In this document: piece by piece, positions 1 to 64,000 of the stretch
How the letters are laid out: each line of letters begins with the position of its first letter
Position numbering within the stretch: the first letter of the stretch is position 1
NCBI GenBank assembly: GCA_040880205.1
Contig: JBBDIU010000142.1
Location: 2,884-66,883, forward strand
DNA length: 64,000 nucleotides
Direction: 5' to 3'
Origin: Cellvibrionaceae bacterium
Lineage (GTDB): Bacteria; Pseudomonadota; Gammaproteobacteria; Pseudomonadales; Cellvibrionaceae
Notes under the pieces: generated by a model
The model's input: only the letters and a program-made list of their open reading frames with translations
What the model was told of the DNA's origin: nothing
Database searches by the model: none
Made by a program: the position numbers and the translations under genes

Positions 1-435
1 AATAGTGGTGTTGATGCCAAAGCGCAATAGATTGGTTCCCGCCGCGCGCGGTTTAAGCTGCAAGGTGTTGTTGACCAGATAAATAGGCGCCTTGATGTTG
101 TAAAAGAAATTACCCACGCTCTGTCGCACGGAACCGGGAACCCTATTGATGTAACCCTTGCCAAGAGGAATCAGAATATAGCGATAACTCACATCGTTAA
201 AAGCGAAAATTGCACGGTTTACATTGATCAGGGGGTCGCGGTAATCCCGATAGGCAACGACAGTGGGATCAATATCGCCGGCTGGCGCGCCGTCGGCGTG
301 ACCCCCGAACTCCGGTGTCGCACCACTATCTTGCGGCGCCGTCGATGCACAGCCACCGGACAGCACGGCGGCCAACGACAACAGGCCGATGACCAGTAAG
401 CGGCGAACGGCCAATCGGCCGTCGGATCCGAGCAT
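1..435 (-). CDS. mlaA: VacJ/MlaA family lipoprotein (3' end runs off window)
   Basis: Not in the ORF track. Manual translation from ATG at 435 gives signal peptide and lipobox LSGG-C, then DPLINVNRAIFAFND...VGNFFYNI...LLRFGINTTI, typical of MlaA. Confidence 0.9.
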   Translation of the reverse strand, partial: MLGSDGRLAVRRLLVIGLLSLAAVLSGGCASTAPQDSGATPEFGGHADGAPAGDIDPTVVAYRDYRDPLINVNRAIFAFNDVSYRYILIPLGKGYINRVPGSVRQSVGNFFYNIKAPIYLVNNTLQLKPRAAGTNLLRFGINTTI

Positions 436-636
436 ATTTCCCCTCACCTACACCTCCTCAATCCCTTTTTCGGAGCGAATGGGACTGGGAGTCACAAAGC
501 AATTTTCGTGCTAATGCACCGGCTTGGGCTTTTACTCAGGTCAGGACGCCGGACGTCGGGGTTCTAGTGCCGATTTTGGCTGAATAGCTATACTCGAATT
601 AGTGGTTACTCCATTCACGATTGCTGGCGGCAGCGC

Positions 637-2520
637 ATGCGCTTGGTTCTGATAACACTACTGACAACAATGATGATCTCGGCAACGGCGGCGGCGCAAC
701 AGACGGGGGTTGTGGCGCTCGATCCGGATAGCGCCGACGGATTCATGCTGACGGCTGAACGCATGGAGTACTCAGCCACCGATCTCGAGTTGGGCTGGGA
801 CGAAATCGCGGTGAATGCCCTGGTTCAGTGGTCGATCCCTCATGCGGATACCGTGAGTGCGTGGACTCCAGATGGAGCCCAGTGGCTGCGGTTCAGGGTA
901 CGCAACACCGGTCAGGACGCCGAGGAATTTCGGTTGGAAATCCGTTGGCCACAATTGCAGCGCGTCGAAATGCGGGTGTTCGAAGACAATAGCTTCGGCC
1001 CGCTGCACCGCGCCGGAACGGATTACCCTCAAGCGAATACCAAAGGAATTAGCAAGAATATTGTGTTTCCGTTTTCCTTGGGGGCTGAGCGAGAGGCAGT
1101 CGTTTATGTGCGGGTAGTTGATTCCTACCTGGCCTATCTGCCCATCTTCTTATGGAGCAGTGATGCCCACGACCACCACGCGGATATGCGGCTGGTTATC
1201 TTCAGTGTGGCGCTGGGCGTCCTGCTGATAATGACCTTGTTCAACGCTTTCCTGTACCTATTCACTCGCGATCGCATGTATCTGGTGTACACCAATAGCG
1301 TGGCGAGTAGTCTGCTGGTGGTACTAGCCATTACCGGTCTGGGGCGGCTGCTGGTGTGGGGCGATCAGCCGTGGTTTGCGGATAACGCCTATCCAGTATT
1401 TGCCTCCTATTGTTTTCTGTCGGTTACCTACTTTTTTCGCGTATTTGTGGACCTCAAAAAGCACGGCGGCTGGGTATTGAAGTTTAACAGCGCGATTCTG
1501 CTCGTGTGGGTGGCGGTGCTGCTTGGCAATTTACTGGGCCTGCAAGGCCTGGCCATGTCGATCATGGGGCCCGTGGGAGTCATTGGAGCCGCTGTTGGAC
1601 TGATCAGTTCCGTGTACCTTTGGCGACGCGGCAGTCGGGCCGCGAAATATTTCAGTATCGCCTGGGCGCCCATTTGCTTGGTAACTTTTTACGGCATTCT
1701 GTCGCTGTTTGGTTTTGCCGGATATTTTTCCAGCCTGGAATACCTGCAATCCTACAGCTTTGTTTTTGAAATGGTGGTGTTGTCCGTCGCGCTGGCGGAT
1801 CGAATTAACAGCGAGCGGGAAGCACGGGAAAAGGCACAGACACTGGCGTTACAGCAACAAAAAGCGATTCTCCATCTCAAGGAAAAGATCAACACCGAGC
1901 TGGAAGAACGGGTTGATATTCGCACCCAGGAGTTGCGGTCGGTGTTATCCAAACTGGCACATGCCAACACCGAACTGGCCGCGCTTACCAAGGTCGATCC
2001 CCTGACAAAGATCCATAACCGTCGGCATTTCGATCAGATTGCCGAGATTGAAGTGCTGCGCGCCAGCCGCAGCAACCAACCCTTGTCGATGATGCTGATC
2101 GATATTGACCACTTCAAGTACGTTAACGACACTCATGGACACGTGGCCGGTGATCAGTGTTTGAAATTAATTGCAAAGGCGATCACTGAAGTGGTCGCGC
2201 GGGAAACCGATCATGTCGCCCGCTATGGCGGGGAAGAGTTTACAGTCATCTTGCCGGATACGGATCTCAGCAACGCCCTGTTGGTAGCCGAACGGGTTCG
2301 TCGCACAATTCAAAATATCAGCCTGATCTATGAGGGTAAGAGCATCCGTCTTACCGCCAGTATTGGCTGCGTGAGCACAGATGCGATGCGCGGTTTTGGG
2401 GTTGATCAATTGGTGAACGCTGCGGACAAGGCAATGTACTTGGCCAAACAAAAAGGGCGAAACCGAGTGGAAGGCGGATCCCTGAGCGAAAGCAAATCAT
2501 CCGAAACGCGGGCGCAGTAG
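637..2520 (+). CDS. 7TMR-DISM sensor diguanylate cyclase
   Basis: Signal peptide, periplasmic DISMED2-like domain (WLRF), about 7 TM helices, coiled coil, then GGDEF domain (DPLT, DIDHFK, RYGGEEF) with RxxD I-site (RETD). Confidence 0.92.
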   Translation: MRLVLITLLTTMMISATAAAQQTGVVALDPDSADGFMLTAERMEYSATDLELGWDEIAVNALVQWSIPHADTVSAWTPDGAQWLRFRVRNTGQDAEEFRLEIRWPQLQRVEMRVFEDNSFGPLHRAGTDYPQANTKGISKNIVFPFSLGAEREAVVYVRVVDSYLAYLPIFLWSSDAHDHHADMRLVIFSVALGVLLIMTLFNAFLYLFTRDRMYLVYTNSVASSLLVVLAITGLGRLLVWGDQPWFADNAYPVFASYCFLSVTYFFRVFVDLKKHGGWVLKFNSAILLVWVAVLLGNLLGLQGLAMSIMGPVGVIGAAVGLISSVYLWRRGSRAAKYFSIAWAPICLVTFYGILSLFGFAGYFSSLEYLQSYSFVFEMVVLSVALADRINSEREAREKAQTLALQQQKAILHLKEKINTELEERVDIRTQELRSVLSKLAHANTELAALTKVDPLTKIHNRRHFDQIAEIEVLRASRSNQPLSMMLIDIDHFKYVNDTHGHVAGDQCLKLIAKAITEVVARETDHVARYGGEEFTVILPDTDLSNALLVAERVRRTIQNISLIYEGKSIRLTASIGCVSTDAMRGFGVDQLVNAADKAMYLAKQKGRNRVEGGSLSESKSSETRAQ

Positions 2521-2582
2521 CGGACACATGGATGGTGCCAGGCCAACGTTCCGCTGACCTGACACTATTTGTATTCGAGCTC

Positions 2583-3992
2583 TTACAAGCAACGCATAAA
2601 TGCTACGATGGCCTGTTTTTCCCCTTCATTAAGATTGAGTTGCTGCACAAGGTTAAAGAACTCAACAGTGTCTTCCAGGGTTAAAAGACGGCCGTCGTGC
2701 AGGTAGGGAGGGGAATCCTTGATGCCCCGTAAGGTGAAGGTTTTGATCGGACCCGCCGGATGATCATAGTGGTCTGCCACCATTTTCGGTTCGTAGAATC
2801 TGTCGACGCGCAGATCGTGCATCAAGTTGTCCATGTAATGGGGCGGCTTGTGGCATTCAGCGCATTCTGCCTTGCCAAAGAACAACTCTTCGCCCTGCAA
2901 TTCTTGCTCCGTGGCCTTGGTGGGGTCGAGCCTGCCGAGTAAATTCAGTTTCGGCGCTGGCGGAAAGTCGAGCATGCTTTGAAATTGTCCCATTGCGGCA
3001 ACGGACGTCCCCCGGTCCAGCACGTTGAGACCTTTCTTGGCAGCGGTAACCTGATCCCCATCGAAGTAAGCGGTACGCTGCTCGAACTCCGTGAAATCTT
3101 CCACTGATCGGAGTGCGCGTTTGGAACCGTGAATTTGCTGGTCGAACATGCCGCGCAGACTAGGCGTTTCAATTCTGAAGCGCAGCGCCTGGGGGCGGGT
3201 ATCGGGGTTTAGATGGAAGCTGCCATTTGTATGTCCATTGGTATGACAGTCGAAGCAGGTGACACCGGTACTCGGTTCATCAACTTTTCTATCGGCCGTA
3301 GCGTTGAATTGTTGCTGCGGGAAGGGGGTGACCAGCAAGCGCAAGCCTTCCATCTGAAACGGGGTAAGCTTACCCTCGAAAAGTTCGTGAAAATTGCGAA
3401 TGGTAACCAGTTCGCCTTGGGTCACATCGCCCAGATCGGGACGATTGGTTAGAAACATGGGCGGCGGAAACTCGGGCAGCAGATGTTCGGGTAACACAAA
3501 ATCCACATCGAAGCGGTCTAAATTGCGGCTTTCCGCTTCTTGTATGGCTTCCACTTGTTGCGGATGAATTACCATACCGCCGGAAGCGTGTTTCACGTGG
3601 GGCAGCGGACGAAAACCTTCCGGCCAGACGCCTTGGTCCTTAATTTCTTCCGCTGTCATTTGGCCCAGTTGCTCCCAAGTGACACCATCTGGCAGTCGCA
3701 CCCGCACACCTTCCTGCACGCTTAGTCGTTCGCCGGACATCATCACGTCCGATGGCCGATTACTCAAATCGTAGCGCCGCCCCAGCAGCGCCTGATGGCT
3801 TTCCACGACGTCGTCGAGCTGCTCAATATCCTGCGCGCGCACTTCGTCGAATGGTGGTGTTACCACGGGAATATAGGTCTGCCGTTCGTTGACTGCTGGC
3901 GGCAGATTGGAATCCTGTGCCAGAGCCTCGAATGCGACCAGGGTTAGTGCCATCAAGCATACGGCAGCGCTTCGAATTGTTGTGTTGGTCAT
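2583..3992 (-). CDS. Secreted di-haem cytochrome c, cytochrome c peroxidase/MauG-like
   Basis: ATG at 3992 with RBS GGGAGG; signal peptide; two CxxCH motifs (CFDCH, CAECH); TPSLRG and KTFTLRG...PPYLHDG motifs. Confidence 0.8.
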   Translation of the reverse strand: MTNTTIRSAAVCLMALTLVAFEALAQDSNLPPAVNERQTYIPVVTPPFDEVRAQDIEQLDDVVESHQALLGRRYDLSNRPSDVMMSGERLSVQEGVRVRLPDGVTWEQLGQMTAEEIKDQGVWPEGFRPLPHVKHASGGMVIHPQQVEAIQEAESRNLDRFDVDFVLPEHLLPEFPPPMFLTNRPDLGDVTQGELVTIRNFHELFEGKLTPFQMEGLRLLVTPFPQQQFNATADRKVDEPSTGVTCFDCHTNGHTNGSFHLNPDTRPQALRFRIETPSLRGMFDQQIHGSKRALRSVEDFTEFEQRTAYFDGDQVTAAKKGLNVLDRGTSVAAMGQFQSMLDFPPAPKLNLLGRLDPTKATEQELQGEELFFGKAECAECHKPPHYMDNLMHDLRVDRFYEPKMVADHYDHPAGPIKTFTLRGIKDSPPYLHDGRLLTLEDTVEFFNLVQQLNLNEGEKQAIVAFMRCL

Positions 3993-4245
3993 CGACTTTC
4001 CTCCCAAAATTGCGGTTAAAGAGAGGAGAGAACCACAAGCAACCGTTGAGCCAAACGCCGGGGGCATAGTGTGCCAGACCGGTGGCGGAAGAAGATGCAG
4101 CGAGGCCCTTCTAATGAACGAATGGGCGAACTATGACATCCTGCTGAGTTGCGGACGCCTCTCGCTGAAGAATCCAAACGCCATTTGTTTGCAAATGCTG
4201 GAGTTCAGGATTGCAGAATGTGCAAGACTGAGGTGGTCATTTTGA

Positions 4246-4710
4246 CTAAATTTCATTTGCATTCTTTTGTTTTAGTTCGGCCCGGATTGTTTCTGCAATG
4301 GCTCGCTGTTCATCAATGGAAATAACGCTGTAATCGCGTTGCAAAAACCGTCGATCGGGATCACTCCGTCGGTATCGAGGCACAACATGCACATGGAAGT
4401 GCGGCTCGTGCTGCCCCGCCTTGGTTCCATTGTTTTGGAATATATTCATTCCAAGCGCGCCAAAGGCAATGGCCGCGGCCTTGGCTATTTGCCTTACCAT
4501 CGCATATACAGCCATGAGTTCTGGCTCGTCAATATCGAGGATACTTTCGCGATGCGCTCTTGGAATTACCAGCATGGCGCCGCGCTCGTACTGACGCTCA
4601 TCCACCTCGGCCGCGGCATACTCGTTTTTAGTGATGAACGCACATTCGCGATCGCCTGACAGATCCTGGCAGAAACTGCATTCTTCATAAGGGGGAAGTT
4701 CGAATTTCAT
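4246..4710 (-). CDS. HIT family hydrolase
   Basis: CSFC N-terminal motif and NNGTKAGQHEPHFHVHVVPR histidine triad. Confidence 0.92.
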   Translation of the reverse strand: MKFELPPYEECSFCQDLSGDRECAFITKNEYAAAEVDERQYERGAMLVIPRAHRESILDIDEPELMAVYAMVRQIAKAAAIAFGALGMNIFQNNGTKAGQHEPHFHVHVVPRYRRSDPDRRFLQRDYSVISIDEQRAIAETIRAELKQKNANEI

Positions 4711-5023
4711 CACGCCTTCTTTCATGTCTGCTTGGCTGGGACGCCGCCCGCATTATACAGGTAAGCCGGTGGTTCACCGCAAAACAACATCGCTGCTATC
4801 GGTCTCCCAACTCTGGATATCCGCGACTGGCGTCGATCGAACAGGAAGATACTGATAAACACTACTTAACCTTTTTGCCCGATGAAACCCGGAGCCTATT
4901 AGCAGTACACTCAGCGTCGCGCAATACCAATAAATAACGCGGGCGAGCAGCGCGGCTGATCTAGCCACAGTTTATCCGCGGCAATGAAGCACCTAAATCA
5001 ATGCCATGAGGGAGTAAATCAAT

Positions 5024-6187
5024 ATGAACAAACTGACAGGACCATTGGCGCTGAGCGCCGCGATGGCCCTTGCCCTGCCCCTGACGGGGCTCGCGGAGCA
5101 AGGCGCCATCGATTATAGCGATAAGGACAACTGGCTGTGTCGCCCAGATAACTTGCGCGCCTGCGATACCGACATGAGCTCCACGGTGGTGATGGCCGAC
5201 GGCTCCATGACCACGGAAACCTGGTCACGGAATGACGATGCCCAGATCGACTGTTTTTACGTCTATCCCACCGTGTCCCGGGACACTACGCCCAACAGTG
5301 ACATGGAAGCTGGGCCGGAAGAATTGAACGTGATTCGCCAACAGTTTGCCCGTTTCGGTTCACAGTGTCGGACCTTCGCGCCGCTTTATCGCCAGGTGAC
5401 CCTGACCGCCTTGCGCGCCGGCATGTCCGGCGACGGTCAAGGCATGAATCCAGACCGGCAACTGGGTTACAACGACGTGGTAAACGCCTGGAACTACTAT
5501 CTGGAAAATCACAACGATGGTCGGGGTGTGGTGTTAGTCGGTCATTCCCAGGGCTCCGGGGTCTTGAGCCGCATGATTGCCGCCGAAATTGAAGGCAAGC
5601 CAATTCAAAAGCAAATTATCTCCGCACTAATTCTTGGCAGTAATGTGCAGGTACCCGAAGGCAAAATGCTCGGCGGCACGTTTAAGGAAATGCCTCTCTG
5701 TCAATCCGGTAGTGAAATTGGCTGTGTGGTTACCTATGCCTCCTTTCGCTCCACGGTACCGCCGCCCGCCAACAGCTTGTTCGGCCGGGGCGGCGATAAT
5801 ACCGTCAGCGCCTGCACCAACCCGGCACAATTGGCAAAAGGCAGCAAGGAGTTGCACGCCTATCTGGGCAATAGCACCATGGAAGACAGCTCCTCCGCCC
5901 CACCCCGGCCCTGGTCAGACAATGGCGACAAGGTAACAACGCCTTTTGTCAGCGTCCCCGGTCTGCTCTCGGCGGAATGCGTATCCAACGAACGCGGCTC
6001 CTATCTCGAGGTCACGGTGCACGGCGATCGCAATGATCCGCGCACCGATGATATCGCCGGCGATGTGATGAGCGCGGGGGAAATCAATGCAGGTTGGGGT
6101 TTGCACTTGATAGACGCAAACCTGGCCATGGGTGACCTGGTGACCCTGGTTGGCAAGCAAGCCAAAACCTATCTCGCCCAGCAATAA
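5024..6187 (+). CDS. DUF3089 family secreted alpha/beta hydrolase
   Basis: Signal peptide; DCFYVYPTVS, FAPLYRQ, GHSQG nucleophile elbow, C-terminal LH. Confidence 0.85.
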   Translation: MNKLTGPLALSAAMALALPLTGLAEQGAIDYSDKDNWLCRPDNLRACDTDMSSTVVMADGSMTTETWSRNDDAQIDCFYVYPTVSRDTTPNSDMEAGPEELNVIRQQFARFGSQCRTFAPLYRQVTLTALRAGMSGDGQGMNPDRQLGYNDVVNAWNYYLENHNDGRGVVLVGHSQGSGVLSRMIAAEIEGKPIQKQIISALILGSNVQVPEGKMLGGTFKEMPLCQSGSEIGCVVTYASFRSTVPPPANSLFGRGGDNTVSACTNPAQLAKGSKELHAYLGNSTMEDSSSAPPRPWSDNGDKVTTPFVSVPGLLSAECVSNERGSYLEVTVHGDRNDPRTDDIAGDVMSAGEINAGWGLHLIDANLAMGDLVTLVGKQAKTYLAQQ

Positions 6188-6204
6188 TCATCCCGGGCCT
6201 TGCC

Positions 6205-6232
6205 AAAAGCCGCCTGCAGTGGCGGCTTTTTT
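6205..6232 (+). terminator. Rho-independent terminator
   Basis: AAAAGCCGCC-TGCAGT-GGCGGCTTTTTT just after the DUF3089 stop. Confidence 0.9.
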
Positions 6233-6330
6233 ATGTGCCTCGCTTGAAGGTCAGGCTCGGGGGTTATTGTAGACAGCCAATCCCGGTATACTTTGCCGCT
6301 TTACAGGCGCCTCCTTGTGAGCTTGAGCAC

Positions 6331-6510
6331 ATGACTGAACATTTCACCCGACAGTATTTCACCCGGAAAGGTCGAACATGGACGCGAGGCGCATGTGCGC
6401 TCATACTACTGTGCACGGCATTGAGCCTATCCGCTTGTGGACAGAAGGGCCCGCTCTACCTTCCGCAACCGGAACCCGCACCGGAAACGGAACCCGCCGA
6501 GGAAAATTGA
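6331..6510 (+). CDS. lptM: LptM/LppL (YifL) small lipoprotein
   Basis: LSAC-GQKGPLYLP signature directly upstream of lysA-dapF. Confidence 0.9.
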   Translation: MTEHFTRQYFTRKGRTWTRGACALILLCTALSLSACGQKGPLYLPQPEPAPETEPAEEN

Positions 6511-6565
6511 TTCGGCGAGCGATTTCCTAAATGCTAAGCAATTCCCTAAACATTAAAGAGTCATC

Positions 6566-7819
6566 ATGAACCCCTTTGAATACCGCGACGGCGAAATGTA
6601 CGCCGAACAAGTCAGGCTTGCTCAGATCGCCGAGCAAGTAGGCACGCCCAGCTATGTATACAGCCGCCAGGCGCTGCTGGATGCATACCAGCAGTATGTG
6701 GATGCCTTGGGCGATCACCGGGGCATGGTTTGCTACGCGGTAAAGGCCAATTCCAACCTGGCCGTGCTGAGCGTGTTGGCCGAGGCCGGCGCCGGGTTTG
6801 ACATTGTTTCCGGCGGCGAGCTGGAGCGTGTGCTCAAAGCCGGTGGCCAGCCGGAAAAAATTATATTTTCCGGAGTCGGCAAAAGCCGGGCGGAAATGCG
6901 CCGCGCTCTGGAAATGGGTATTGCCTGTTTCAACGTGGAGTCCATTTCCGAAATCGATCATCTGGCGGAGGTGGCTGAAGAGTGCGACATCGTCGCACCG
7001 GTTTCTCTGCGGGTTAACCCCAATGTGGATGCCAAAACCCATCCCTACATTTCCACCGGTCTGCAACAAAACAAATTCGGGATTGGCATTGCGGTGGCCC
7101 AGGAAGCCTACGAGTATGCCCACAGTTTGCCGGGCCTGGAGATCAAGGGCATCGACTGCCACATCGGTTCACAGCTGACCGATGTGAGCCCCTTGCTGGA
7201 AGCTTGTGATCGCCTGCTGGAACTGCACGATAGCCTGACGGCCAAGGGCATTGCCATTAGTCATTTGGATTTGGGCGGCGGGCTAGGGGTTGTGTACCGT
7301 GATGAAACCCTGCCATCGATTGCCGAGTATTTTGCCCAAGTAAAAGAAAAAGTCGGCAAGCGTAACCTTGCCCTGCTGTGCGAGCCGGGCCGATCTATTA
7401 CCGCCAACGCGGGCATGCTTCTGACGCGAGTCGAATATTTGAAAGAGGCCCGCCACAAAAATTTTGCGATTATCGACGCAGCCATGAACGATTACTTGCG
7501 GCCCGCCCTTTACCAGGCTTGGCAACATATACGCCCCGTGCGCGAACCAACCGGCGAGGCGGAAGAAAAAATCTGGGATGTTGTAGGACCGGTGTGCGAG
7601 TCCGCGGACTTTATCGGCCACGATCGGACCTTGGCCTTGCAGGAGGATGACTTGCTGGCAATTATGTCCGCCGGCGCCTACGGTTTTGTAATGAGCTCCA
7701 ATTACAACAGTCGCGGCCGCGCGGCGGAAGTGATGGTAAGTGGCTCGCATTTTCAAGTGGTACGGCAACGGGAAAGTTTCGCCGACCTGATCCGCGGCGA
7801 ATCCACTTTTGTGGGTTAG
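6566..7819 (+). CDS. lysA: Diaminopimelate decarboxylase
   Basis: YAVKAN PLP lysine, HIGSQ, EPGR, GPVCESAD, GAYG motifs. Confidence 0.98.
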   Translation: MNPFEYRDGEMYAEQVRLAQIAEQVGTPSYVYSRQALLDAYQQYVDALGDHRGMVCYAVKANSNLAVLSVLAEAGAGFDIVSGGELERVLKAGGQPEKIIFSGVGKSRAEMRRALEMGIACFNVESISEIDHLAEVAEECDIVAPVSLRVNPNVDAKTHPYISTGLQQNKFGIGIAVAQEAYEYAHSLPGLEIKGIDCHIGSQLTDVSPLLEACDRLLELHDSLTAKGIAISHLDLGGGLGVVYRDETLPSIAEYFAQVKEKVGKRNLALLCEPGRSITANAGMLLTRVEYLKEARHKNFAIIDAAMNDYLRPALYQAWQHIRPVREPTGEAEEKIWDVVGPVCESADFIGHDRTLALQEDDLLAIMSAGAYGFVMSSNYNSRGRAAEVMVSGSHFQVVRQRESFADLIRGESTFVG

Positions 7820-7831
7820 GGCTGAATCCAA

Positions 7832-8662
7832 ATGCGAATCCGTTTCACAAAGATGCACGGCTGCGGTAATGACTTCATCTTGATCGATTGCGTTACCCAG
7901 TCTGTTCGCCTCACCCCGGAAAACGTTCGCTTGCTTGCCGATCGCCATTTCGGCATTGGTTGCGATCAGCTGTTGCTGGTGGAACCACCGACGCAAGCCC
8001 ACATGGATTTTCGTTACCGCATATTTAACAGCGATGGTAACGAAGTAGAACACTGTGGCAATGGTGCGCGTTGCTTTGCCAAGTTCGTGCGCGACCGACG
8101 CCTGACCGCTAAATCCAGTATCAAGGTCGAAACACCGAAAGGAATGATGACACTGGAGGTGTTGGCTAACGATCAAGTCGCCGTGGACATGGGAGTGCCC
8201 GTATTGGAACCCGAGGATATTCCCTTTGTGGCGGAAGGCCGGTCGGAAACCTACAGCCTGGATATGGACGGCGAAACGCTAAGCATTGCGGCAGTGTCCA
8301 TGGGCAACCCCCATGCGGTACTGGTGGTGCCCAATACCGCGGATGCCCCGGTACGAGCTTTGGGAGAAAGGATTCAGCAACACTCGCGTTTTCCCCAAGG
8401 TGTTAATGTGGGCTTTATGGCGGTATTATCGTCGGACGAGATCGATTTGCGGGTGCTGGAGCGCGGCGCGGGCGAAACCCTGGCCTGCGGGACTGGTGCC
8501 TGCGCCGCGGTGGTGGCTGGCCGCTTACAAGGCCTACTTGACGAACAGGTTAAGGTCAACCTGCCCGGTGGCAGCTTGACTATTTGCTGGGCCGGAGATG
8601 GCCAGCCGGTGATTAAGACCGGGCCCGCCACCACCGTGTTCCACGGTCAGATTAACCTATAA
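7832..8662 (+). CDS. dapF: Diaminopimelate epimerase
   Basis: [35 protein letters not shown]. Confidence 0.98.
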
Positions 8663-8724
8663 TGACATTACGCACCGTCAAATGAAATTACACACGATCG
8701 GCAACTCTCATAAAAGTTGGCATT

Positions 8725-9423
8725 ATGACCAAGCAAGCATCCGATAATAAAAAAGCCGGCATTAGTGAAAGGGACGTTTGCGCCTATTTGCGCGAACACA
8801 ACGATTTTTTTGTGAGTCATCCCGAGCTGCTGGAAAGCATCAACCTGCCCCACGAAAGCGGCGACGCCGTCTCCCTGGTGGAGCGACAAGTGGCCTTGCT
8901 GCGCGAACGCAATATCGACATGCGCCACCGGTTGAGCAAATTGTTGGACAACGCGCGTGACAACGACAAATTATTCGACAAAACCCGACGCTTGATTCTC
9001 ACGCTTCTCGAGGGACGCTCGTTGAGCGAGTTGGTCGATACGGTTCTATTTAGTTTTGATCGCGACTTTGCTATTCCCTATACCAGCCTGGTTCTATTTG
9101 GCGATGCGGCGCGACTTCCCGAGTGCAGCGCACACATCTGCGGTGTTCATGACGCACGACATGCGGTGGGCCGCATTCTGACGGCAAACAAGGCAATTTG
9201 CGGCGACTTTTCCGCGTCGGAATTGCAGTTCCTGTTTCCTGGCCAGGCCGAACAAGTTGGCTCCGCCGCAGTTGTACCCCTGCTCCATGGCAATTGTTTC
9301 GGATTGCTGGCGGTGGGCAGCAACGATCCTAATTACTACCGGTCCAGCATGGGGACTTTGTTTCTCGGTCATATCGCTGAAGTATTGAACCGCCTGCTGC
9401 CTAAGTATTTGGCCCGGCATTAG
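8725..9423 (+). CDS. DUF484 (YigA) family protein
   Basis: AVSLVERQ...LR motif, MGTLFL C-terminus; located between dapF and xerC. Confidence 0.92.
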   Translation: MTKQASDNKKAGISERDVCAYLREHNDFFVSHPELLESINLPHESGDAVSLVERQVALLRERNIDMRHRLSKLLDNARDNDKLFDKTRRLILTLLEGRSLSELVDTVLFSFDRDFAIPYTSLVLFGDAARLPECSAHICGVHDARHAVGRILTANKAICGDFSASELQFLFPGQAEQVGSAAVVPLLHGNCFGLLAVGSNDPNYYRSSMGTLFLGHIAEVLNRLLPKYLARH

Positions 9424-9529
9424 TATTTCGCCCGCTTATTTTCGGCCAAAGGTTCTACGAGAGACGCTTTCGCAAACCTTTGCGCTCAACGCGCGGCGAA
9501 TTACGGCGGGTGAGAATGGGTGAGGAAGG

Positions 9530-10444
9530 ATGGTGAAAGACTGCCCCATCGACAAGGCCATCGTCCAGTTTCTGCGACATATAGCCGTGGAAAAGCAGCT
9601 TTCCGCTCATACCGGCGCCGCCTACCGGCGCGACCTGAACAATCTTCTCCAATACTGTAAAACACACTCGCTGGGCGCTACCCGCGCGATTCAGCCCCAT
9701 CACATGCGCCATTGCCTGTCCCAGCTCCATAGAAAAGGGCTCTCGGCCCGGAGCCTGCAACGCTGGTTAAGCGCCTGCCGTTCGTTTTTTAGTTTTTCCC
9801 TGCACCGTGAATGGATGACCAAGGATCCGTTGGCTGGCATCCAGGGGCCAAAAGGCGAGCGGCATTTACCCGCCACGCTTGACGTGGATCAGGCAGCTCA
9901 ATTAATAGAACTGAAGGGCGACGGTTTTATTTCCCGGCGGGATCGCGCCATGCTGGAATTAATGTATTCCTGTGGCCTGCGCCTGAGTGAAATGGTTCAC
10001 CTGGATCTGGCGGCAATCGATTTTGCAGCGGCTGAATTACGAGTGACGGGCAAAGGCAAGAAAATGCGCATCCTCCCCATCGGCGGATTCGCGCTGGACG
10101 CCGTGAAAGCCTGGTTGAGGGTTCGTGCGGAATGTCGGCAAGCCGATGAATATGCCTTGTTTATTTCCCAACGCGGTACGCGCTTGCAAGCACGCGCAAT
10201 CCAGAAGCGCTTCGCCAAAATTGGTATTAGCCAGGGCGTGGATACACCGGTCCACCCCCACATGCTGCGCCATTCCTTCGCCAGCCATATGCTGGAATCC
10301 AGCGGCGACTTGCGCGCGGTACAGGAATTACTGGGCCACGCCAATATATCCACGACCCAGATTTACACCCATCTGGATTTCCAACACCTGGCCAAAATAT
10401 ACGATAGCGCCCATCCCCGCGCCCACCGCAAAAACAAGCCCTAG
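9530..10444 (+). CDS. xerC: Tyrosine recombinase XerC
   Basis: GLRLSE, GKGKK, HPHMLRHSFASH, LLGHANISTTQIYTH; dapF-yigA-xerC synteny. Confidence 0.96.
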   Translation: MVKDCPIDKAIVQFLRHIAVEKQLSAHTGAAYRRDLNNLLQYCKTHSLGATRAIQPHHMRHCLSQLHRKGLSARSLQRWLSACRSFFSFSLHREWMTKDPLAGIQGPKGERHLPATLDVDQAAQLIELKGDGFISRRDRAMLELMYSCGLRLSEMVHLDLAAIDFAAAELRVTGKGKKMRILPIGGFALDAVKAWLRVRAECRQADEYALFISQRGTRLQARAIQKRFAKIGISQGVDTPVHPHMLRHSFASHMLESSGDLRAVQELLGHANISTTQIYTHLDFQHLAKIYDSAHPRAHRKNKP

Positions 10445-10577
10445 CCCGAATATTTCACCAAACCGCGCGGAATACGACTGCGACTCAACCTCACAGGGCC
10501 CGGCGCCATCAAATTGGCATTTGGTGATCCGGGCTAGACTGTGGCGGCAAAGTTCTCCACTCTGACAATACTTAAAC

Positions 10578-10603
10578 AAAAAACCCCCGGATTTACCGAG
10601 GGC
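10578..10603 (-). terminator. Rho-independent terminator of sutA
   Basis: Minus strand CCCTCGG-TAAAT-CCGGGGG then T6. Confidence 0.75.
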
Positions 10604-10620
10604 CTGTTACTCATTGTCTT

Positions 10621-10650
10621 ACTAGCGACTAGTGTCTAGAGACTAGCGAC
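10621..10650. repeat. CTAG-containing heptamer tandem array (4 units)
   Basis: ACTAGCG ACTAGTG TCTAGAG ACTAGCG AC. Confidence 0.85.
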
Positions 10651-10655
10651 TTTTT

Positions 10656-10889
10656 CTAAATCGGTCGACTTCCGTAACTGGTCGCCGGTTTGCGCGGTGG
10701 GTCCGCCATAACGTTTGGCTCGATCTCGTTGATCCGACCCCCCTCGGATAAATAGGCCTGGATGGCGTCGGAAACTTGATCGCGGATCTGGGAACGCGAA
10801 GTCGGGGTGCGATCCTCTGGCCGATCGTCGCGGCTGCCAAAGAATTCCCGCTCTGTTTGGTCCATGTTGCCAAAGAGTTTGTTCGCCAT
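10656..10889 (-). CDS. sutA: SutA-like RNA polymerase-binding transcription factor
   Basis: C-terminus AYLSEGGRINEIEPNVMADPPRKPATSYGSRPI matches the SutA core and C-tail as I recall them; located between xerC and amtB/glnK. Confidence 0.88.
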   Translation of the reverse strand: MANKLFGNMDQTEREFFGSRDDRPEDRTPTSRSQIRDQVSDAIQAYLSEGGRINEIEPNVMADPPRKPATSYGSRPI

Positions 10890-10989
10890 GCTCTTTTCTC
10901 ACCCTGTAGACTGTTTGGGCTGGCCAGTGCATTTTCGCTACTGGCGTCAAAATTACCGTGTGACGGAAATATTTATAGTTCAGCTGTTT

Positions 10990-11005
10990 TGTGACGTCAG
11001 TCACA
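10990..11005. promoter_or_regulatory. CRP/Vfr-type binding site
   Basis: Perfect TGTGA-N6-TCACA (TGTGA CGTCAG TCACA) in the divergent sutA/DUF523 intergenic region. Confidence 0.7.
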
Positions 11006-11185
11006 ATCCATCGAGTTTTTAGCTTGATTCGGCCTTTACAGGGCGCAACGCATCTAGTTTAGTTATTTAAAACGCCAAAACGACAATATTTTGACGTAAT
11101 CGGACAACAGACAAAAGTATCGATCTGCGTTGTCAAAAAAATGGCGCCAACAAAACAGGTCCCGGCAACAAGGTGGGGAGGATTA

Positions 11186-11884
11186 GTGAATCAGACAACC
11201 AGCCCGGTACTTGGAATAAGCGCCTGCCTCGCCGGTGAAGCCGTGCGCTACGACGCCGGGAACAAACGGCAACCAGTACTGATGGCGCTCCTGACGCCCC
11301 ACCTGCAGTTGCAGCCGTTTTGCCCCGAAGTGGAAGCAAGATTGGGGGTACCACGGCCGCCGGTGGAACTGATTCAAAGCTCCGCCGGTCATGTTCAAGT
11401 GCGCGGGATAGAAGACCCACGGCTGGATGTGACCCAGGCACTGTCGGCCACGGCCGAAAAGTATTGCCGGCAACAGTTAAGCGCCCTGAGCGGTTTTATA
11501 TTTAAGAGCCGCTCTCCCAGCTGTGGTCTGGGTTCGGCGCCGCTAAAGGACACGCGAGGTAGTTTGCTCGACTACCACGATGGATTGTTCGCCAGCCGGC
11601 TCCGACGCGTTGCACCTTGGCTGCCTTGTGTAGAGGAAAGCTGGCTGAAAAGCCCTGAACATTGCTATCGCTTTTTGACCGCGTGCTGGGCTGCCGCCCA
11701 TTACCACCACCAATATACGGGCCACGGTTGGCTGATGGAGTCGCTGGAGCGCGAACTTGCGGCCGATTCAGACGAGTGTGTTTTGCACGCGATTATCGAG
11801 TATTTGCTCACGCCAGCTCCGACGGCTGGAAACACAAAAGCCGCCCAATGGGGACGGCTTTTGGAATATTGGCAAAGTCTATAA
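11186..11884 (+). CDS. DUF523 family protein (2-thiouracil desulfurase-like)
   Basis: GISACLAGEAVRYD, CPEV, LGVPR, KSRSPSCG. GTG start at 11186 with GGAGG RBS. Confidence 0.88.
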   Translation: MNQTTSPVLGISACLAGEAVRYDAGNKRQPVLMALLTPHLQLQPFCPEVEARLGVPRPPVELIQSSAGHVQVRGIEDPRLDVTQALSATAEKYCRQQLSALSGFIFKSRSPSCGLGSAPLKDTRGSLLDYHDGLFASRLRRVAPWLPCVEESWLKSPEHCYRFLTACWAAAHYHHQYTGHGWLMESLERELAADSDECVLHAIIEYLLTPAPTAGNTKAAQWGRLLEYWQSL

Positions 11885-11903
11885 CGCAGGATCCACGCTC
11901 TGG

Positions 11904-12366
<463 letters not shown>

Positions 12367-12438
12367 GTGAAGTGTACACTCAGCTTGCCATTCTGGGCGC
12401 GCCCCGCCTTTACTCGTCACGCTGCATTTGCCACGCGC

Positions 12439-12469
12439 AAAAAAACCCGGCGCTGGTGAGCTGCCGGGC
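12439..12469 (-). terminator. Terminator after amtB
   Basis: Minus strand CCCGGC...GCCGGG hairpin followed by T7. Confidence 0.8.
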
Positions 12470-12525
12470 ACTCGAAGGGTGAGTAGAGGGAACTTCACGG
12501 CTCCATCCCTGGAGTAATATTCCAA

Positions 12526-13797
12526 CTAGGCGGACTTGGTGAATTCCGGATAGGCTTCCATGCCGCATTCGGAAAGGTCGACACCTTCGTATTCTTCCTC
12601 CTCGGAGACTCGGATCCCCATAATGGCCTTGATAATGAGCCAAGTGAACAGGCTGGCTCCGAAGACCCAGACAAAAATGGTCAGAGCACCAACCAACTGA
12701 CCCATGAAAGTGGCACCATCCGCATCGGTAATCAGCACCGCGAAAATTCCCCACAGGCCTACCACACCGTGGACCGAGATGGCACCGACGGGATCGTCGA
12801 TTTTCAGCTTGTCCAAGCCGACAATGCTGAACACTACGATCACCCCGCCCACGGCACCGATAAGCGTCGCGCTTAAGCCGGTGGGATCGGCGGGTTCCGC
12901 GGTAATGGCCACCAGGCCGGCCAGCGCGCCGTTCAATGCCATGGTTAAATCGGCCTTGCCAAACAGCAGCCGCGCCACCAGCAAGGCGGCGATCAAACCA
13001 CCAGCCGCTGCGGCATTGGTGTTGAGGAATACATTGGCAACTTCATTGGCCACATCAATGCCGCCCAGCTTGAGAGTGGAACCACCGTTGAAACCAAACC
13101 AACCGAGCCACAGGATAAAAGTGCCGAGGGTGGCCAGCGGCATGTTGGCGCCCGGAATGGCGTTGATCTCCCCTTTAGGGCCGTACTTGCCTTTCCGTGC
13201 ACCAAGTACCAAGACCCCCGCCAGGGCAGCGGCAGCACCCGCCATGTGGACAATACCGGAGCCAGCGTAATCACTGTAGCTCAACTCGTATAGGCCAAAC
13301 ACGCTGTCACCATTCCAGGTCCAGCTACCTTCAATCGGATAGATGAAGCCCGTCATAACCACGGCAAACACCAGGAAGGCCCACAACTTCATGCGTTCCG
13401 CCACGGCACCGGAGACGATTGACATGGCGGTTGCCACGAACACCACCTGAAAGAAAAAATCGGAGGCACCGGCGTATTCACCCATCTCGGCAAAACCCGC
13501 GTCGTTGGAAGCGGCCAGTATGGCCTCGGCATCGACGCTGGCCACGGTATCCACTCCCGACAGGAACCAACCACCGTCGTACATGAAATTGTAACCGCAG
13601 ATCATGTACATGGTGCTGGCCACGGCAAATAGCGACACGTTTTTGGCCAAAATCTCCGTGGTATTCTTGGAGCGAACCAAGCCCGCCTCCAGCATGGCGA
13701 AGCCGGCGGCCATCCACATTACCAGCGCGCCACACACCAAAAAGTAAAAGGTGTCCATGGCGAACTGCAATTCAAATATTTGGTTTTGTAAATCCAT
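12526..13797 (-). CDS. amtB: Ammonium transporter
   Basis: FFFQVVF, GAVAER, DYAGSGIVH, GWFGFNGGS, DDPVGAISVHG (twin His present). Confidence 0.97.
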   Translation of the reverse strand: MDLQNQIFELQFAMDTFYFLVCGALVMWMAAGFAMLEAGLVRSKNTTEILAKNVSLFAVASTMYMICGYNFMYDGGWFLSGVDTVASVDAEAILAASNDAGFAEMGEYAGASDFFFQVVFVATAMSIVSGAVAERMKLWAFLVFAVVMTGFIYPIEGSWTWNGDSVFGLYELSYSDYAGSGIVHMAGAAAALAGVLVLGARKGKYGPKGEINAIPGANMPLATLGTFILWLGWFGFNGGSTLKLGGIDVANEVANVFLNTNAAAAGGLIAALLVARLLFGKADLTMALNGALAGLVAITAEPADPTGLSATLIGAVGGVIVVFSIVGLDKLKIDDPVGAISVHGVVGLWGIFAVLITDADGATFMGQLVGALTIFVWVFGASLFTWLIIKAIMGIRVSEEEEYEGVDLSECGMEAYPEFTKSA

Positions 13798-13824
13798 AGC
13801 AGTTTCTCCGGAAGAGTTTTTTCG

Positions 13825-14223
<399 letters not shown>

Positions 14224-14259
14224 CTAACGCACTTTGCGCCAGCCCGCTCACATCAGGAC

Positions 14260-14952
14260 TTATTCGATAGGAAGGCTATATGACACGACAAAATGAGCGT
14301 CTTTGTCTGAGGTGTTAAAGGCCGTATCTTCGTCGGCAACCAGTTTGCTAACGGTGAAGCTTAAGTTGTCGTTGTAGTGATAGGTCAAATCCAAATGCGT
14401 CGGATTGTCGTCGAGCCCATCGGGATCGTGCCGGCCAACCAATACCGAGAAATCACCGATATCCGCGCTGATGGTGAAGTAACTGTAATCTTCTCCCAGT
14501 GCGTAGGTACCCGGTTTTGACTCGATGTTATCGTAGTAGGACATACTAACGGGGCCGAACCCTAGCGTCAGAATCGCTTCCACGAAATCGCCCAGGTCGG
14601 TGTCGATCCCAGCCAACTCACCTTCGGGATAGACATAACTGACAACGGATAAATCATAGGAAAAGTCACCTACCGAACCGCCGTAACCCACAATAAGATC
14701 GTATTCCGTACCGGCGAAGTCGTCGCCGCTGGATCCCCATACCGTGCCGTGAAAACCTGCCACGCTAACACCGATATCACCCGACACGACCGCTGAGCCA
14801 AAACCCAGATCGTAGCCGCGCCACAAGTACATGTTGGAAATCCCCACGGAAGCACCAACTTCGACTTCAGCATTGGCGACAGGAGCTAGGGTCGCGGAAG
14901 CGGCAAACGCGGCGGCCGCCATGGAACACGTTAATGTTTTAGATAATTTCAT
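14260..14952 (-). CDS. TorF family putative outer-membrane porin
   Basis: Signal peptide; SNMYLWRG, WGSS, EYDLIVGY beta-strand pattern; upstream of glnK-amtB. Confidence 0.85.
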   Translation of the reverse strand: MKLSKTLTCSMAAAAFAASATLAPVANAEVEVGASVGISNMYLWRGYDLGFGSAVVSGDIGVSVAGFHGTVWGSSGDDFAGTEYDLIVGYGGSVGDFSYDLSVVSYVYPEGELAGIDTDLGDFVEAILTLGFGPVSMSYYDNIESKPGTYALGEDYSYFTISADIGDFSVLVGRHDPDGLDDNPTHLDLTYHYNDNLSFTVSKLVADEDTAFNTSDKDAHFVVSYSLPIE

Positions 14953-15074
14953 TTCTTAATCTCCGAAAAAAATTAATTGCTTATCGTAATTTGCTTACAC
15001 TTTTTCTCGAGCATGCGTCGCGATGGTGCGGTAGCAATAACCAGCTCTTAATGTTAATTTGCGCTTTGTCGCGT

Positions 15075-15090
15075 AGCACACAGTGTGCCA
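15075..15090 (-). promoter_or_regulatory. sigma54 (-24/-12) promoter of the torF-glnK-amtB operon
   Basis: Minus strand TGGCAC-ACTGT-GTGCT (GG-N10-GC). Confidence 0.8.
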
Positions 15091-15165
15091 TTCCGCGAAA
15101 AGCGTTTAATTTCATGCGGTTAAGGTAAAAAACTGCGTTTTTCGAGGTCTGCTGACAAGGCGTAA

Positions 15166-15224
15166 AGCCCCAAATCGGGGCGCACACGCGAGCCTGCACC
15201 ATAAGCGCGCACCAAGAGCGCGCG
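15166..15224. promoter_or_regulatory. NtrC-like enhancer sites
   Basis: AGCCCC-AAATC-GGGGCG (15166-15182), TGCACC-ATAAG-CGCGCA (15195-15211) and CGCACC-AAGAG-CGCGCG (15208-15224), about 75-135 bp upstream of the sigma54 promoter; consensus TGCACC-N5-GGTGCA. Confidence 0.62.
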
Positions 15225-15256
15225 CTTTTCTATGGAACCTGGGATGGATATTGGAA

Positions 15257-15288
15257 GTGAGGAGTGAGCGGTGAGCGGTGAGCGGTGA
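15257..15288. repeat. Heptamer tandem array (GTGAGCG)n
   Basis: GTGAGGA GTGAGCG GTGAGCG GTGAGCG GTGA. Confidence 0.9.
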
Positions 15289-15605
15289 AAGAGATATTAG
15301 TGGTCATTGACAGTTGATTCATGTGAGGGAGGACGAAACCGTTTCACACCACCGGAGGGACTGCCAGCGCCCCAGCTGGGCTGCCGGAACACTGGCACAC
15401 TACACAATATTCATTCACTCAGGTCACGGTATTGGTTCCGAACAGCCAATGGCCGCGAAGCGGGGTTTGCGCGGAGTATTTTCACAACTGGTGGGCATAC
15501 GGTATATGGCCAAGTGTCGCATTCAAATTTGGCCCGCGCTACACTAAGCGGTAACAAAACTTGCTCCCGCAACCAAAACGACCCAAAAGCCAGAGGCATT
15601 ATCCA

Positions 15606-15836
15606 GTGACAAGGCAGCCTTTCGAAGATCTGTTTGACCGCGCCAGTAGCTTTCTCGGGGGTGCTGGCCCGGAGTTGGAGCGGCGGGTAAAATTGATGGT
15701 GCATTCGGCGCTAACCAGAATGGACTTGGTGACCCGGGAAGAATTCGATGCACAAACAAAGGTGCTGCAATACACCCGCGAGCGACTGGAAGCGCTGGAA
15801 CGACAGTTGGCGGAACTGGAAAAAGACAATCAGTAA
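15606..15836 (+). CDS. ubiK: Ubiquinone biosynthesis accessory factor UbiK (YqiC)
   Basis: MDLVTREEFDAQTKVL..TRERLEALE motif; GTG start; upstream of comM. Confidence 0.9.
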   Translation: MTRQPFEDLFDRASSFLGGAGPELERRVKLMVHSALTRMDLVTREEFDAQTKVLQYTRERLEALERQLAELEKDNQ

Positions 15837-15939
15837 TAACTACTAGCGAGAAGGGCTGGCAAGCGCTTTGGGAGTTAAGTAGACCAACTTCCCGCCCAAT
15901 CGGAAACGCATACAACAAGGAATATCAGCAGGAAAGCAT

Positions 15940-17457
15940 ATGTCCCTCGCCATCGTCCATACCCGAGCCCAGGTCGGGGTCGACGCACCACTCGTTACGG
16001 TCGAAGCGCACCTATCCAACGGACTGCCAGGCCTGTCAATTGTCGGCCTCCCCGAAACCGCCGTAAAGGAAAGCAAGGACCGGGTGCGCAGTGCCCTCAT
16101 TAACAGCTATTTCGACTTCCCCGCCCGTCGCATCACCATCAACCTCGCTCCTGCGGATTTACCCAAGGAAGGCGGGCGTTACGATCTGGCCATTGCTCTG
16201 GGAATTTTGGCGGCATCGGAACAAATACCCAAGGCAGCGCTCGCCGACACGGAATTTATAGGGGAACTGGCGCTTTCCGGGGAATTGCGCCAGGTCAATG
16301 GTAGCCTGCCGGTATCCATGGCATGCGCCAATAGCGAGCGCGCCTTGGTGGTTCCACGTGGCAACGGGGATGAGGCAGCGCTGTGCCGGAAGACCCGCGT
16401 TTACCAGGCCGGGTCGTTGCTGGAAGTTTGTGCCCATCTGCACGAGCGGGAAACACTGCCGGTAGCAACCCCCGGCACAACCTCGACGTTCAATGCCTAT
16501 CCGGACTTGTCCGAGGTAAAAGGCCAGGCGACGGCGAAACGGGCCTTGGAAATTGCCGCGGCGGGAGGCCACAATATTCTGTTCTACGGGCCACCGGGCA
16601 CTGGCAAAACAATGCTGGCCAGCCGACTGCCCGGCATTTTGCCGCCCCTTGAAGAAACCGAAGCACTGGAGGCGGCGGCGGTGGCATCGGTCGCCAGTGG
16701 TCGGGTCCCGGACAATTGGTTACAGCGGCCCTTTCGTTCACCCCACCACACGGCCTCGGCCGTCGCCATGGTGGGAGGTGGCAGTAACCCCAAACCCGGC
16801 GAGATTTCCCTGGCACATCGGGGCGTACTGTTTCTCGACGAACTACCGGAATTTCAACGCCAGGTGTTGGAAGTGCTCCGCGAACCACTGGAGTCGGGGG
16901 AAATTTGTATTTCCCGTGCCAATGCCCAGGTAGCCTTTCCCGCGCGCTTTCAGCTGGTTGCCGCCATGAATCCCTGTCCATGCGGCTATTTGGGTGCGGG
17001 GGACGACCGCTGCCACTGCTCGCCGAACCAAATATTGCGCTATCGGCGCCGAATATCCGGTCCCTTGCTGGACCGCTTTGATTTGCACGTGCCAGTAAAC
17101 GCGGTGAATACACGCCGTTTTCAGGAAGCTTCAGAAGGTGAAAGCTCGACCGCCATCCGAGCACGGGTAATGGCCTGCCGCGAACGCCAACGCAGCCGGC
17201 AAGATAAGAGTAATAGTCGCCTCAGTGGCAGGGAGCTGGAAAGAGTCTGTTGGTTGGATGAAGGGCAACAGGAGCTGTTGGAGACGGCGATGGAGAACCT
17301 GGGCCTGTCGGCAAGGGCCTATCATCGTACCCTGCGGGTGGCGCGGACCTTGGCGGATATGGAGGCTGCGCCCGAAGTGAGCACTCGCAACCTGACCGAG
17401 GCGCTTAGCTACCGGACACTGGACCGACGCAAGTCCCCAACCGGCGCCCTGGTGTAA
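15940..17457 (+). CDS. comM: YifB/ComM Mg-chelatase-like AAA+ ATPase
   Basis: IVGLPETAVKES, NLAPADLPKEG, GPPGTGKTML, PFRSPHH, LFLDE, AMNPCPCG. Confidence 0.96.
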   Translation: MSLAIVHTRAQVGVDAPLVTVEAHLSNGLPGLSIVGLPETAVKESKDRVRSALINSYFDFPARRITINLAPADLPKEGGRYDLAIALGILAASEQIPKAALADTEFIGELALSGELRQVNGSLPVSMACANSERALVVPRGNGDEAALCRKTRVYQAGSLLEVCAHLHERETLPVATPGTTSTFNAYPDLSEVKGQATAKRALEIAAAGGHNILFYGPPGTGKTMLASRLPGILPPLEETEALEAAAVASVASGRVPDNWLQRPFRSPHHTASAVAMVGGGSNPKPGEISLAHRGVLFLDELPEFQRQVLEVLREPLESGEICISRANAQVAFPARFQLVAAMNPCPCGYLGAGDDRCHCSPNQILRYRRRISGPLLDRFDLHVPVNAVNTRRFQEASEGESSTAIRARVMACRERQRSRQDKSNSRLSGRELERVCWLDEGQQELLETAMENLGLSARAYHRTLRVARTLADMEAAPEVSTRNLTEALSYRTLDRRKSPTGALV

Positions 17458-17498
17458 AGAGTGGCGATTATTTCGGGAGAGACCCATGCGGCTCCCCT

Positions 17499-17533
17499 AA
17501 AAAAAGGCAAGGTCCCAATGGGGCCTTGCCTTT
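17499..17533 (-). terminator. Terminator between convergent comM and csp
   Basis: GGCAAGG(T/C)CCC stem flanked by A7 and TTT; U-tract on the minus strand. Confidence 0.85.
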
Positions 17534-17598
17534 CCAGCTCAACATGGTGTTGAGACGACCCGCGCCTTGCTCCAGCAACGGGCTATGTTTGTGCGTCG

Positions 17599-17805
17599 TT
17601 AAACGGCGACGATGTTCTCTGCCTGGGGGCCTTTCTGGCCTTGGGTGACAGTGAATTCAACACGCTGGCCTTCAGCCAGTGTTTTGAATCCGTCGCCAGT
17701 AATGGCGCTGAAGTGGGCAAAAACGTCGGGGCCGGAATCCTGCTCGATAAAGCCAAAGCCTTTGGATTCGTTGAACCATTTAACGGTACCGGTAACTGTA
17801 GCCAT
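17599..17805 (-). CDS. Cold-shock protein (CspA family)
   Basis: [15 protein letters not shown] (RNP1), DVFAHF (RNP2), GQKGPQA; ATG at 17805 with AGGA RBS. Confidence 0.97.
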
Positions 17806-17970
17806 AGTCATATCCTGTTCTTTCAAAAAGTAATGGAAACCTCTGACGAGGTCGAGTTTCAATAACAAATGTGCTGGAAGTTTTGCTGAGACTTACTTAT
17901 GGGGAACCGGACGAAGACTAGGCGTCGAGAGGGTTGTGCATAAACAAGGGCGTACTTTCAAGCTGAGGGC

Positions 17971-17998
17971 AGTATATAGGGGTTTTCCCTGGAGTCAA
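17971..17998 (-). promoter_or_regulatory. sigma70 promoter of csp, giving a 5' UTR of about 160 nt
   Basis: Minus strand TTGACT-N16-TATACT. Confidence 0.7.
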
Positions 17999-18064
17999 AC
18001 AAAATAAACCAGGGGCTAATTGTGTTAACGGCGGAGCCCCCCTGCCGAGGGAGCCCGGTGAACA

Positions 18065-18730
18065 CTACTTCATTTCGTGGACGGCGCTCATGCGCTCGCT
18101 GACGTTACGTCCCCACTGCCGGAACAGGGACGCGAAGTTGTGGCCCTTGTTGAAGTCGGTGTTCTCCTGATACTCCTTCCCGACCTGCTGGGTACCCTCA
18201 AAAAGCGCCAGCAATTCGCCACTGCGCGCATCTCGCAGGGCGGCTTCGAAGGCCAATTCACCATAGCCTTTGGTCGTCACCTGCTCCCCGCGTCGGGCGT
18301 AGGGCGCCAGACTGACGAGCTTGATTTCCAGTTGTAAACTACCGCGGAAGGCTTGATCAACCACGTTGAACTCGCCGCTTTCCTCCAAGCCACTACCCAT
18401 GGCGCTTTGGAAAGCAGCCTTTAGAAACTCTCGATTACCATCGCTCAATTGCCATGTACGAGGATCCGCATCCTCGCCTTCCGCCCACGGCGGGGGAATA
18501 ATCCGGGTATCCTCCAAATCCAGCGATTTTAGTACGAACTGATTGTAGTCGCGCAAATCCACATCGGGACGAATATAAGTGATGCGTAGTTCCTCTGATT
18601 GCATTTGCGGCGCGGATGACAACTGCGCCATGGACAATTGCGCCACACATATTACGCACAGCGCGATAACCGACCGGCCCACCGAGGCGAAAACGGGGCT
18701 GAAGTCAGTTTTACGAGTAGAAGTTTTCAT
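18065..18730 (-). CDS. DUF3313-like exported protein
   Basis: Signal-like N-terminus; YIRPDVDLRDY and LRDARSGELLA motifs. Confidence 0.7.
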   Translation of the reverse strand: MKTSTRKTDFSPVFASVGRSVIALCVICVAQLSMAQLSSAPQMQSEELRITYIRPDVDLRDYNQFVLKSLDLEDTRIIPPPWAEGEDADPRTWQLSDGNREFLKAAFQSAMGSGLEESGEFNVVDQAFRGSLQLEIKLVSLAPYARRGEQVTTKGYGELAFEAALRDARSGELLALFEGTQQVGKEYQENTDFNKGHNFASLFRQWGRNVSERMSAVHEMK

Positions 18731-18883
18731 CGCGGTACTCCCATTAATGGTATTGCGATTTTTTTCTTTGTTAGCAAGGATTGCTAATCTAGCTAATGCT
18801 GAGAACGTTTGTCGCTCAATCAGTTCGCTTTTAGAATGTAAAGCTTTTGCCGTTAACCAAAGTCGGGGCCATTACTTAATGGC

Positions 18884-19837
18884 CTACAATGCGGGGCTCG
18901 ACTGCCTGGATTTTAACACCAAGCACCAAAACCGCGCCTTTAGCCGCTGCAAAATACTGCCCCGCATATCGAGAGTCTTGCGAAAACACTCCTCCGCTTC
19001 CGTAGAACGGTCGGCGAAGTAGTACGCCTTGCCAAGTGAATTGTACTTGCGCTGCATGATGACGTTGAAGCCCCGACCCAGTTCATGCAGCAGCTCGGGG
19101 TTGTTATCCACCATCTCTTCGAGAATTTTTATTTTGGATTGGCGGTTAAACAGCTTGTCCCGAGTCGCATTGTCGGCGTGAATTCGGTAGCAATGCAAAG
19201 GTTGTTTCAAGTAGTAATATTCGTATTCTCGGGTAATTCGCATCCATAATTCGTAGTCTTCACCAATGATGTAGGCGGGATTGAACAGACCACTTGTCTG
19301 AAGGCATTCCCGACGCGTCATGGCGTTGATGGACAAATGGCACTTGCCAGAGATGTAGTCATACAAACTGACTGCACCTTCCTTGGCTTTTTTCCGGTTT
19401 TTTTTGTTGTTGATGATCTGGTCGTTTTCGTCGATAAGTGCCGCGTCGGTGACTACCAGCCCCGCCTTTGGTCGTTGACGAAACACGGCCACCTGTTTTT
19501 CAATTTTTTCTGGCGCCCAGATGTCGTCCGCATCAAGAAAGGTAATATACTCTCCCGTTGAGTTTTCGATGCCCGCGTTGCGCGCCTGGGCCACGCCCCG
19601 ATTATTCGGCAAGAAGAGAGCCTTGATACGACTATCCTTGCGGCCAAACTGCTTGATGATCTCGGCGGAATCGTCAGTGGAACCGTCATCGACGATGAAA
19701 TATTCGATATTCTGATAGGTCTGATTGAGAACGCTTTCTATCGCCCTGGCAATATATTGCCTGCCGTTGTAATTAGCTGTTATGACTGTGACCAATTCCA
19801 ATGTATCACCCGCGTGTATGACAATGCTCTGAACCAT
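18884..19837 (-). CDS. Glycosyltransferase family 2
   Basis: VDDGSTD, ARNAG, FLDADD, GEDYELW; start could be slightly downstream. Confidence 0.93.
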   Translation of the reverse strand: MVQSIVIHAGDTLELVTVITANYNGRQYIARAIESVLNQTYQNIEYFIVDDGSTDDSAEIIKQFGRKDSRIKALFLPNNRGVAQARNAGIENSTGEYITFLDADDIWAPEKIEKQVAVFRQRPKAGLVVTDAALIDENDQIINNKKNRKKAKEGAVSLYDYISGKCHLSINAMTRRECLQTSGLFNPAYIIGEDYELWMRITREYEYYYLKQPLHCYRIHADNATRDKLFNRQSKIKILEEMVDNNPELLHELGRGFNVIMQRKYNSLGKAYYFADRSTEAEECFRKTLDMRGSILQRLKARFWCLVLKSRQSSPAL

Positions 19838-19953
19838 GGCTCCCGCCAGCCCGGGAGTTGCCAGCTAACTTGCTATCATGTCCATCCCGAGCCGGTCTGC
19901 AACCGGTAGCTGGCCGGCCGATGGATCAAAAGCCGTCACGGAACCGGGGACTG

Positions 19954-20071
19954 GCTGATCAGAAAGTAACCCATCATAGGAGCTGCTAGTAGCGCTGGGA
20001 ACGCTCGCGACGGGGAATCTGGTCCGCGTATAATACACGTCCCAAGGCGAGGTGTTAACTTTCGGATCAGC
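19954..20071. mobile_element. Possible MITE remnant (about 118 bp, imperfect terminal inverted repeats)
   Basis: GCTGATCAGAAAGT-AAC at the left end versus GCTGATCCGAAAGTTAAC (reverse complement of the right end). Confidence 0.35.
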
Positions 20072-20193
20072 GGTCGAGCGACAGTCCGCAAGGGCCAGCC
20101 GAACCGGTGCCAGACCACATGTCCGCCGGCCTGCCCCGGGGTCTGCTACAATTGCGGGCCAGTATCCGAAGCATCCACCTGTTGTAGCAGTTT

Positions 20194-22203
20194 GTGACTC
20201 GACTCAACTCTCCCCAGCATCGCGCGGTTCGCTATATTGATGGCCCTTGCCTCGTGTTGGCTGGCGCGGGTAGCGGCAAAACCAGCGTTATTACCCACAA
20301 AATCGCCTACCTGATTAACTCTTGCGGGATTCCAGCGCGTCACATTGCCGCGGTCACATTCACCAACAAGGCGGCGAGAGAGATGAAAGAGCGGGCCGCC
20401 AAGCTGGTCAAGGGCAACGCGGCAAAGGGGCTCATCGTTTCGACATTTCACAACCTGGGACTGCGCATTATTCGCAGCGAATACAAGCGACTTGACTATA
20501 AAGCGGGGTTCTCCATATTTGACGGCGAAGACGCCCGTGCGGTACTGAAGGAAATCATGCTCAAGCACGAAGATGCCGACAGCGATCATCTGGATCGTAT
20601 TCAGGCGCAACTATCGCGGTGGAAAAACGACTTAATAGTCCCCGAAATTGCGTTGCAATCAGCGCACAGCGGCGGCGAGGAGGTTTTTGCCCGCATTTAT
20701 CAAGGCTATCACCAGGCTTTGACGGCCTACAATGCATTGGACTTCGACGACTTAATAGCGCTGCCGGTGCAACTCTTTCAGCGTGAGCCCGACACACTTG
20801 CTCGCTGGCAGCACAAGCTACGCTATTTACTGGTGGACGAATACCAGGATACCAACAACAGTCAGTATCGCCTTGTCAAACAATTGGTCGGCGACCGCAA
20901 CTCCCTCACCGTGGTGGGCGACGATGATCAATCCATCTATGCCTGGCGCGGCGCCAACCCGCAAAACCTTGCTCAGTTGCAAGACGATTTCCCGAATCTA
21001 AGCGTGATCAAGCTGGAGCAGAATTATCGCTCCACCGGCCGGGTGCTGAAGGCGGCTAATCACCTAATTAGTTTTAACCCCCATGTGTTTGAAAAAGCCC
21101 TGTGGAGCGAGTTGGGAGCTGGGGAACCGATCCGCGTGCTGCGCTGCGCCAACGACGATGCCGAAGCGGAACGAGTTGCGACGGAGATTTTGCACCAGCG
21201 GATAGGTCGCGGAATGAAGTTTCGTGATTTTGCGGTTTTGTATCGCGGCAACCACCAGGCCAAGCTGCTAGAGCTTAAATTGCAACAGCACCAGATACCC
21301 TACAATATCAGTGGCGGTACCTCGTTTTTTGCGCGCAGCGAAATCAAGGACATGATGGCTTATCTGCGGTTACTGGTTAATCCCGACGACGACAACGCCT
21401 TCCTGCGGATAATTAACACACCCCGGCGTCAGATTGGTACCTCGACGCTACAAGCTCTGGGACACTACGCGAGTCAACGGGAAATCAGTTTGTACTCGGC
21501 AATCGGCGAAATTGGGCTGCAACAACAATTATCCCCCGGTGCCCTGCAACGTCTGCAAAAGTTCGTGGCCACCATGGATTACACCCGGCAAGCTTGCATC
21601 GACCACGATCCCATTCGTGTATTGCGCGAGCTGGTGGACGATATCGATTACGAAGGCTGGCTGCACCAAAACGCCAGCAGCGCCAAGGTGGCGGAAAAGC
21701 GGATGGACAATGTGCATTTTCTGCTCGGGTCGATTAAAACCATGCTTGAGAAAGATGACGACACCAACCTTGATTTGCAGGGAGCCATTGCCAAACTGGT
21801 GTTACAGGATCTGCTAGACCGCCAGGAGGAGGAGGACCTCAGCGACAAGGTTCAGTTAATGACCTTGCACGCGGCGAAAGGTTTGGAATTTCCTCACGTA
21901 TTTATTCTGGGGGTTGAGGAAAATATTCTTCCCCATGCGAACAGTATTGTCCAAGGCGACGTAGAAGAGGAGAGACGATTGGCCTATGTGGGCATTACCC
22001 GCGCCCAACGAACACTAACACTTACCCTGGCCGCAAAGCGCAGGCAGTTTGGTGAGATCGTCGATACCACGCCAAGTCGTTTTCTTGATGAATTGCCTCA
22101 GGAAGACTTGGCGAGGGAAGGCTTTGTTGACGGGGTGTCGCCGGAACAAAATCAGGAAAAAGGCAGCGAGACACTGGCAAGCTTACGCGATCTATTGGCT
22201 TAG
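20194..22203 (+). CDS. rep: ATP-dependent DNA helicase Rep
   Basis: AGAGSGKT, VTFTNKAAREM, DEYQDTN, LEQNYRS, LYRGNHQ, EEERRLAYVGITRA. Confidence 0.96.
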   Translation: MTRLNSPQHRAVRYIDGPCLVLAGAGSGKTSVITHKIAYLINSCGIPARHIAAVTFTNKAAREMKERAAKLVKGNAAKGLIVSTFHNLGLRIIRSEYKRLDYKAGFSIFDGEDARAVLKEIMLKHEDADSDHLDRIQAQLSRWKNDLIVPEIALQSAHSGGEEVFARIYQGYHQALTAYNALDFDDLIALPVQLFQREPDTLARWQHKLRYLLVDEYQDTNNSQYRLVKQLVGDRNSLTVVGDDDQSIYAWRGANPQNLAQLQDDFPNLSVIKLEQNYRSTGRVLKAANHLISFNPHVFEKALWSELGAGEPIRVLRCANDDAEAERVATEILHQRIGRGMKFRDFAVLYRGNHQAKLLELKLQQHQIPYNISGGTSFFARSEIKDMMAYLRLLVNPDDDNAFLRIINTPRRQIGTSTLQALGHYASQREISLYSAIGEIGLQQQLSPGALQRLQKFVATMDYTRQACIDHDPIRVLRELVDDIDYEGWLHQNASSAKVAEKRMDNVHFLLGSIKTMLEKDDDTNLDLQGAIAKLVLQDLLDRQEEEDLSDKVQLMTLHAAKGLEFPHVFILGVEENILPHANSIVQGDVEEERRLAYVGITRAQRTLTLTLAAKRRQFGEIVDTTPSRFLDELPQEDLAREGFVDGVSPEQNQEKGSETLASLRDLLA

Positions 22204-22285
22204 CGGCACACCGCAAATTGAGCCCGGTCAAGCTCCAGCTTTATGGATCGTGCCGGGCCCCCTGGGGCTCACTCAGAAGCTAGCC

Positions 22286-22708
22286 CTAAATACCCTCAAT
22301 CATGTAGTCGATGGTTGCCCGCATTTCCTCTTCGGTACAGTTCATGCAGATGCCTTTAGCGGGCATGGCATTGATGCCGTTCCAGGCGTTTTCAAATACC
22401 GTTTCCATGCCTTTTTCCAAGCGGGGCTCCCATGCTGCCGCATCGCCGGGCTTCGGTGCCCCACCAACTCCGGTGTTATGGCAGGTTCCGCAGGTGGCTT
22501 GATAAATTTCGGCCGGGTCTCGCGCTTCGCTCGCCGCTACCACAGTGGTAGCCCCGCCCGTGCACTCATCACCCGCCATGCAGATTTCGCCGACCGGCCG
22601 CAGTCGCTCCGCGATGGCGTCGGTACGCTGATCGGCGACGGCAACAGCCGCGGCTCCCAGTAGCGTCCCTATGGCAAGACCTGCTAATACTCGTTTCAAT
22701 TGCTCCAC
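22286..22708 (-). CDS. Cytochrome c5
   Basis: IAERLRPVG, CGTCH, AMPAKG, C-terminal CxxC. Confidence 0.93.
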   Translation of the reverse strand: MEQLKRVLAGLAIGTLLGAAAVAVADQRTDAIAERLRPVGEICMAGDECTGGATTVVAASEARDPAEIYQATCGTCHNTGVGGAPKPGDAAAWEPRLEKGMETVFENAWNGINAMPAKGICMNCTEEEMRATIDYMIEGI

Positions 22709-22987
22709 TGTAAAACCCTCTCTTGTTTTCTGCGTACAACCCGACTGGGTCGAAAAAGCGCCATTATAAGCGCATTTTACTCAAGGTTAAATCATAGTTG
22801 TCTTTGGCAATGGCCAAGGCGGGTCGGATCTGGTTTAAAACCACTGTCCCAATGCAAGGCCGCGGTCTTGCCCCTGGGGGCGTCAGTTCCACGATATAGC
22901 TCAAAACGTGTGAATTGTCTTCACCGCCTCTCCCACCGCCCAGCCAAGGCATCCTGCGAGTAGGTAGTCGCGAAGGTTATAGCCAGA

Positions 22988-23629
22988 TTAATTACCGCGC
23001 TGCTGACGGACTTGCTCGACCAGATAATCGGCTATCTCGAGCATGGTTTCGTGGTTTACTTCAACGCTGGCATTGATGACATAGCGCCCATCAACCAGGA
23101 GGGTCGGGGTGCTGGAAACGCGCGCGCCGGCAATCTTTGATTCCGCCTGGTTTACCTGGCTGGTAATGCCGAAGGAGTCGAAGGTTTTGTTGAACAGCTC
23201 CATGTCGACGCGCTGCTTTGCGAATACCTGCCCGATCTGTTCCTTGCTCTGGAGCGGCTTGCGCTCCATGTGAAGAGCGCGAAACAGTCCCGGGTGGACC
23301 TCATCCATCACATCCAGTGCTTGCGCCGTGTACAGCGCGCGCGCCAGATTTTTCGTCATCCGATCCCACGTGACATGCAATCGGACAAAGTTCACGTCGT
23401 CGGGAAGGACTTTCTTCCAATCTTGAACTACTGCTTCAAACGTGAAGCAGTGGCCGCAGGCATAGGAGAAGATTTCGGCAACTTCTATTTTGCCGTTGTC
23501 GCGGACTGGAACCGCATTGTCGAGACGGCTGTAGTGTTTTCCCTCGACGAAAGGTCCAGCAGTGAATGCCGACATTGCGAATGCCAGCCATCCGACGAGG
23601 ATAAATGCCAATGTGTTTAATCGTTTCAT
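22988..23629 (-). CDS. dsbA: Thiol:disulfide oxidoreductase DsbA family (copy 2)
   Basis: Signal peptide; EIFSYACGHC; STP cis-Pro loop. Confidence 0.9.
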   Translation of the reverse strand: MKRLNTLAFILVGWLAFAMSAFTAGPFVEGKHYSRLDNAVPVRDNGKIEVAEIFSYACGHCFTFEAVVQDWKKVLPDDVNFVRLHVTWDRMTKNLARALYTAQALDVMDEVHPGLFRALHMERKPLQSKEQIGQVFAKQRVDMELFNKTFDSFGITSQVNQAESKIAGARVSSTPTLLVDGRYVINASVEVNHETMLEIADYLVEQVRQQRGN

Positions 23630-23673
23630 AGTTCATACCCAGTATTGTTCGTAACTGCTATCGTTCCTACCCG

Positions 23674-24321
23674 CTATTTTTCCGCACGGACTCGTTCCAC
23701 CAGAAAGTCGACCACGTTAAACATTTCGCTCTGTGGTACTTGCTGACTGGCTTCAATTCGATAACGGCCGTTGACGACGAGCTGTGGCGTACCGGTGATT
23801 TGGTAGCCCCGCGCTTTGGCGTCGGCTTCCCGGAGCAACGCTGTGACTTGCGAGGAGTTAAAAACTTCCACGGCCTTTGCTTCGTCCGCCCCAAAATCGG
23901 CAAACAGCGCGGCTACCGCTTCAGGGTTGTTCAATGGGTTCCGGTCTATGTGTAGCGCGTTGTAGACCGCCTGATGAACCTGGTCCAGAATACCCAACTG
24001 CGCCGCTGTGTAATAGGCGCGGGCGTGAGCTTCCATCGGCCGACTCCATATGGCGGGTATTTGCACGAAGTTTACATCTTCCGGCAGATCTTCCTTCCAT
24101 TTCAACACACGAGGTTCAAATTGAAAGCAGTGACCACAGCCGTACCAAAAGACTTCGGTCACTTCGATTTTGTTGGGCACCTCCACCGCCACGGGCTCGG
24201 CCAGTTCCGTGTAGTGCACGCCCTCCCGATAGACAGGCGTGGACTGGGGGTTTTCCTGTGCGTGGGCGGCAAGGCCGAGGAGCAGGGCGATGACCGCCGC
24301 TGCCGCAGGGAGAATTCGCAT
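23674..24321 (-). CDS. dsbA: Thiol:disulfide oxidoreductase DsbA family (copy 1)
   Basis: ATG at 24321 with GAGG RBS; EVFWYGCGHC; GTP cis-Pro loop. Confidence 0.92.
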   Translation of the reverse strand: MRILPAAAAVIALLLGLAAHAQENPQSTPVYREGVHYTELAEPVAVEVPNKIEVTEVFWYGCGHCFQFEPRVLKWKEDLPEDVNFVQIPAIWSRPMEAHARAYYTAAQLGILDQVHQAVYNALHIDRNPLNNPEAVAALFADFGADEAKAVEVFNSSQVTALLREADAKARGYQITGTPQLVVNGRYRIEASQQVPQSEMFNVVDFLVERVRAEK

Positions 24322-24431
24322 AAACAACCTCTGGTGGCGGCGCTTGCTTGTGGCACGTGCGTAATTCGAGGGTCCGGGCGGAGCGGGCCGGCGAAGCGCC
24401 GCAGCCGGCAGGCAATCCCGATAAAAGACCA

Positions 24432-25112
24432 TTAGGGCGCCGCTGGGTTCCGCTCACCCACGTGCAGGCCGGCGATATAGTTGGCCACAGCGGTGATTTC
24501 CGCGTCGCTCATGTGTTCGGCCACTTGCCGCATGACCAGATTTTCATCGTTCACCCGATCGCCGACGCGGAAATCCCGTAGCTGTTTGGCAATATAGTCC
24601 GCGAATTGCCCGCCCACACGCGGATAGCCGGCAGGTGCATTGCCCGCGCCGGTGGGTGAGTGGCAGGCACTGCAGGAGGGCACACTGGTTTCGGGATTGC
24701 CGAAGCGGTACAGGGTTTCCCCGAGAGCCAAGGCTTTGGTGGTATCACCACTGTTGAGCTGTACCTCTATGTCCTCGGCACCCGACAACAGCATGGACTG
24801 ATTGGCATAATACGCAGCCAGGTCGTGCAAATCCTGCTCGGACATGCCGTTCAACATTCCGGTCATCTCCGGGACCGGCCGAATGCCACTTTTAATCTCC
24901 TCAAGCTGCTTATACAGGTACTTTTCCCCCAGACCCGCTAGTTTGGGGTAGAGGGCGACACTGCTGTTACCGTCCGAGCCGTGGCAGGCGGCGCAGATCG
25001 CCGTTTTTTCAGCGCCTGCCTCGGCGTCTCCCTGGGCCTGAGTGAGCGCGGACATCGATACCAAAAGTGATAGCCCCAGTAAAATAGCCGCCGGTTTGGT
25101 GAAATTCTTCAT
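24432..25112 (-). CDS. Di-haem cytochrome c4
   Basis: CAACH and CSACH motifs; YPKLAG; divergent from yihA. Confidence 0.94.
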   Translation of the reverse strand: MKNFTKPAAILLGLSLLVSMSALTQAQGDAEAGAEKTAICAACHGSDGNSSVALYPKLAGLGEKYLYKQLEEIKSGIRPVPEMTGMLNGMSEQDLHDLAAYYANQSMLLSGAEDIEVQLNSGDTTKALALGETLYRFGNPETSVPSCSACHSPTGAGNAPAGYPRVGGQFADYIAKQLRDFRVGDRVNDENLVMRQVAEHMSDAEITAVANYIAGLHVGERNPAAP

Positions 25113-25298
25113 GTGAAATCCATACTGATCTGTGATGTGGCAAAGTGTCTGTGATGTGCAAAGCGGTGCCGGACTGCCTGCCGGAACCCCGGCGGCGGCA
25201 AAGGCCGCACATTATATACTAACCACTCCAATATACTAACCGAGCGCCATCCGGCCCCGAACGACGATTAAACGGGTAGAATACGCCTCGCCATCCCA

Positions 25299-25973
25299 GT
25301 GGATCCCGGCGGGGTCCCGTCATTACCACAGGTGCAACCCGTGATCGACTTCCAACGCGCCCAGTTCAGCCAAAGCGCGCCCAGTGTTGCCGAATGCCCG
25401 CCCGACAGCGGGGCGGAAGTGGCCTTCGCGGGTCGCTCTAATGCCGGGAAGTCCAGCGCCATTAACTCCCTGACTGGCAACAACAAGCTGGCACGAACCA
25501 GCAAAACCCCCGGACGGACCCAGCTGATCAATTTTTTCGACCTTGACGCAGGGCGGCGCCTAGTCGACCTGCCGGGCTACGGTTACGCCAAGGTGCCGCG
25601 CGCGATCAAGGAACGATGGCAAAAACACCTATTGGAGTACCTGGAAAAGCGGCAAAGCCTGCGCGGCTTGGTGCTGCTCATGGATATTCGTCATCCGCTC
25701 CAGGAATACGATACCAAAATGCTCAATTGGGCTATACAGGTGGAGATGCCGGTGCATATCCTGCTCACCAAGGCCGATAAACTGAAGGCCGGTCAGCGTA
25801 ACAGCACGCTACTAAAACTGCGCCATCATTTGCAGGAGGCGGGGGTGGATGACCTGGTAAGTGCCCAGGCCTTTTCTTCCTTGAAAAAGCAAGGTCTGGA
25901 TGAGCTGGTGGTTAGGCTCAACGGCTGGCTGACGGATGCGGAATGCGCAGATGCCAATCAAGCGGGCAGCTAA
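25299..25973 (+). CDS. yihA: Ribosome biogenesis GTPase YihA/EngB
   Basis: [27 protein letters not shown]. True start may be GTG at 25332 or 25341. Confidence 0.96.
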
Positions 25974-26055
25974 CTCAAACCGTTGCGACAGAGCCGCGCG
26001 CCGACGCTCTCTGGTGTGACATAGCGCAATTGGTCTGCCGTAGCGCAAAAAAAGA

Positions 26056-26162
26056 CAAAAAAAACCCGACAGCTTGGGGCAACTATCGGGTCCAAAAACC
26101 AGTACTCTTGGGGCCGAGCACTGGAAGTTTTACTGAAACACATTGGGCATATGCTTCAGTAC
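26056..26162 (-). ncRNA. Candidate sRNA B: three hairpins with GCCC(C)A loops; last hairpin is the terminator
   Basis: Stems at 26131-26161, 26099-26124 and 26064-26091. Their non-Watson-Crick positions are all G-U on the minus strand. U8 tail follows; own sigmaE-type promoter upstream. Confidence 0.75.
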
Positions 26163-26168
26163 GTCAAG

Positions 26169-26195
26169 TGAGACTGGTTAGCCGACCGAATGTTC
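26169..26195 (-). promoter_or_regulatory. sigmaE/AlgU-type promoter of sRNA B
   Basis: Minus strand GAACAT-N16-TCTCA. Confidence 0.68.
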
Positions 26196-26220
26196 CCGAC
26201 CGCCAGCAAAAATCCAGGGC

Positions 26221-26331
26221 AAAAAAAGCCCCAGTGTTAAGACCGGGGCTACTTTGCTATCGGTTTGTGCTAAGCAAGGTTCGGCTTATAAAGCCAGCTA
26301 ATAGGAGAGTAAGACACCAATCAAATTGGTA
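26221..26331 (-). ncRNA. Candidate sRNA A (ErsA/Spot42 position) with anti-SD seed
   Basis: 5' hairpin ACCAAT-TTG-ATTGGT, then single-stranded CTTACTCTCCTATT, then terminator AGCCCCGGT...ACTGGGGCT + T-run; directly downstream of polA. Confidence 0.72.
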
Positions 26332-26335
26332 CGGT

Positions 26336-26362
26336 TAAGATTAGCTTAGCGAGAAAAAGTTC
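26336..26362 (-). promoter_or_regulatory. sigmaE/AlgU-type promoter of sRNA A
   Basis: Minus strand GAACTT-N16-TCTTA. Confidence 0.75.
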
Positions 26363-26433
26363 TCGACGAGGGGATGACGGATTTGTGCATCCAATCACGA
26401 TTCACCAGCGACCTGCTAGCGCTGTCGCGCAGT

Positions 26434-29160
26434 TCAGTGCGCCTCGTCCCAATTGTTGCCACTGCCCGCCTCCACCACCAGGGGCACAGCCAACTCCGCC
26501 GCGCTTCCCATCAGCTCACATAGGGTTTGGCTCACCTGTTCTACCGCTCCGGCTTCCACTTCCAGTACCAATTCGTCATGTACTTGCAGAATCATATTGG
26601 CCGGCACTTTCTCATTGTGTATCCAATTATCCACCGCGATCATTGCCTGCTTGATAATGTCCGCGGCACTGCCCTGCATTGGCGCGTTGATTGCCGTGCG
26701 CTCAGCGGCCTGCCGGCGCATGCCGTTGCGATCATTGATTTCCGGCAGGTACAAACGTCGCCCCATAATGGTTTGAACGTAGCCCTGTTCCCGAGCAAGG
26801 GCCCGCGTATTGTCCATGTAGCGACGCACACCGGGATAACGCTCGAAATAAAGATCAATATATTGTTGAGCTTCCTTGCGCCCGATGCGTAATTGGCGGG
26901 CAAGGCCAAAAGCGGACATGCCGTAAATAAGGCCAAAGTTAATGGCTTTGGCGCTACGGCGCTGCTCCGTGGTCACTTGATCGAGCGCCACACCAAACAC
27001 TTCGGCCGCAGTCGCCTGATGAACGTCGAGCCCCTCGGAAAACGCCCGCAATAGACCTTCGTCCCGCGACAGGTGCGCCATGATACGCAATTCAATTTGC
27101 GAGTAATCGGCGGCGACAATCTTGCAGCCGGACGGGGCGACAAATGCCTGTCGAATTCGGCGTCCTTCTTCCGTGCGAATGGGAATGTTTTGCAGGTTGG
27201 GATCGGAAGACGACAAACGACCCGTCGCTGTTACCGCTTGGTGATAGGAGGTATGCAAGCGTCCGGTTTCGGCGTTTATCATCTGCGGCAATTTGTCGGT
27301 ATAGGTGGACTTTAACTTGAACAGGCCGCGGAAGTTCATGATCAACTGCGGTAGGGGATAATCCAAGGCCAACTCCTGCAAGACTTCTTCGGCGGTGGAC
27401 GGCGCTCCCTTGGGCGTTTTTTTCAGGATTGGAAGTTTTAGTTTTTCGAATAACACCGCACAAAGTTGTTTCGGCGAACTAAGATTGAAAACCTCCCCGG
27501 CCATATCGCAAGCTTCTTCTTCGATTTGGCACAGCTTTTCGGCGATTTCCTGACTCTGCTTTTCCAGTGCCGCGCAATTGAGCAGCGCACCGCAACGTTC
27601 GATGCGCGACAGCACCGGCACCAGCGGTATTTCCAAACGCTCGAAAACTTGGCGCAAAGGGTCAATTGCTTCCAACTGCGGCCACAGGGTCTCGTGCAAT
27701 CGCAACGCGATATCGGCGTCTTCCGCCGCGTAAGGCGCGGCCAGTTCCAGCGGAATCGCATTGAAGGTCAGCTGCTTGGCGCCTTTTCCCGCGATCTCTT
27801 CAAAACGAACTGTGTTGTAGCTGAGGTGGCGGTTGGCCAGCGTGTCCATGTCGTGGCGGCTGGCGGTGGAATTGAGGACGTAGGATTCGAGCATTGTGTC
27901 GTAGGCAATGCCCTGTAGGTTGATGCCGTGATTGGCCAATATATTCTTGTCGTATTTCAGGTTCTGGCCGAGCTTGAGCTGCACCGGATTTTCCAACAGG
28001 GGTTTGAACCGCGCCAATACTTTGTCCAACGCGAGTTGTTGCGGCGCGCCTTCGTAGTCGTGCGCGACGGGCACGTAGGCCGCTTCTCCGGTTTGCACGG
28101 CAAACGACAGGCCGACCAGTCGTGCCTCCATATAATTGAGGCTGGTGGTTTCAGTGTCGAAGGCAAACACGGGCGCCGCTTCCAGACGCGCCAACCACTT
28201 TTCCAGCGCCGCCTCATCGAGGATGGTTTGATAATGGACCTTGTCCTTGTCCAGACTGTGAGCGGCGCGGGCCTCCTCACCACTCAACTCCACGAGCCAT
28301 TGTTTCAGTTCGTAGAGCTCGCACAATTCGATCAGTTTGCTGTGGTTCGCGGGATTAACCAGCAGGTCGGCCGGGGCCATGTCCAATTCGACATCGGTCT
28401 TGATGGTCGCCAGGCGGTAGGACAGGTAGGCTTGATCCTTATGTTCACGCAACTTGTCCGGCAGGCTCTTGGCCCCGCGCAGGGGCAATTCGGCCACGGC
28501 GTCGAGGTTGTGGTAGATATCATCCAGGCCGCCGAGCGCCTGGACCAGCCCAACCGCGGTCTTTTCACCGACGCCGGGCACTCCGGGAATATTGTCGGAC
28601 TTGTCGCCCATCAGCGCGAGAAAGTCGATCACCCGTTCGGGCGGGATGCCGAATTTGTCAATGACTCCCTGCCGGTCCATAACGGTATCGTTCATGGTAT
28701 TGACCAGCGTTACATGGGGGCTAACCAGCTGGGCCATGTCCTTGTCGCCAGTGGAAATCAGCACGTGGTGGCCTTCTCGCGTCGCCTGACAGGCCAGGGT
28801 GCCGATCACGTCATCCGCTTCCACGCCCTCAATAATCAACAGCGGCAGGCCCATGGCGCAGATAAGGTCATGCACCGCCTGGACCTGGCTGCGCAATTCA
28901 TCTGGCATTGGGGGTCGGTGGGATTTGTATTCGGCGAAGATTTCGTCGCGAAATGTTTTGCCCTTCGCATCAAATACCACGGCAATTTGGCTATTGGGAT
29001 AGTCCTTTTGCAGGCGCCGCAGCATGTTGGTCACCACCAGAATGGCGCCGGTGGCCCGGCCATCCCGGGTGCGAAGATTTTTGCTCTGCATGGCGTGGTA
29101 GGCACGGTAGAGGTAGGAGGATCCATCCACCAACACCAGGGGTACTGTTGCTGAGTTCAT
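26434..29160 (-). CDS. polA: DNA polymerase I
   Basis: [14 protein letters not shown] 5'-3' exonuclease, FDTET 3'-5' exonuclease, [26 protein letters not shown] at 29160. Confidence 0.98.
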
Positions 29161-29266
29161 ATTCGATCTAATGTGATGATGCGTGAAAGGGCCTATCTTA
29201 CCGTTCTCGCGCGACAGTGTTGGATTTTTTGTTGAAAGCGAGTGCTTACACACCCGCATATTTCCA

Positions 29267-29282
29267 TGGCACAAGAATAGCT
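29267..29282 (+). promoter_or_regulatory. Possible sigma54 promoter
   Basis: TGGCAC-AAGAA-TAGCT (GG-N10-GC) upstream of the 104-aa ORF. Confidence 0.45.
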
Positions 29283-29475
29283 AGCAAACCTCGGCGCCGA
29301 CTACAAACCGGGAAAGGTTTCGGGATTCGACTTTCTTCACAGTTTCACAACAAAAATTAACTCATACCCTGCCATTTTCATTGATTGATATACACTCAAT
29401 CAGGCATCCACCTGAGGCGCTCGTCCGTATAAGCGGAGCGCATCGAGTATTAATCCGTCAGGAAGGGGAATCGTT

Positions 29476-29790
29476 TTGGAAAAGATCATTTTTTCACAGT
29501 CCGGTGTCTATCGCTTGCAACAACTCGCCAGCCAGGTTCGCTGTATTACCGGGATTCGCCACAAGCTGTCCGACGAATCGGCGATGATCGAGCTACTGCG
29601 CAGTTCTGCCAGCTCTGATCACAAGGTTATCCAGACCTACTTTGCCGCCTTCACTTCCGAACTGGACGAACAACAACGAAGTTCGCTGGTCGCTAAAGGC
29701 ATTCACGGTCCCGCCGATACCCAGGGTTATAGGCCTCACGCCAGACAGTCGACCACATCCTCGGCTAGATTGCGCATCAACTCCGCGTAG
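29476..29790 (+). CDS. Hypothetical protein
   Basis: TTG start with GGAAGGGG RBS; helical globular-looking first 75 aa; 3' end overlaps znuA. Confidence 0.65.
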   Translation: MEKIIFSQSGVYRLQQLASQVRCITGIRHKLSDESAMIELLRSSASSDHKVIQTYFAAFTSELDEQQRSSLVAKGIHGPADTQGYRPHARQSTTSSARLRINSA

Positions 29791-30602
29791 CTGTCAGCCA
29801 GCTGCCCGAGTATATCCAAGGCGCGAAGCTCTAGATTTAGTTGTTCCGCCAGATTGTGTGCCGTGTCGGACTGGTGCGCATGTTCGATGAACAAGCAGCG
29901 CGCTCGTTCTTCGCCGCTACGTTCGCGGAGCTTCTTTTCCAGTTGATACAAATGCCGCACGCCTGGAGGTTGTTCCGGGCCCGCAGAGATCCAACCCAAC
30001 TGGTTCAGTCGATAGGCGCGAACAAAATAGTCATAACCTTGATGTTCAACTACGAAGCCCCGTTCTCTGACCGAGGCCAGCATTCTCTCCAGCTCCTCGT
30101 TCAATTGCTCGTAATCGGCCAGCACAGCGGCCAGCCGCTGTTCCAGTAGGCTATGCGCGGCCGGGTATAGCTGCAGCAAACGGCGGGTTATCGCGCGTGC
30201 CATGGTTTGCGCCAGATCCGGATCCAGCCATTGGTGCAAATCCCCGGAGGCGGAGGATCCCAACGTAAGTACCTGCTCCGGGGGGAGACCGGCCAGGGGT
30301 TTTTCCAGAAAGCGCTCCAGCTCGGGGCCCATCCAAATTATCAAATCCGCATTATGCAGTCGGCGAATGTCGGATGCGCGCAGCGCGTAATCATGCGGCG
30401 AGGCGGCACCGCGGATCAGGACCTGGACTTCTCCCAATTCACCCAACAGATCCTCTGCAATCAGTGCCAGGGGCTTAATGCTCGCCACGACGCGCATATC
30501 GTTCTCTGGCAAGGAAGCGGTTTGGGCGTGCGAATCTTGAAGTATGCAAGCGCTCACTAGCAATGCGCACGCTAGAGCCCGGAGGCAGGGAAAGGCAGTC
30601 AT
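29736..30602 (-). CDS. znuA: Zinc ABC transporter substrate-binding protein
   Basis: VVASIKPL, ASPHDY, WMGPELE, DLHQWLDP, HQGYDYF; divergent from zur. Confidence 0.92.
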   Translation of the reverse strand: MTAFPCLRALACALLVSACILQDSHAQTASLPENDMRVVASIKPLALIAEDLLGELGEVQVLIRGAASPHDYALRASDIRRLHNADLIIWMGPELERFLEKPLAGLPPEQVLTLGSSASGDLHQWLDPDLAQTMARAITRRLLQLYPAAHSLLEQRLAAVLADYEQLNEELERMLASVRERGFVVEHQGYDYFVRAYRLNQLGWISAGPEQPPGVRHLYQLEKKLRERSGEERARCLFIEHAHQSDTAHNLAEQLNLELRALDILGQLADSYAELMRNLAEDVVDCLA

Positions 30603-30623
30603 GGAGGTGAATCCTGATGGGCG

Positions 30624-30640
30624 ATGTTATATAATAACAT
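30624..30640. promoter_or_regulatory. Zur box
   Basis: Palindrome ATGTTAT-ATA-ATAACAT between znuA and zur. Confidence 0.9.
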
Positions 30641-30662
30641 AACGTTTACCCTCGATGCGCAC

Positions 30663-31145
30663 ATGACTCCTCTCGCGTACCAACGCCACAACCACCAGCG
30701 CTGTATCGACACGGCCCTAGCTTCCGCTCGCGCGCTCTGCATCGAGCGGGGTGTGCGATTAACCCTCCAGCGGGAGCAGGTTCTCAGGCTTGTCTGGCAA
30801 AGCCACAAACCGCTCGGGGCTTACCCGCTGATGGAAATGCTATCCAGCGCCACCACCAAACCCGTGGCACCACCCACGGTGTATCGAGCGCTGGAGTTTC
30901 TCAGCGAACAAGCCTTGATTCATAAAATCCATTCCCTGAACGCCTTTGTCGGCTGCTCGGAACCGGGCAGCCATCACCAAAGTCGTTTTTTGATCTGCCG
31001 CCACTGCGAGGTGGCGGTGGAATGTGGCAGCGGAGAACTCGACGCGGCCCTGGCGAAAACCGCGGCGGTCGCCGGGTTTACGGCGGAGGAACAGTCTGTG
31101 GAAATTGTCGGGCTCTGTCCCACCTGCAAGGATTGCGCGAAGTGA
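30663..31145 (+). CDS. zur: Zinc uptake regulator
   Basis: HNHQRC, PPTVYRALEFL, FLICRHC, GLCPTC; ATG at 30663. Confidence 0.94.
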   Translation: MTPLAYQRHNHQRCIDTALASARALCIERGVRLTLQREQVLRLVWQSHKPLGAYPLMEMLSSATTKPVAPPTVYRALEFLSEQALIHKIHSLNAFVGCSEPGSHHQSRFLICRHCEVAVECGSGELDAALAKTAAVAGFTAEEQSVEIVGLCPTCKDCAK

Positions 31146-31147
31146 CA

Positions 31148-31894
31148 ATGCCTCTGATGACAATGCCCCTGATAGCCGCGGAGCATATTTACCTGCGGCG
31201 CGGCGGTCGCATTTTACTGGAAGACGCCAGTTTATCCATAAGCGCCGGCGAAGCAGTGACCCTAATCGGCCCTAATGGCGCCGGGAAAACCACCCTGATT
31301 CGGGTCATCCTGGGACTGCTGAAGCCTGATCGCGGCACGGTGCGGCGACCGAATGATCTGCGCATCGGCTACATGCCCCAGCGAATCGCCATCGACCCCA
31401 GCCTGCCTCTGACGGTGGAACGGTTCCTTTCTTTGCTGGGAAAAGACGCCTCGCAACTGCAACGCTGTTTGGATTGGACCGGAACAGCTCATTTGCGGCA
31501 TCAAGCGGTTCAGGCCTTGTCCGGTGGGGAGCTCCAGCGCGTGTTATTGGCCAGGGCGCTTTACTGCAACCCCCAAGTGCTGGTGCTCGATGAACCGGTA
31601 CAGGGTGTCGATGTGTCGGGACAGGCAACTCTTTACCAATTGATTCACCAGATCAAGGAAGAAACGGGCTGCGGAATTCTAATGGTCTCCCACGATTTAC
31701 ACCTGGTGATGGCGGCGACCAATCGCGTGGTTTGCTTGAATCGGCATGTGTGTTGCGAGGGCAGCCCCGACAGCGTCAGCAATAATCCGGAATTCTTGCA
31801 GCTTTTCGGGGAAGTCAAAGCGGCCGGTGTCGCAGTTTACACGCACCATCACGATCACTCGCACGACACCTCGACACCGCCGGTGACAAAATGA
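31148..31894 (+). CDS. znuC: Zinc ABC transporter ATPase
   Basis: GPNGAGKTT, LSGGE, LVLDEP, VCLNRHVCCEG, His-rich tail. Confidence 0.95.
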   Translation: MPLMTMPLIAAEHIYLRRGGRILLEDASLSISAGEAVTLIGPNGAGKTTLIRVILGLLKPDRGTVRRPNDLRIGYMPQRIAIDPSLPLTVERFLSLLGKDASQLQRCLDWTGTAHLRHQAVQALSGGELQRVLLARALYCNPQVLVLDEPVQGVDVSGQATLYQLIHQIKEETGCGILMVSHDLHLVMAATNRVVCLNRHVCCEGSPDSVSNNPEFLQLFGEVKAAGVAVYTHHHDHSHDTSTPPVTK

Positions 31895-32682
31895 CGCTGT
31901 TGCCGGAATTTTTGTTGAACGCGATTCTCGCCGGGCTGGGGGTGGCCATGGTAGCCGGACCCCTGGGTTCTTTTGTGGTGTGGCGGCGGATGGCCTACTT
32001 GGGGGATACCTTGGCCCACTCCGCGCTGTTGGGCGTGGCCCTGGGGTTGGCATTATCCATCAACGTGAACGTTGCCGTTGTCATAATCTGTGCGAGTCTG
32101 GCGGTTTTCTTTGTCATGCTCCAGTACAACCAGACCCTGGCAACCGATACATTGCTGGGCATTCTCGCCCATTCGAGCCTGGCCTTGGGGCTGGTGGCTG
32201 TTTCGGTACTGAGCACCGATCGCGTCGATTTATACAGCTATCTGTTTGGCGATTTGCTGGCGGTATCGAATAGCGATGTCGTTACCATTTTCGCGGTAGG
32301 CGGCATAGTGCTGCTATTGTTGGCCGTGTACTGGCAACGTCTGCTGACCGTGACCGTGCATGAAGAACTCGCCCATGTAGACGGCGTCAATGTGGGATTT
32401 GTGCGAACCGTGTTGATGCTGATCATGGCGCTGGTGATTGCCATCGCCATGAAGGCGGTCGGCGTTTTACTGATTACCGCGTTGTTGATAATCCCGGCAG
32501 CGGCCAGCCGCCGATTGGCGCGAACGCCGGAACAGATGGCGGTTTTTGCAAGCGTTGTTGCCAGCATTGCAGTCGTTGGTGGATTGGCGCTGTCGTTTTA
32601 CTGGGACACACCGGCGGGTCCTTCCGTGGTGTTGGTAGCCAGCGGCTTGTTTCTGCTCTCCCTGCTGAAGCACCCCCACTGA
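31891..32682 (+). CDS. znuB: Zinc ABC transporter permease
   Basis: VVWRRMAYLGDTLAH, YLFGDLL. Confidence 0.96.
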   Translation: MTLLPEFLLNAILAGLGVAMVAGPLGSFVVWRRMAYLGDTLAHSALLGVALGLALSINVNVAVVIICASLAVFFVMLQYNQTLATDTLLGILAHSSLALGLVAVSVLSTDRVDLYSYLFGDLLAVSNSDVVTIFAVGGIVLLLLAVYWQRLLTVTVHEELAHVDGVNVGFVRTVLMLIMALVIAIAMKAVGVLLITALLIIPAAASRRLARTPEQMAVFASVVASIAVVGGLALSFYWDTPAGPSVVLVASGLFLLSLLKHPH

Positions 32683-32716
32683 ACCGTTCGATAGTGTAAC
32701 GAGCGATCACCCCAAC

Positions 32717-33358
32717 CTAATTGCTTAACACAATGGATTGGTAGGTCGCCTTCAAGCGCGCCAGAGTGTAGGGTGGGTTGAAGTAGCCGTGGTATTGGCC
32801 CTGTGGATTTATCAGCACGATGTTTTCTCCATGGGCGACCTGGTAGTGCTCATCGGCATTGGGTGGCTTCTGGAAAGGGATATAAAGCTGGTTGGCCAGC
32901 AATTTGATTTGCAGAAACTCACCCGACAATCCGATAAAGTTGCTATTGAAATTCGGCACGTAATCCGCGAGCGCTTCCGGCGTATCCCGCGAGGGATCCA
33001 CCGTTACCATCACCACTTGCGTTTGCTCGCGAATCTTTTCTTCCAGTTGTCCATAAGTGGAATCCAAGATAGCCAGGGTGGCGGGGCAGAAGCCGTGGCA
33101 ATGGGCGAAGCCAAAAAATAACAATGTCCATTGACCTTCGAAATCGGCCTTGGAAAAAGTTTCACCTGTGTGCGCAATCAGCTCGAAGTCATCAATTGGC
33201 CGGGGCTGTTCAAATGTCACGGCCCCGTTGTTAACCAACTCCTTCACCGACATGATGCGCGGCGATGTCATGGTGTACACAAAGGCAGTAAGCACCACGG
33301 CAATGAGTGCAAGCACAATAAGAACGGTTTTTAAAATGCCGCGCTTGGTTTTATCCAT
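32717..33358 (-). CDS. SCO1/SenC copper chaperone
   Basis: ATG at 33358; N-terminal TM; FFGFAHCHGFCP, TVDPSRDT, YQVAH. Confidence 0.92.
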   Translation of the reverse strand: MDKTKRGILKTVLIVLALIAVVLTAFVYTMTSPRIMSVKELVNNGAVTFEQPRPIDDFELIAHTGETFSKADFEGQWTLLFFGFAHCHGFCPATLAILDSTYGQLEEKIREQTQVVMVTVDPSRDTPEALADYVPNFNSNFIGLSGEFLQIKLLANQLYIPFQKPPNADEHYQVAHGENIVLINPQGQYHGYFNPPYTLARLKATYQSIVLSN

Positions 33359-33375
33359 AATCGTCACTGAGGGTT

Positions 33376-34290
33376 TTAGGAAATGGGCAGGGATTGGGCC
33401 GGCAGCAGGTAGTGATCCAGCAGCATCACCACAAACAGGGCCATCAGATAAACAATAGAGTACTTGAATGTGTCCATGCCAGCGCCGGGACGTTCGGTCA
33501 ACAGCATTACCAATGACCAGTAAATAAAACCCAGGCCCAGGACCACGGCGCCCAGCAGATACAACCAGTTCAACATGCCGGTTGCATAGGGTAGCAGGGT
33601 GACGGCGAACATGATCAAGGTGTAGAGAAAAATGTGAATCTTGGTATAGCGTACCCCGTGAGTCACCGGCAGCATCGGGATGTCCGCCTTGGCGTATTCC
33701 GCTTTGCGATGTACCGCCAGGGCCCAAAAGTGGGGCGGCGTCCAGGCAAAAATAATCAGCACCAGCAATAGCGAATGGCCGCTGATTTCCCCGGTGACCG
33801 CCGTCCAACCCAGCAACGGGGGCGCCGCGCCGGCCAGACCGCCGATAACAATGTTTTGCGGCGTGGCCCGCTTCAGGTACATGGTATAGATAAAGGCATA
33901 TCCCACCAGTGAAGCCAGGGTTAGCCAAGCGGTCAGCGCATTGATAAATACCAGCAATATGGTCATGCCCAGCAAACCGGTGATTAGCGCGAAGACTATG
34001 GCCTGAACCGGTTCAATGCGGCCCTTGGCCAGGGGACGGTTGTGGGTGCGCGCCATTTGCTGGTCCACGTGGCGATCCACCAGATGATTGATCGTGGCCG
34101 CGGAGCCGGCACAGAGCGCGATGCCCAGATTGCCCAGCACCAATACATCCAAGGGCACCATGCCCGGTACCGCCAACAGCATGCCTATCACGGAAGTCAG
34201 GATCATCAGTGCAACCACCGTTGGTTTGCACATTTCCAGATAGTCCCGCCAACTGGCGCGGGTGAGCATGGCTAATTCGTGTTTGGTCAT
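33376..34290 (-). CDS. cyoE: Protoheme IX farnesyltransferase (haem O synthase)
   Basis: [37 protein letters not shown]. Confidence 0.97.
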
Positions 34291-34321
34291 ATGGCGCGGG
34301 TTTCCCGGCTTGGTTTGAAGC

Positions 34322-34933
34322 CTAGTTTGACGTCTTGATCAAAAATTCCAAGTCATCCAGCAGTTGATTGCCATGGTGATCTTCATTGTAGGCCATGACC
34401 AGAGCGCCGTAGCGATGCAATAAATAATATTCCGCGCCGTCAAACCCGGCAGACAACTCCGGTTGATCACCCAGCGCTGCCCGCCACTCACGGTAGTCAC
34501 CCTCGAGGTAAGTCAGGTTAGGGTGCTCGGCGGCAAGGAACTGCCTGAAAGCGTCGTCATCCGCCTCGCCCAATTGTACGTACAGCCGCTCTACCTGATC
34601 TTTTTTGTCGGACAAGCGAATGTGCACCTGCCTGGTGACATACAGCGAATCCAGGCAGAGTTCCTCGCATGTGCCCAACACGGGGATTACCAGCCGAAAC
34701 TTGGGTGCCTGCTCGGCAAGATCCCAGCGCTCCATGTTTTCGCTGCGAAAAGTAAAGTCGCTCAGCTCGATCGGGGCCGCCACCAAAATGCCCTGGTTGA
34801 TGGTGCCGGAAGGAATGCCAATCCCGGTGTAATACATGATATAGGGCACAATGGTCGTCAGCGCCGCAATCGCGATTATCCACAAAAGCTGCTTGTTTTT
34901 TCTACCACCCGATGAAGCTACCTGTTGCGTCAC
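34322..34933 (-). CDS. Cytochrome oxidase cluster membrane-anchored protein
   Basis: N-terminal TM; [26 protein letters not shown]; conserved position after SURF1. Confidence 0.8.
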
Positions 34934-34959
34934 GCTATGTCCACCACTCGCTGTTCAAA

Positions 34960-35703
34960 TTAATTACCTCCGTGCCCGCGGCGAACCGCGTTAAGCCATT
35001 GCCACAGATTGGTATTGGCGAACACAAACCAAAGGGCCAGGCCCAACGCCAGTGCAAACCATTGCACGGCGTAGGCGACATGCTTTTGCGGCTGGGTGTT
35101 GACTGGCTGCCAGCCAACTTGCAGGGCGCCGGCCGAGCCCTGGCGCAAGCGGATTACCTGGGGGAAAAGCGCTCGATCCAACAGGGCCGCGAATTTGTCG
35201 ATTTCGACAGCCTGGACCACTAGTGGCCATTCAACCGTCTGGAAGGTCTGTTCGGCAAGCAAAAACGGTTCATCTGGTGGTATGTAGACGGTCCCGCTTA
35301 TCTCAACTCGCGCTTCAATCGGCGGAATTACCGGCAAGTCCTGCCGAATGGGGCTGGCCTTGATCCAACCACGGTTAACCAAAACCCATCGGCCATCGCC
35401 GGTTAACAGAGGCGTCAAAACTTCATAGCCAGGCCGTCCCTCACGGGTGCGATTGTCCAGCAGAAAACTGTGGCGGTTATCGAATCGACCCGCCAGCCGA
35501 ATCGGCAGGAAGGCCTGATCGGACACATTGTCCAGCTCGCCGAGTGTCAGCGGCGAGAGCTGCTGGCGAGCCATGTAACGGGTCTCAATGGCCCGTTTCT
35601 CTTCCGCCCGCTGTAATTGCCAGACGCCCAAGCTCAACAAGATGGGCAACAGCAGAACTGCCAGCGCGGTTACCCGGCGATTAAGACTTAGCGCGAGCTT
35701 CAT
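34960..35703 (-). CDS. SURF1 family protein
   Basis: LGVWQLQRA, LDNR, VNRGW, HVAYAVQWF. Confidence 0.95.
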   Translation of the reverse strand: MKLALSLNRRVTALAVLLLPILLSLGVWQLQRAEEKRAIETRYMARQQLSPLTLGELDNVSDQAFLPIRLAGRFDNRHSFLLDNRTREGRPGYEVLTPLLTGDGRWVLVNRGWIKASPIRQDLPVIPPIEARVEISGTVYIPPDEPFLLAEQTFQTVEWPLVVQAVEIDKFAALLDRALFPQVIRLRQGSAGALQVGWQPVNTQPQKHVAYAVQWFALALGLALWFVFANTNLWQWLNAVRRGHGGN

Positions 35704-35783
35704 CGTTCAGTGCCCTGACGGTCGTTTCCGGCTGCGCTGTAGGTTAGAATGCGATCAATTCCAATTTTAACCTGGATTCCGGC

Positions 35784-36005
35784 ATGTGGCTTAAGATCAT
35801 CATCGTAGTGCTATTTGTTGCTGTACTGGTCAGTTTGAGTAGCGGGCTGGTATTTCTACTCAAGGACATGGGTAGCCCTTCAAGGCGAACCCTCTACGCC
35901 CTGGGTATTCGCATTACGCTGGCCGCGCTGTTACTGTTCAGCATCTGGTACGGATTTTACACCGGCATTCTGACTAATACCGCACCCTGGGCTGGCCGTT
36001 ACTGA
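35784..36005 (+). CDS. DUF2909 twin-TM small protein
   Basis: Two TM helices, SLSSGLVFLLKD...ALGIRI; opposite strand between coxC and SURF1. Confidence 0.88.
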   Translation: MWLKIIIVVLFVAVLVSLSSGLVFLLKDMGSPSRRTLYALGIRITLAALLLFSIWYGFYTGILTNTAPWAGRY

Positions 36006-36008
36006 GCG

Positions 36009-36040
36009 ATAAAAAAGCAGGCTAAAGCCTGCTTTTTTAT
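36009..36040. terminator. Bidirectional terminator
   Basis: ATAAAAAAGCAGGCT-AA-AGCCTGCTTTTTTAT between convergent genes. Confidence 0.93.
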
Positions 36041-36066
36041 TCGAACTCACTCACCGTTTCGACCCG

Positions 36067-36969
36067 TTACGAACCCAGGATGTAAACAAAAATAAACAGG
36101 CCGACCCAAACCACGTCCACGAAGTGCCAGTACCAACTGGCCGCTTCAAAGCCGAAGGCATCATCGTGTTTAAAATGGCCCTTCAGGACCGAGCGCAGCC
36201 ACATGATAAACAACATTAAGGTGCCGAGAGTTACATGGGCGCCGTGAAAACCGGTCAACATAAAGAAGGTCGTGCCGTACACGCCGGAGTCCAGAGTCAA
36301 GCCAAGGTCTTGATAAGCGTGAATGTATTCTTCCACCTGCAATACAACGAAGATCGCGCCCAGTATCCAGGTTGCGCCCAGCAAAATGTTGAACCACCGA
36401 CGGTTGGCGTTCTTTAGCGAGGTGTGGGCAAAGTGCACAGTGACACTGGACGTCAGCAGTATAACGGTGTTGATAAATGGTAGGCCCTGCCAGCCCATGG
36501 GCTCCCGGGCGCCAATAAAACGGGTGGCCTCCGCGCCGGATCGCGCCTGTTCAGGCGTGGTCAGCAGCGGCCATTCATTCTCAAAGCCCTGCCACAGCAA
36601 TTGGTTGGTCATGGCGCTGTCCCCTTCGCCGGCCAGCCAGGGAACTGATAGCGCGCGCAGATAGTAGAGCGCACCAAAAAAAACCGCGAAGAACATGACT
36701 TCGGAAAATATAAACCAACCCATTCCCCACACGTAGGAGCGCTTGAGCTGCGCGCTGTTCATGCCCGCCATGTTTTCTTTGATAACGGTGCTGAACCAGG
36801 TCCACAAGACGGCAGCCATGACGAGGGCGCCGGAAAAAAACAGGGTCATGCCCACATCGTTGCCGTTGATCCAGTTAGCCGCCCCAAATACGGTTAAAAA
36901 CAAGCCCAAGCTGGCAAACAGCGGAAGCTTGCTATGGTCGGGGACGTAGTAACTACCTTGAGTCGCCAT
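36067..36969 (-). CDS. coxC: Cytochrome c oxidase subunit III
   Basis: WFIFSEVMFF, TGFHGAHV, WYWHFVDVVW. Confidence 0.97.
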   Translation of the reverse strand: MATQGSYYVPDHSKLPLFASLGLFLTVFGAANWINGNDVGMTLFFSGALVMAAVLWTWFSTVIKENMAGMNSAQLKRSYVWGMGWFIFSEVMFFAVFFGALYYLRALSVPWLAGEGDSAMTNQLLWQGFENEWPLLTTPEQARSGAEATRFIGAREPMGWQGLPFINTVILLTSSVTVHFAHTSLKNANRRWFNILLGATWILGAIFVVLQVEEYIHAYQDLGLTLDSGVYGTTFFMLTGFHGAHVTLGTLMLFIMWLRSVLKGHFKHDDAFGFEAASWYWHFVDVVWVGLFIFVYILGS

Positions 36970-37044
36970 TCTGTGCTTTCTCCACGTTGTGCAACCGGCG
37001 ACCTTCGCCGCCTCAATGAAACAAACCCGTAATTCGTAAGCGGA

Positions 37045-37599
37045 TTAACGCTGACTAAGCTTTTGCTGGCTTACCGTCTCCGTAATATCGAAAATGGTAT
37101 AGGAGGCTGTAATATTCGTGACGTTTTTCGGCAAGTCCGGATCCAGATAGAACTGCAAGCCCATATCCACACTTTCACCAGGTGCCAAGGGCTGATTTTC
37201 AAAACAAAAACATTCAACCTTGTGAAAATACTCGGCCGATGAGCTGGGCACGAAGCTTGGAATAGCGCGCGAGATCATGGCTTCATCGGTCGTGTTTCTG
37301 GCAAAAAAACTGGTATTCACCACTTGGCCCGGATGGACTTCCAGAATGGCATCGTTGGGCCTGAACTCCCAGGGCATTTCCCGATTGTTGGTCGCCATGA
37401 AGGTCACGCGGATTACACGGCTCTCATCGACCACCGAGTCCTTCCGCTCGACCGCCACCAAGGCTCCACGCCCGTCGATCCCGAGGATATCGCAAAACAC
37501 ATAATAAAGCGGCGGCATGACGTACACGGCAAAAGCAAACATTCCCACCGCAACTACGACCAATTTTGCCGCCGTTTTACCCACATGTGCCTGTGCCAT
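37045..37599 (-). CDS. ctaG: Cytochrome c oxidase assembly protein CtaG/Cox11
   Basis: PLYYVFC, KVECFCF. Confidence 0.95.
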   Translation of the reverse strand: MAQAHVGKTAAKLVVVAVGMFAFAVYVMPPLYYVFCDILGIDGRGALVAVERKDSVVDESRVIRVTFMATNNREMPWEFRPNDAILEVHPGQVVNTSFFARNTTDEAMISRAIPSFVPSSSAEYFHKVECFCFENQPLAPGESVDMGLQFYLDPDLPKNVTNITASYTIFDITETVSQQKLSQR

Positions 37600-37668
37600 C
37601 GACCTCTACCTCCTACCCACACTCTCCCTAATCCACTTTACTTTGATTAGCGACTAGGGACTGTTCTG

Positions 37669-39222
37669 TCATTTAACCTGTGGCGGTGTACTAAAGGTGT
37701 GGTAAGGCGCCGGCGACGGCACTGTCCACTCCAACCCTTCGGCGCCGTCCCAGACTTTGTCTTTGTCGGCTTTCTTGCCGCCAACAATGGTGCTGATGAC
37801 GTTAAACAGCAACAGAAGTTGCGCCATACCGAACATAAATGCGCCGATGCTGGACAGCATATTAAAGTCGGCAAACTGCACCGCGTAATCGGGGACCCGC
37901 CGTTGCATACCCGCCAGGCCGACAAAATGCTGAGGGAAAAATGCCAGGTTAAAGCCGACGAAGGCTATCCAGAATTGGGTCTTGCCCAGCATTTCGTTGT
38001 ACATGTTCCCAGTCCACTTGGGCAGCCAGTAGTAAATACCTGCGGTCAGACTGAAAATAGCGCCGGCTACCATGGTGTAGTGGAAATGCGCAACAACAAA
38101 ATAGCTGTCGTGGTATTGAATATCAGCCGAGGCAATGCCCAGCATCAGACCCGTAAAGCCGCCCATCACAAACAAAACCACGAACGCAATGGCGAATAAC
38201 ATGGGGGTTTCAAATGTTAGCGAGCCTCGCCACATGGTGGTAATCCAGTTAAACACCTTAACTCCCGTGGGAACCGCGATCAGCATGGTGGCGTACATGA
38301 AGTAAAGTTCGCCGGCGATGGGCATACCCACTGTGAACATGTGGTGCGCCCACACGATAAAGCTGAGGAAGGCGATACTGGCCGTGGCATACACCATGGA
38401 CGAATAACCAAACAGGGGCTTGCGGGAAAACGCCGGAATCACCTGGGAAACCACCCCAAAACCCGGAAGAATAATAATGTATACCTCGGGATGGCCGAAG
38501 AACCAGAACACGTGCTGGAAGAGCACCGGATCGCCGCCACCCGCCGCATCGAAGAAGGAAGTGCCGAAATGGATGTCCATCAGCATCATGGTAACCGCGC
38601 CCGCCAGCACCGGCATCACCGACACCAGCAGGTAGGCGGTGATCAGCCAGGTCCAGACAAACAAGGGCATTTTCGTCAGGGTCATGCCGGGGGCGCGCAA
38701 ATTGAGCACCGTGGCAATAATGTTAATGGAACCCATAATGGACGAAGCGCCCATGATGTGAATGGCAAATATAAAGAAAGTCACCGACGGCGGCGCGTAG
38801 GTAGTGGACAAGGGGGCGTAAAAAGTCCAACCAAAATTTGGGCCGCCACCTTCCATGAACATGGTGGACGCCAGCATCAAAAAGGCAAACGGGAGGATCC
38901 AGAAACTCCAGTTGTTCATGCGCGGAAGGGCCATGTCTGGAGCGCCGATCATCATCGGGATCATCCAGTTCGCCAAGCCGACGAAGGCGGGCATAATGGC
39001 ACCGAACACCATCACCAGGCCGTGCATGGTGGTCATCTGATTGAAAAACTCGGGGTCGACAATTTGCAGGCCGGGCTGAAATAGCTCCGCGCGAATAATC
39101 ATCGCGAAGGCGCCGCCCAACAGAAACATAGCCATGCTGAACCACAAGTACAGCGTGCCTATGTCTTTGTGGTTAGTCGTAAACAACCAACGACCAATGC
39201 CTTTTGCAGGACCGTGTGCCAC
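37669..39222 (-). CDS. coxA: Cytochrome c oxidase subunit I (A1 type)
   Basis: TNHKDIG, GHPEVY, WAHH, VVAHFH; GTG start. Confidence 0.98.
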   Translation of the reverse strand: MAHGPAKGIGRWLFTTNHKDIGTLYLWFSMAMFLLGGAFAMIIRAELFQPGLQIVDPEFFNQMTTMHGLVMVFGAIMPAFVGLANWMIPMMIGAPDMALPRMNNWSFWILPFAFLMLASTMFMEGGGPNFGWTFYAPLSTTYAPPSVTFFIFAIHIMGASSIMGSINIIATVLNLRAPGMTLTKMPLFVWTWLITAYLLVSVMPVLAGAVTMMLMDIHFGTSFFDAAGGGDPVLFQHVFWFFGHPEVYIIILPGFGVVSQVIPAFSRKPLFGYSSMVYATASIAFLSFIVWAHHMFTVGMPIAGELYFMYATMLIAVPTGVKVFNWITTMWRGSLTFETPMLFAIAFVVLFVMGGFTGLMLGIASADIQYHDSYFVVAHFHYTMVAGAIFSLTAGIYYWLPKWTGNMYNEMLGKTQFWIAFVGFNLAFFPQHFVGLAGMQRRVPDYAVQFADFNMLSSIGAFMFGMAQLLLLFNVISTIVGGKKADKDKVWDGAEGLEWTVPSPAPYHTFSTPPQVK

Positions 39223-39233
39223 TGTTTACTCTC

Positions 39234-40397
39234 CTATTGTTCGAACTGTAATACGTCGACGGGCTGAACTTGATCGCCCATGTCATTACCAAAGGCGTTA
39301 CGTTGGAAGGTAACGACGGCTGCGGTTTCAACCGGCGTCAGCTGTGCGCCGAAAGCCTGCATCGCGGTTCCCGGAACGCCATTGACCACGACGTCCAAGT
39401 GTTCTTCGATGGTGCCAGTGGCAACGGCGCTGCCCCGAATGGCCGGAAACGCACCCGGAACACCTTCGCCGTTTGGCCCATGGCAGGAAGCACAAGAGCG
39501 GTTGTAAACGGATTGCCCTTGCGAATAGAGATCCTCGAAGGAAAAAGTCTGGCCGGCCAGCTCGCGCATTTCCGCGGCGAAGGCTTGCTGTTCGGCGATC
39601 CACTGGTCAAACTCTTCCTCTTCCACCGCTTTCACCACAAAGGGCATAAAGCCGTGATCACGGCCGCACAGCTCCGCACAGACGCCCCGGTAAACTCCGG
39701 GCTCCTCGATTTTGGCCCAGGATTCGCGCACAAATCCCGGTATTGCGTCTCGCTTGACGCCCAGATCGGGGACCCACCAGGAGTGAATGACGTCGTTGGC
39801 GGTTACCAGAAAACGGATTTTTTTGTTGATCGGCAGTACCAAGGGGCGGTCAACTTCGAGCAGGTAATTGGGAACGGTTCTAGGATCAATACCAGAACCG
39901 AGCTGCCGGGCGGCATTGCTGTCTTCGTGCAGATTGGAAAAAAAGCTCACATTGCGGCCCAGGTATTCGTACTGCCATTTCCACTGGTAACCGGTTATTA
40001 CCACATCCATATCCACGTCGGTGTCGGTGTCGTAGAGATGAATCAATGATCGGGTTGCGGGAATCGCCATGGCGACAAGAATGAGGAAGGGCACCGCGGT
40101 CCAAAAGATCTCCAGGCCGAGGTGCTCATGGAATTGTGAAGCCTGGGGATGTTTGGATTTGCGGTGCGCATACATGGTGTAGGCGAGCGCGGCAAATACG
40201 ACAACGCTGATGGCCACACAGATGATGAAAATCAACATGTGCAGCCCATAAATTTCCTGGCTGACAGGTGTTACGCCCCGGGTCATATTGACCCCCCAAC
40301 GCTCGGCTTCGTTCGCGATCGCCTGGTGGCCTGTCAGGCCTAGCAGGATTGCGAAACCTAGCAGCTGGTGGAAAAGCAGTTTGGCTCTTCTCAACAT
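39234..40397 (-). CDS. coxB: Cytochrome c oxidase subunit II with fused cytochrome c
   Basis: DVIHSW, CAELCGRDHGFM CuA motif, C-terminal CASCH. Confidence 0.97.
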   Translation of the reverse strand: MLRRAKLLFHQLLGFAILLGLTGHQAIANEAERWGVNMTRGVTPVSQEIYGLHMLIFIICVAISVVVFAALAYTMYAHRKSKHPQASQFHEHLGLEIFWTAVPFLILVAMAIPATRSLIHLYDTDTDVDMDVVITGYQWKWQYEYLGRNVSFFSNLHEDSNAARQLGSGIDPRTVPNYLLEVDRPLVLPINKKIRFLVTANDVIHSWWVPDLGVKRDAIPGFVRESWAKIEEPGVYRGVCAELCGRDHGFMPFVVKAVEEEEFDQWIAEQQAFAAEMRELAGQTFSFEDLYSQGQSVYNRSCASCHGPNGEGVPGAFPAIRGSAVATGTIEEHLDVVVNGVPGTAMQAFGAQLTPVETAAVVTFQRNAFGNDMGDQVQPVDVLQFEQ

Positions 40398-41065
40398 CGC
40401 CCGTTGTCTCCGTATTGCAAATTAAAACTGATGGTCCGAATCTAAGCAGAGAGCCCGAAGCACCTACTTCCTATCTTCCTGTTCCTGTTCGCCCCTTTTT
40501 GCATCGCCATCCCGGTGCCGATATTTCACCGATCGCTTGGGACGGTAATGGCCGGGACCAGGCATAGCCCGGCGCTGGGCACGACTGCCTGGTGATTGGC
40601 AGGCGTGCACCGGCAAGGCCGAAGCAATTCCCGTCGAATATCTTGCTATGGGCACACCTGGATGGGAGGAGCGGTCTACAAAGCGCGCGTAGGGAGCCAC
40701 ATACCCTTACGTAAGTCAAGGACTTAGTGCCGAGGTAATGATCCAAGTCGACTGGGGCGCGTATTTTACAGAGTTAAAAAAAAATTTCAGTAGTTGCGGC
40801 GCGCCAAATAGCCAAAATAAGGCCGCTTTATGGAACTCTTCGAAGCCCCCCGAAGTGTGCGCACACCTTCCGCGGCGGCCCGACAATCGGATATGCGTCC
40901 CATTGGTCGCCACCGAACGGCCGAACGGCCCGACGCTGCTGGTAGGGAAGCAACTATTATTGGGTCTCACTTGTTTTTGCAGAGCTTTAGTTTATTTTTA
41001 GTAGGAGCAGCAGCACGCGCCACGTCCGGTTTGACCCAGCGTGGCGGTCACAACCGGGAAATAGC

Positions 41066-41743
41066 ATGAGCGCTAGCAAGACCCAGCAGATTCGCGAGAT
41101 AATTCGCCGCACCAAGGCCCAGGATAGCGAAATTGTCCTGCTCCAGGCGGTGGTGCTTGATAGCGTACCCCGCCTGCACGGCGCCATTCAGCTGCCACCC
41201 AAGAATGCGGAAGCAACGCTAACTGATTTTACCCTCCGTTACATTGATCACGTACCCAATTTCATCGACGCCCTGGCGGGCCTGACCCGCGAGGCTGGTA
41301 TCTATGACTACGCCTCCATCTTCCTCAATATCGCCCAGGATTTTTTCCTCCAACCCCCCGACGCCATTAAACCGCGCGAGGGCCTGACAGCCCTGCTGCA
41401 TGAAGCTTACTTGGCACACCGGTTGATTGAGGAGGTAAATGACCGCGTGGTGGGTCGCTGCGGCATACCGCTGGCACCCATGGATATGACGCGAGCCAAC
41501 CTCGTCGTACACCAATTGATAGGTGAACCTTTTGCCAACGACCTGGATTTCGTCGTGCATTATTCAACGGAACTGCACATGAACAAGGAACACTTGATGG
41601 ACAATGCGGCCTTCCACCGCTATGTGCAGGAGCACGCGATGCGCGGCTGGGATATCGAGCTGGACCGTTGGCCCTGCTTGGCCGAGGATTTGTCTATCAA
41701 TCTTTCGTTGCGAGCCGACGAAGAGCCTCGGGCGATTCATTGA
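41066..41743 (+). CDS. Hypothetical helical protein
   Basis: 225-aa ORF filling the gap; motifs YIDHVP, EAYLAHRLIEEVND, ANLVVHQLIGEPFAN. Confidence 0.8.
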   Translation: MSASKTQQIREIIRRTKAQDSEIVLLQAVVLDSVPRLHGAIQLPPKNAEATLTDFTLRYIDHVPNFIDALAGLTREAGIYDYASIFLNIAQDFFLQPPDAIKPREGLTALLHEAYLAHRLIEEVNDRVVGRCGIPLAPMDMTRANLVVHQLIGEPFANDLDFVVHYSTELHMNKEHLMDNAAFHRYVQEHAMRGWDIELDRWPCLAEDLSINLSLRADEEPRAIH

Positions 41744-41793
41744 GGTGTGAGATGAATGGCACTTTGTTAAGGGATTTTACGGGGCATTACCCC

Positions 41794-41907
41794 GGTTGCG
41801 GTCTTGGGAGTGCCTTTTTGAGACGCGCCGTAAACCCTTCCATGGGGGCTCGGATGCAGCATCCCTGCTGCATACGGTCTCGAAAAGGCACTCCCAAGAC
41901 CGCAACC
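41794..41907. repeat. Nested palindromic element (31-bp inverted repeat enclosing two small hairpins), MITE/REP-like
   Basis: GGTTGCGGTCTTGGGAGTGCCTTTT(T/C)GAGAC arms match at 30/31; inner hairpins CCC-TTCCAT-GGG and ATGCAGCA-TCCC-TGCTGCAT. Confidence 0.85.
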
Positions 41908-41976
41908 TACAGCGTCGACTAGCTTAGCTAAGTGCCTGTTAGATGTGAGAAAAGTACGGGTCTCTTTGTAATAGCG

Positions 41977-42225
41977 TCAATCGTTTGGGTTTATTATTTT
42001 TACGATCTCTACTTCATCATCCGGGCTCGGTTTCGCTGCGGGGCGGTTCACGCGGGTAGGTAGTTCCTCGGGGGCTTGCGCAAAATTGGCCTGTTCCGCA
42101 AAATCACAGTTCACACATTCGCGATGGTCCCGTTCGTTTTCCCTGTACATTACGATTGTGTCCATGGCTTTGCAGCGGGGGCAAACGGCGCCGGCGATAA
42201 AGCGGCGTTTACTGCTTCGATTCAT
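41977..42225 (-). CDS. YheV family zinc-ribbon protein
   Basis: KRRFIAGAVCPRC...RECVNCDF. Confidence 0.92.
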   Translation of the reverse strand: MNRSSKRRFIAGAVCPRCKAMDTIVMYRENERDHRECVNCDFAEQANFAQAPEELPTRVNRPAAKPSPDDEVEIVKIINPND

Positions 42226-44327
42226 GGCAATTGTTCCCCTTGCTCGCTGATACCCGAATGGCGCAGCAGGGCTTCGATACTCGGCTCGCGACCCCGGAAT
42301 TTTACAAACAAGTCTTTGGCATCTTCTGAGCCACCCTGCTCCAAAACGGTATGGAGAAAATGTTTTGCCGTGGACTCGTCAAAAATTCCTCGTTCTTCGA
42401 ACAAGGAAAATGCATCGCTTGACAGGACTTCCGCCCATTTGTAACTGTAGTAACCTGCCGCATAGCCGCCGGCAAAAATGTGGGAAAAGCTGTTTTGAAA
42501 TTTGTTGTAGGCTGGCGGACTAATCACGGCGACCTGTTCGCGTATCTCGTTTAGTAGTGCTTGCGGGTCGCGCGGATTTTGCGGGTCGTATTCGAGGTGC
42601 AAGCGAAAATCAAATAATGAGAATTCCAATTGTCGCGCCATTTGCATTGCGGATTGATGATTTTTTGCCCTCAGTAATTTTTGCAATAGCTCCTCTGGTA
42701 AGGGGTCCCCGGTTTGGTAGTTCGCTGAGATAAGTGGGATAACCGCTTCGTGCCAACACCAATTTTCCAAAAATTGACTTGGCAACTCCACTCCGTCCCA
42801 GGCTACGCCATTGATCCCGCTTACCGAGGGACAATCGATTTGAGTCAGCATGTGGTGTAGGCCGTGGCCGAATTCGTGGAAAAGTGTTCGCACTTCGGAA
42901 TGAGTGAGCAGGGAGGGCCGCTTGGACGTGGGTGCGGTAAAATTGCAGGTTAGGTAAGCCACTGGTAGCTGGATGCCGGTCTCCATTTTACGCCGCACCC
43001 GGCACTCGCCCATCCATGCTCCACCGCGTTTGTTATCCCGCGCGTAGATGTCCAGATAAAAGCCGGCTATCGGCTTGCCGCCACGCTTTACCCGGTAAAA
43101 ATGGGCGTCCTGGTGCCATGTGGCGACTTTTTCGTCCGCCTCAATAGCAACATCGAATAAACGGCCGGCCACTTTGAACAAGCCTTCGATTACCTTGGTT
43201 ACTGGGAAATAGGGCCTCAACTCTTCTTCGGATATTGCGAATACATCCTGGCGCTGCTTTTCCGAGTAGTAGGCGAGATCCCAGGGTTCCAATTCCTCAA
43301 CGCCGAACTTTTCTTTCGCGAAGGTTTTAAGTTGCGCAAATTCCCGTAGCGCGGCCGGGCGGGAAGTTTTTGCCAATTCGATTAGAAAGTTCATGACTTC
43401 GTCGGTACTACCTGCCATTTTGGTGGCCAAGGAGCGCTCGGCGTAATTGGCAAAGCCCAGCAGCTGAGCCAGTTCGTGCCGCAGTGCCAACACCTCGTCA
43501 ATGATGGGCTGGTTGTCCCATGCCGTTGGGTCCTTTCCCCCAATAGCCACGCCGTGGGCGGATGCCCGCGCGGAAAAAGCGCGATACACTTCTTCCCGCA
43601 ATTGCCTATCTTTCGCGTGAGTCATGATCGCGATATAGGCTGGCGCATCAAGTGTGATCACGTGGCCCTCGATTTTTTTGTCGCGCGCCGCCTGGCTGGT
43701 ATTGTCGAGTGCGGATTCGGGAAGTCCCGCGAGCCGTGTCTTGTCCTCGATAATTTTGTACCAACCCTGAGTGGCATCCATGACGTTATTGGCGAACTGG
43801 GTGGACAGTTCCGACAAACGCTTTTTGATTTCACCGTAGCGATGTTTCCGCTCTTCCGGCAAGGCAACACCCGCCAGGTGAAAATCACGGATGTGGTTTT
43901 TGATTGTTTTCTGTTGTGCTCTGTCGAAGCGCTGGAAGGCGGGGCTGCTTGCCAGGGATTCAAACGCGCGGAACAGGGTTTCATTTTGGCTGATTTCGGT
44001 GTTGTATTCGGTCAGCTTCTGTAATGCCTGCTGATAAATCTCGCGCAGTTCCGGGGAATTTGCCACTGCGTTAAGGTGGCTTACTGGCGACCAGGCGCTG
44101 GCCAGCTTGTCTTCGCGCGCTTCGAAGGGCGCAACCAGATTGTTCCAGCTTGGCTCCAGCTGCTTGGTTAACTGTTCCGTCAGGGCACGACGGTTGTCGT
44201 CGATGATTTTGTCGATTGCCAGCAGGACATGTGCTGTCTGAATACGATCAAAGGGTGGCAAATCGACAGTTTCCAACAGGGGGTTGGTTGCGTCGTTTTC
44301 CGGTTGGGCTGATTCGGACTGTTTCAC
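42222..44327 (-). CDS. prlC: Oligopeptidase A (M3)
   Basis: NPLL, KRGGAWM, FHEFGHGLHH, VELPSQ, FSHIFAGGYAAGYYSYKWAE. Confidence 0.96.
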   Translation of the reverse strand: MKQSESAQPENDATNPLLETVDLPPFDRIQTAHVLLAIDKIIDDNRRALTEQLTKQLEPSWNNLVAPFEAREDKLASAWSPVSHLNAVANSPELREIYQQALQKLTEYNTEISQNETLFRAFESLASSPAFQRFDRAQQKTIKNHIRDFHLAGVALPEERKHRYGEIKKRLSELSTQFANNVMDATQGWYKIIEDKTRLAGLPESALDNTSQAARDKKIEGHVITLDAPAYIAIMTHAKDRQLREEVYRAFSARASAHGVAIGGKDPTAWDNQPIIDEVLALRHELAQLLGFANYAERSLATKMAGSTDEVMNFLIELAKTSRPAALREFAQLKTFAKEKFGVEELEPWDLAYYSEKQRQDVFAISEEELRPYFPVTKVIEGLFKVAGRLFDVAIEADEKVATWHQDAHFYRVKRGGKPIAGFYLDIYARDNKRGGAWMGECRVRRKMETGIQLPVAYLTCNFTAPTSKRPSLLTHSEVRTLFHEFGHGLHHMLTQIDCPSVSGINGVAWDGVELPSQFLENWCWHEAVIPLISANYQTGDPLPEELLQKLLRAKNHQSAMQMARQLEFSLFDFRLHLEYDPQNPRDPQALLNEIREQVAVISPPAYNKFQNSFSHIFAGGYAAGYYSYKWAEVLSSDAFSLFEERGIFDESTAKHFLHTVLEQGGSEDAKDLFVKFRGREPSIEALLRHSGISEQGEQLP

Positions 44328-44478
44328 TTTGATGTGTCCCTCACTACTGATCAGTTGCCGACAATTCGGTTGTTAACTTGCTTGTGGATCCAGCCGACCC
44401 GGGGCTCAAGATTAGCTATGTTACACTGCTGCGATACGGCTAGTGCCCTTCACCTATTTTATCCGGTAAACCGTGTTT

Positions 44479-45036
44479 ATGAATTCCATTCGCGCTTATG
44501 ATGATATTTCGCCCATTTTGGAAGCGGGCGTTTATGTGGACCCGATGGCAAGCGTCATTGGCGATGTTGTGATCGGCCGGGACTCTTCCGTTTGGCCGTT
44601 TGCGGTCTTGCGCGGCGACGTCAATCAAATTCGCATCGGGGAACGAACCAGTATCCAGGATGGCAGTGTGGGACATGTGACCCACAAGAGCGACGCACTG
44701 CCAGATGGTTGGCCGCTGATAGTGGGCGACGATGTCACGGTTGGACACAAAGTCGTGCTTCATGGTTGCAATATTGGCAATCGGGTCTTGGTGGGAATCG
44801 GCTCCATTGTGCTGGACGGTGTTGTGGTCGAAGACGATGTGATGATCGGTGCCGGTACGCTGGTGCCGCCCGGCAAGGTGTTGGAAAGCGGTTATCTCTA
44901 CCTCGGCAGCCCTTGTAAGCGGGCGCGGGCGCTGAAGGATACGGAGCTGAAGCACTTGTCCTATTCGGCCCGACATTACGCAAAACTGAAAGATACTTAC
45001 TTGGCGGGTCGCAATCGAGGCGCGCAACCAACTTAG
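44479..45036 (+). CDS. Gamma carbonic anhydrase family protein (YrdA)
   Basis: Hexapeptide repeats, LRGDVN, IQDG, VTVGHKVVLHGC. Confidence 0.94.
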   Translation: MNSIRAYDDISPILEAGVYVDPMASVIGDVVIGRDSSVWPFAVLRGDVNQIRIGERTSIQDGSVGHVTHKSDALPDGWPLIVGDDVTVGHKVVLHGCNIGNRVLVGIGSIVLDGVVVEDDVMIGAGTLVPPGKVLESGYLYLGSPCKRARALKDTELKHLSYSARHYAKLKDTYLAGRNRGAQPT

Positions 45037-45854
45037 CCGCGGATCAGCTCGATAACGGGCCTGGTCTTCGGCCGTACGCCGCGCCAGAGGTAAAAGGATT
45101 CCGCCGCCTGCTCCACTAGCATCCCCAGTCCGTCCGCCAGCTCGCTCAAGCCTTGGGCCCGCCCCCAACGCAAAAAAGCCGTGGGCTCATTGCCGTAGGC
45201 CATGTCGTAGCAGGCAGTCTGTGCGGTGATTTGCGCTTCGGTAACCGGCGGCGCCTCCCCGTGAAGGCTCATCGAGGTGCCGTTGATGATCAGGTCAAAG
45301 ATTTCCCCAGGTAAGGCATCGAGACCGCATCCGACCACGGTGCCCAGGGCCCCGAATTCCTCCGCAAGCTGCTCGGCTTTGCTCACCGTTCGATTGGCTA
45401 TCCAAATTGCGTAAGGGTTTTGTTCCAACAGGGGACCCAGCACGCCGCGCACCGCACCACCGGCACCCAGGACCAGAATTCGCCTGCCGCGCAATTGCCA
45501 TCGCAGGTTGTCGGTGAGGTCGCGGACCAGGCCACAACCGTCGGTATTGTCACCGAGAATGCTGCCGTTCGTTTCAAGTTTGAGGGTGTTGACCGCGCCG
45601 GCCAGCTTGGCGCGCGTGGTCAGGGAATCGGCAAATTGGAAGGCCAACTCCTTAAGCGGCAAGGTGATGTTGAGACCGCTGCCCCCCAGCTCGAAAAACT
45701 CCCGACAAACCTCGGTAAATTCCTCAGGTGCAACCTCCTGCTTGGTGTACATCAGGTCTTCTCGCGTCTGTTCGGCGAATAGGCGGTGAATTTCTGGCGA
45801 CCGTGAATGCACAACCGGGCTGCCGAAAACCGCGTACAGGTGGGGCTCGAACAT
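45033..45854 (-). CDS. aroE: Shikimate dehydrogenase
   Basis: HSRSPEIH, GLNITLPLK, GAVNT, NTDG, GAGGA, GMLVEQAA. Confidence 0.96.
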   Translation of the reverse strand: MFEPHLYAVFGSPVVHSRSPEIHRLFAEQTREDLMYTKQEVAPEEFTEVCREFFELGGSGLNITLPLKELAFQFADSLTTRAKLAGAVNTLKLETNGSILGDNTDGCGLVRDLTDNLRWQLRGRRILVLGAGGAVRGVLGPLLEQNPYAIWIANRTVSKAEQLAEEFGALGTVVGCGLDALPGEIFDLIINGTSMSLHGEAPPVTEAQITAQTACYDMAYGNEPTAFLRWGRAQGLSELADGLGMLVEQAAESFYLWRGVRPKTRPVIELIRG

Positions 45855-45922
45855 GAATACCTCTGTTCAGGGGGACGCCCAGTAAAAGCTGCCTGCCCAT
45901 TACACGCGTCGCGTGAAAGTTT

Positions 45923-46888
<966 letters not shown>

Positions 46889-46902
46889 TTATTCTAGCCG
46901 GC

Positions 46903-47469
46903 TCAGGCCTTGCGCAGGACGACACCGGTCAATAGATCGCGTATTTCCGTGGGTTTCGCCGCACTGCCGACCTCGCCGGGCGCAAGGGCGGCAAGCCGAT
47001 CCCCAAACTGCCGCTCGACCGCGCTTGCATCGCGCGCTTCCGGCTGGCCAGCGACATTGGCGGAAGTGGAGACAATCGGCCCCCGGCAGGCATGGCATAG
47101 GGCCACAACAATAGGGTGAGCGCTTACTCGCAACGCAACTGCCGGATGATCACCGCGAATCCACGGCGGCGCCCTTCCATTGTCCGGCACCAGCCAGGTG
47201 ACCGGGCCTGGCCAACTGTTTTCCAGTGTTTGCCGTTGCTTAGTGGAGAGGTCGTTCAAATAGGGCGCCAGTTGTTCGATACTGGCCGCCACCAGGATAA
47301 GGCCCTTGTCGACCGACCGATTCTTCAGCTCGAGCAGTTTGTTGACAGCCGCCTGGCTGTGCGGATCGCAACCCAGCCCCCACACAGCTTCTGTCGGGTA
47401 AGCGATCACTTCACCCTGGCCAATGAGGCGGCCGATCCGCCGAATCTCGGGATGCCTAGCCCAATCCAT
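46903..47469 (-). CDS. tsaC: Threonylcarbamoyl-AMP synthase
   Basis: ATG at 47469; AYPTEAVWGLGCDP, KGLIL, WPGP, STSAN. Confidence 0.95.
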   Translation of the reverse strand: MDWARHPEIRRIGRLIGQGEVIAYPTEAVWGLGCDPHSQAAVNKLLELKNRSVDKGLILVAASIEQLAPYLNDLSTKQRQTLENSWPGPVTWLVPDNGRAPPWIRGDHPAVALRVSAHPIVVALCHACRGPIVSTSANVAGQPEARDASAVERQFGDRLAALAPGEVGSAAKPTEIRDLLTGVVLRKA

Positions 47470-47968
47470 CCGCTTTGAGCTTCTCCTGTAGCTTGGCGTC
47501 CTTTTCTCCCACGGCATCAGCATTGGCTTTGCGCTCATCCACCAGCTTTTGGTGCAGCGCCGGATCGGCGACACCCAGGATCTGGGCTGCCAAATAGGCC
47601 GCATTCTTCGCCCCGGCCTTTCCGACCGCCACGGTGGCCACCGGAATTCCCCCCGGCATTTGCACAGTGGACAACAGCGCGTCCAGGCCGTCCAGACCGG
47701 CATTGATGGGGACGCCGATCACCGGCTTGAGCGTATTGGCGGAGACCGCGCCGGCCAAGTGCGCCGCCATGCCCGCAGCGCAGATAAAAGCCGCGCAACC
47801 GCGCTGGTCGGCGTCTTTTACATAGGCGTGGGTGGCCTCGGGTGTGCGGTGGGCCGAGGAAATCTTGGCCTCAAAGGGAATGCCCAGCTTTTTTAGTACT
47901 TTGAACGTGCCTTCCATGACGTCCAGATCGGAATCGGAGCCCATGAGCACCGCGACAAATGGCTTCAT
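47456..47968 (-). CDS. purE: N5-CAIR mutase
   Basis: [39 protein letters not shown]. Confidence 0.96.
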
Positions 47969-48048
47969 AGTAAAACCGCCTAGTGATGATTGAATGAATC
48001 TGTGATTGCGAGAAAAGCGCGCAAACTTACCCTAAGTTGCCGACGGCC

Positions 48049-49197
48049 TCAAGCGGTTCTCTTGGCTTCGCGCTGGTAACCACTGGCGGTCTGCTGCACC
48101 AAGCCCTTCAGCTCCAGCATCGTCAACAGCGAGAGAATGCGACCTATGTCGAGGCCGGTGCGAGCCACCAGTGTATCCGCGGCGGTGGGCTCATAGCCTA
48201 AGTTAGTGAGCACCAACTCCGTCTCTTCGTCCAGTTTTTCAGCAGGCGCCTGCCGGCGCACGGGTCGGCTTTGGTCCCACATCAGGGCCAGCAAGCCTTG
48301 AAGGGGCTCCCGTAGATCATCGATCTGTTCCACCAGGGTGGCGCCGTCGCGCAGCAAGACGTGACAGCCGCGGCTCAATGGATTGTGAATGGAACCCGGA
48401 ATGGCAAACACTTCCCGTCCCTGTTGCATGGCGTAACGCGCGGTAATCAAAGAGCCGCTCTTTACCGCCGCCTCGACCACCAAAACCCCAACGCTCATGC
48501 CGCTGATAATCCGATTGCGACGGGGGAAATTGCCCGGCTGAGCCGAGGTTCCCAGCGGGAATTCGCTTATCAGGGTGCCGCCTTCCGCCAACAATTGTTG
48601 CCCCAGCCGGCGGTGTCGATGTGGGTATATTTGGTCAATGCCCGTGCCCAACACCGCAATAGTCTTGCCGCCGGCATCCAATGCGCCGCGATGGGCCGCG
48701 CCATCGATACCCAAGGCCAGGCCGCTGGTGACCACAAAGCCGGTGCGCGACAACTGGCGGGCAAATTCAAAGGCATTGTCGCTCCCGGTAGGGCTCGGGT
48801 TACGGCTGCCAACGATTGCCAGTTGGGGGAGCGCCAAATTCTCCAGGTTACCGCGCACGAACAGCAACGGCGGGCGCGAGTGGATATTCTGTAACAACGA
48901 GGGGTAATGCGAGTGTTCCGGTGTTAACAAGGCCACCTGGTTCTCGTCGAGCCAAGCCAGATCCCGGACGGCTTGTTGGGAAAGGGAGTGCTTCGAGGGA
49001 CCGCGCTGATAGCGTCTGACTTCATCACACGCCTCCTTGCCAAGGTACTTGCCGAGTTCGGCAGCCGGCGCCTGCAATATCGCCCGAGCATCCCGATAGT
49101 GCTGGCGCAACTGCCAATAGCGGCCGGGGCCAAAATCGGGAAGGCGTTGCAGAACAAGATTTGCGAGTAGCTCTTGCGGGTGTATTTCACTATCCAT
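48049..49197 (-). CDS. dprA: DNA-processing protein DprA
   Basis: AIVGSR, SGLALGID, FPRRNRIISG, SGSLITA, PGSI. Confidence 0.97.
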   Translation of the reverse strand: MDSEIHPQELLANLVLQRLPDFGPGRYWQLRQHYRDARAILQAPAAELGKYLGKEACDEVRRYQRGPSKHSLSQQAVRDLAWLDENQVALLTPEHSHYPSLLQNIHSRPPLLFVRGNLENLALPQLAIVGSRNPSPTGSDNAFEFARQLSRTGFVVTSGLALGIDGAAHRGALDAGGKTIAVLGTGIDQIYPHRHRRLGQQLLAEGGTLISEFPLGTSAQPGNFPRRNRIISGMSVGVLVVEAAVKSGSLITARYAMQQGREVFAIPGSIHNPLSRGCHVLLRDGATLVEQIDDLREPLQGLLALMWDQSRPVRRQAPAEKLDEETELVLTNLGYEPTAADTLVARTGLDIGRILSLLTMLELKGLVQQTASGYQREAKRTA

Positions 49198-49333
49198 GTG
49201 TGAAAGCCTGAACGGGATGATTGCCGGGCTAATTGTAGCGGCACGTATGCCGAAGGCAAGTATCCCGAAAAAGCCAGGGTGTCCTCCGGTACATTGCTTC
49301 CCTGCTATTGTCCTATTGGGTTCGCTGTAGAAG

Positions 49334-50398
49334 CTAGGGGTTGCGCACCATATCCAGCGTGGCCAGGGGCAGTTCCGCCTCCAGTACCAACCCGTAGCTT
49401 AGCTTCTCGTAGGTTCGAAACACCATCAGCAGGCCAGCCCGCTCTTCCGGCAGGGCCACCACTTCATTGGCGATAGGGTCTCGCGCACGCGCGCCCTTCT
49501 TGTAAACCGCCAACACATTGCCAATCTGCAAGCCTTCCCTTTCGCCTCGATTGAGTACCACGACGTCCATTCTGCCCACTTGGCTTATGCCACCTTCCAC
49601 CGCCAGAATGGTGCCCTCCACCTCGGTGGAGGGCGGCGACGGGAAGAAGGTGGAATCGATAGTGCGTTCCTCATGGGGCAGTAAGCGGTCTTTGATGCGG
49701 ATCTCTTCGGTGGTGCGGGTCACCGCGGTGGTGGCAATGTCGCCATCGACGGTTCTTACTTTGACCGTGCCGATATCCTGCGCCTGAATGCCCAGAACTT
49801 CCTCGGTAACTGGATCCACGTATACGTCGCCTCGACGATAAACACCGTACACTGGAATGTTGTCGGCAAAATCACCCCGGGCATAGAGAAAATCACCCGC
49901 GCCTACAATCAAACGGTCCCGACCACCGGCCAAGACATAGGGGGCGCGCTCCAATTGTCCCTGGGCAACGATACGACTATTGGATAAAAACTTGTCAATG
50001 ACGTCTAAGGGGATGGAGGGAATAGCTTCCGTCAGGGGAATAGTGCGCACCGAGGGACTCAGCTTCACCGTGCCGGGCTCCACCTTGTAAGTGCGCGATT
50101 CATCCCCACGTTGCACCGTAAGCCGAGGTTGCCCGTCGAGATAGATCAGGGAGATCACGTCACCGGGGTAGATGAGGTGAGGATTGTCTATTTGCGGATT
50201 GACGTGCCAGATTTCCGGCCACATCCAGGGATTTTGCAGAAATTCATCGGAGATATCCCACAGGGTATCTCCCGCGACGACGGTGTAACGGTCCGGGTGG
50301 TCTTCGCGCAATATCGGTTGCTGGCCCCAGGCGTTGTGACCCCAAGGAACGATGGCAATCAGCGATAAAACGATGACGCCGAGGAGTGTTTTTTTCAT
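49334..50398 (-). CDS. LysM peptidoglycan-binding protein (TsaP-like)
   Basis: YTVVAGDTLWDIS, WPEIW..NPQIDNPHLIYPGD; divergent from def. Confidence 0.92.
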   Translation of the reverse strand: MKKTLLGVIVLSLIAIVPWGHNAWGQQPILREDHPDRYTVVAGDTLWDISDEFLQNPWMWPEIWHVNPQIDNPHLIYPGDVISLIYLDGQPRLTVQRGDESRTYKVEPGTVKLSPSVRTIPLTEAIPSIPLDVIDKFLSNSRIVAQGQLERAPYVLAGGRDRLIVGAGDFLYARGDFADNIPVYGVYRRGDVYVDPVTEEVLGIQAQDIGTVKVRTVDGDIATTAVTRTTEEIRIKDRLLPHEERTIDSTFFPSPPSTEVEGTILAVEGGISQVGRMDVVVLNRGEREGLQIGNVLAVYKKGARARDPIANEVVALPEERAGLLMVFRTYEKLSYGLVLEAELPLATLDMVRNP

Positions 50399-50602
50399 AG
50401 AAACCGGTCCTGTTCGAGTCGGCTTGGTACCGTATTTAGCGTTATACTGTGGAACGGGCCAAATAAGGTTCCATTTTTTATATCGGGTCCTACCAGGAAA
50501 GAATAGTACACCGGTGGCATAAATGCAGGGCGATCATCATGTTAGCAGCGGGTGTTGCCTGTTTACTAGAGGTTTATCACAAAGGGTTTTATTTGCTTAC
50601 CA

Positions 50603-51109
50603 ATGGCAGTACTAGAGATTCTTGAATTCCCGGACGCACGGTTGCGCACCAAGGCCAAACCCGTGGCCGAGGTTGACGATCGAATCCGCCAGCTGGTCGC
50701 GGACATGTTTGACACCATGTATGCGGCGCCCGGCATTGGCCTCGCGGCCACCCAGGTCAATGTTCACGAGCGGGTCGTGGTCATGGATCTGAGTGAGGAT
50801 AAATCCCAGCCCTTAGTGTTCATTAACCCGGAAATCACCGTGTTGGATGGCGATGTGGCGGACTGCGAGGAAGGTTGCCTATCCGTTCCCGGTTACACCG
50901 AGACGGTTGTGCGTCCCACCCATGTGCGCGTCAAAGCGCTCAACGAATATGGGGAGCCCTTCGAGCTGCTTCCCGAGGATCTACTGGCCGTGTGTATTCA
51001 ACACGAAGTGGATCACCTGAACGGTAAACTCTTCGTCGATTACCTCTCGCCCCTGAAGCGGCAGCGTATCCGCAGCAAGCTGGAAAAAGCTCAACGCGTG
51101 CGCGCCTAG
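50603..51109 (+). CDS. def: Peptide deformylase
   Basis: [19 protein letters not shown]. Confidence 0.98.
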
Positions 51110-51161
51110 CCACCACTCCATCCCAACCGATGGTCTGAATATAGAGGGCTTTTCCACCAAT

Positions 51162-52139
51162 ATGCAGGACTCTAGTAGCTTGCGCATCGTTTTTGCGGGC
51201 ACGCCCGCATTTGCGGCGGATTACCTCTCTGCTCTGCTGGCAAGCCAACACCAAGTGGTAGCGGTCTACACCCAACCCGACCGCCCGGCGGGACGCGGGA
51301 AGAAACTCACCGCAAGCCCCGTGAAACAACTGGCCACGACCCACGAGCTGCCCGTATGGCAACCAGTTTCATTGCGCGGCAGCGAGGAGCAAGCGCAAAT
51401 AATCTCGCTGAATGCCGATGTAATGGTTGTAGTCGCTTACGGCTTGATTCTCCCTCAACCGGTACTCGACGCCCCAGGCCTCGGCTGCTTGAATGTCCAT
51501 GCTTCGCTGCTGCCGAGGTGGCGGGGTGCCGCCCCAATTCAACGGGCCATCGAAGCGGGCGACACGGAAACCGGCATTACCATCATGCAGATGGACGCCG
51601 GTCTGGACACCGGCCCCATGCTGGCGACGGCACGTTGCGAGATCAAAACCACCGATACCGCCGGCACACTGCTGGAACGTCTCGCTCAGTTGGGCAAGCA
51701 ACCATTGCTTTCGGTGCTGGAGCAACTGTCCCTCCGCACAGCGACCTACACGCCTCAAAACGAATCCCAGGCGAGCTATGCCAGTAAAATTGACAAACGC
51801 GAAGCGGAAATCAACTGGCGACACGGGGCGGCGGGGATCGACCGCAAAATACGCGCGTTCAATCCCCTGCCCGGTGCTTTTACTCACTATCAGGGCCAAC
51901 GGATCAGAATTCTGCGCGCGGCGCCCCTGCCACCGTCCGGGGATAACGATGAGAGAGAACACGATGAGCTTGCCACCGGTACCGTTGCCGCGGCCCAAGG
52001 CGCGGACCTTGTGGTACGCTGTGGTGATGGCCAACTTCGACTGATTGAAATACAACTGCCGGGAAAAAAGTCCATGCCGGTGGACGATGTTTTGCGTGGA
52101 AACAAGGATCTTTTTGTTCCCGGCCAGCGGTTTCACTAA
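51162..52139 (+). CDS. fmt: Methionyl-tRNA formyltransferase
   Basis: FAGTPAF, TQPDRPAGRG, NVHASLLPRWRGAAP. Confidence 0.98.
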   Translation: MQDSSSLRIVFAGTPAFAADYLSALLASQHQVVAVYTQPDRPAGRGKKLTASPVKQLATTHELPVWQPVSLRGSEEQAQIISLNADVMVVVAYGLILPQPVLDAPGLGCLNVHASLLPRWRGAAPIQRAIEAGDTETGITIMQMDAGLDTGPMLATARCEIKTTDTAGTLLERLAQLGKQPLLSVLEQLSLRTATYTPQNESQASYASKIDKREAEINWRHGAAGIDRKIRAFNPLPGAFTHYQGQRIRILRAAPLPPSGDNDEREHDELATGTVAAAQGADLVVRCGDGQLRLIEIQLPGKKSMPVDDVLRGNKDLFVPGQRFH

Positions 52140-52142
52140 AGA

Positions 52143-53447
52143 ATGAAGACCCGCACTGTCGCCGCCAGGGTGATTGCCAACCTACTCAACCAGCGGGGGT
52201 CCCTGTCGAGTTTATTACCCGATGCCATGGCCGATGTCCCGGCGCGTGATCGCGCTTTGCTACAGGAGCTCTGCTACGGCACGTGCCGCTGGCAGCCAAA
52301 GCTGCAGTGTTACCTGGACGTTCTGGTGGACAAGCCGCTGCGTAATAAGGACCGCGACGTACACGCGCTGCTACTAATCGGCCTGTACCAACTGAGCTGT
52401 TTGCGCGTTCCGGACCATGCCGCCATCAACAGCACGGTCGAAGCCACCCAGGGCCTCAAGAAGCCTTGGGCAAAACAGCTGGTCAACGGCGTTTTGCGAC
52501 GTTTTCAGCGTGAAGAGCAAGCCCTGGCCGCATCGCTCGGCCACCTGCCAGCTTTTTCGAACGCACATCCTGCCTGGTTGGTTTCCACTTTTCAAAATGC
52601 CTGGCCAGAACAGTTGGGAGGCATACTCTCCGCCAACAACTCGCACCCGCCATTGACGCTGCGCGTTAACCGTCAACAGATGAATCGGGACGATTATCTC
52701 TCCTTGCTCAACGCCCAGGACTTGCCAGCCGAGCCTACCCCATACAGTCCCGACGGCGTTACCCTAAGCAAGCCGGTGGACGTGGAACAACTGCCCTTGT
52801 TTGCCGAAGGGGCGGTCAGCGTTCAGGATGAAGCCGCCCAGTTGAGCGCCGGATTATTGGAACTGAGGCCGGGCTTTCACGTGTTGGACGCCTGCTGTGC
52901 ACCGGGCGGGAAAACCGCGCATATGCTGGAGACGCAAACGCAGTTGGGCCGCATGGTCGGCTTGGATATCAGCGAGCCGCGAATTGAACGCACCCGCCAC
53001 AATCTGCAGCGCTTGAACCTGGCGGCGGAGCTGGTGGTCGGCGACGCGATACAAGCTTCGAGCCGGTGGCCACCCGAGTCGTTCGACCGGATTCTGGTGG
53101 ATGCACCCTGCTCGGCCACCGGCATCATTCGCCGGCATCCCGACATTAAACTGTTGCGTACGCCTGAGGAAGTTGCGCGCCTTGTGGCCAGTCAGCATGC
53201 GATTTTGCAAGCCATGTGGCCACTACTAAAGCCTGGAGGCATCCTGCTCTATGCCACTTGTTCGATACTTCCCCAAGAAAATACCGAGGTGGTGAGCCAG
53301 TTCCTGCGCGAGTATTCGGACGCACGGCATCAACCGCTTGCCGCAAGCTGGGGGGTGGCGCAACCCCGCGGAAGACAGTTGTTACCGCAACCGAATGGCC
53401 ACGACGGTTTTTACTTCGCCCGCCTGGAAAAACACCAGCGCACTTAA
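52143..53447 (+). CDS. rsmB: 16S rRNA m5C967 methyltransferase
   Basis: NusB-like N-terminal domain; VQDEAAQ, APGGKT, DAPCS, YATCS. Confidence 0.97.
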   Translation: MKTRTVAARVIANLLNQRGSLSSLLPDAMADVPARDRALLQELCYGTCRWQPKLQCYLDVLVDKPLRNKDRDVHALLLIGLYQLSCLRVPDHAAINSTVEATQGLKKPWAKQLVNGVLRRFQREEQALAASLGHLPAFSNAHPAWLVSTFQNAWPEQLGGILSANNSHPPLTLRVNRQQMNRDDYLSLLNAQDLPAEPTPYSPDGVTLSKPVDVEQLPLFAEGAVSVQDEAAQLSAGLLELRPGFHVLDACCAPGGKTAHMLETQTQLGRMVGLDISEPRIERTRHNLQRLNLAAELVVGDAIQASSRWPPESFDRILVDAPCSATGIIRRHPDIKLLRTPEEVARLVASQHAILQAMWPLLKPGGILLYATCSILPQENTEVVSQFLREYSDARHQPLAASWGVAQPRGRQLLPQPNGHDGFYFARLEKHQRT

Positions 53448-53513
53448 AAGCAGGCAATTCCACCGCAGTACCGGTAGAATTCGCGCCAGGCTCTCCACCG
53501 ATGAGTTTGTCCC

Positions 53514-54899
53514 ATGAAAATCATCATTCTCGGCGCTGGCCAAGTGGGTGGCACCCTGGCGCAAAACCTTGCCAACGAAGCCAACGATATTACGGTGGTG
53601 GACGGTAACGAGGCCAGGCTACAAGCCCTGCGCGATCGCATTGACATCGGCGTGGTTTGTGGTGCCGCTTCGCATCCCGAGATCCTCATCCAGGCCGGTA
53701 TTCGCGACGCGGATTTGCTGATTGCGGTAACTAACGACGACGAAACCAACATGGTCGCCTGTCAGGTTTCCCACAGCCTATTTCGCACTCCCACAAAAAT
53801 TGCACGCATTCGTGCCAATGCCTATCTCGCCCAACCCGATCTGTTTCGCGATACGGCGATTCCCATTGATGTCTTGATCAGTCCCGAGCAGTTGGTATCG
53901 GACTACATCTGTCGGCTCATCGAACAGCCCGGCGCCTTACAGGTGTTGGATTTCGCCGGTGGCGAGGTGCAACTGGTCGCGGTGAAAGCCTATTACGGCG
54001 GACCATTGGTGGGGCAGGAATTGCGCTTTTTGCGCCAGCACATGCCGGCCGTGGATACCCGCGTGGCGGCAATTTTTCGGCGCGACCGCCCGATCACGCC
54101 GACCGGCGCCACGGTCATTGAAGCGGATGACGAGGTGTTCTTTATCGCCGCCAAAGCGGATATCCGCGCGGTGATGAGTGAGTTGCGCCGGCTGGAGTCC
54201 CCTTACAAGCGCATAACAATCGCTGGTGGCGGCAACATTGGTTTGCGTCTGACGCGTAAGTTGGAGTCCAGCTATTCGGTACGCGTTATCGAACACAATC
54301 CCAAGCGCTGCGCTCAATTGTCGGAACAATTACAGCGCGCCATCGTATTGCAAGGCAGCGCGTCCGATCAGGACCTGCTACTGGAAGAAAACATCGAGGA
54401 GACCGATGTATTTCTGGCCGTCACCGATGACGACGAAGCCAATATCATGTCTTCCATGCTCGCCAAACGACTCGGCGCGCGCAAAGTAATGACGCTAATC
54501 AATAACCCCGCGTACGTGGACTTGGTGCAAGGTGGGGAGATCGACATCGCCATATCTCCGCAGCTGACCACCATCGGCAGCCTGCTGACCCATGTTCGAC
54601 GCGGTGATATGGTCAACGTGCATTCGCTTCGACGCGGGGCGGCGGAAGCGATTGAAATCATCGCCCACGGCGATGCGCGCTCATCCAAGGTAGTGGGCAA
54701 AGCCCTTGAAGACATCGACCTGCCCGAGGGCGCCAATGTCGGCGCAATCGTTCGGGAAAAAGACGGCAAAAGCCAAGTGCTGATAGCCCACGACGACATT
54801 GTGGTGGAAACCGGCGATCACGTCATCTTGTTCCTGGTGGACAAGAAGTTTACCCGGAATATCGAGCAACTCTTCCAAGTCGGGTTCAGCTTCTTTTAA
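53514..54899 (+). CDS. trkA: Trk K+ uptake regulatory subunit
   Basis: [12 protein letters not shown] and a second GGGNIG RCK domain. Confidence 0.97.
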
Positions 54900-54900
54900 C

Positions 54901-56349
54901 ATGCATCCAGCTATTATTTCAAAGGTTCTCGGCATCCTGTTAATGGGCTACAGCATCGTGTTGGTGCCGCCCGTTATTGTTTCCTTGATCTATCAGGACA
55001 ATGTCCACCAGGCATTTTTGATTTCCTTTGCCATCACACTATTCACCGGTGTAGTGCTGTGGCTGCTGGCCCGCGGCAAACGGCAAGACCTGCGAACCCG
55101 CGATGGCTTCGTGGTAACAGCACTATTCTGGGCGGTTTTGGGATTATTCGGCGCCCTGCCTTTTCTATTGTCCGAATCCCCCACACTCAGTATCACCGAC
55201 GCCGTGTTCGAGTCCATGTCCGGCCTCACCACAACGGGCGCCACCGTTATTAGCGGCCTCGACTATCTGCCGGAGTCGATTTTGTTTTACCGGCAATCAC
55301 TGCAATGGTTGGGTGGTATTGGAATCATTGTTGTAGCAATTGCGATCTTGCCCATGCTCGGCATCGGCGGTATGCAATTATACCGTGCGGAAATTCCCGG
55401 GCCGGTCAAGGACACCAAGCTAACCCCGCGTATTACCGAAACCGCCAAGGCACTCATTTTTATTTATGCCGGCCTCACGATTGTGTGCATGCTGGCATAT
55501 TGGTACGCGGGTATGAGTTTTTTCGATGCGATTTGCCACGCGTTTTCCACGGTCGCCATTGGCGGTTTTTCAACTCACGACGAGAGTATCGGCTACTTCA
55601 ACAGTCCGGCAATCGTGTGGGTGGCTATTTTTTTTATGTTCTTCTCCGCCATTAATTTCGCGTTGCACTTTTTTGCCTGGCATAACCGTAGCATCAAACA
55701 GTATTTGCATGATCCTGAGTTCAAATTTTATTTTTTCTGCATCCTGCTGGGGATAGCGATTACCGTCAGTTACCTTATAGCAAGCAATACCTACGGTCCC
55801 ATGGAAAGTCTTTTGCACGGCACTTTTGAGTTGGTGGCTATTGTAACCACAACCGGTTACTCAACCGTTGGCTTTAGTAACTGGCCAGGCTTTTTGCCCT
55901 TTATGATTTTTATTGGCGCGTTCATGGGGGGCTGCTCCATGTCCACCGCTGGCGGAATGAAGGTGATCCGCGTGCTGCTGGTGTGCAAGCAAGGGCTTCG
56001 GGAAATTCATCGGCTCATTCACCCCAATGCGGTTATTCCCATAAAGATCGGAAAAAGAACGGTGTCCGATCGGGTGGTCGATGCAGTATGGGGGTTTTTT
56101 GCGCTCTATGTGTTTTCCTTCGCCACCATGTTTTTGCTATTAATGGCAACCGGGCTGGACTTTTTGACTGCCGTATCCGCGGTCGGCGCATGTATCAATA
56201 ATCTGGGCCCGGGAATGGGCGACGTGGCCGCCAACTACGCCAATATCAATCCCGCGGCCAAATGGATACTATGTTTTGCCATGCTGCTGGGGCGCCTGGA
56301 AGTGTTTACCCTGCTGGTCCTATTTACCCCGATGTTTTGGCGGCGCTAA
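54901..56349 (+). CDS. trkH: Trk K+ uptake membrane subunit
   Basis: ATG at 54901; SGLTTTG, AIGGFS, TTTGY, NNLGPG, GRLE pore motifs. Confidence 0.97.
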   Translation: MHPAIISKVLGILLMGYSIVLVPPVIVSLIYQDNVHQAFLISFAITLFTGVVLWLLARGKRQDLRTRDGFVVTALFWAVLGLFGALPFLLSESPTLSITDAVFESMSGLTTTGATVISGLDYLPESILFYRQSLQWLGGIGIIVVAIAILPMLGIGGMQLYRAEIPGPVKDTKLTPRITETAKALIFIYAGLTIVCMLAYWYAGMSFFDAICHAFSTVAIGGFSTHDESIGYFNSPAIVWVAIFFMFFSAINFALHFFAWHNRSIKQYLHDPEFKFYFFCILLGIAITVSYLIASNTYGPMESLLHGTFELVAIVTTTGYSTVGFSNWPGFLPFMIFIGAFMGGCSMSTAGGMKVIRVLLVCKQGLREIHRLIHPNAVIPIKIGKRTVSDRVVDAVWGFFALYVFSFATMFLLLMATGLDFLTAVSAVGACINNLGPGMGDVAANYANINPAAKWILCFAMLLGRLEVFTLLVLFTPMFWRR

Positions 56350-57238
56350 CAACATGTTTGAAGCGTTTATACTCCCACTGGTACTGCTCGGGAATTTCCC
56401 TCACGCAGGCTTCCACGCTACGGTTGAGCGCGTTTAAGCTACTCGCCATTTCCCGATCCTTAATGGCTCTATCAGCTTCCCTGACCACCACCTCGTAACC
56501 GTCGGTTACTCGCTTGGCAAAAATCATCAAGACATCGCAATCGGTCCGCTGTACGAGTTTATGGATCAGCGTCATCGTTTGCGCGGGCTGTCCAAAAAAA
56601 TGCGCGGCTCGTCCGGCGCCTTCATCCGGCACTTGGTCCGGTAGGATGGCTACCACTTCTCCCGCCTGTAAAGCCTTGAGCACTTGACTGACACCCTTTC
56701 GCGAAGCAGGTGCCAGTTTGATCCCGGCGCGGCCCCGGCCCCGCAACATCAAATCGTCGATAGCGTCCATTCCGCTGGGCTGATACATAAACGTGATATG
56801 TTTCAAACGCGGTGGCAGCCAGGGCCCCATGATTTCCCAATTGCCAAGATGCGGTGCCAGCAAGAGCAGGCCGCGCCCCGAGGTCTGTTGCTGTTCGACT
56901 CGCGCAAACCCATCCACGCCCACTACATAGCACCTGAGTTTCTCGGGTGCTTGTATCCAAATCGAGGGAGCTTCCAGCGCGGTCATGGCCGTGTGTACAA
57001 GGCTCGACCTGACCAGCGCCGCTTGTCCGGCGGGGTCCATGTCCGGAAAGCAGCGATTCACATTGTCCCGGCTGATTTCAACCGGACGACCCCCGAACCC
57101 ATAGGAAATCCTACCGACAAAGCCGCCGATCCCGCGGTTGACCAGCAAAGGTAACCGTCCCAGGATGCGGATAGCCAAACTCCCGAGCGCCGGCCGGACA
57201 CGACGGGTAAATTTTTTCAGGGGTCGCTTGCGAGACAT
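56324..57238 (-). CDS. Lipid A biosynthesis (LpxL-family) acyltransferase
   Basis: HLGNWE, LPDQVP, FFGQPA, PEQYQWEYKRFK. Confidence 0.92.
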   Translation of the reverse strand: MSRKRPLKKFTRRVRPALGSLAIRILGRLPLLVNRGIGGFVGRISYGFGGRPVEISRDNVNRCFPDMDPAGQAALVRSSLVHTAMTALEAPSIWIQAPEKLRCYVVGVDGFARVEQQQTSGRGLLLLAPHLGNWEIMGPWLPPRLKHITFMYQPSGMDAIDDLMLRGRGRAGIKLAPASRKGVSQVLKALQAGEVVAILPDQVPDEGAGRAAHFFGQPAQTMTLIHKLVQRTDCDVLMIFAKRVTDGYEVVVREADRAIKDREMASSLNALNRSVEACVREIPEQYQWEYKRFKHVVSAAKTSG

Positions 57239-57408
57239 GATCGTATCGAGGAGCCGGTTGGGAGCGAAGACGGAAACACCGGCAGCTTACCGGAAATCAC
57301 CCATGATGGAAGCGAACGAGCATATCAAAGGTTCAGTCAGCCCGGTATAATTGCGGGCTTTTCGCAATGGCCTGCCGGCCAAGTATTCCACGACAGGGGC
57401 TTTGTCGC

Positions 57409-58362
57409 GTGTCTGACAGCACACATTCCGATTTTTCGACCTTTCAAGGTTTGATTGGCGCGTTGCAACAATTTTGGGCCGCCCAGGGCTGCGTGATACT
57501 GCAGCCGCTAGATATGGCAGTGGGTGCCGGCACCTTTCATCCCGCCACTTTCCTGCGCTCCATAGGCCCAGAGACCTGGAACACCGCCTATGTGCAACCG
57601 TGCCGGCGACCCACCGACGGCCGCTACGGGGAGAATCCCAACCGCTTGCAGCATTATTATCAATTCCAGGTGCTGCTTAAGCCCTCCCCGGACAATATCC
57701 AGGAACTCTATCTGGATTCCCTGCGCATGCTGGGCTTTGATCCCTTGACCCACGACATTCGCTTTGTCGAAGACAACTGGGAATCACCTACCCTAGGGGC
57801 CTGGGGCTTGGGCTGGGAGGTTTGGCTCAACGGCATGGAAGTCACCCAGTTTACTTATTTCCAGCAGGTCGGCGGCCTGGAGTGCTACCCCGTTAGCGGC
57901 GAAATCACCTATGGCCTGGAACGTCTTGCCATGTACTTACAAGGCGTCAACTCCATTTTTGACCTGGTCTGGACCCGCGGCCCGGACGGGATAGCCGTTA
58001 CCTATGGCGACGTGTTTCACCAAAATGAAATGGAAATGTCCGCTTACAACTTCAACGAAGCGGACGTGCCATTTTTGTTCAAGACCTTTGACGCCTGTGA
58101 GGCGGAAAGCAAACGCCTGGTGGAAAAAGGCTTGCCATTACCGGCCTATGAAATGGTTATGCAAGCTTCACATGCGTTTAATCTGCTGGACGCCCGCCAC
58201 GCTATTTCGGTGACGGAGCGACAACGTTTCATTCTGCGGGTGCGAACCCTGGCCCGAGCGGTGGCTAAAGCCTATTTCGATGCACGCAAAGCACTGGGTT
58301 TTCCGCTGGCGCCCACGGCATTGCGCGATGAAGTCATGGCCGCAAGCGGGGAGGATCGATAG
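57409..58362 (+). CDS. glyQ: Glycine-tRNA ligase alpha subunit
   Basis: [35 protein letters not shown]; GTG start at 57409. Confidence 0.98.
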
Positions 58363-60440
58363 TGCCCCGGAATTTTCTTGTAGAAATTGGCACCGAAGAG
58401 TTACCACCGGCCGCGCTCAAGTCCCTGGCCGTTGCTTTTTCCCGGGGCATTTCCGATGGCCTTGCAAAACGCGAGCTGCAACATCAATCGAGCCAGTGGT
58501 TTGCGACTCCGCGGCGTTTGGCGGTGCGGATTCATCAGCTGGAGGAGCAGGCGCCGGACCAAGCCATTGAACTGCTCGGCCCGCCGGTGGCAGCGGCACG
58601 GGATAAAAACGGCAATTGGTCCAAGGCCGCCGAAGGTTTTGCCCGCAAAAATGGTGTGACACCCGAGCAGTTGAGCGTGGCGGCATCGGACAAGGGTGAG
58701 CGACTTGCGTTTCGGGAAACGCGAAAAGGCGCGAAAGCTGTTGATTGTCTGGCTGATGTAGTCCAGGACGCACTTGCGGCACTGCCCATTCCCAAACGGA
58801 TGCGGTGGGGCGCTAGCCGTGCCGAATTTATTCGCCCGGTACACTGGGTACTGATGCTATTCGGCAGCGAGACATTGTCGGCAAATTTGTTTGGGCTTGG
58901 CGCCGGTAATCAAACGCGCGGCCATCGCTTTCACCACGACGACTGGCTTCAAATCGAGGAGCCGAGCCAGTACGAGTCGGTGTTGGAAAGTAGCGGTCAA
59001 GTTATTGCGGATTATGATCGCCGCCAACAGTTGATTCGAGGGCAGGTGGAAGCTGAAGCGACTAAGCTCGGAGCACAAGTGATCCTGGATTCGGATCTGC
59101 TGGACGAAGTAACGGCGCTGGTGGAGTGGCCAGCGGCCTTAACCGGTTCTTTCGATCGCGCGTTTCTCGAGGTGCCGGCCGAAGCGTTGATCTCCTCCAT
59201 GAAGGAACACCAAAGATATTTCCATCTGGTTAATGAAGGCGGTGAATTGGTCCCGCACTTTATTTTTGTGTCGAACATTGTCAGCCGCGATCCCGGCCAG
59301 GTCATCGCTGGCAACGAGCGGGTTATCCGCCCGCGCTTGAGCGATGCCGCCTTCTTTTTCGATACCGACAAACAAATAACGTTGGCGGAACGGGTCGACA
59401 AGCTGGACAGCATCGTATTCCAGGAAAAGCTGGGCACGCTCTTGGACAAGACTGTACGGGTGCAAAAACTCGCTGCATTCATCGCGAATGCCATCGGCGG
59501 CAATGCAGATCATGCCGAACGCGCGGCCTGGTTGGCAAAAGCGGATCTTGCCTCGGACATGGTGCTTGAGTTTGACAAGATGCAGGGCATTGCCGGCTAC
59601 TATTACGCGCGCAACGACGGCGAAACACAAGAAGTGGCGGAAGCGATTCGCGACCAGTATTTGCCAAAATTTGCTGGCGACAAGTTGCCCGAAGGCGCAA
59701 CCGCCTGCGCCCTCGGCCTTGCTGATCGCCTCGACACGTTAGTGGGCATTTTCGGCATCGCCCAGAGACCTTCAGGATCCAAGGATCCTTTCGCACTGCG
59801 CCGAGCCAGTCTGTCGGTGTTGCGCATTCTGGTGGAACGAGAATTGCCGCTGGATTTGGCCGAGTTGCTGGAAAAGGCCAAAACAGGCTATCAGTCCCTG
59901 CCCGCCGGCGAAACTGTGGTTCAGCAAGTCTTGGACTATATGATCGAACGGTTCCGGGCCTGGTACGAGGAGGCCTCGATCCCGGTACAGGTGTTTCAAG
60001 CGGTCAGCGCCAGGAATATCAGCGTGCCGGTTGATTTCGACCAACGCGTCAAGGCGGTGCATCGCTTTACTCAGTTGAAGGAAGCCGAAGCGCTGGCGGC
60101 GGCAAATAAACGCGTGTCTAACATTCTCGCCAAACAAAGCGAAAAAATCGCGGCAGTAGTCGACACGTCCTTGTTAAGGGAAGCCGCCGAGAAAAAACTT
60201 GCCACAGCCGTGGAAAGCAAGCGACAGCAAGTTCAGCCCTTGTTTGCTCGGGGAGAGTACACGCAAGGCTTGGAAGCACTGGCGGAATTGCGCGACAGCG
60301 TTGACAGCTTTTTCGATCAGGTCATGGTGATGACCGAGGACGAGGCCTTGCGCCGCAACCGCCTGGCGCTGCTGAATCAACTACGCGACCTGTTTTTGCA
60401 GGTGGCGGATATTTCACTGCTGAGCAGTGCAACCAATTAA
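58362..60440 (+). CDS. glyS: Glycine-tRNA ligase beta subunit
   Basis: LVEIGTEELP, TPRRLA, GNERVIRPRL, SKDPFALRR. Confidence 0.98.
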   Translation: MPRNFLVEIGTEELPPAALKSLAVAFSRGISDGLAKRELQHQSSQWFATPRRLAVRIHQLEEQAPDQAIELLGPPVAAARDKNGNWSKAAEGFARKNGVTPEQLSVAASDKGERLAFRETRKGAKAVDCLADVVQDALAALPIPKRMRWGASRAEFIRPVHWVLMLFGSETLSANLFGLGAGNQTRGHRFHHDDWLQIEEPSQYESVLESSGQVIADYDRRQQLIRGQVEAEATKLGAQVILDSDLLDEVTALVEWPAALTGSFDRAFLEVPAEALISSMKEHQRYFHLVNEGGELVPHFIFVSNIVSRDPGQVIAGNERVIRPRLSDAAFFFDTDKQITLAERVDKLDSIVFQEKLGTLLDKTVRVQKLAAFIANAIGGNADHAERAAWLAKADLASDMVLEFDKMQGIAGYYYARNDGETQEVAEAIRDQYLPKFAGDKLPEGATACALGLADRLDTLVGIFGIAQRPSGSKDPFALRRASLSVLRILVERELPLDLAELLEKAKTGYQSLPAGETVVQQVLDYMIERFRAWYEEASIPVQVFQAVSARNISVPVDFDQRVKAVHRFTQLKEAEALAAANKRVSNILAKQSEKIAAVVDTSLLREAAEKKLATAVESKRQQVQPLFARGEYTQGLEALAELRDSVDSFFDQVMVMTEDEALRRNRLALLNQLRDLFLQVADISLLSSATN

Positions 60441-60460
60441 CGTCGGTATTTGTCCCAGCC

Positions 60461-61012
60461 ATGTCCCTTGTCATTGTTGATCGCGACGGCGTTATTAATT
60501 TTGATTCCGACGACTATATAAAGTGCCAGTCGGAATGGCGACCCATTCCCGGCAGCCTGGAAGCCATTGCAAGGTTGTCACAAGCGGGGTTTACAGTGGC
60601 GGTGGCAACCAATCAATCCGGGCTGGCGCGCGGTCTGTTTGATCTCGATGACCTGGAAGCCATCAACGCACACATGCTGGACTGCGTTGCCGCACTCGGT
60701 GGTAACATTGCCGGAGTATTTTACTGTCCTCACCATCCCGACGATGGCTGCGACTGCCGTAAACCCCAACCGGGACTGATTACCGCCATTGAAAGCGAGT
60801 TGTCCGTTTCAGCCAAGGGCACGCCCTTCATCGGCGACAGTCTACGGGATATACAAGCGGGCCTTGCCAAAGGTTGTAAGCCGCTGCTGGTAAGAACCGG
60901 AAAGGGAGAAAACACGCTGGCTCAACTGCCCGAGGCCTTGCGCCAGGAAGTAGAGGTGTTCGCCGACCTTGCGAGCGCCGCGGATTACATACTCGAACAT
61001 TATTCTAACTGA
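60461..61012 (+). CDS. gmhB: Heptose-1,7-bisphosphate phosphatase
   Basis: DRDGVIN, ATNQSG, CPHHPDDGCDCRKP, GDSLRD. Confidence 0.95.
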   Translation: MSLVIVDRDGVINFDSDDYIKCQSEWRPIPGSLEAIARLSQAGFTVAVATNQSGLARGLFDLDDLEAINAHMLDCVAALGGNIAGVFYCPHHPDDGCDCRKPQPGLITAIESELSVSAKGTPFIGDSLRDIQAGLAKGCKPLLVRTGKGENTLAQLPEALRQEVEVFADLASAADYILEHYSN

Positions 61013-61755
61013 TGCTTTTTTTACGTTCTTTTTTGTTTTACCTGGGTTACGGCCTGACCGGCGTGATCGCGGGAACTCTGAGTTTGCTGCTGTGGCTCGC
61101 ACCAGTGCGCTGGCGATTTCGTACACTGTTGCTGTGGAATCGCTTCGTGATTTGGTGGCTGAGAATAACCTGTGACATCAAGTTGAATCTGGTCGATCAC
61201 AACCAACGCGACAAAAACGCGCGCTTTGTTATTTTATCCAAGCACCAGACAATTTGGGAAACAGTGTTCTTGCAGTATTACTTCGAGCCGCTTAGTACCA
61301 TTCTCAAGCGTTCGCTGCTTATGTTGCCGTTTTTTGGCTGGGGGTTGGCCGTGCTCAAGCCCATCGCCATTGACCGCAGCTCGCCTATGACATCGTTGCG
61401 GCAAGTAAAGAAATTAGGGCCGAAGCGGCTCCGCGATGGTTTTAATTTATTGGTTTTTCCGGAAGGCACGCGAACGCCGGTGGGCCAGGTGGGTCATTAC
61501 GCTCGGAGCGGGGTTGAAATAGCATCCTCTGCCAACGCTTCCGTAATACCAGTGGCACACAACGCCGGCGAATGCTGGCCGGCCAAGCTCTTCATCAAAT
61601 ATCCAGGCACCATCACCGTCGTAATTGGCGAACCGATTGCCACCACCGACCGCGACAGCCGCCGCGTTACAGCGCAGGTAAAAGACTGGATTGAAAATCA
61701 GATCGCGCAAATGCCGCCGGGACGCAGGGCCGTTGGCAAGCCTGTTCATGTCTAG
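61012..61755 (+). CDS. plsC: 1-acyl-sn-glycerol-3-phosphate acyltransferase
   Basis: KHQTIWE, PIAIDR, FPEGTR. Confidence 0.9.
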   Translation: MLFLRSFLFYLGYGLTGVIAGTLSLLLWLAPVRWRFRTLLLWNRFVIWWLRITCDIKLNLVDHNQRDKNARFVILSKHQTIWETVFLQYYFEPLSTILKRSLLMLPFFGWGLAVLKPIAIDRSSPMTSLRQVKKLGPKRLRDGFNLLVFPEGTRTPVGQVGHYARSGVEIASSANASVIPVAHNAGECWPAKLFIKYPGTITVVIGEPIATTDRDSRRVTAQVKDWIENQIAQMPPGRRAVGKPVHV

Positions 61756-61796
61756 CGAAAAGCAGTGGGAAATGGAGCCGGAAAAGCCCCAAAGTC

Positions 61797-61890
61797 GTCA
61801 TCCTCGCGTGCACGCGGGGATCCCTGGCGGGCACGGGAGACTCGCTGGTCTCGTCTCACCGCCACCGGCGAGATGCGGCTCGCCGGTGGC
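61797..61890. repeat. REP-like palindrome plus hairpins between convergent plsC and gyrB
   Basis: GTCATCCTCGCG-TGCA-CGCGGGGATCC (61797-61823) and perfect 12-bp stem GCCACCGGCGAG/CTCGCCGGTGGC (61861-61890). Confidence 0.6.
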
Positions 61891-61895
61891 CGTTA

Positions 61896-64000
<2,105 letters not shown>

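Follow-up and report, generated by a model that had tools for sequence, protein, structure and literature searches.

What does the spacer between polA and engB encode in the genome of an uncultured gammaproteobacterium, and does it represent a new kind of gene? The spacer belongs to a stretch of 64,000 nucleotides, analysed as a whole and called the window here, from a metagenome-assembled genome (2.9 Mb, 171 contigs, 85% complete, 55.5% G+C). The original prediction placed in it an RNA gene of no named family, with its own promoter and three hairpins whose stems are unrelated and whose loops are similar and C-rich, acting either by base pairing or as a protein sponge. The analyses performed indicate that this three-hairpin element, located downstream of polA on the same strand, between polA and engB (Table 1), is very probably a genuine gene for a small regulatory RNA. 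The reading that we favour, with a probability of about 0.7, is a trans-acting sRNA gene of ~107 nt with a sigmaE (RpoE/AlgU)-type promoter and its own terminator, a divergent homologue of ErsA, anti-hemB/ncS04 and sX13, whose C-rich loops would pair with G-rich sites near target starts. Judged by sequence and predicted fold, the RNA is a divergent, unannotated member of an already described and widespread polA-adjacent RNA group and not a new kind. For the element itself the outcome amounts mostly to annotating it correctly and less to a discovery, and it illustrates the breadth of the polA-adjacent RNA family.

Table 1. Features of the polA-engB spacer and its surroundings, in window coordinates
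Feature	Position	Strand	Basis
Candidate sigmaE/AlgU-type promoter GAACAT-N16-TCTCA	26169..26195	minus	read from sequence
Promoter parts: -35 GAACAT; 16-nt spacer; -10 TCTCA	26195-26190; 26189-26174; 26173-26169	minus
Predicted transcript, ~107 nt	about 26057..26163	minus	start inferred from -10 element, end = U-tract
Hairpin 1, 12-13 bp, loop GCCCA at 26148-26144	26131..26161	minus	MFE fold and R2 consensus alignment
Hairpin 2, 9 bp, loop GGCCCCAA at 26115-26108, then U5	26099..26124	minus	MFE fold
Hairpin 3, 11 bp, loop GCCCCA at 26080-26075	26064..26091	minus	MFE fold
Hairpin 3 with U8 (run to 26057), called as intrinsic terminator	26057..26093	minus	terminator pattern scan
Type A RNA, promoter GAACTT-N16-TCTTA at 26362-26336	26221..26362	minus	sequence and terminator scan
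polA (DNA polymerase I), upstream of both RNAs	26434..29274	minus	ORF list; tblastn to polA at relatives' loci
engB/yihA GTPase gene, convergent with the RNA	25299..25973	plus	ORF list; EngB relatives; Pfam MMR_HSR1 on same-genus orthologue

The elements described originally, namely the promoter, the three stems with their loops and the closing U8, are all present on the minus strand, and minimum free energy (MFE) folding returns the same hairpins. The minus-strand fold of positions 26170-26050 has an energy of -51.7 kcal/mol (z -7.65) and consists of exactly three hairpins, and none of 200 shuffled sequences was as stable; hairpin 3 lengthens to 13 bp once the flanking G-U/G-U pairs are included. 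The plus strand, read in the direction of engB, gives -28.2 kcal/mol (z -0.65) and no stable structure. Counted from the sequence, the non-Watson-Crick pairs are five G-U pairs (2 + 1 + 2 over the hairpins), and since these would be C-A mismatches on the plus strand, where z is only -0.65, the earlier argument for a minus-strand RNA from the G-U positions holds, as does the claim of a minus-strand RNA gene with its own promoter. A pattern scan of 25900-26500 for a sigma70-like promoter found none. In this genome, hairpin loops do not commonly contain GCCC or CCCC: either motif occurs in the loop of just four of 182 terminator-like hairpins genome-wide and CCCCAA in one of the 182. Hairpin 2 with its U5 (26094-26124, minus) was also scored as a weaker terminator-like site; an isoform of ~65 nt stopping after hairpin 2 is conceivable.

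RpoE is encoded in the same genome (328 bits on TIGR02939), beside RseA, and the GAAC-N-TCnnA arrangement precedes the homologues of the RNA in relatives too. The rpoE-rseA operon occupies 15614-16797 (minus) of contig C103 of the host genome (G000), with a GAACTT-N16-TCTAG sequence ~180 nt upstream of the predicted rpoE start that, going by the motif, is probably an autoregulated sigmaE promoter. The stricter pattern GGAAC[AT]T-N15-17-TCTNA was found at only three sites genome-wide, one of which is the promoter of the three-hairpin RNA.

The promoter arrangement is repeated within the spacer itself. An RNA of the same design, termed type A here (the three-hairpin RNA being type B), lies ~60 nt upstream of the three-hairpin RNA and still downstream of polA; it opens with a small hairpin, continues with UUACUCUCCUAUU as a single-stranded seed and closes with a terminator whose end is near 26221. 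In 50 genomes of the family whose sequence downstream of polA was retrieved, this region usually contains between one and three units with a sigmaE promoter, and type A (seed GGUGUCUUGCUCUCC) stands first after polA and type B (CCCCAAG loops) second, an order that recurs in many of the family's genomes.

At gathering scores, no Rfam RNA family matches in the whole window, and a search of the whole genome with RF01719 (Pseudomon-1/ErsA) listed nothing. A permissive local search of 600 nt (25900-26500) gave RF01719 as the best match, at 27 bits against a gathering score of 50 (E 0.0035); this match is full-length, with model positions 1-116 covering window positions 26150-26049 on the minus strand. 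On the same RNA RF02837 (anti-hemB), one among the much weaker matches, stays below threshold, with 15.5 bits against 49.5 (E 0.6), and RF02232 (sX13; gathering score 50 bits) has no match at E <= 10 in 25900-26500. The Rfam search that the original prediction had suggested thus came out divided, with no match at gathering score and a full-length one beneath it, and the idea that the RNA belongs to no named family has to be given up in view of this match, of the ErsA slot that it occupies and of the family that it forms with the ErsA, anti-hemB/ncS04 and sX13 loci, as set out below. Within the order to which the host belongs, RF01719 scores above threshold in only one family (three of three genomes, 121-134 bits). 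Full-length sub-threshold matches occur in many other families of the order; most of the stronger ones adjoin polA and/or engB, and these stronger matches have the CUACUCCUUAUGUGUUUAGUGUUGGCA seed and CCCCAAG loops in common.

Closer relatives reveal which parts of the RNA are kept. In a genome of the same genus the RNA is ~90% identical, and every change in a stem is compatible with G-U or G-C pairing. Hairpins 2 and 3, with CCCCAA loops and a GAAC...TCnAA promoter, recur in two further genera of the family, whose stem sequences and 5' hairpin differ; when each type B RNA is folded by itself, CCCCAA(G) comes to lie in hairpin loops, and the stems that carry them have unrelated sequences. Hairpin 1 retains its GCCC loop only in three genomes of two genera (the genus of the window, including G001, plus G195), and in G195 this loop is accompanied by a change of two outer A-U pairs to G-C. 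In other family members hairpin 1 is not conserved and the 5' hairpins are different, several short type B RNAs having an unpaired UGCCCUU-GAUG at the 5' end instead. The G195 sequence also bears on an ATG-initiated ORF of 57 codons (26143-25970, minus) that overlaps the RNA and might encode a small protein. The probability of this is close to nil, as the ATG, which no Shine-Dalgarno sequence precedes, falls within the 3' arm of hairpin 1, the frame crosses the terminator, and indels among relatives are not multiples of three; in G195 the frame stops after ~14 codons, and for this lack of conservation the ORF was rejected.

Plain MAFFT alignments left the helices out of register, RNAalifold recovering only fragments from them, and were replaced by covariance-model alignment. 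The first model, R1, was built from six type B sequences, with the window sequence included in the seed, and searched against 79 loci from which the genus of the window was excluded. It gave 55 matches, including three canonical ErsA loci (L085-L087) at 25.9-28.8 bits. Over these 55 relatives, 90.3% of cells in the two 3' helices are paired (95.5% for the helix of hairpin 3), and every one of the 20 pairs has changed on both sides (hairpin 2, 9/9; hairpin 3, 11/11). The covariation score is 0.839, against 0.208 with shuffled partners (0 of 500 shuffles reach 0.839) and at most 0.095 with partners slid by 1-3 columns, a margin that is large even though the alignment was fitted to the model, which favours structure. 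CCCC is found in the loop of hairpin 2 in 37 of the 55 relatives and in that of hairpin 3 in 42. The original suggestion that different stems present selected loops therefore stands for loops 2 and 3, which keep CCCC(AAG) across families amid compensatory stem changes, but not for loop 1, whose GCCC is confined to two genera.

These results leave very little room for the reading in which there is no independent gene and the hairpins are nothing but terminators or remnants of repeats lying between the convergent polA and engB genes. U runs do follow hairpins 2 and 3, and the spacer does separate convergent genes, as such a reading would have it; however, the RNA possesses its own conserved sigmaE-type promoter, transcription from polA already meets the terminator of the type A RNA, the strand read towards engB is devoid of stable structure, and both covariation and loop conservation extend across many families. 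We consider it highly improbable.

A second model, R2, was built from the 55 R1 matches, without the genus of the window, and scores the window RNA at 86.3 bits over 26154-26057 (E 1.2e-15 for the window and 5.3e-14 for the genome, both rough values from a shortened calibration). A covariance model from relatives' loci, proposed originally as a check, thus recognises the RNA, with helices 2 and 3 covarying. At E <= 0.01, R2 finds matches in 39 of 150 other families of the class, each represented by one genome, and polA and/or engB lies within 1.5 kb at 20 of the 29 fetched loci. Although these 20 syntenic matches were located by the RNA body alone, a strict GAAC-N18-21-TCnnA motif occurs within 70 nt upstream at 11 of them, compared with 1.2% of background windows, and several other syntenic loci have near-variants such as GAAACTT.

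The models of separately named RNAs meet at these loci. RF02837 matches 16 of the polA/engB RNAs found by R2, four of them above its gathering score. An sX13 locus in the class sample (L199, genome G222, 1501-1614, minus), ~160 nt downstream of polA, scores 103 bits with RF02232 and 34.6 bits with R2, and RF02232 in turn gives 26-37-bit matches on polA-engB RNAs of four other families. In the sX13-bearing family (31 genomes), 13 of 24 R2 matches lie directly beside polA, which makes chance matches an unlikely explanation. Given the common locus and the cross-matching models, ErsA, anti-hemB/ncS04, sX13 and the present RNA look, as far as sequence comparison goes, like branches of one polA-adjacent family. 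They share locus, helix pattern and C-rich loops; a sigmaE-type promoter is found at ErsA- and anti-hemB-type loci and is not evident at the one sX13 locus examined. Rfam places RF01719, RF02837 and RF02232 in no common clan. A literature search returned no paper naming sX13 and ErsA together, and the link may still be published. Such a relationship would allow knowledge to be transferred both ways, from the loop mechanism of sX13 to ErsA-type RNAs and from the sigmaE control of ErsA to the others.

ErsA of Pseudomonas aeruginosa is an Hfq-associated base-pairing regulator of envelope and biofilm genes (algC, oprD, mlaA and others). It is transcribed by the envelope-stress sigma22 and represses algC, oprD, mlaA and fleN via an unstructured region after SL1 that acts on ribosome-binding regions (PMC5819304, PMC13613067). 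With oprD it forms a perfect duplex of 10 nt directly 3' of SL1; pairing has been validated for the stretch of nt 26-56, which separates SL1 from SL2, and the C-rich loops are given no role in these papers (PMC5819304; PMC13613067). The window RNA resembles ErsA in its slot downstream of polA and convergent with engB (canonical loci L085 and L086 are arranged alike), in a promoter motif of the envelope-stress sigma (sigma22/AlgU) type, with rpoE-rseA present in the genome, and in its two 3' hairpins with C-rich loops, the last of which is the terminator. At the 5' end it can be aligned with the seed region of ErsA: in the R2 consensus, the CUCCU...UGUGUUUAGUG seed of ErsA-type RNAs coincides with hairpin 1, namely with its loop and 3' arm. 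The two differ in that the window RNA scores only 27 of the required 50 bits, has CCCCAAG loops where ErsA has CCCCGCCCUAGC or CCCCUCCCCAUAC, and stands in tandem with a type A RNA. They differ also in that CUCCU belongs in ErsA to an unstructured, U-rich stretch directly after SL1, whereas here the corresponding GCCCA AUGUGUUUCAGU is folded into a hairpin of 12-13 bp, of which it makes up the loop and the 3' arm.

This alignment raises the question of whether the same RNA gene might instead act through a linear, ErsA-type seed, AUGUGUUUCAGU with an A/U-rich linker, exposed when hairpin 1 opens and perhaps assisted by Hfq, the C-rich loops serving for stability, chaperone binding or termination. 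The conserved seed of the extended family with which hairpin 1 aligns speaks for this, as does the experimental pairing of ErsA through its unstructured stretch and not its loops (PMC5819304; PMC13613067), and hfq is present in the host genome. Against it, hairpin 1 is a stable stem whose pairing is kept by compensatory changes in G195, which indicates selection on the stem and not on a free seed, and among type B members there is little conservation at the 5' end, in contrast to the conserved loops. A linear seed is thus the less probable mode of action, and we regard it as unlikely.

Pairing through the loops has a precedent in sX13 of the Xanthomonadaceae. Situated 175 bp downstream of polA, that RNA exposes C-rich sequence in three apical loops, and its repressive effect needs 4C/5C loop motifs together with G-rich motifs near the target start codon and is independent of Hfq (PMC3771888). 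Like sX13, the window RNA is positioned downstream of polA, is of similar length (sX13 measures ~110 nt) and folds into three stable stems with apical C-rich loops; R2 matches sX13 loci beside polA, and loop 2 at L199 (G222) reads UCCCCAAG, the heptamer core of window loops 2 and 3. Unlike in sX13, loop 1 of the window RNA has only three C, and RF02232 has no match on it; no clear GAAC-N16-TCnnA precedes the sX13 locus examined (L199) at the spacing expected of a promoter, and in the sX13-bearing family polA but not engB is adjacent.

A further branch is represented by anti-hemB, also known as Burkholderia RNA 7 or ncS04, the latter being an expressed 105-nt RNA of Burkholderia cenocepacia without known function (PMC5688073). 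Polymerase-adjacent RNAs of other families found by R2 at polA-engB reach or approach the RF02837 gathering score, and RNAs of the anti-hemB type share the sigmaE-type promoter and C-rich loops with the window RNA. Their first loop, however, is CU-rich (UCCCUCCCU) compared with GCCCA in the window RNA, which itself reaches only 15.5 bits on RF02837. Spot 42 of Enterobacterales is a CRP-controlled, Hfq-dependent regulator of carbon metabolism without C-rich loops. Its gene, spf, occupies the polA-engB (yihA) slot as the window RNA does (PMC3771888), but Rfam searches gave no sequence or model match between the two. Staphylococcus aureus RNAIII and RsaE, whose C-rich (UCCC) loops pair with G-rich ribosome-binding regions (discussed in PMC3771888) and which the original prediction had named, are related to the window RNA neither in lineage or locus nor in sequence and offer an analogy only.

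Taken together, an ErsA-type promoter, an sX13-type anatomy, a loop 1 at the position of the ErsA seed and CCCCAAG in loops 2 and 3 make a sigmaE-induced, loop-pairing RNA the most likely interpretation. The window RNA is most likely, then, a base-pairing regulator whose expression, sigmaE dependence and loop pairing we infer from these features. Upon envelope stress, sigmaE (RpoE/AlgU) would transcribe the RNA, the second (type B) of what appear to be two tandem paralogues, up to its own intrinsic terminator. The three C-rich loops would be its accessible elements, loop 1 standing at the position of the ErsA anti-Shine-Dalgarno seed, and by base pairing with G-rich stretches near the translation start of targets they may repress translation as part of the envelope-stress response. 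This would add one unannotated regulator to the envelope-stress regulon of the organism.

A repeated loop motif on unrelated stems is also what would be expected of a protein-titrating RNA, in which the three C-rich loops would capture multiple molecules of an RNA-binding protein, as CsrB/RsmY do, but through another motif. The genome contains a homologue of RgsA (contig C6 of G000, 2849-2962, plus, equal to L166:1501-1614; RF00628 68.7 bits against a gathering score of 88.4, E 5.9e-16), which is the second-best R2 match in the genome and carries CCCCCCAAG and CCCCCAG loops and a ACUCCUAA stretch, although it belongs to another locus and another family and has no GAAC-N16-TCnnA visible upstream. 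Its CCCCAAG loop makes a shared partner conceivable. Yet the CsrB-like sponge envisaged in the original prediction is without support and a Csr/Rsm sponge was rejected, as none of the loops contains GGA or ANGGA and the single GGA sits at the base of hairpin 3. To our knowledge, no bacterial protein of this group recognises CCCC loops. The loops of sX13, moreover, act with G-rich mRNA motifs and without Hfq (PMC3771888). Titration of a protein is accordingly given a low probability, below that of the linear seed, and loop pairing with G-rich RNA sites is retained as the preferred mode.

The genome of the host was searched for such sites. The loop complements TTGGGG(C), CTTGGGG and TTGGGC are not enriched at its predicted start regions, so that the search suggested originally gave no positive result; TTGGGG, for example, occurs near start codons 87 times, with 74 expected and 60 on the antisense strand. 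A duplex-energy scan with the whole RNA was dominated by meaningless full-length duplexes, and a scan of start regions with each loop returned no envelope-related or otherwise compelling top matches. Among the known ErsA/sX13 targets, the start regions of two mlaA genes (with crude gene starts) and of hfq show only weak complementarity. A perfect 12-nt complement on contig C36 was rejected as a target because it is located inside a coding sequence, and a 10-nt complement within a gene resembling that for cytochrome oxidase subunit III is no more than chance predicts, ~23 such 10-mers being expected.

The tandem arrangement invites a broader, tentative hypothesis. An ancestral envelope-stress RNA of the polA locus may have been duplicated and its functions divided, type A keeping the CU-rich anti-Shine-Dalgarno seed, which matches the coxA ribosome-binding site perfectly over 13 nt, and type B becoming a multivalent, loop-only regulator in which all accessible elements are GCCC/CCCCAAG loops. 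We regard this as possible but rather less than probable. If true, the near-invariant CCCCAAG loop, common to RNAs of three separate Rfam families and to the RgsA homologue, would point to one conserved partner, a G-rich RNA site or a protein, beyond what the ErsA literature describes, and the A/B tandem would provide a natural case for studying sRNA duplication and division of labour.

The number of copies at this locus or close to it varies among relatives. Two type A units and one type B unit are present in G020 (L004), two nearly identical type A units in G011 (L143), and ErsA-like units in tandem in G035 (L091); in one genus of another family (L089/L094/L096) paired ErsA-like copies adjoin neither polA nor engB. 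In the window, the type A seed has an exact 13-nt complement, AAUAGGAGAGUAA, at 39226-39238 (minus), before a GTG start at 39222. The gene concerned encodes cytochrome c oxidase subunit I (ORF 39222-37669, minus; N-terminus MAHGPAKGIGRWLFTTNHKDIGTL); its Shine-Dalgarno region is covered by the complement, and its start region ranks second of 3286 in duplex energy with the type A seed.

Follow-up and report, generated by a model that had tools for sequence, protein, structure and literature searches.

A putative sigma-E-type small RNA gene downstream of polA in Cellvibrionaceae and its predicted pairing with the coxA ribosome-binding site

Results and Discussion

Anatomy of the polA-engB spacer

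The window analysed here is a 64,000-nt stretch of a genome from the family Cellvibrionaceae. In it, polA (26434-29274, minus strand, Pfam DNA_pol_A) and engB (25299-25973, plus strand) flank a spacer that contains a short minus-strand transcription unit, referred to as Unit A. Its promoter is located 70 nt past the polA stop (26434). The flanking gene layout equals that of E. coli polA-spf-yihA, and in P. aeruginosa the ersA gene is situated in the polA-engB spacer on the strand of polA (PMC8575079), in line with the first-pass annotation of this DNA, which had named the locus as the slot of Spot 42 and ErsA. The same annotation had described a promoter GAACTT-N16-TCTTA (26362-26336), a body of about 110 nt and an intrinsic terminator, and all three were read and folded as claimed. 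The assignment of Unit A as a promoter-body-terminator sRNA unit at the Spot 42/ErsA chromosomal slot is supported. It comprises the following features:

26357-26362, minus strand: -35 element GAACTT of a sigma-E (RpoE/AlgU)-type promoter, read directly
26336-26340, minus strand: -10 element TCTTA, separated from the -35 element by a 16-nt spacer
26221-26331, minus strand: sRNA body of about 111 nt, from the predicted fold and from homologues found with the covariance model R1
26315-26331, minus strand: 5' hairpin ACCAAU / AUUGGU, predicted fold
26304-26316, minus strand: invariant 13-nt seed block UGUCUUACUCUCC, consensus UGUCUURCUCUCC, from an alignment of 20 copies
26300-26312, minus strand: 13-nt stretch UUACUCUCCUAUU singled out by the first-pass annotation, within an 18-nt single strand, read directly
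26282-26296, minus strand: second hairpin GGCUU...AAGCC, predicted fold
26221-26250, minus strand: intrinsic terminator with a 9-bp G+C-rich stem (26250-26227) and T7 (U7 in the RNA), terminator consensus scan

Placed 6-8 nt past the -10 element, the transcription start would lie near 26329-26331. The predicted fold, with a modest z value of -2.4, consists of the 5' hairpin, the 18-nt single strand, the second hairpin and the terminator in this order. The seed block includes the anti-Shine-Dalgarno motif CUCUCC. Positions 26312-26300 of the minus strand read TTACTCTCCTATT and are unpaired in the predicted fold, with a predicted probability of 0.66 that all 13 nt are unpaired. The last four bases (UAUU) of UUACUCUCCUAUU are genus-specific, and the 3' flank of the seed varies between genera.

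Promoter type

The genome contains 17 copies of GAACTT-N16/17-TC..A, compared to about 30 expected, and this motif is not rare alone; the significance of the Unit A promoter therefore derives from its conservation and not from the motif itself. The genome encodes RpoE (TIGR02939, 328 bits) as well as RpoH (TIGR02392, 403 bits), and the corresponding genes are preceded by GAACTT-N16-TCTAG and GAACTT-N16-TCTAA, respectively. Of 19 relatives, 11 retain the rpoE promoter. A search of 25800-26600 detected no sigma-70-like promoter in the spacer. Conserved upstream of Unit A and also found before rpoE and rpoH, the motif is best explained by sigma-E transcription, and RpoE (sigma-E/AlgU) most likely transcribes Unit A from GAACTT-N16-TCTTA. 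The sigma-E-type promoter proposed by the first-pass annotation is thereby corroborated at the level of the motif. Furthermore, an hfq gene is present (Hfq, 100 bits). Together with the conserved promoter (motif level), the accessible seed and the terminator with its U-tail, Unit A exhibits the features of the sigma-E sRNA class.

Conservation and distribution

About 25 copies of Unit A were found across 19 Cellvibrionaceae genomes, including Pseudomaricurvus, Maricurvus, Exilibacterium, Candidatus Pelagadaptatus and MAGs. Common to them are the type of promoter, a terminator with covariation and a single 13-nt block that does not vary, UGUCUURCUCUCC. When one genome per species was scanned for the pattern (185,579 species), 20 loci were obtained, 19 of which belong to Cellvibrionaceae. 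These loci were chosen by their promoter, so that only covariance-model matches provide an independent test of promoter conservation. With the body-only model R1, homologues were detected in four further genera. Upstream of each R1 homologue, and correctly spaced, lies GAACT(T/A)-N16-TC..A, a promoter that is not part of the model. The -10 elements of the homologues read TCCTA, TCTTA, TCTGA, TCAGA, TCTCA, TCATA or TCTAA, and the spacers are variable.

In the 20-copy alignment (53% mean column identity) the sole invariant internal block is TGTCTT[A/G]CTCTCC, corresponding to 26316-26304 of the window. Compensatory changes are present in four of the seven consensus stem pairs of the terminator, and the 5' hairpin occurs at the same place in the homologues with different sequences such as ACAACA/UGUUGU and AAGAUAUU/GGUGUCUU. 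The copy in the same-genus genome 'Proteobacteria bacterium 005FR1' is 86% identical to that of the window, and the indel lengths are not divisible by three. It retains the -35 and -10 elements, the whole seed, the 5' hairpin and the second stem, the latter two with altered loops; the promoter spacer is also altered, and the differences in the terminator stem are compensatory.

A small open reading frame within Unit A was rejected as a coding sequence due to the congener indels, which are not multiples of three, and the lack of a conserved start. For the same reasons a 131-aa open reading frame on the plus strand (25943-26338), which runs antisense across Unit A and the second unit described below, is regarded as spurious.

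Nearly all copies of Unit A follow directly after polA, and the polA-engB location is also found in 17 related genomes. Tandem duplicates occur in three genomes and copies away from polA in two. The family appears to be limited to one branch of the Cellvibrionaceae, directly downstream of polA, and is robust in about five genera. Its conservation follows the classic pattern of a trans-acting sRNA. The conservation across genera, the covariation of the terminator and the invariant, exposed seed argue for Unit A being a real sRNA gene.

It is very improbable that Unit A is no independent gene but the 3' UTR and terminator of polA, or a cis element belonging to the unit downstream. Termination as such needs no invariant single-stranded 13-mer, and the conserved promoter 70 nt past the polA stop as well as the extra copies that are found in tandem (three genomes) or away from polA (two genomes) are difficult to reconcile with this explanation. 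In favour of it, no terminator separates Unit A from the polA stop (26434), as a consequence of which read-through from polA must end at the terminator of Unit A.

A second unit and the known small RNAs of the locus

Directly downstream of Unit A, the spacer contains a second unit:

26053-26195, minus strand: Unit B, promoter GAACAT-N16-TCTCA (26195-26169) and an RNA of about 111 nt (26053-26163), from the fold and with its own terminator

Unit B forms three strong hairpins, two of them with GCCCCAAG loops, and shows a z value of -7.9. Rfam scores of 27 bits for Pseudomon-1/ErsA (gathering 50; 26049-26150) and 15.5 bits for anti-hemB were obtained, and the unit scores 31.4 bits against ErsA and 28-29 bits against sX13 in relatives. 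With an occurrence in 14 of 50 sampled Cellvibrionaceae genera it is more widely spread than Unit A. The covariance models R1 and R2 each match their own unit only. The first-pass annotation had suggested to check the region for ErsA and Spot 42 in Rfam: for Unit A of the window no family was found with gathering as well as permissive thresholds (E up to 10), RF01719 and RF00021 included, and the ErsA-like RNA turned out to be the second unit at 26053-26163. On the basis of these scores Unit B, and not Unit A, is the ErsA-like RNA of the locus and fits the anti-hemB/sX13/ErsA group. Since both units coexist and the Rfam signal of the spacer falls on Unit B alone, Unit A is an additional gene, inserted after polA and ahead of the ancestral RNA (Unit B).

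These findings also bear on the idea of Unit A as an orthologue of ErsA or Spot 42 that has diverged, which we consider highly unlikely. The location in the same polA-engB slot and the sigma-E-type promoter, similar to that of ErsA, would fit such an origin, and the Unit A copy of 005FR1 gave a weak match to Spot_42 (28.7 bits, E 0.057). This score falls, however, well short of the gathering threshold of 80. Neither RF01719 nor RF00021 matched Unit A of the window, even with E values up to 10 allowed, the ErsA-like signal lies on the coexisting Unit B, and R1 and R2 are unit-specific.

ErsA (RF01719, Pseudomon-1), an sRNA of the Hfq type, is transcribed from a sigma-22/AlgU promoter and has a pairing region that is unstructured and flanked by hairpins (PMC8575079). 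Unit A shares with ErsA the slot between polA and engB and, at the motif level, the sigma-E-type promoter. In contrast, it exhibits no detectable match in sequence or structure, and its seed is a linear anti-Shine-Dalgarno sequence, whereas ErsA possesses a U-rich domain II and C-rich loops. Such C-rich loops, as well as model matches to anti-hemB (RF02837) and sX13 (RF02232), are absent from Unit A; the weak matches to these families are located on Unit B.

Spot 42 (spf, RF00021) is CRP-controlled and sigma-70-dependent and pairs at the internal galK ribosome-binding site of an operon. Unit A occupies the same slot, and galK is a precedent for pairing inside an operon. The window's Unit A differs by the missing model match; no sigma-70-like promoter was found in its spacer. 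A different group of sRNAs, MicA, RybB and MicL of E. coli and Salmonella and VrrA/MicV of Vibrio, combines a sigma-E promoter, a short conserved seed and an Hfq-type terminator with translational repression in envelope stress, the targets being mRNAs of outer-membrane proteins and lipoproteins. This group has no sequence relation to Unit A and serves as the working analogy for its design. In difference to MicA, RybB and MicL, no conserved outer-membrane or lipoprotein target was found for Unit A.

Starting from the Unit A gene with its conservation, its promoter type and its invariant, accessible seed, we consider it likely that Unit A is a trans-acting sRNA of an undescribed family that is transcribed by sigma-E and uses its anti-Shine-Dalgarno seed on several mRNAs. 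RpoE (sigma-E/AlgU) would transcribe the unit in envelope stress, with the intrinsic terminator ending the RNA. The seed UGUCUURCUCUCC would then pair over the ribosome-binding sites of several mRNAs, presumably assisted by Hfq, and this pairing would block the initiation of translation during envelope stress.

Pairing with coxA in this genome

The cox genes are encoded on the minus strand of the window, where coxB (39234-40397) is followed by coxA (37669-39222, GUG start), ctaG and coxC. The predicted interaction site is located at the junction of the first two genes:

39226-39238, minus strand: predicted pairing site on the cox mRNA, AAUAGGAGAGUAA, exact complement of the 13-nt stretch of Unit A

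The first-pass annotation had reported an exact complementarity between the exposed 13 nt and the cox mRNA, and this could be verified: the plus strand at 39226-39238 reads TTACTCTCCTATT, identical to the minus strand at 26312-26300, and the cox mRNA reads AAUAGGAGAGUAA. As it had also claimed, the site spans the coxB UAG stop (39236-39234) and the subsequent coxA Shine-Dalgarno sequence GGAGAG and ends 3 nt before the coxA GUG (39222-39220). The extra pairs proposed beyond the 13-mer are possible. Outside the Unit A gene, the 13-mer occurs at a single place in the 2.93-Mb assembly, namely the coxA site. With a predicted hybrid energy of -17.1 and a site opening of 3.1, a net value of about -13.8 kcal/mol results. 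Net energies of this size are within the usual range for sRNA targets.

For comparison, 2,946 Shine-Dalgarno-containing start regions from a gene set of 2,895 ORFs were ranked by duplex energy. coxA was found at rank 2 with -23.8 kcal/mol, so that its ribosome-binding site is among the two best predicted sites of Unit A in this genome. Seeds in which the flanks were shuffled and CUCUCC was kept fixed gave a perfect run of at least 13 nt to some start region in 2.7% of 20,000 cases with the realistic gene set and in 4.7% with a liberal ORF set. The second-best match equalled or exceeded the coxA energy of -23.8 in 45 of 120 shuffled seeds; the energy itself is not unusual. Overall, the 13-nt match to coxA is statistically marginal and barely above chance.

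The cox operon is located about 13 kb from the polA-engB spacer in the window, and distances of 14-32 kb were observed in all five relatives for which both were recorded (L009/L029, L010/L028, L011/L031, L012/L032 and L016/L030). This proximity of cox and sRNA is conserved gene order and no sign of a functional link.

Pairing with coxA in relatives

The coxA sites of the compared genomes read as follows:

This genome: UAGGAGAGUAA
005FR1 (same genus): UAGGAGGUAA
Next genus: UAGGAGGAGUAA
Other genera: mostly AGGAGGUAAAC or GGGAGGG variants

In all 18 relatives the longest Watson-Crick run between the seed and the coxA start region amounts to 4-8 nt, and no compensatory change was observed. Among the 19 genomes compared, GGAGAGUAA is present in this genome only. 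Even 005FR1, with an identical seed, possesses a coxA site that is 1 nt shorter. The two nearest genera show partial pairing of 8+4 bp or 6+5 bp with a bulge (-18 to -21 kcal/mol). The pairing that persists across relatives is generic pairing of Shine-Dalgarno and anti-Shine-Dalgarno sequences. coxA was rejected as a conserved target because the pairing is lost in 18 relatives despite the invariant seed. The first-pass annotation had itself named missing conservation of the pairing in relatives as an argument against its proposal, and this is what was found: the seed is invariant and the coxA site drifts without compensation. Sequence comparison presents the coxA pairing as an apparently recent, species-specific feature and not as a conserved function of Unit A.

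According to the role favoured by the first-pass annotation, Unit A exists to stop the synthesis of CoxA within the coxBA operon in envelope stress, in a discoordinate manner comparable to Spot 42 and galK. We regard this role as unlikely. The perfect Watson-Crick run of 13 nt, without a second copy in the genome and second of 2,946 by energy, the accessible seed with a net energy of about -13.8 kcal/mol and the pairing partly kept in the two nearest genera speak for it, but they have to be weighed against runs of 4-8 nt without compensation in 18 sRNA-carrying relatives, among them 005FR1 with its site shortened by 1 nt. Runs of at least 13 nt in 2.7% of the shuffled seeds, an energy equalled in 45 of 120 and a stronger site elsewhere in the genome point in the same direction. 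Additionally, ribosomes that terminate at the coxB stop, which lies within the duplex, would be expected to unwind it. Upregulation of the cox operon has been observed in an hfq mutant of P. aeruginosa PA14 (PMC6237836); control of cox at the post-transcriptional level is conceivable on this basis, the observation being uninformative on Unit A. The nearest precedent for a repression of CoxA, in the sense of inner-membrane protection, is CpxQ of E. coli and Salmonella, an envelope-stress sRNA with a role in protecting the cytoplasmic membrane (PMC4817254). CpxQ differs in that it belongs to the Cpx response and not to sigma-E, is cut from the cpxP 3' UTR and has no sequence relation to Unit A. 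At best, coxA would be a species-specific target of Unit A, and even this is doubtful.

Other candidate targets

Three further candidates are defined by the following start regions:

Contig C101, start 2263 (locus L119:2042-2263), minus strand: gene of a 73-aa membrane protein, ribosome-binding site GCAAUAGGAGGGUAGGACAUG
Window 14260-14952, minus strand: outer-membrane-like protein of 230 aa with a signal peptide, ribosome-binding site GGAGAUUAAGAAAUG
Contig C103, start 16809 (locus L101), minus strand: rpoE start region GGGGAGUGG, 9-bp pairing with the seed, 3 G-U pairs included

The best duplex of the genome is predicted between Unit A and the start of the 73-aa predicted membrane protein (18-20 bp, -28.9 kcal/mol), which is encoded after an ABC ATPase within a DUF2807-GntR-ABC operon. 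This energy was attained by 3 of 120 shuffled seeds. The protein was rejected as a conserved target, as the site is absent from three relatives.

The site GGAGAUUAAGAAAUG of the outer-membrane-like protein is partly complementary to the invariant seed, and the same-genus copy exhibits 12 of 13 seed-complement bases. It was not retained as a conserved target because only 4 of 19 genomes contain the gene and the match in this genome is weaker. A GT2 glycosyltransferase (contig C38) shows a 12-bp pairing with the invariant block and was likewise discarded, since close orthologues (at least 70% identity) are present in 2 of 18 genomes. The alignments of the GT2 orthologues begin about 20 residues downstream, so that the true start may lie elsewhere than at the pairing site.

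In Pseudomaricurvus alkylphenolicus the pairing between the seed and the rpoE start region extends up to 14 bp (-27.3 kcal/mol). The rpoE pairing may represent a negative feedback on sigma-E, a possibility that is indistinguishable across genomes from generic pairing with a strong Shine-Dalgarno sequence. A search for the seed-complement pattern in five relatives gave a slight enrichment over the reversed control with no recurring gene. In the relatives, no conserved and specific pairing was found for coxA, the 73-aa protein, GT2, the outer-membrane-like protein or rpoE.

Both best sites, those of coxA and of the 73-aa protein, are located at operon junctions after CAAUAG, and both are peculiar to this genome. 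A difference of one base in the coxA Shine-Dalgarno sequence, GGAGAGUAA compared to GGAGGUAA or GGAGGAGUAA in relatives, is sufficient to make the perfect 13-bp site. The two junction sites are suggestive of a recent gain of targets, short of proof. That the sigma-E sRNA gained new intra-operon targets in one species through changes in the targets, with the RNA itself unchanged, is nevertheless rather improbable in our assessment. If true, envelope stress would switch off the large subunit of the aa3 oxidase together with another inner-membrane protein in this lineage only, and the rewiring of an sRNA regulon by target evolution could be observed.

Significance of the family

Absent from Rfam and from the literature searched, in which no paper on sRNAs of Cellvibrionaceae was found, the Unit A family would enlarge the small set of sigma-E-type riboregulators. 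The polA-engB spacer, host to Spot 42 in enterics and to RNAs of the ErsA, anti-hemB and sX13 type elsewhere, can hold two unrelated sRNA genes with stress promoters in series and appears as a recurrent birthplace of sRNA genes. We know of no sigma-E sRNA that targets a haem-copper oxidase; a link to respiration via coxA would be of interest if true and is not carried by the present evidence. Pseudomaricurvus, Maricurvus and Exilibacterium are cultured marine bacteria that degrade hydrocarbons and alkylphenols, and the occurrence of Unit A in cultured genera makes the family open to experiment.

The number and the length of the copies vary within the family. Three Pseudomaricurvus genomes (L063, L078 and L081) contain tandem pairs of Unit A after polA, and copies elsewhere were observed at the loci L064, L068 and L033. 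One MAG carries a second copy away from polA. In one sea-ice MAG three short copies of about 57 nt occur, in which the middle hairpins are missing.
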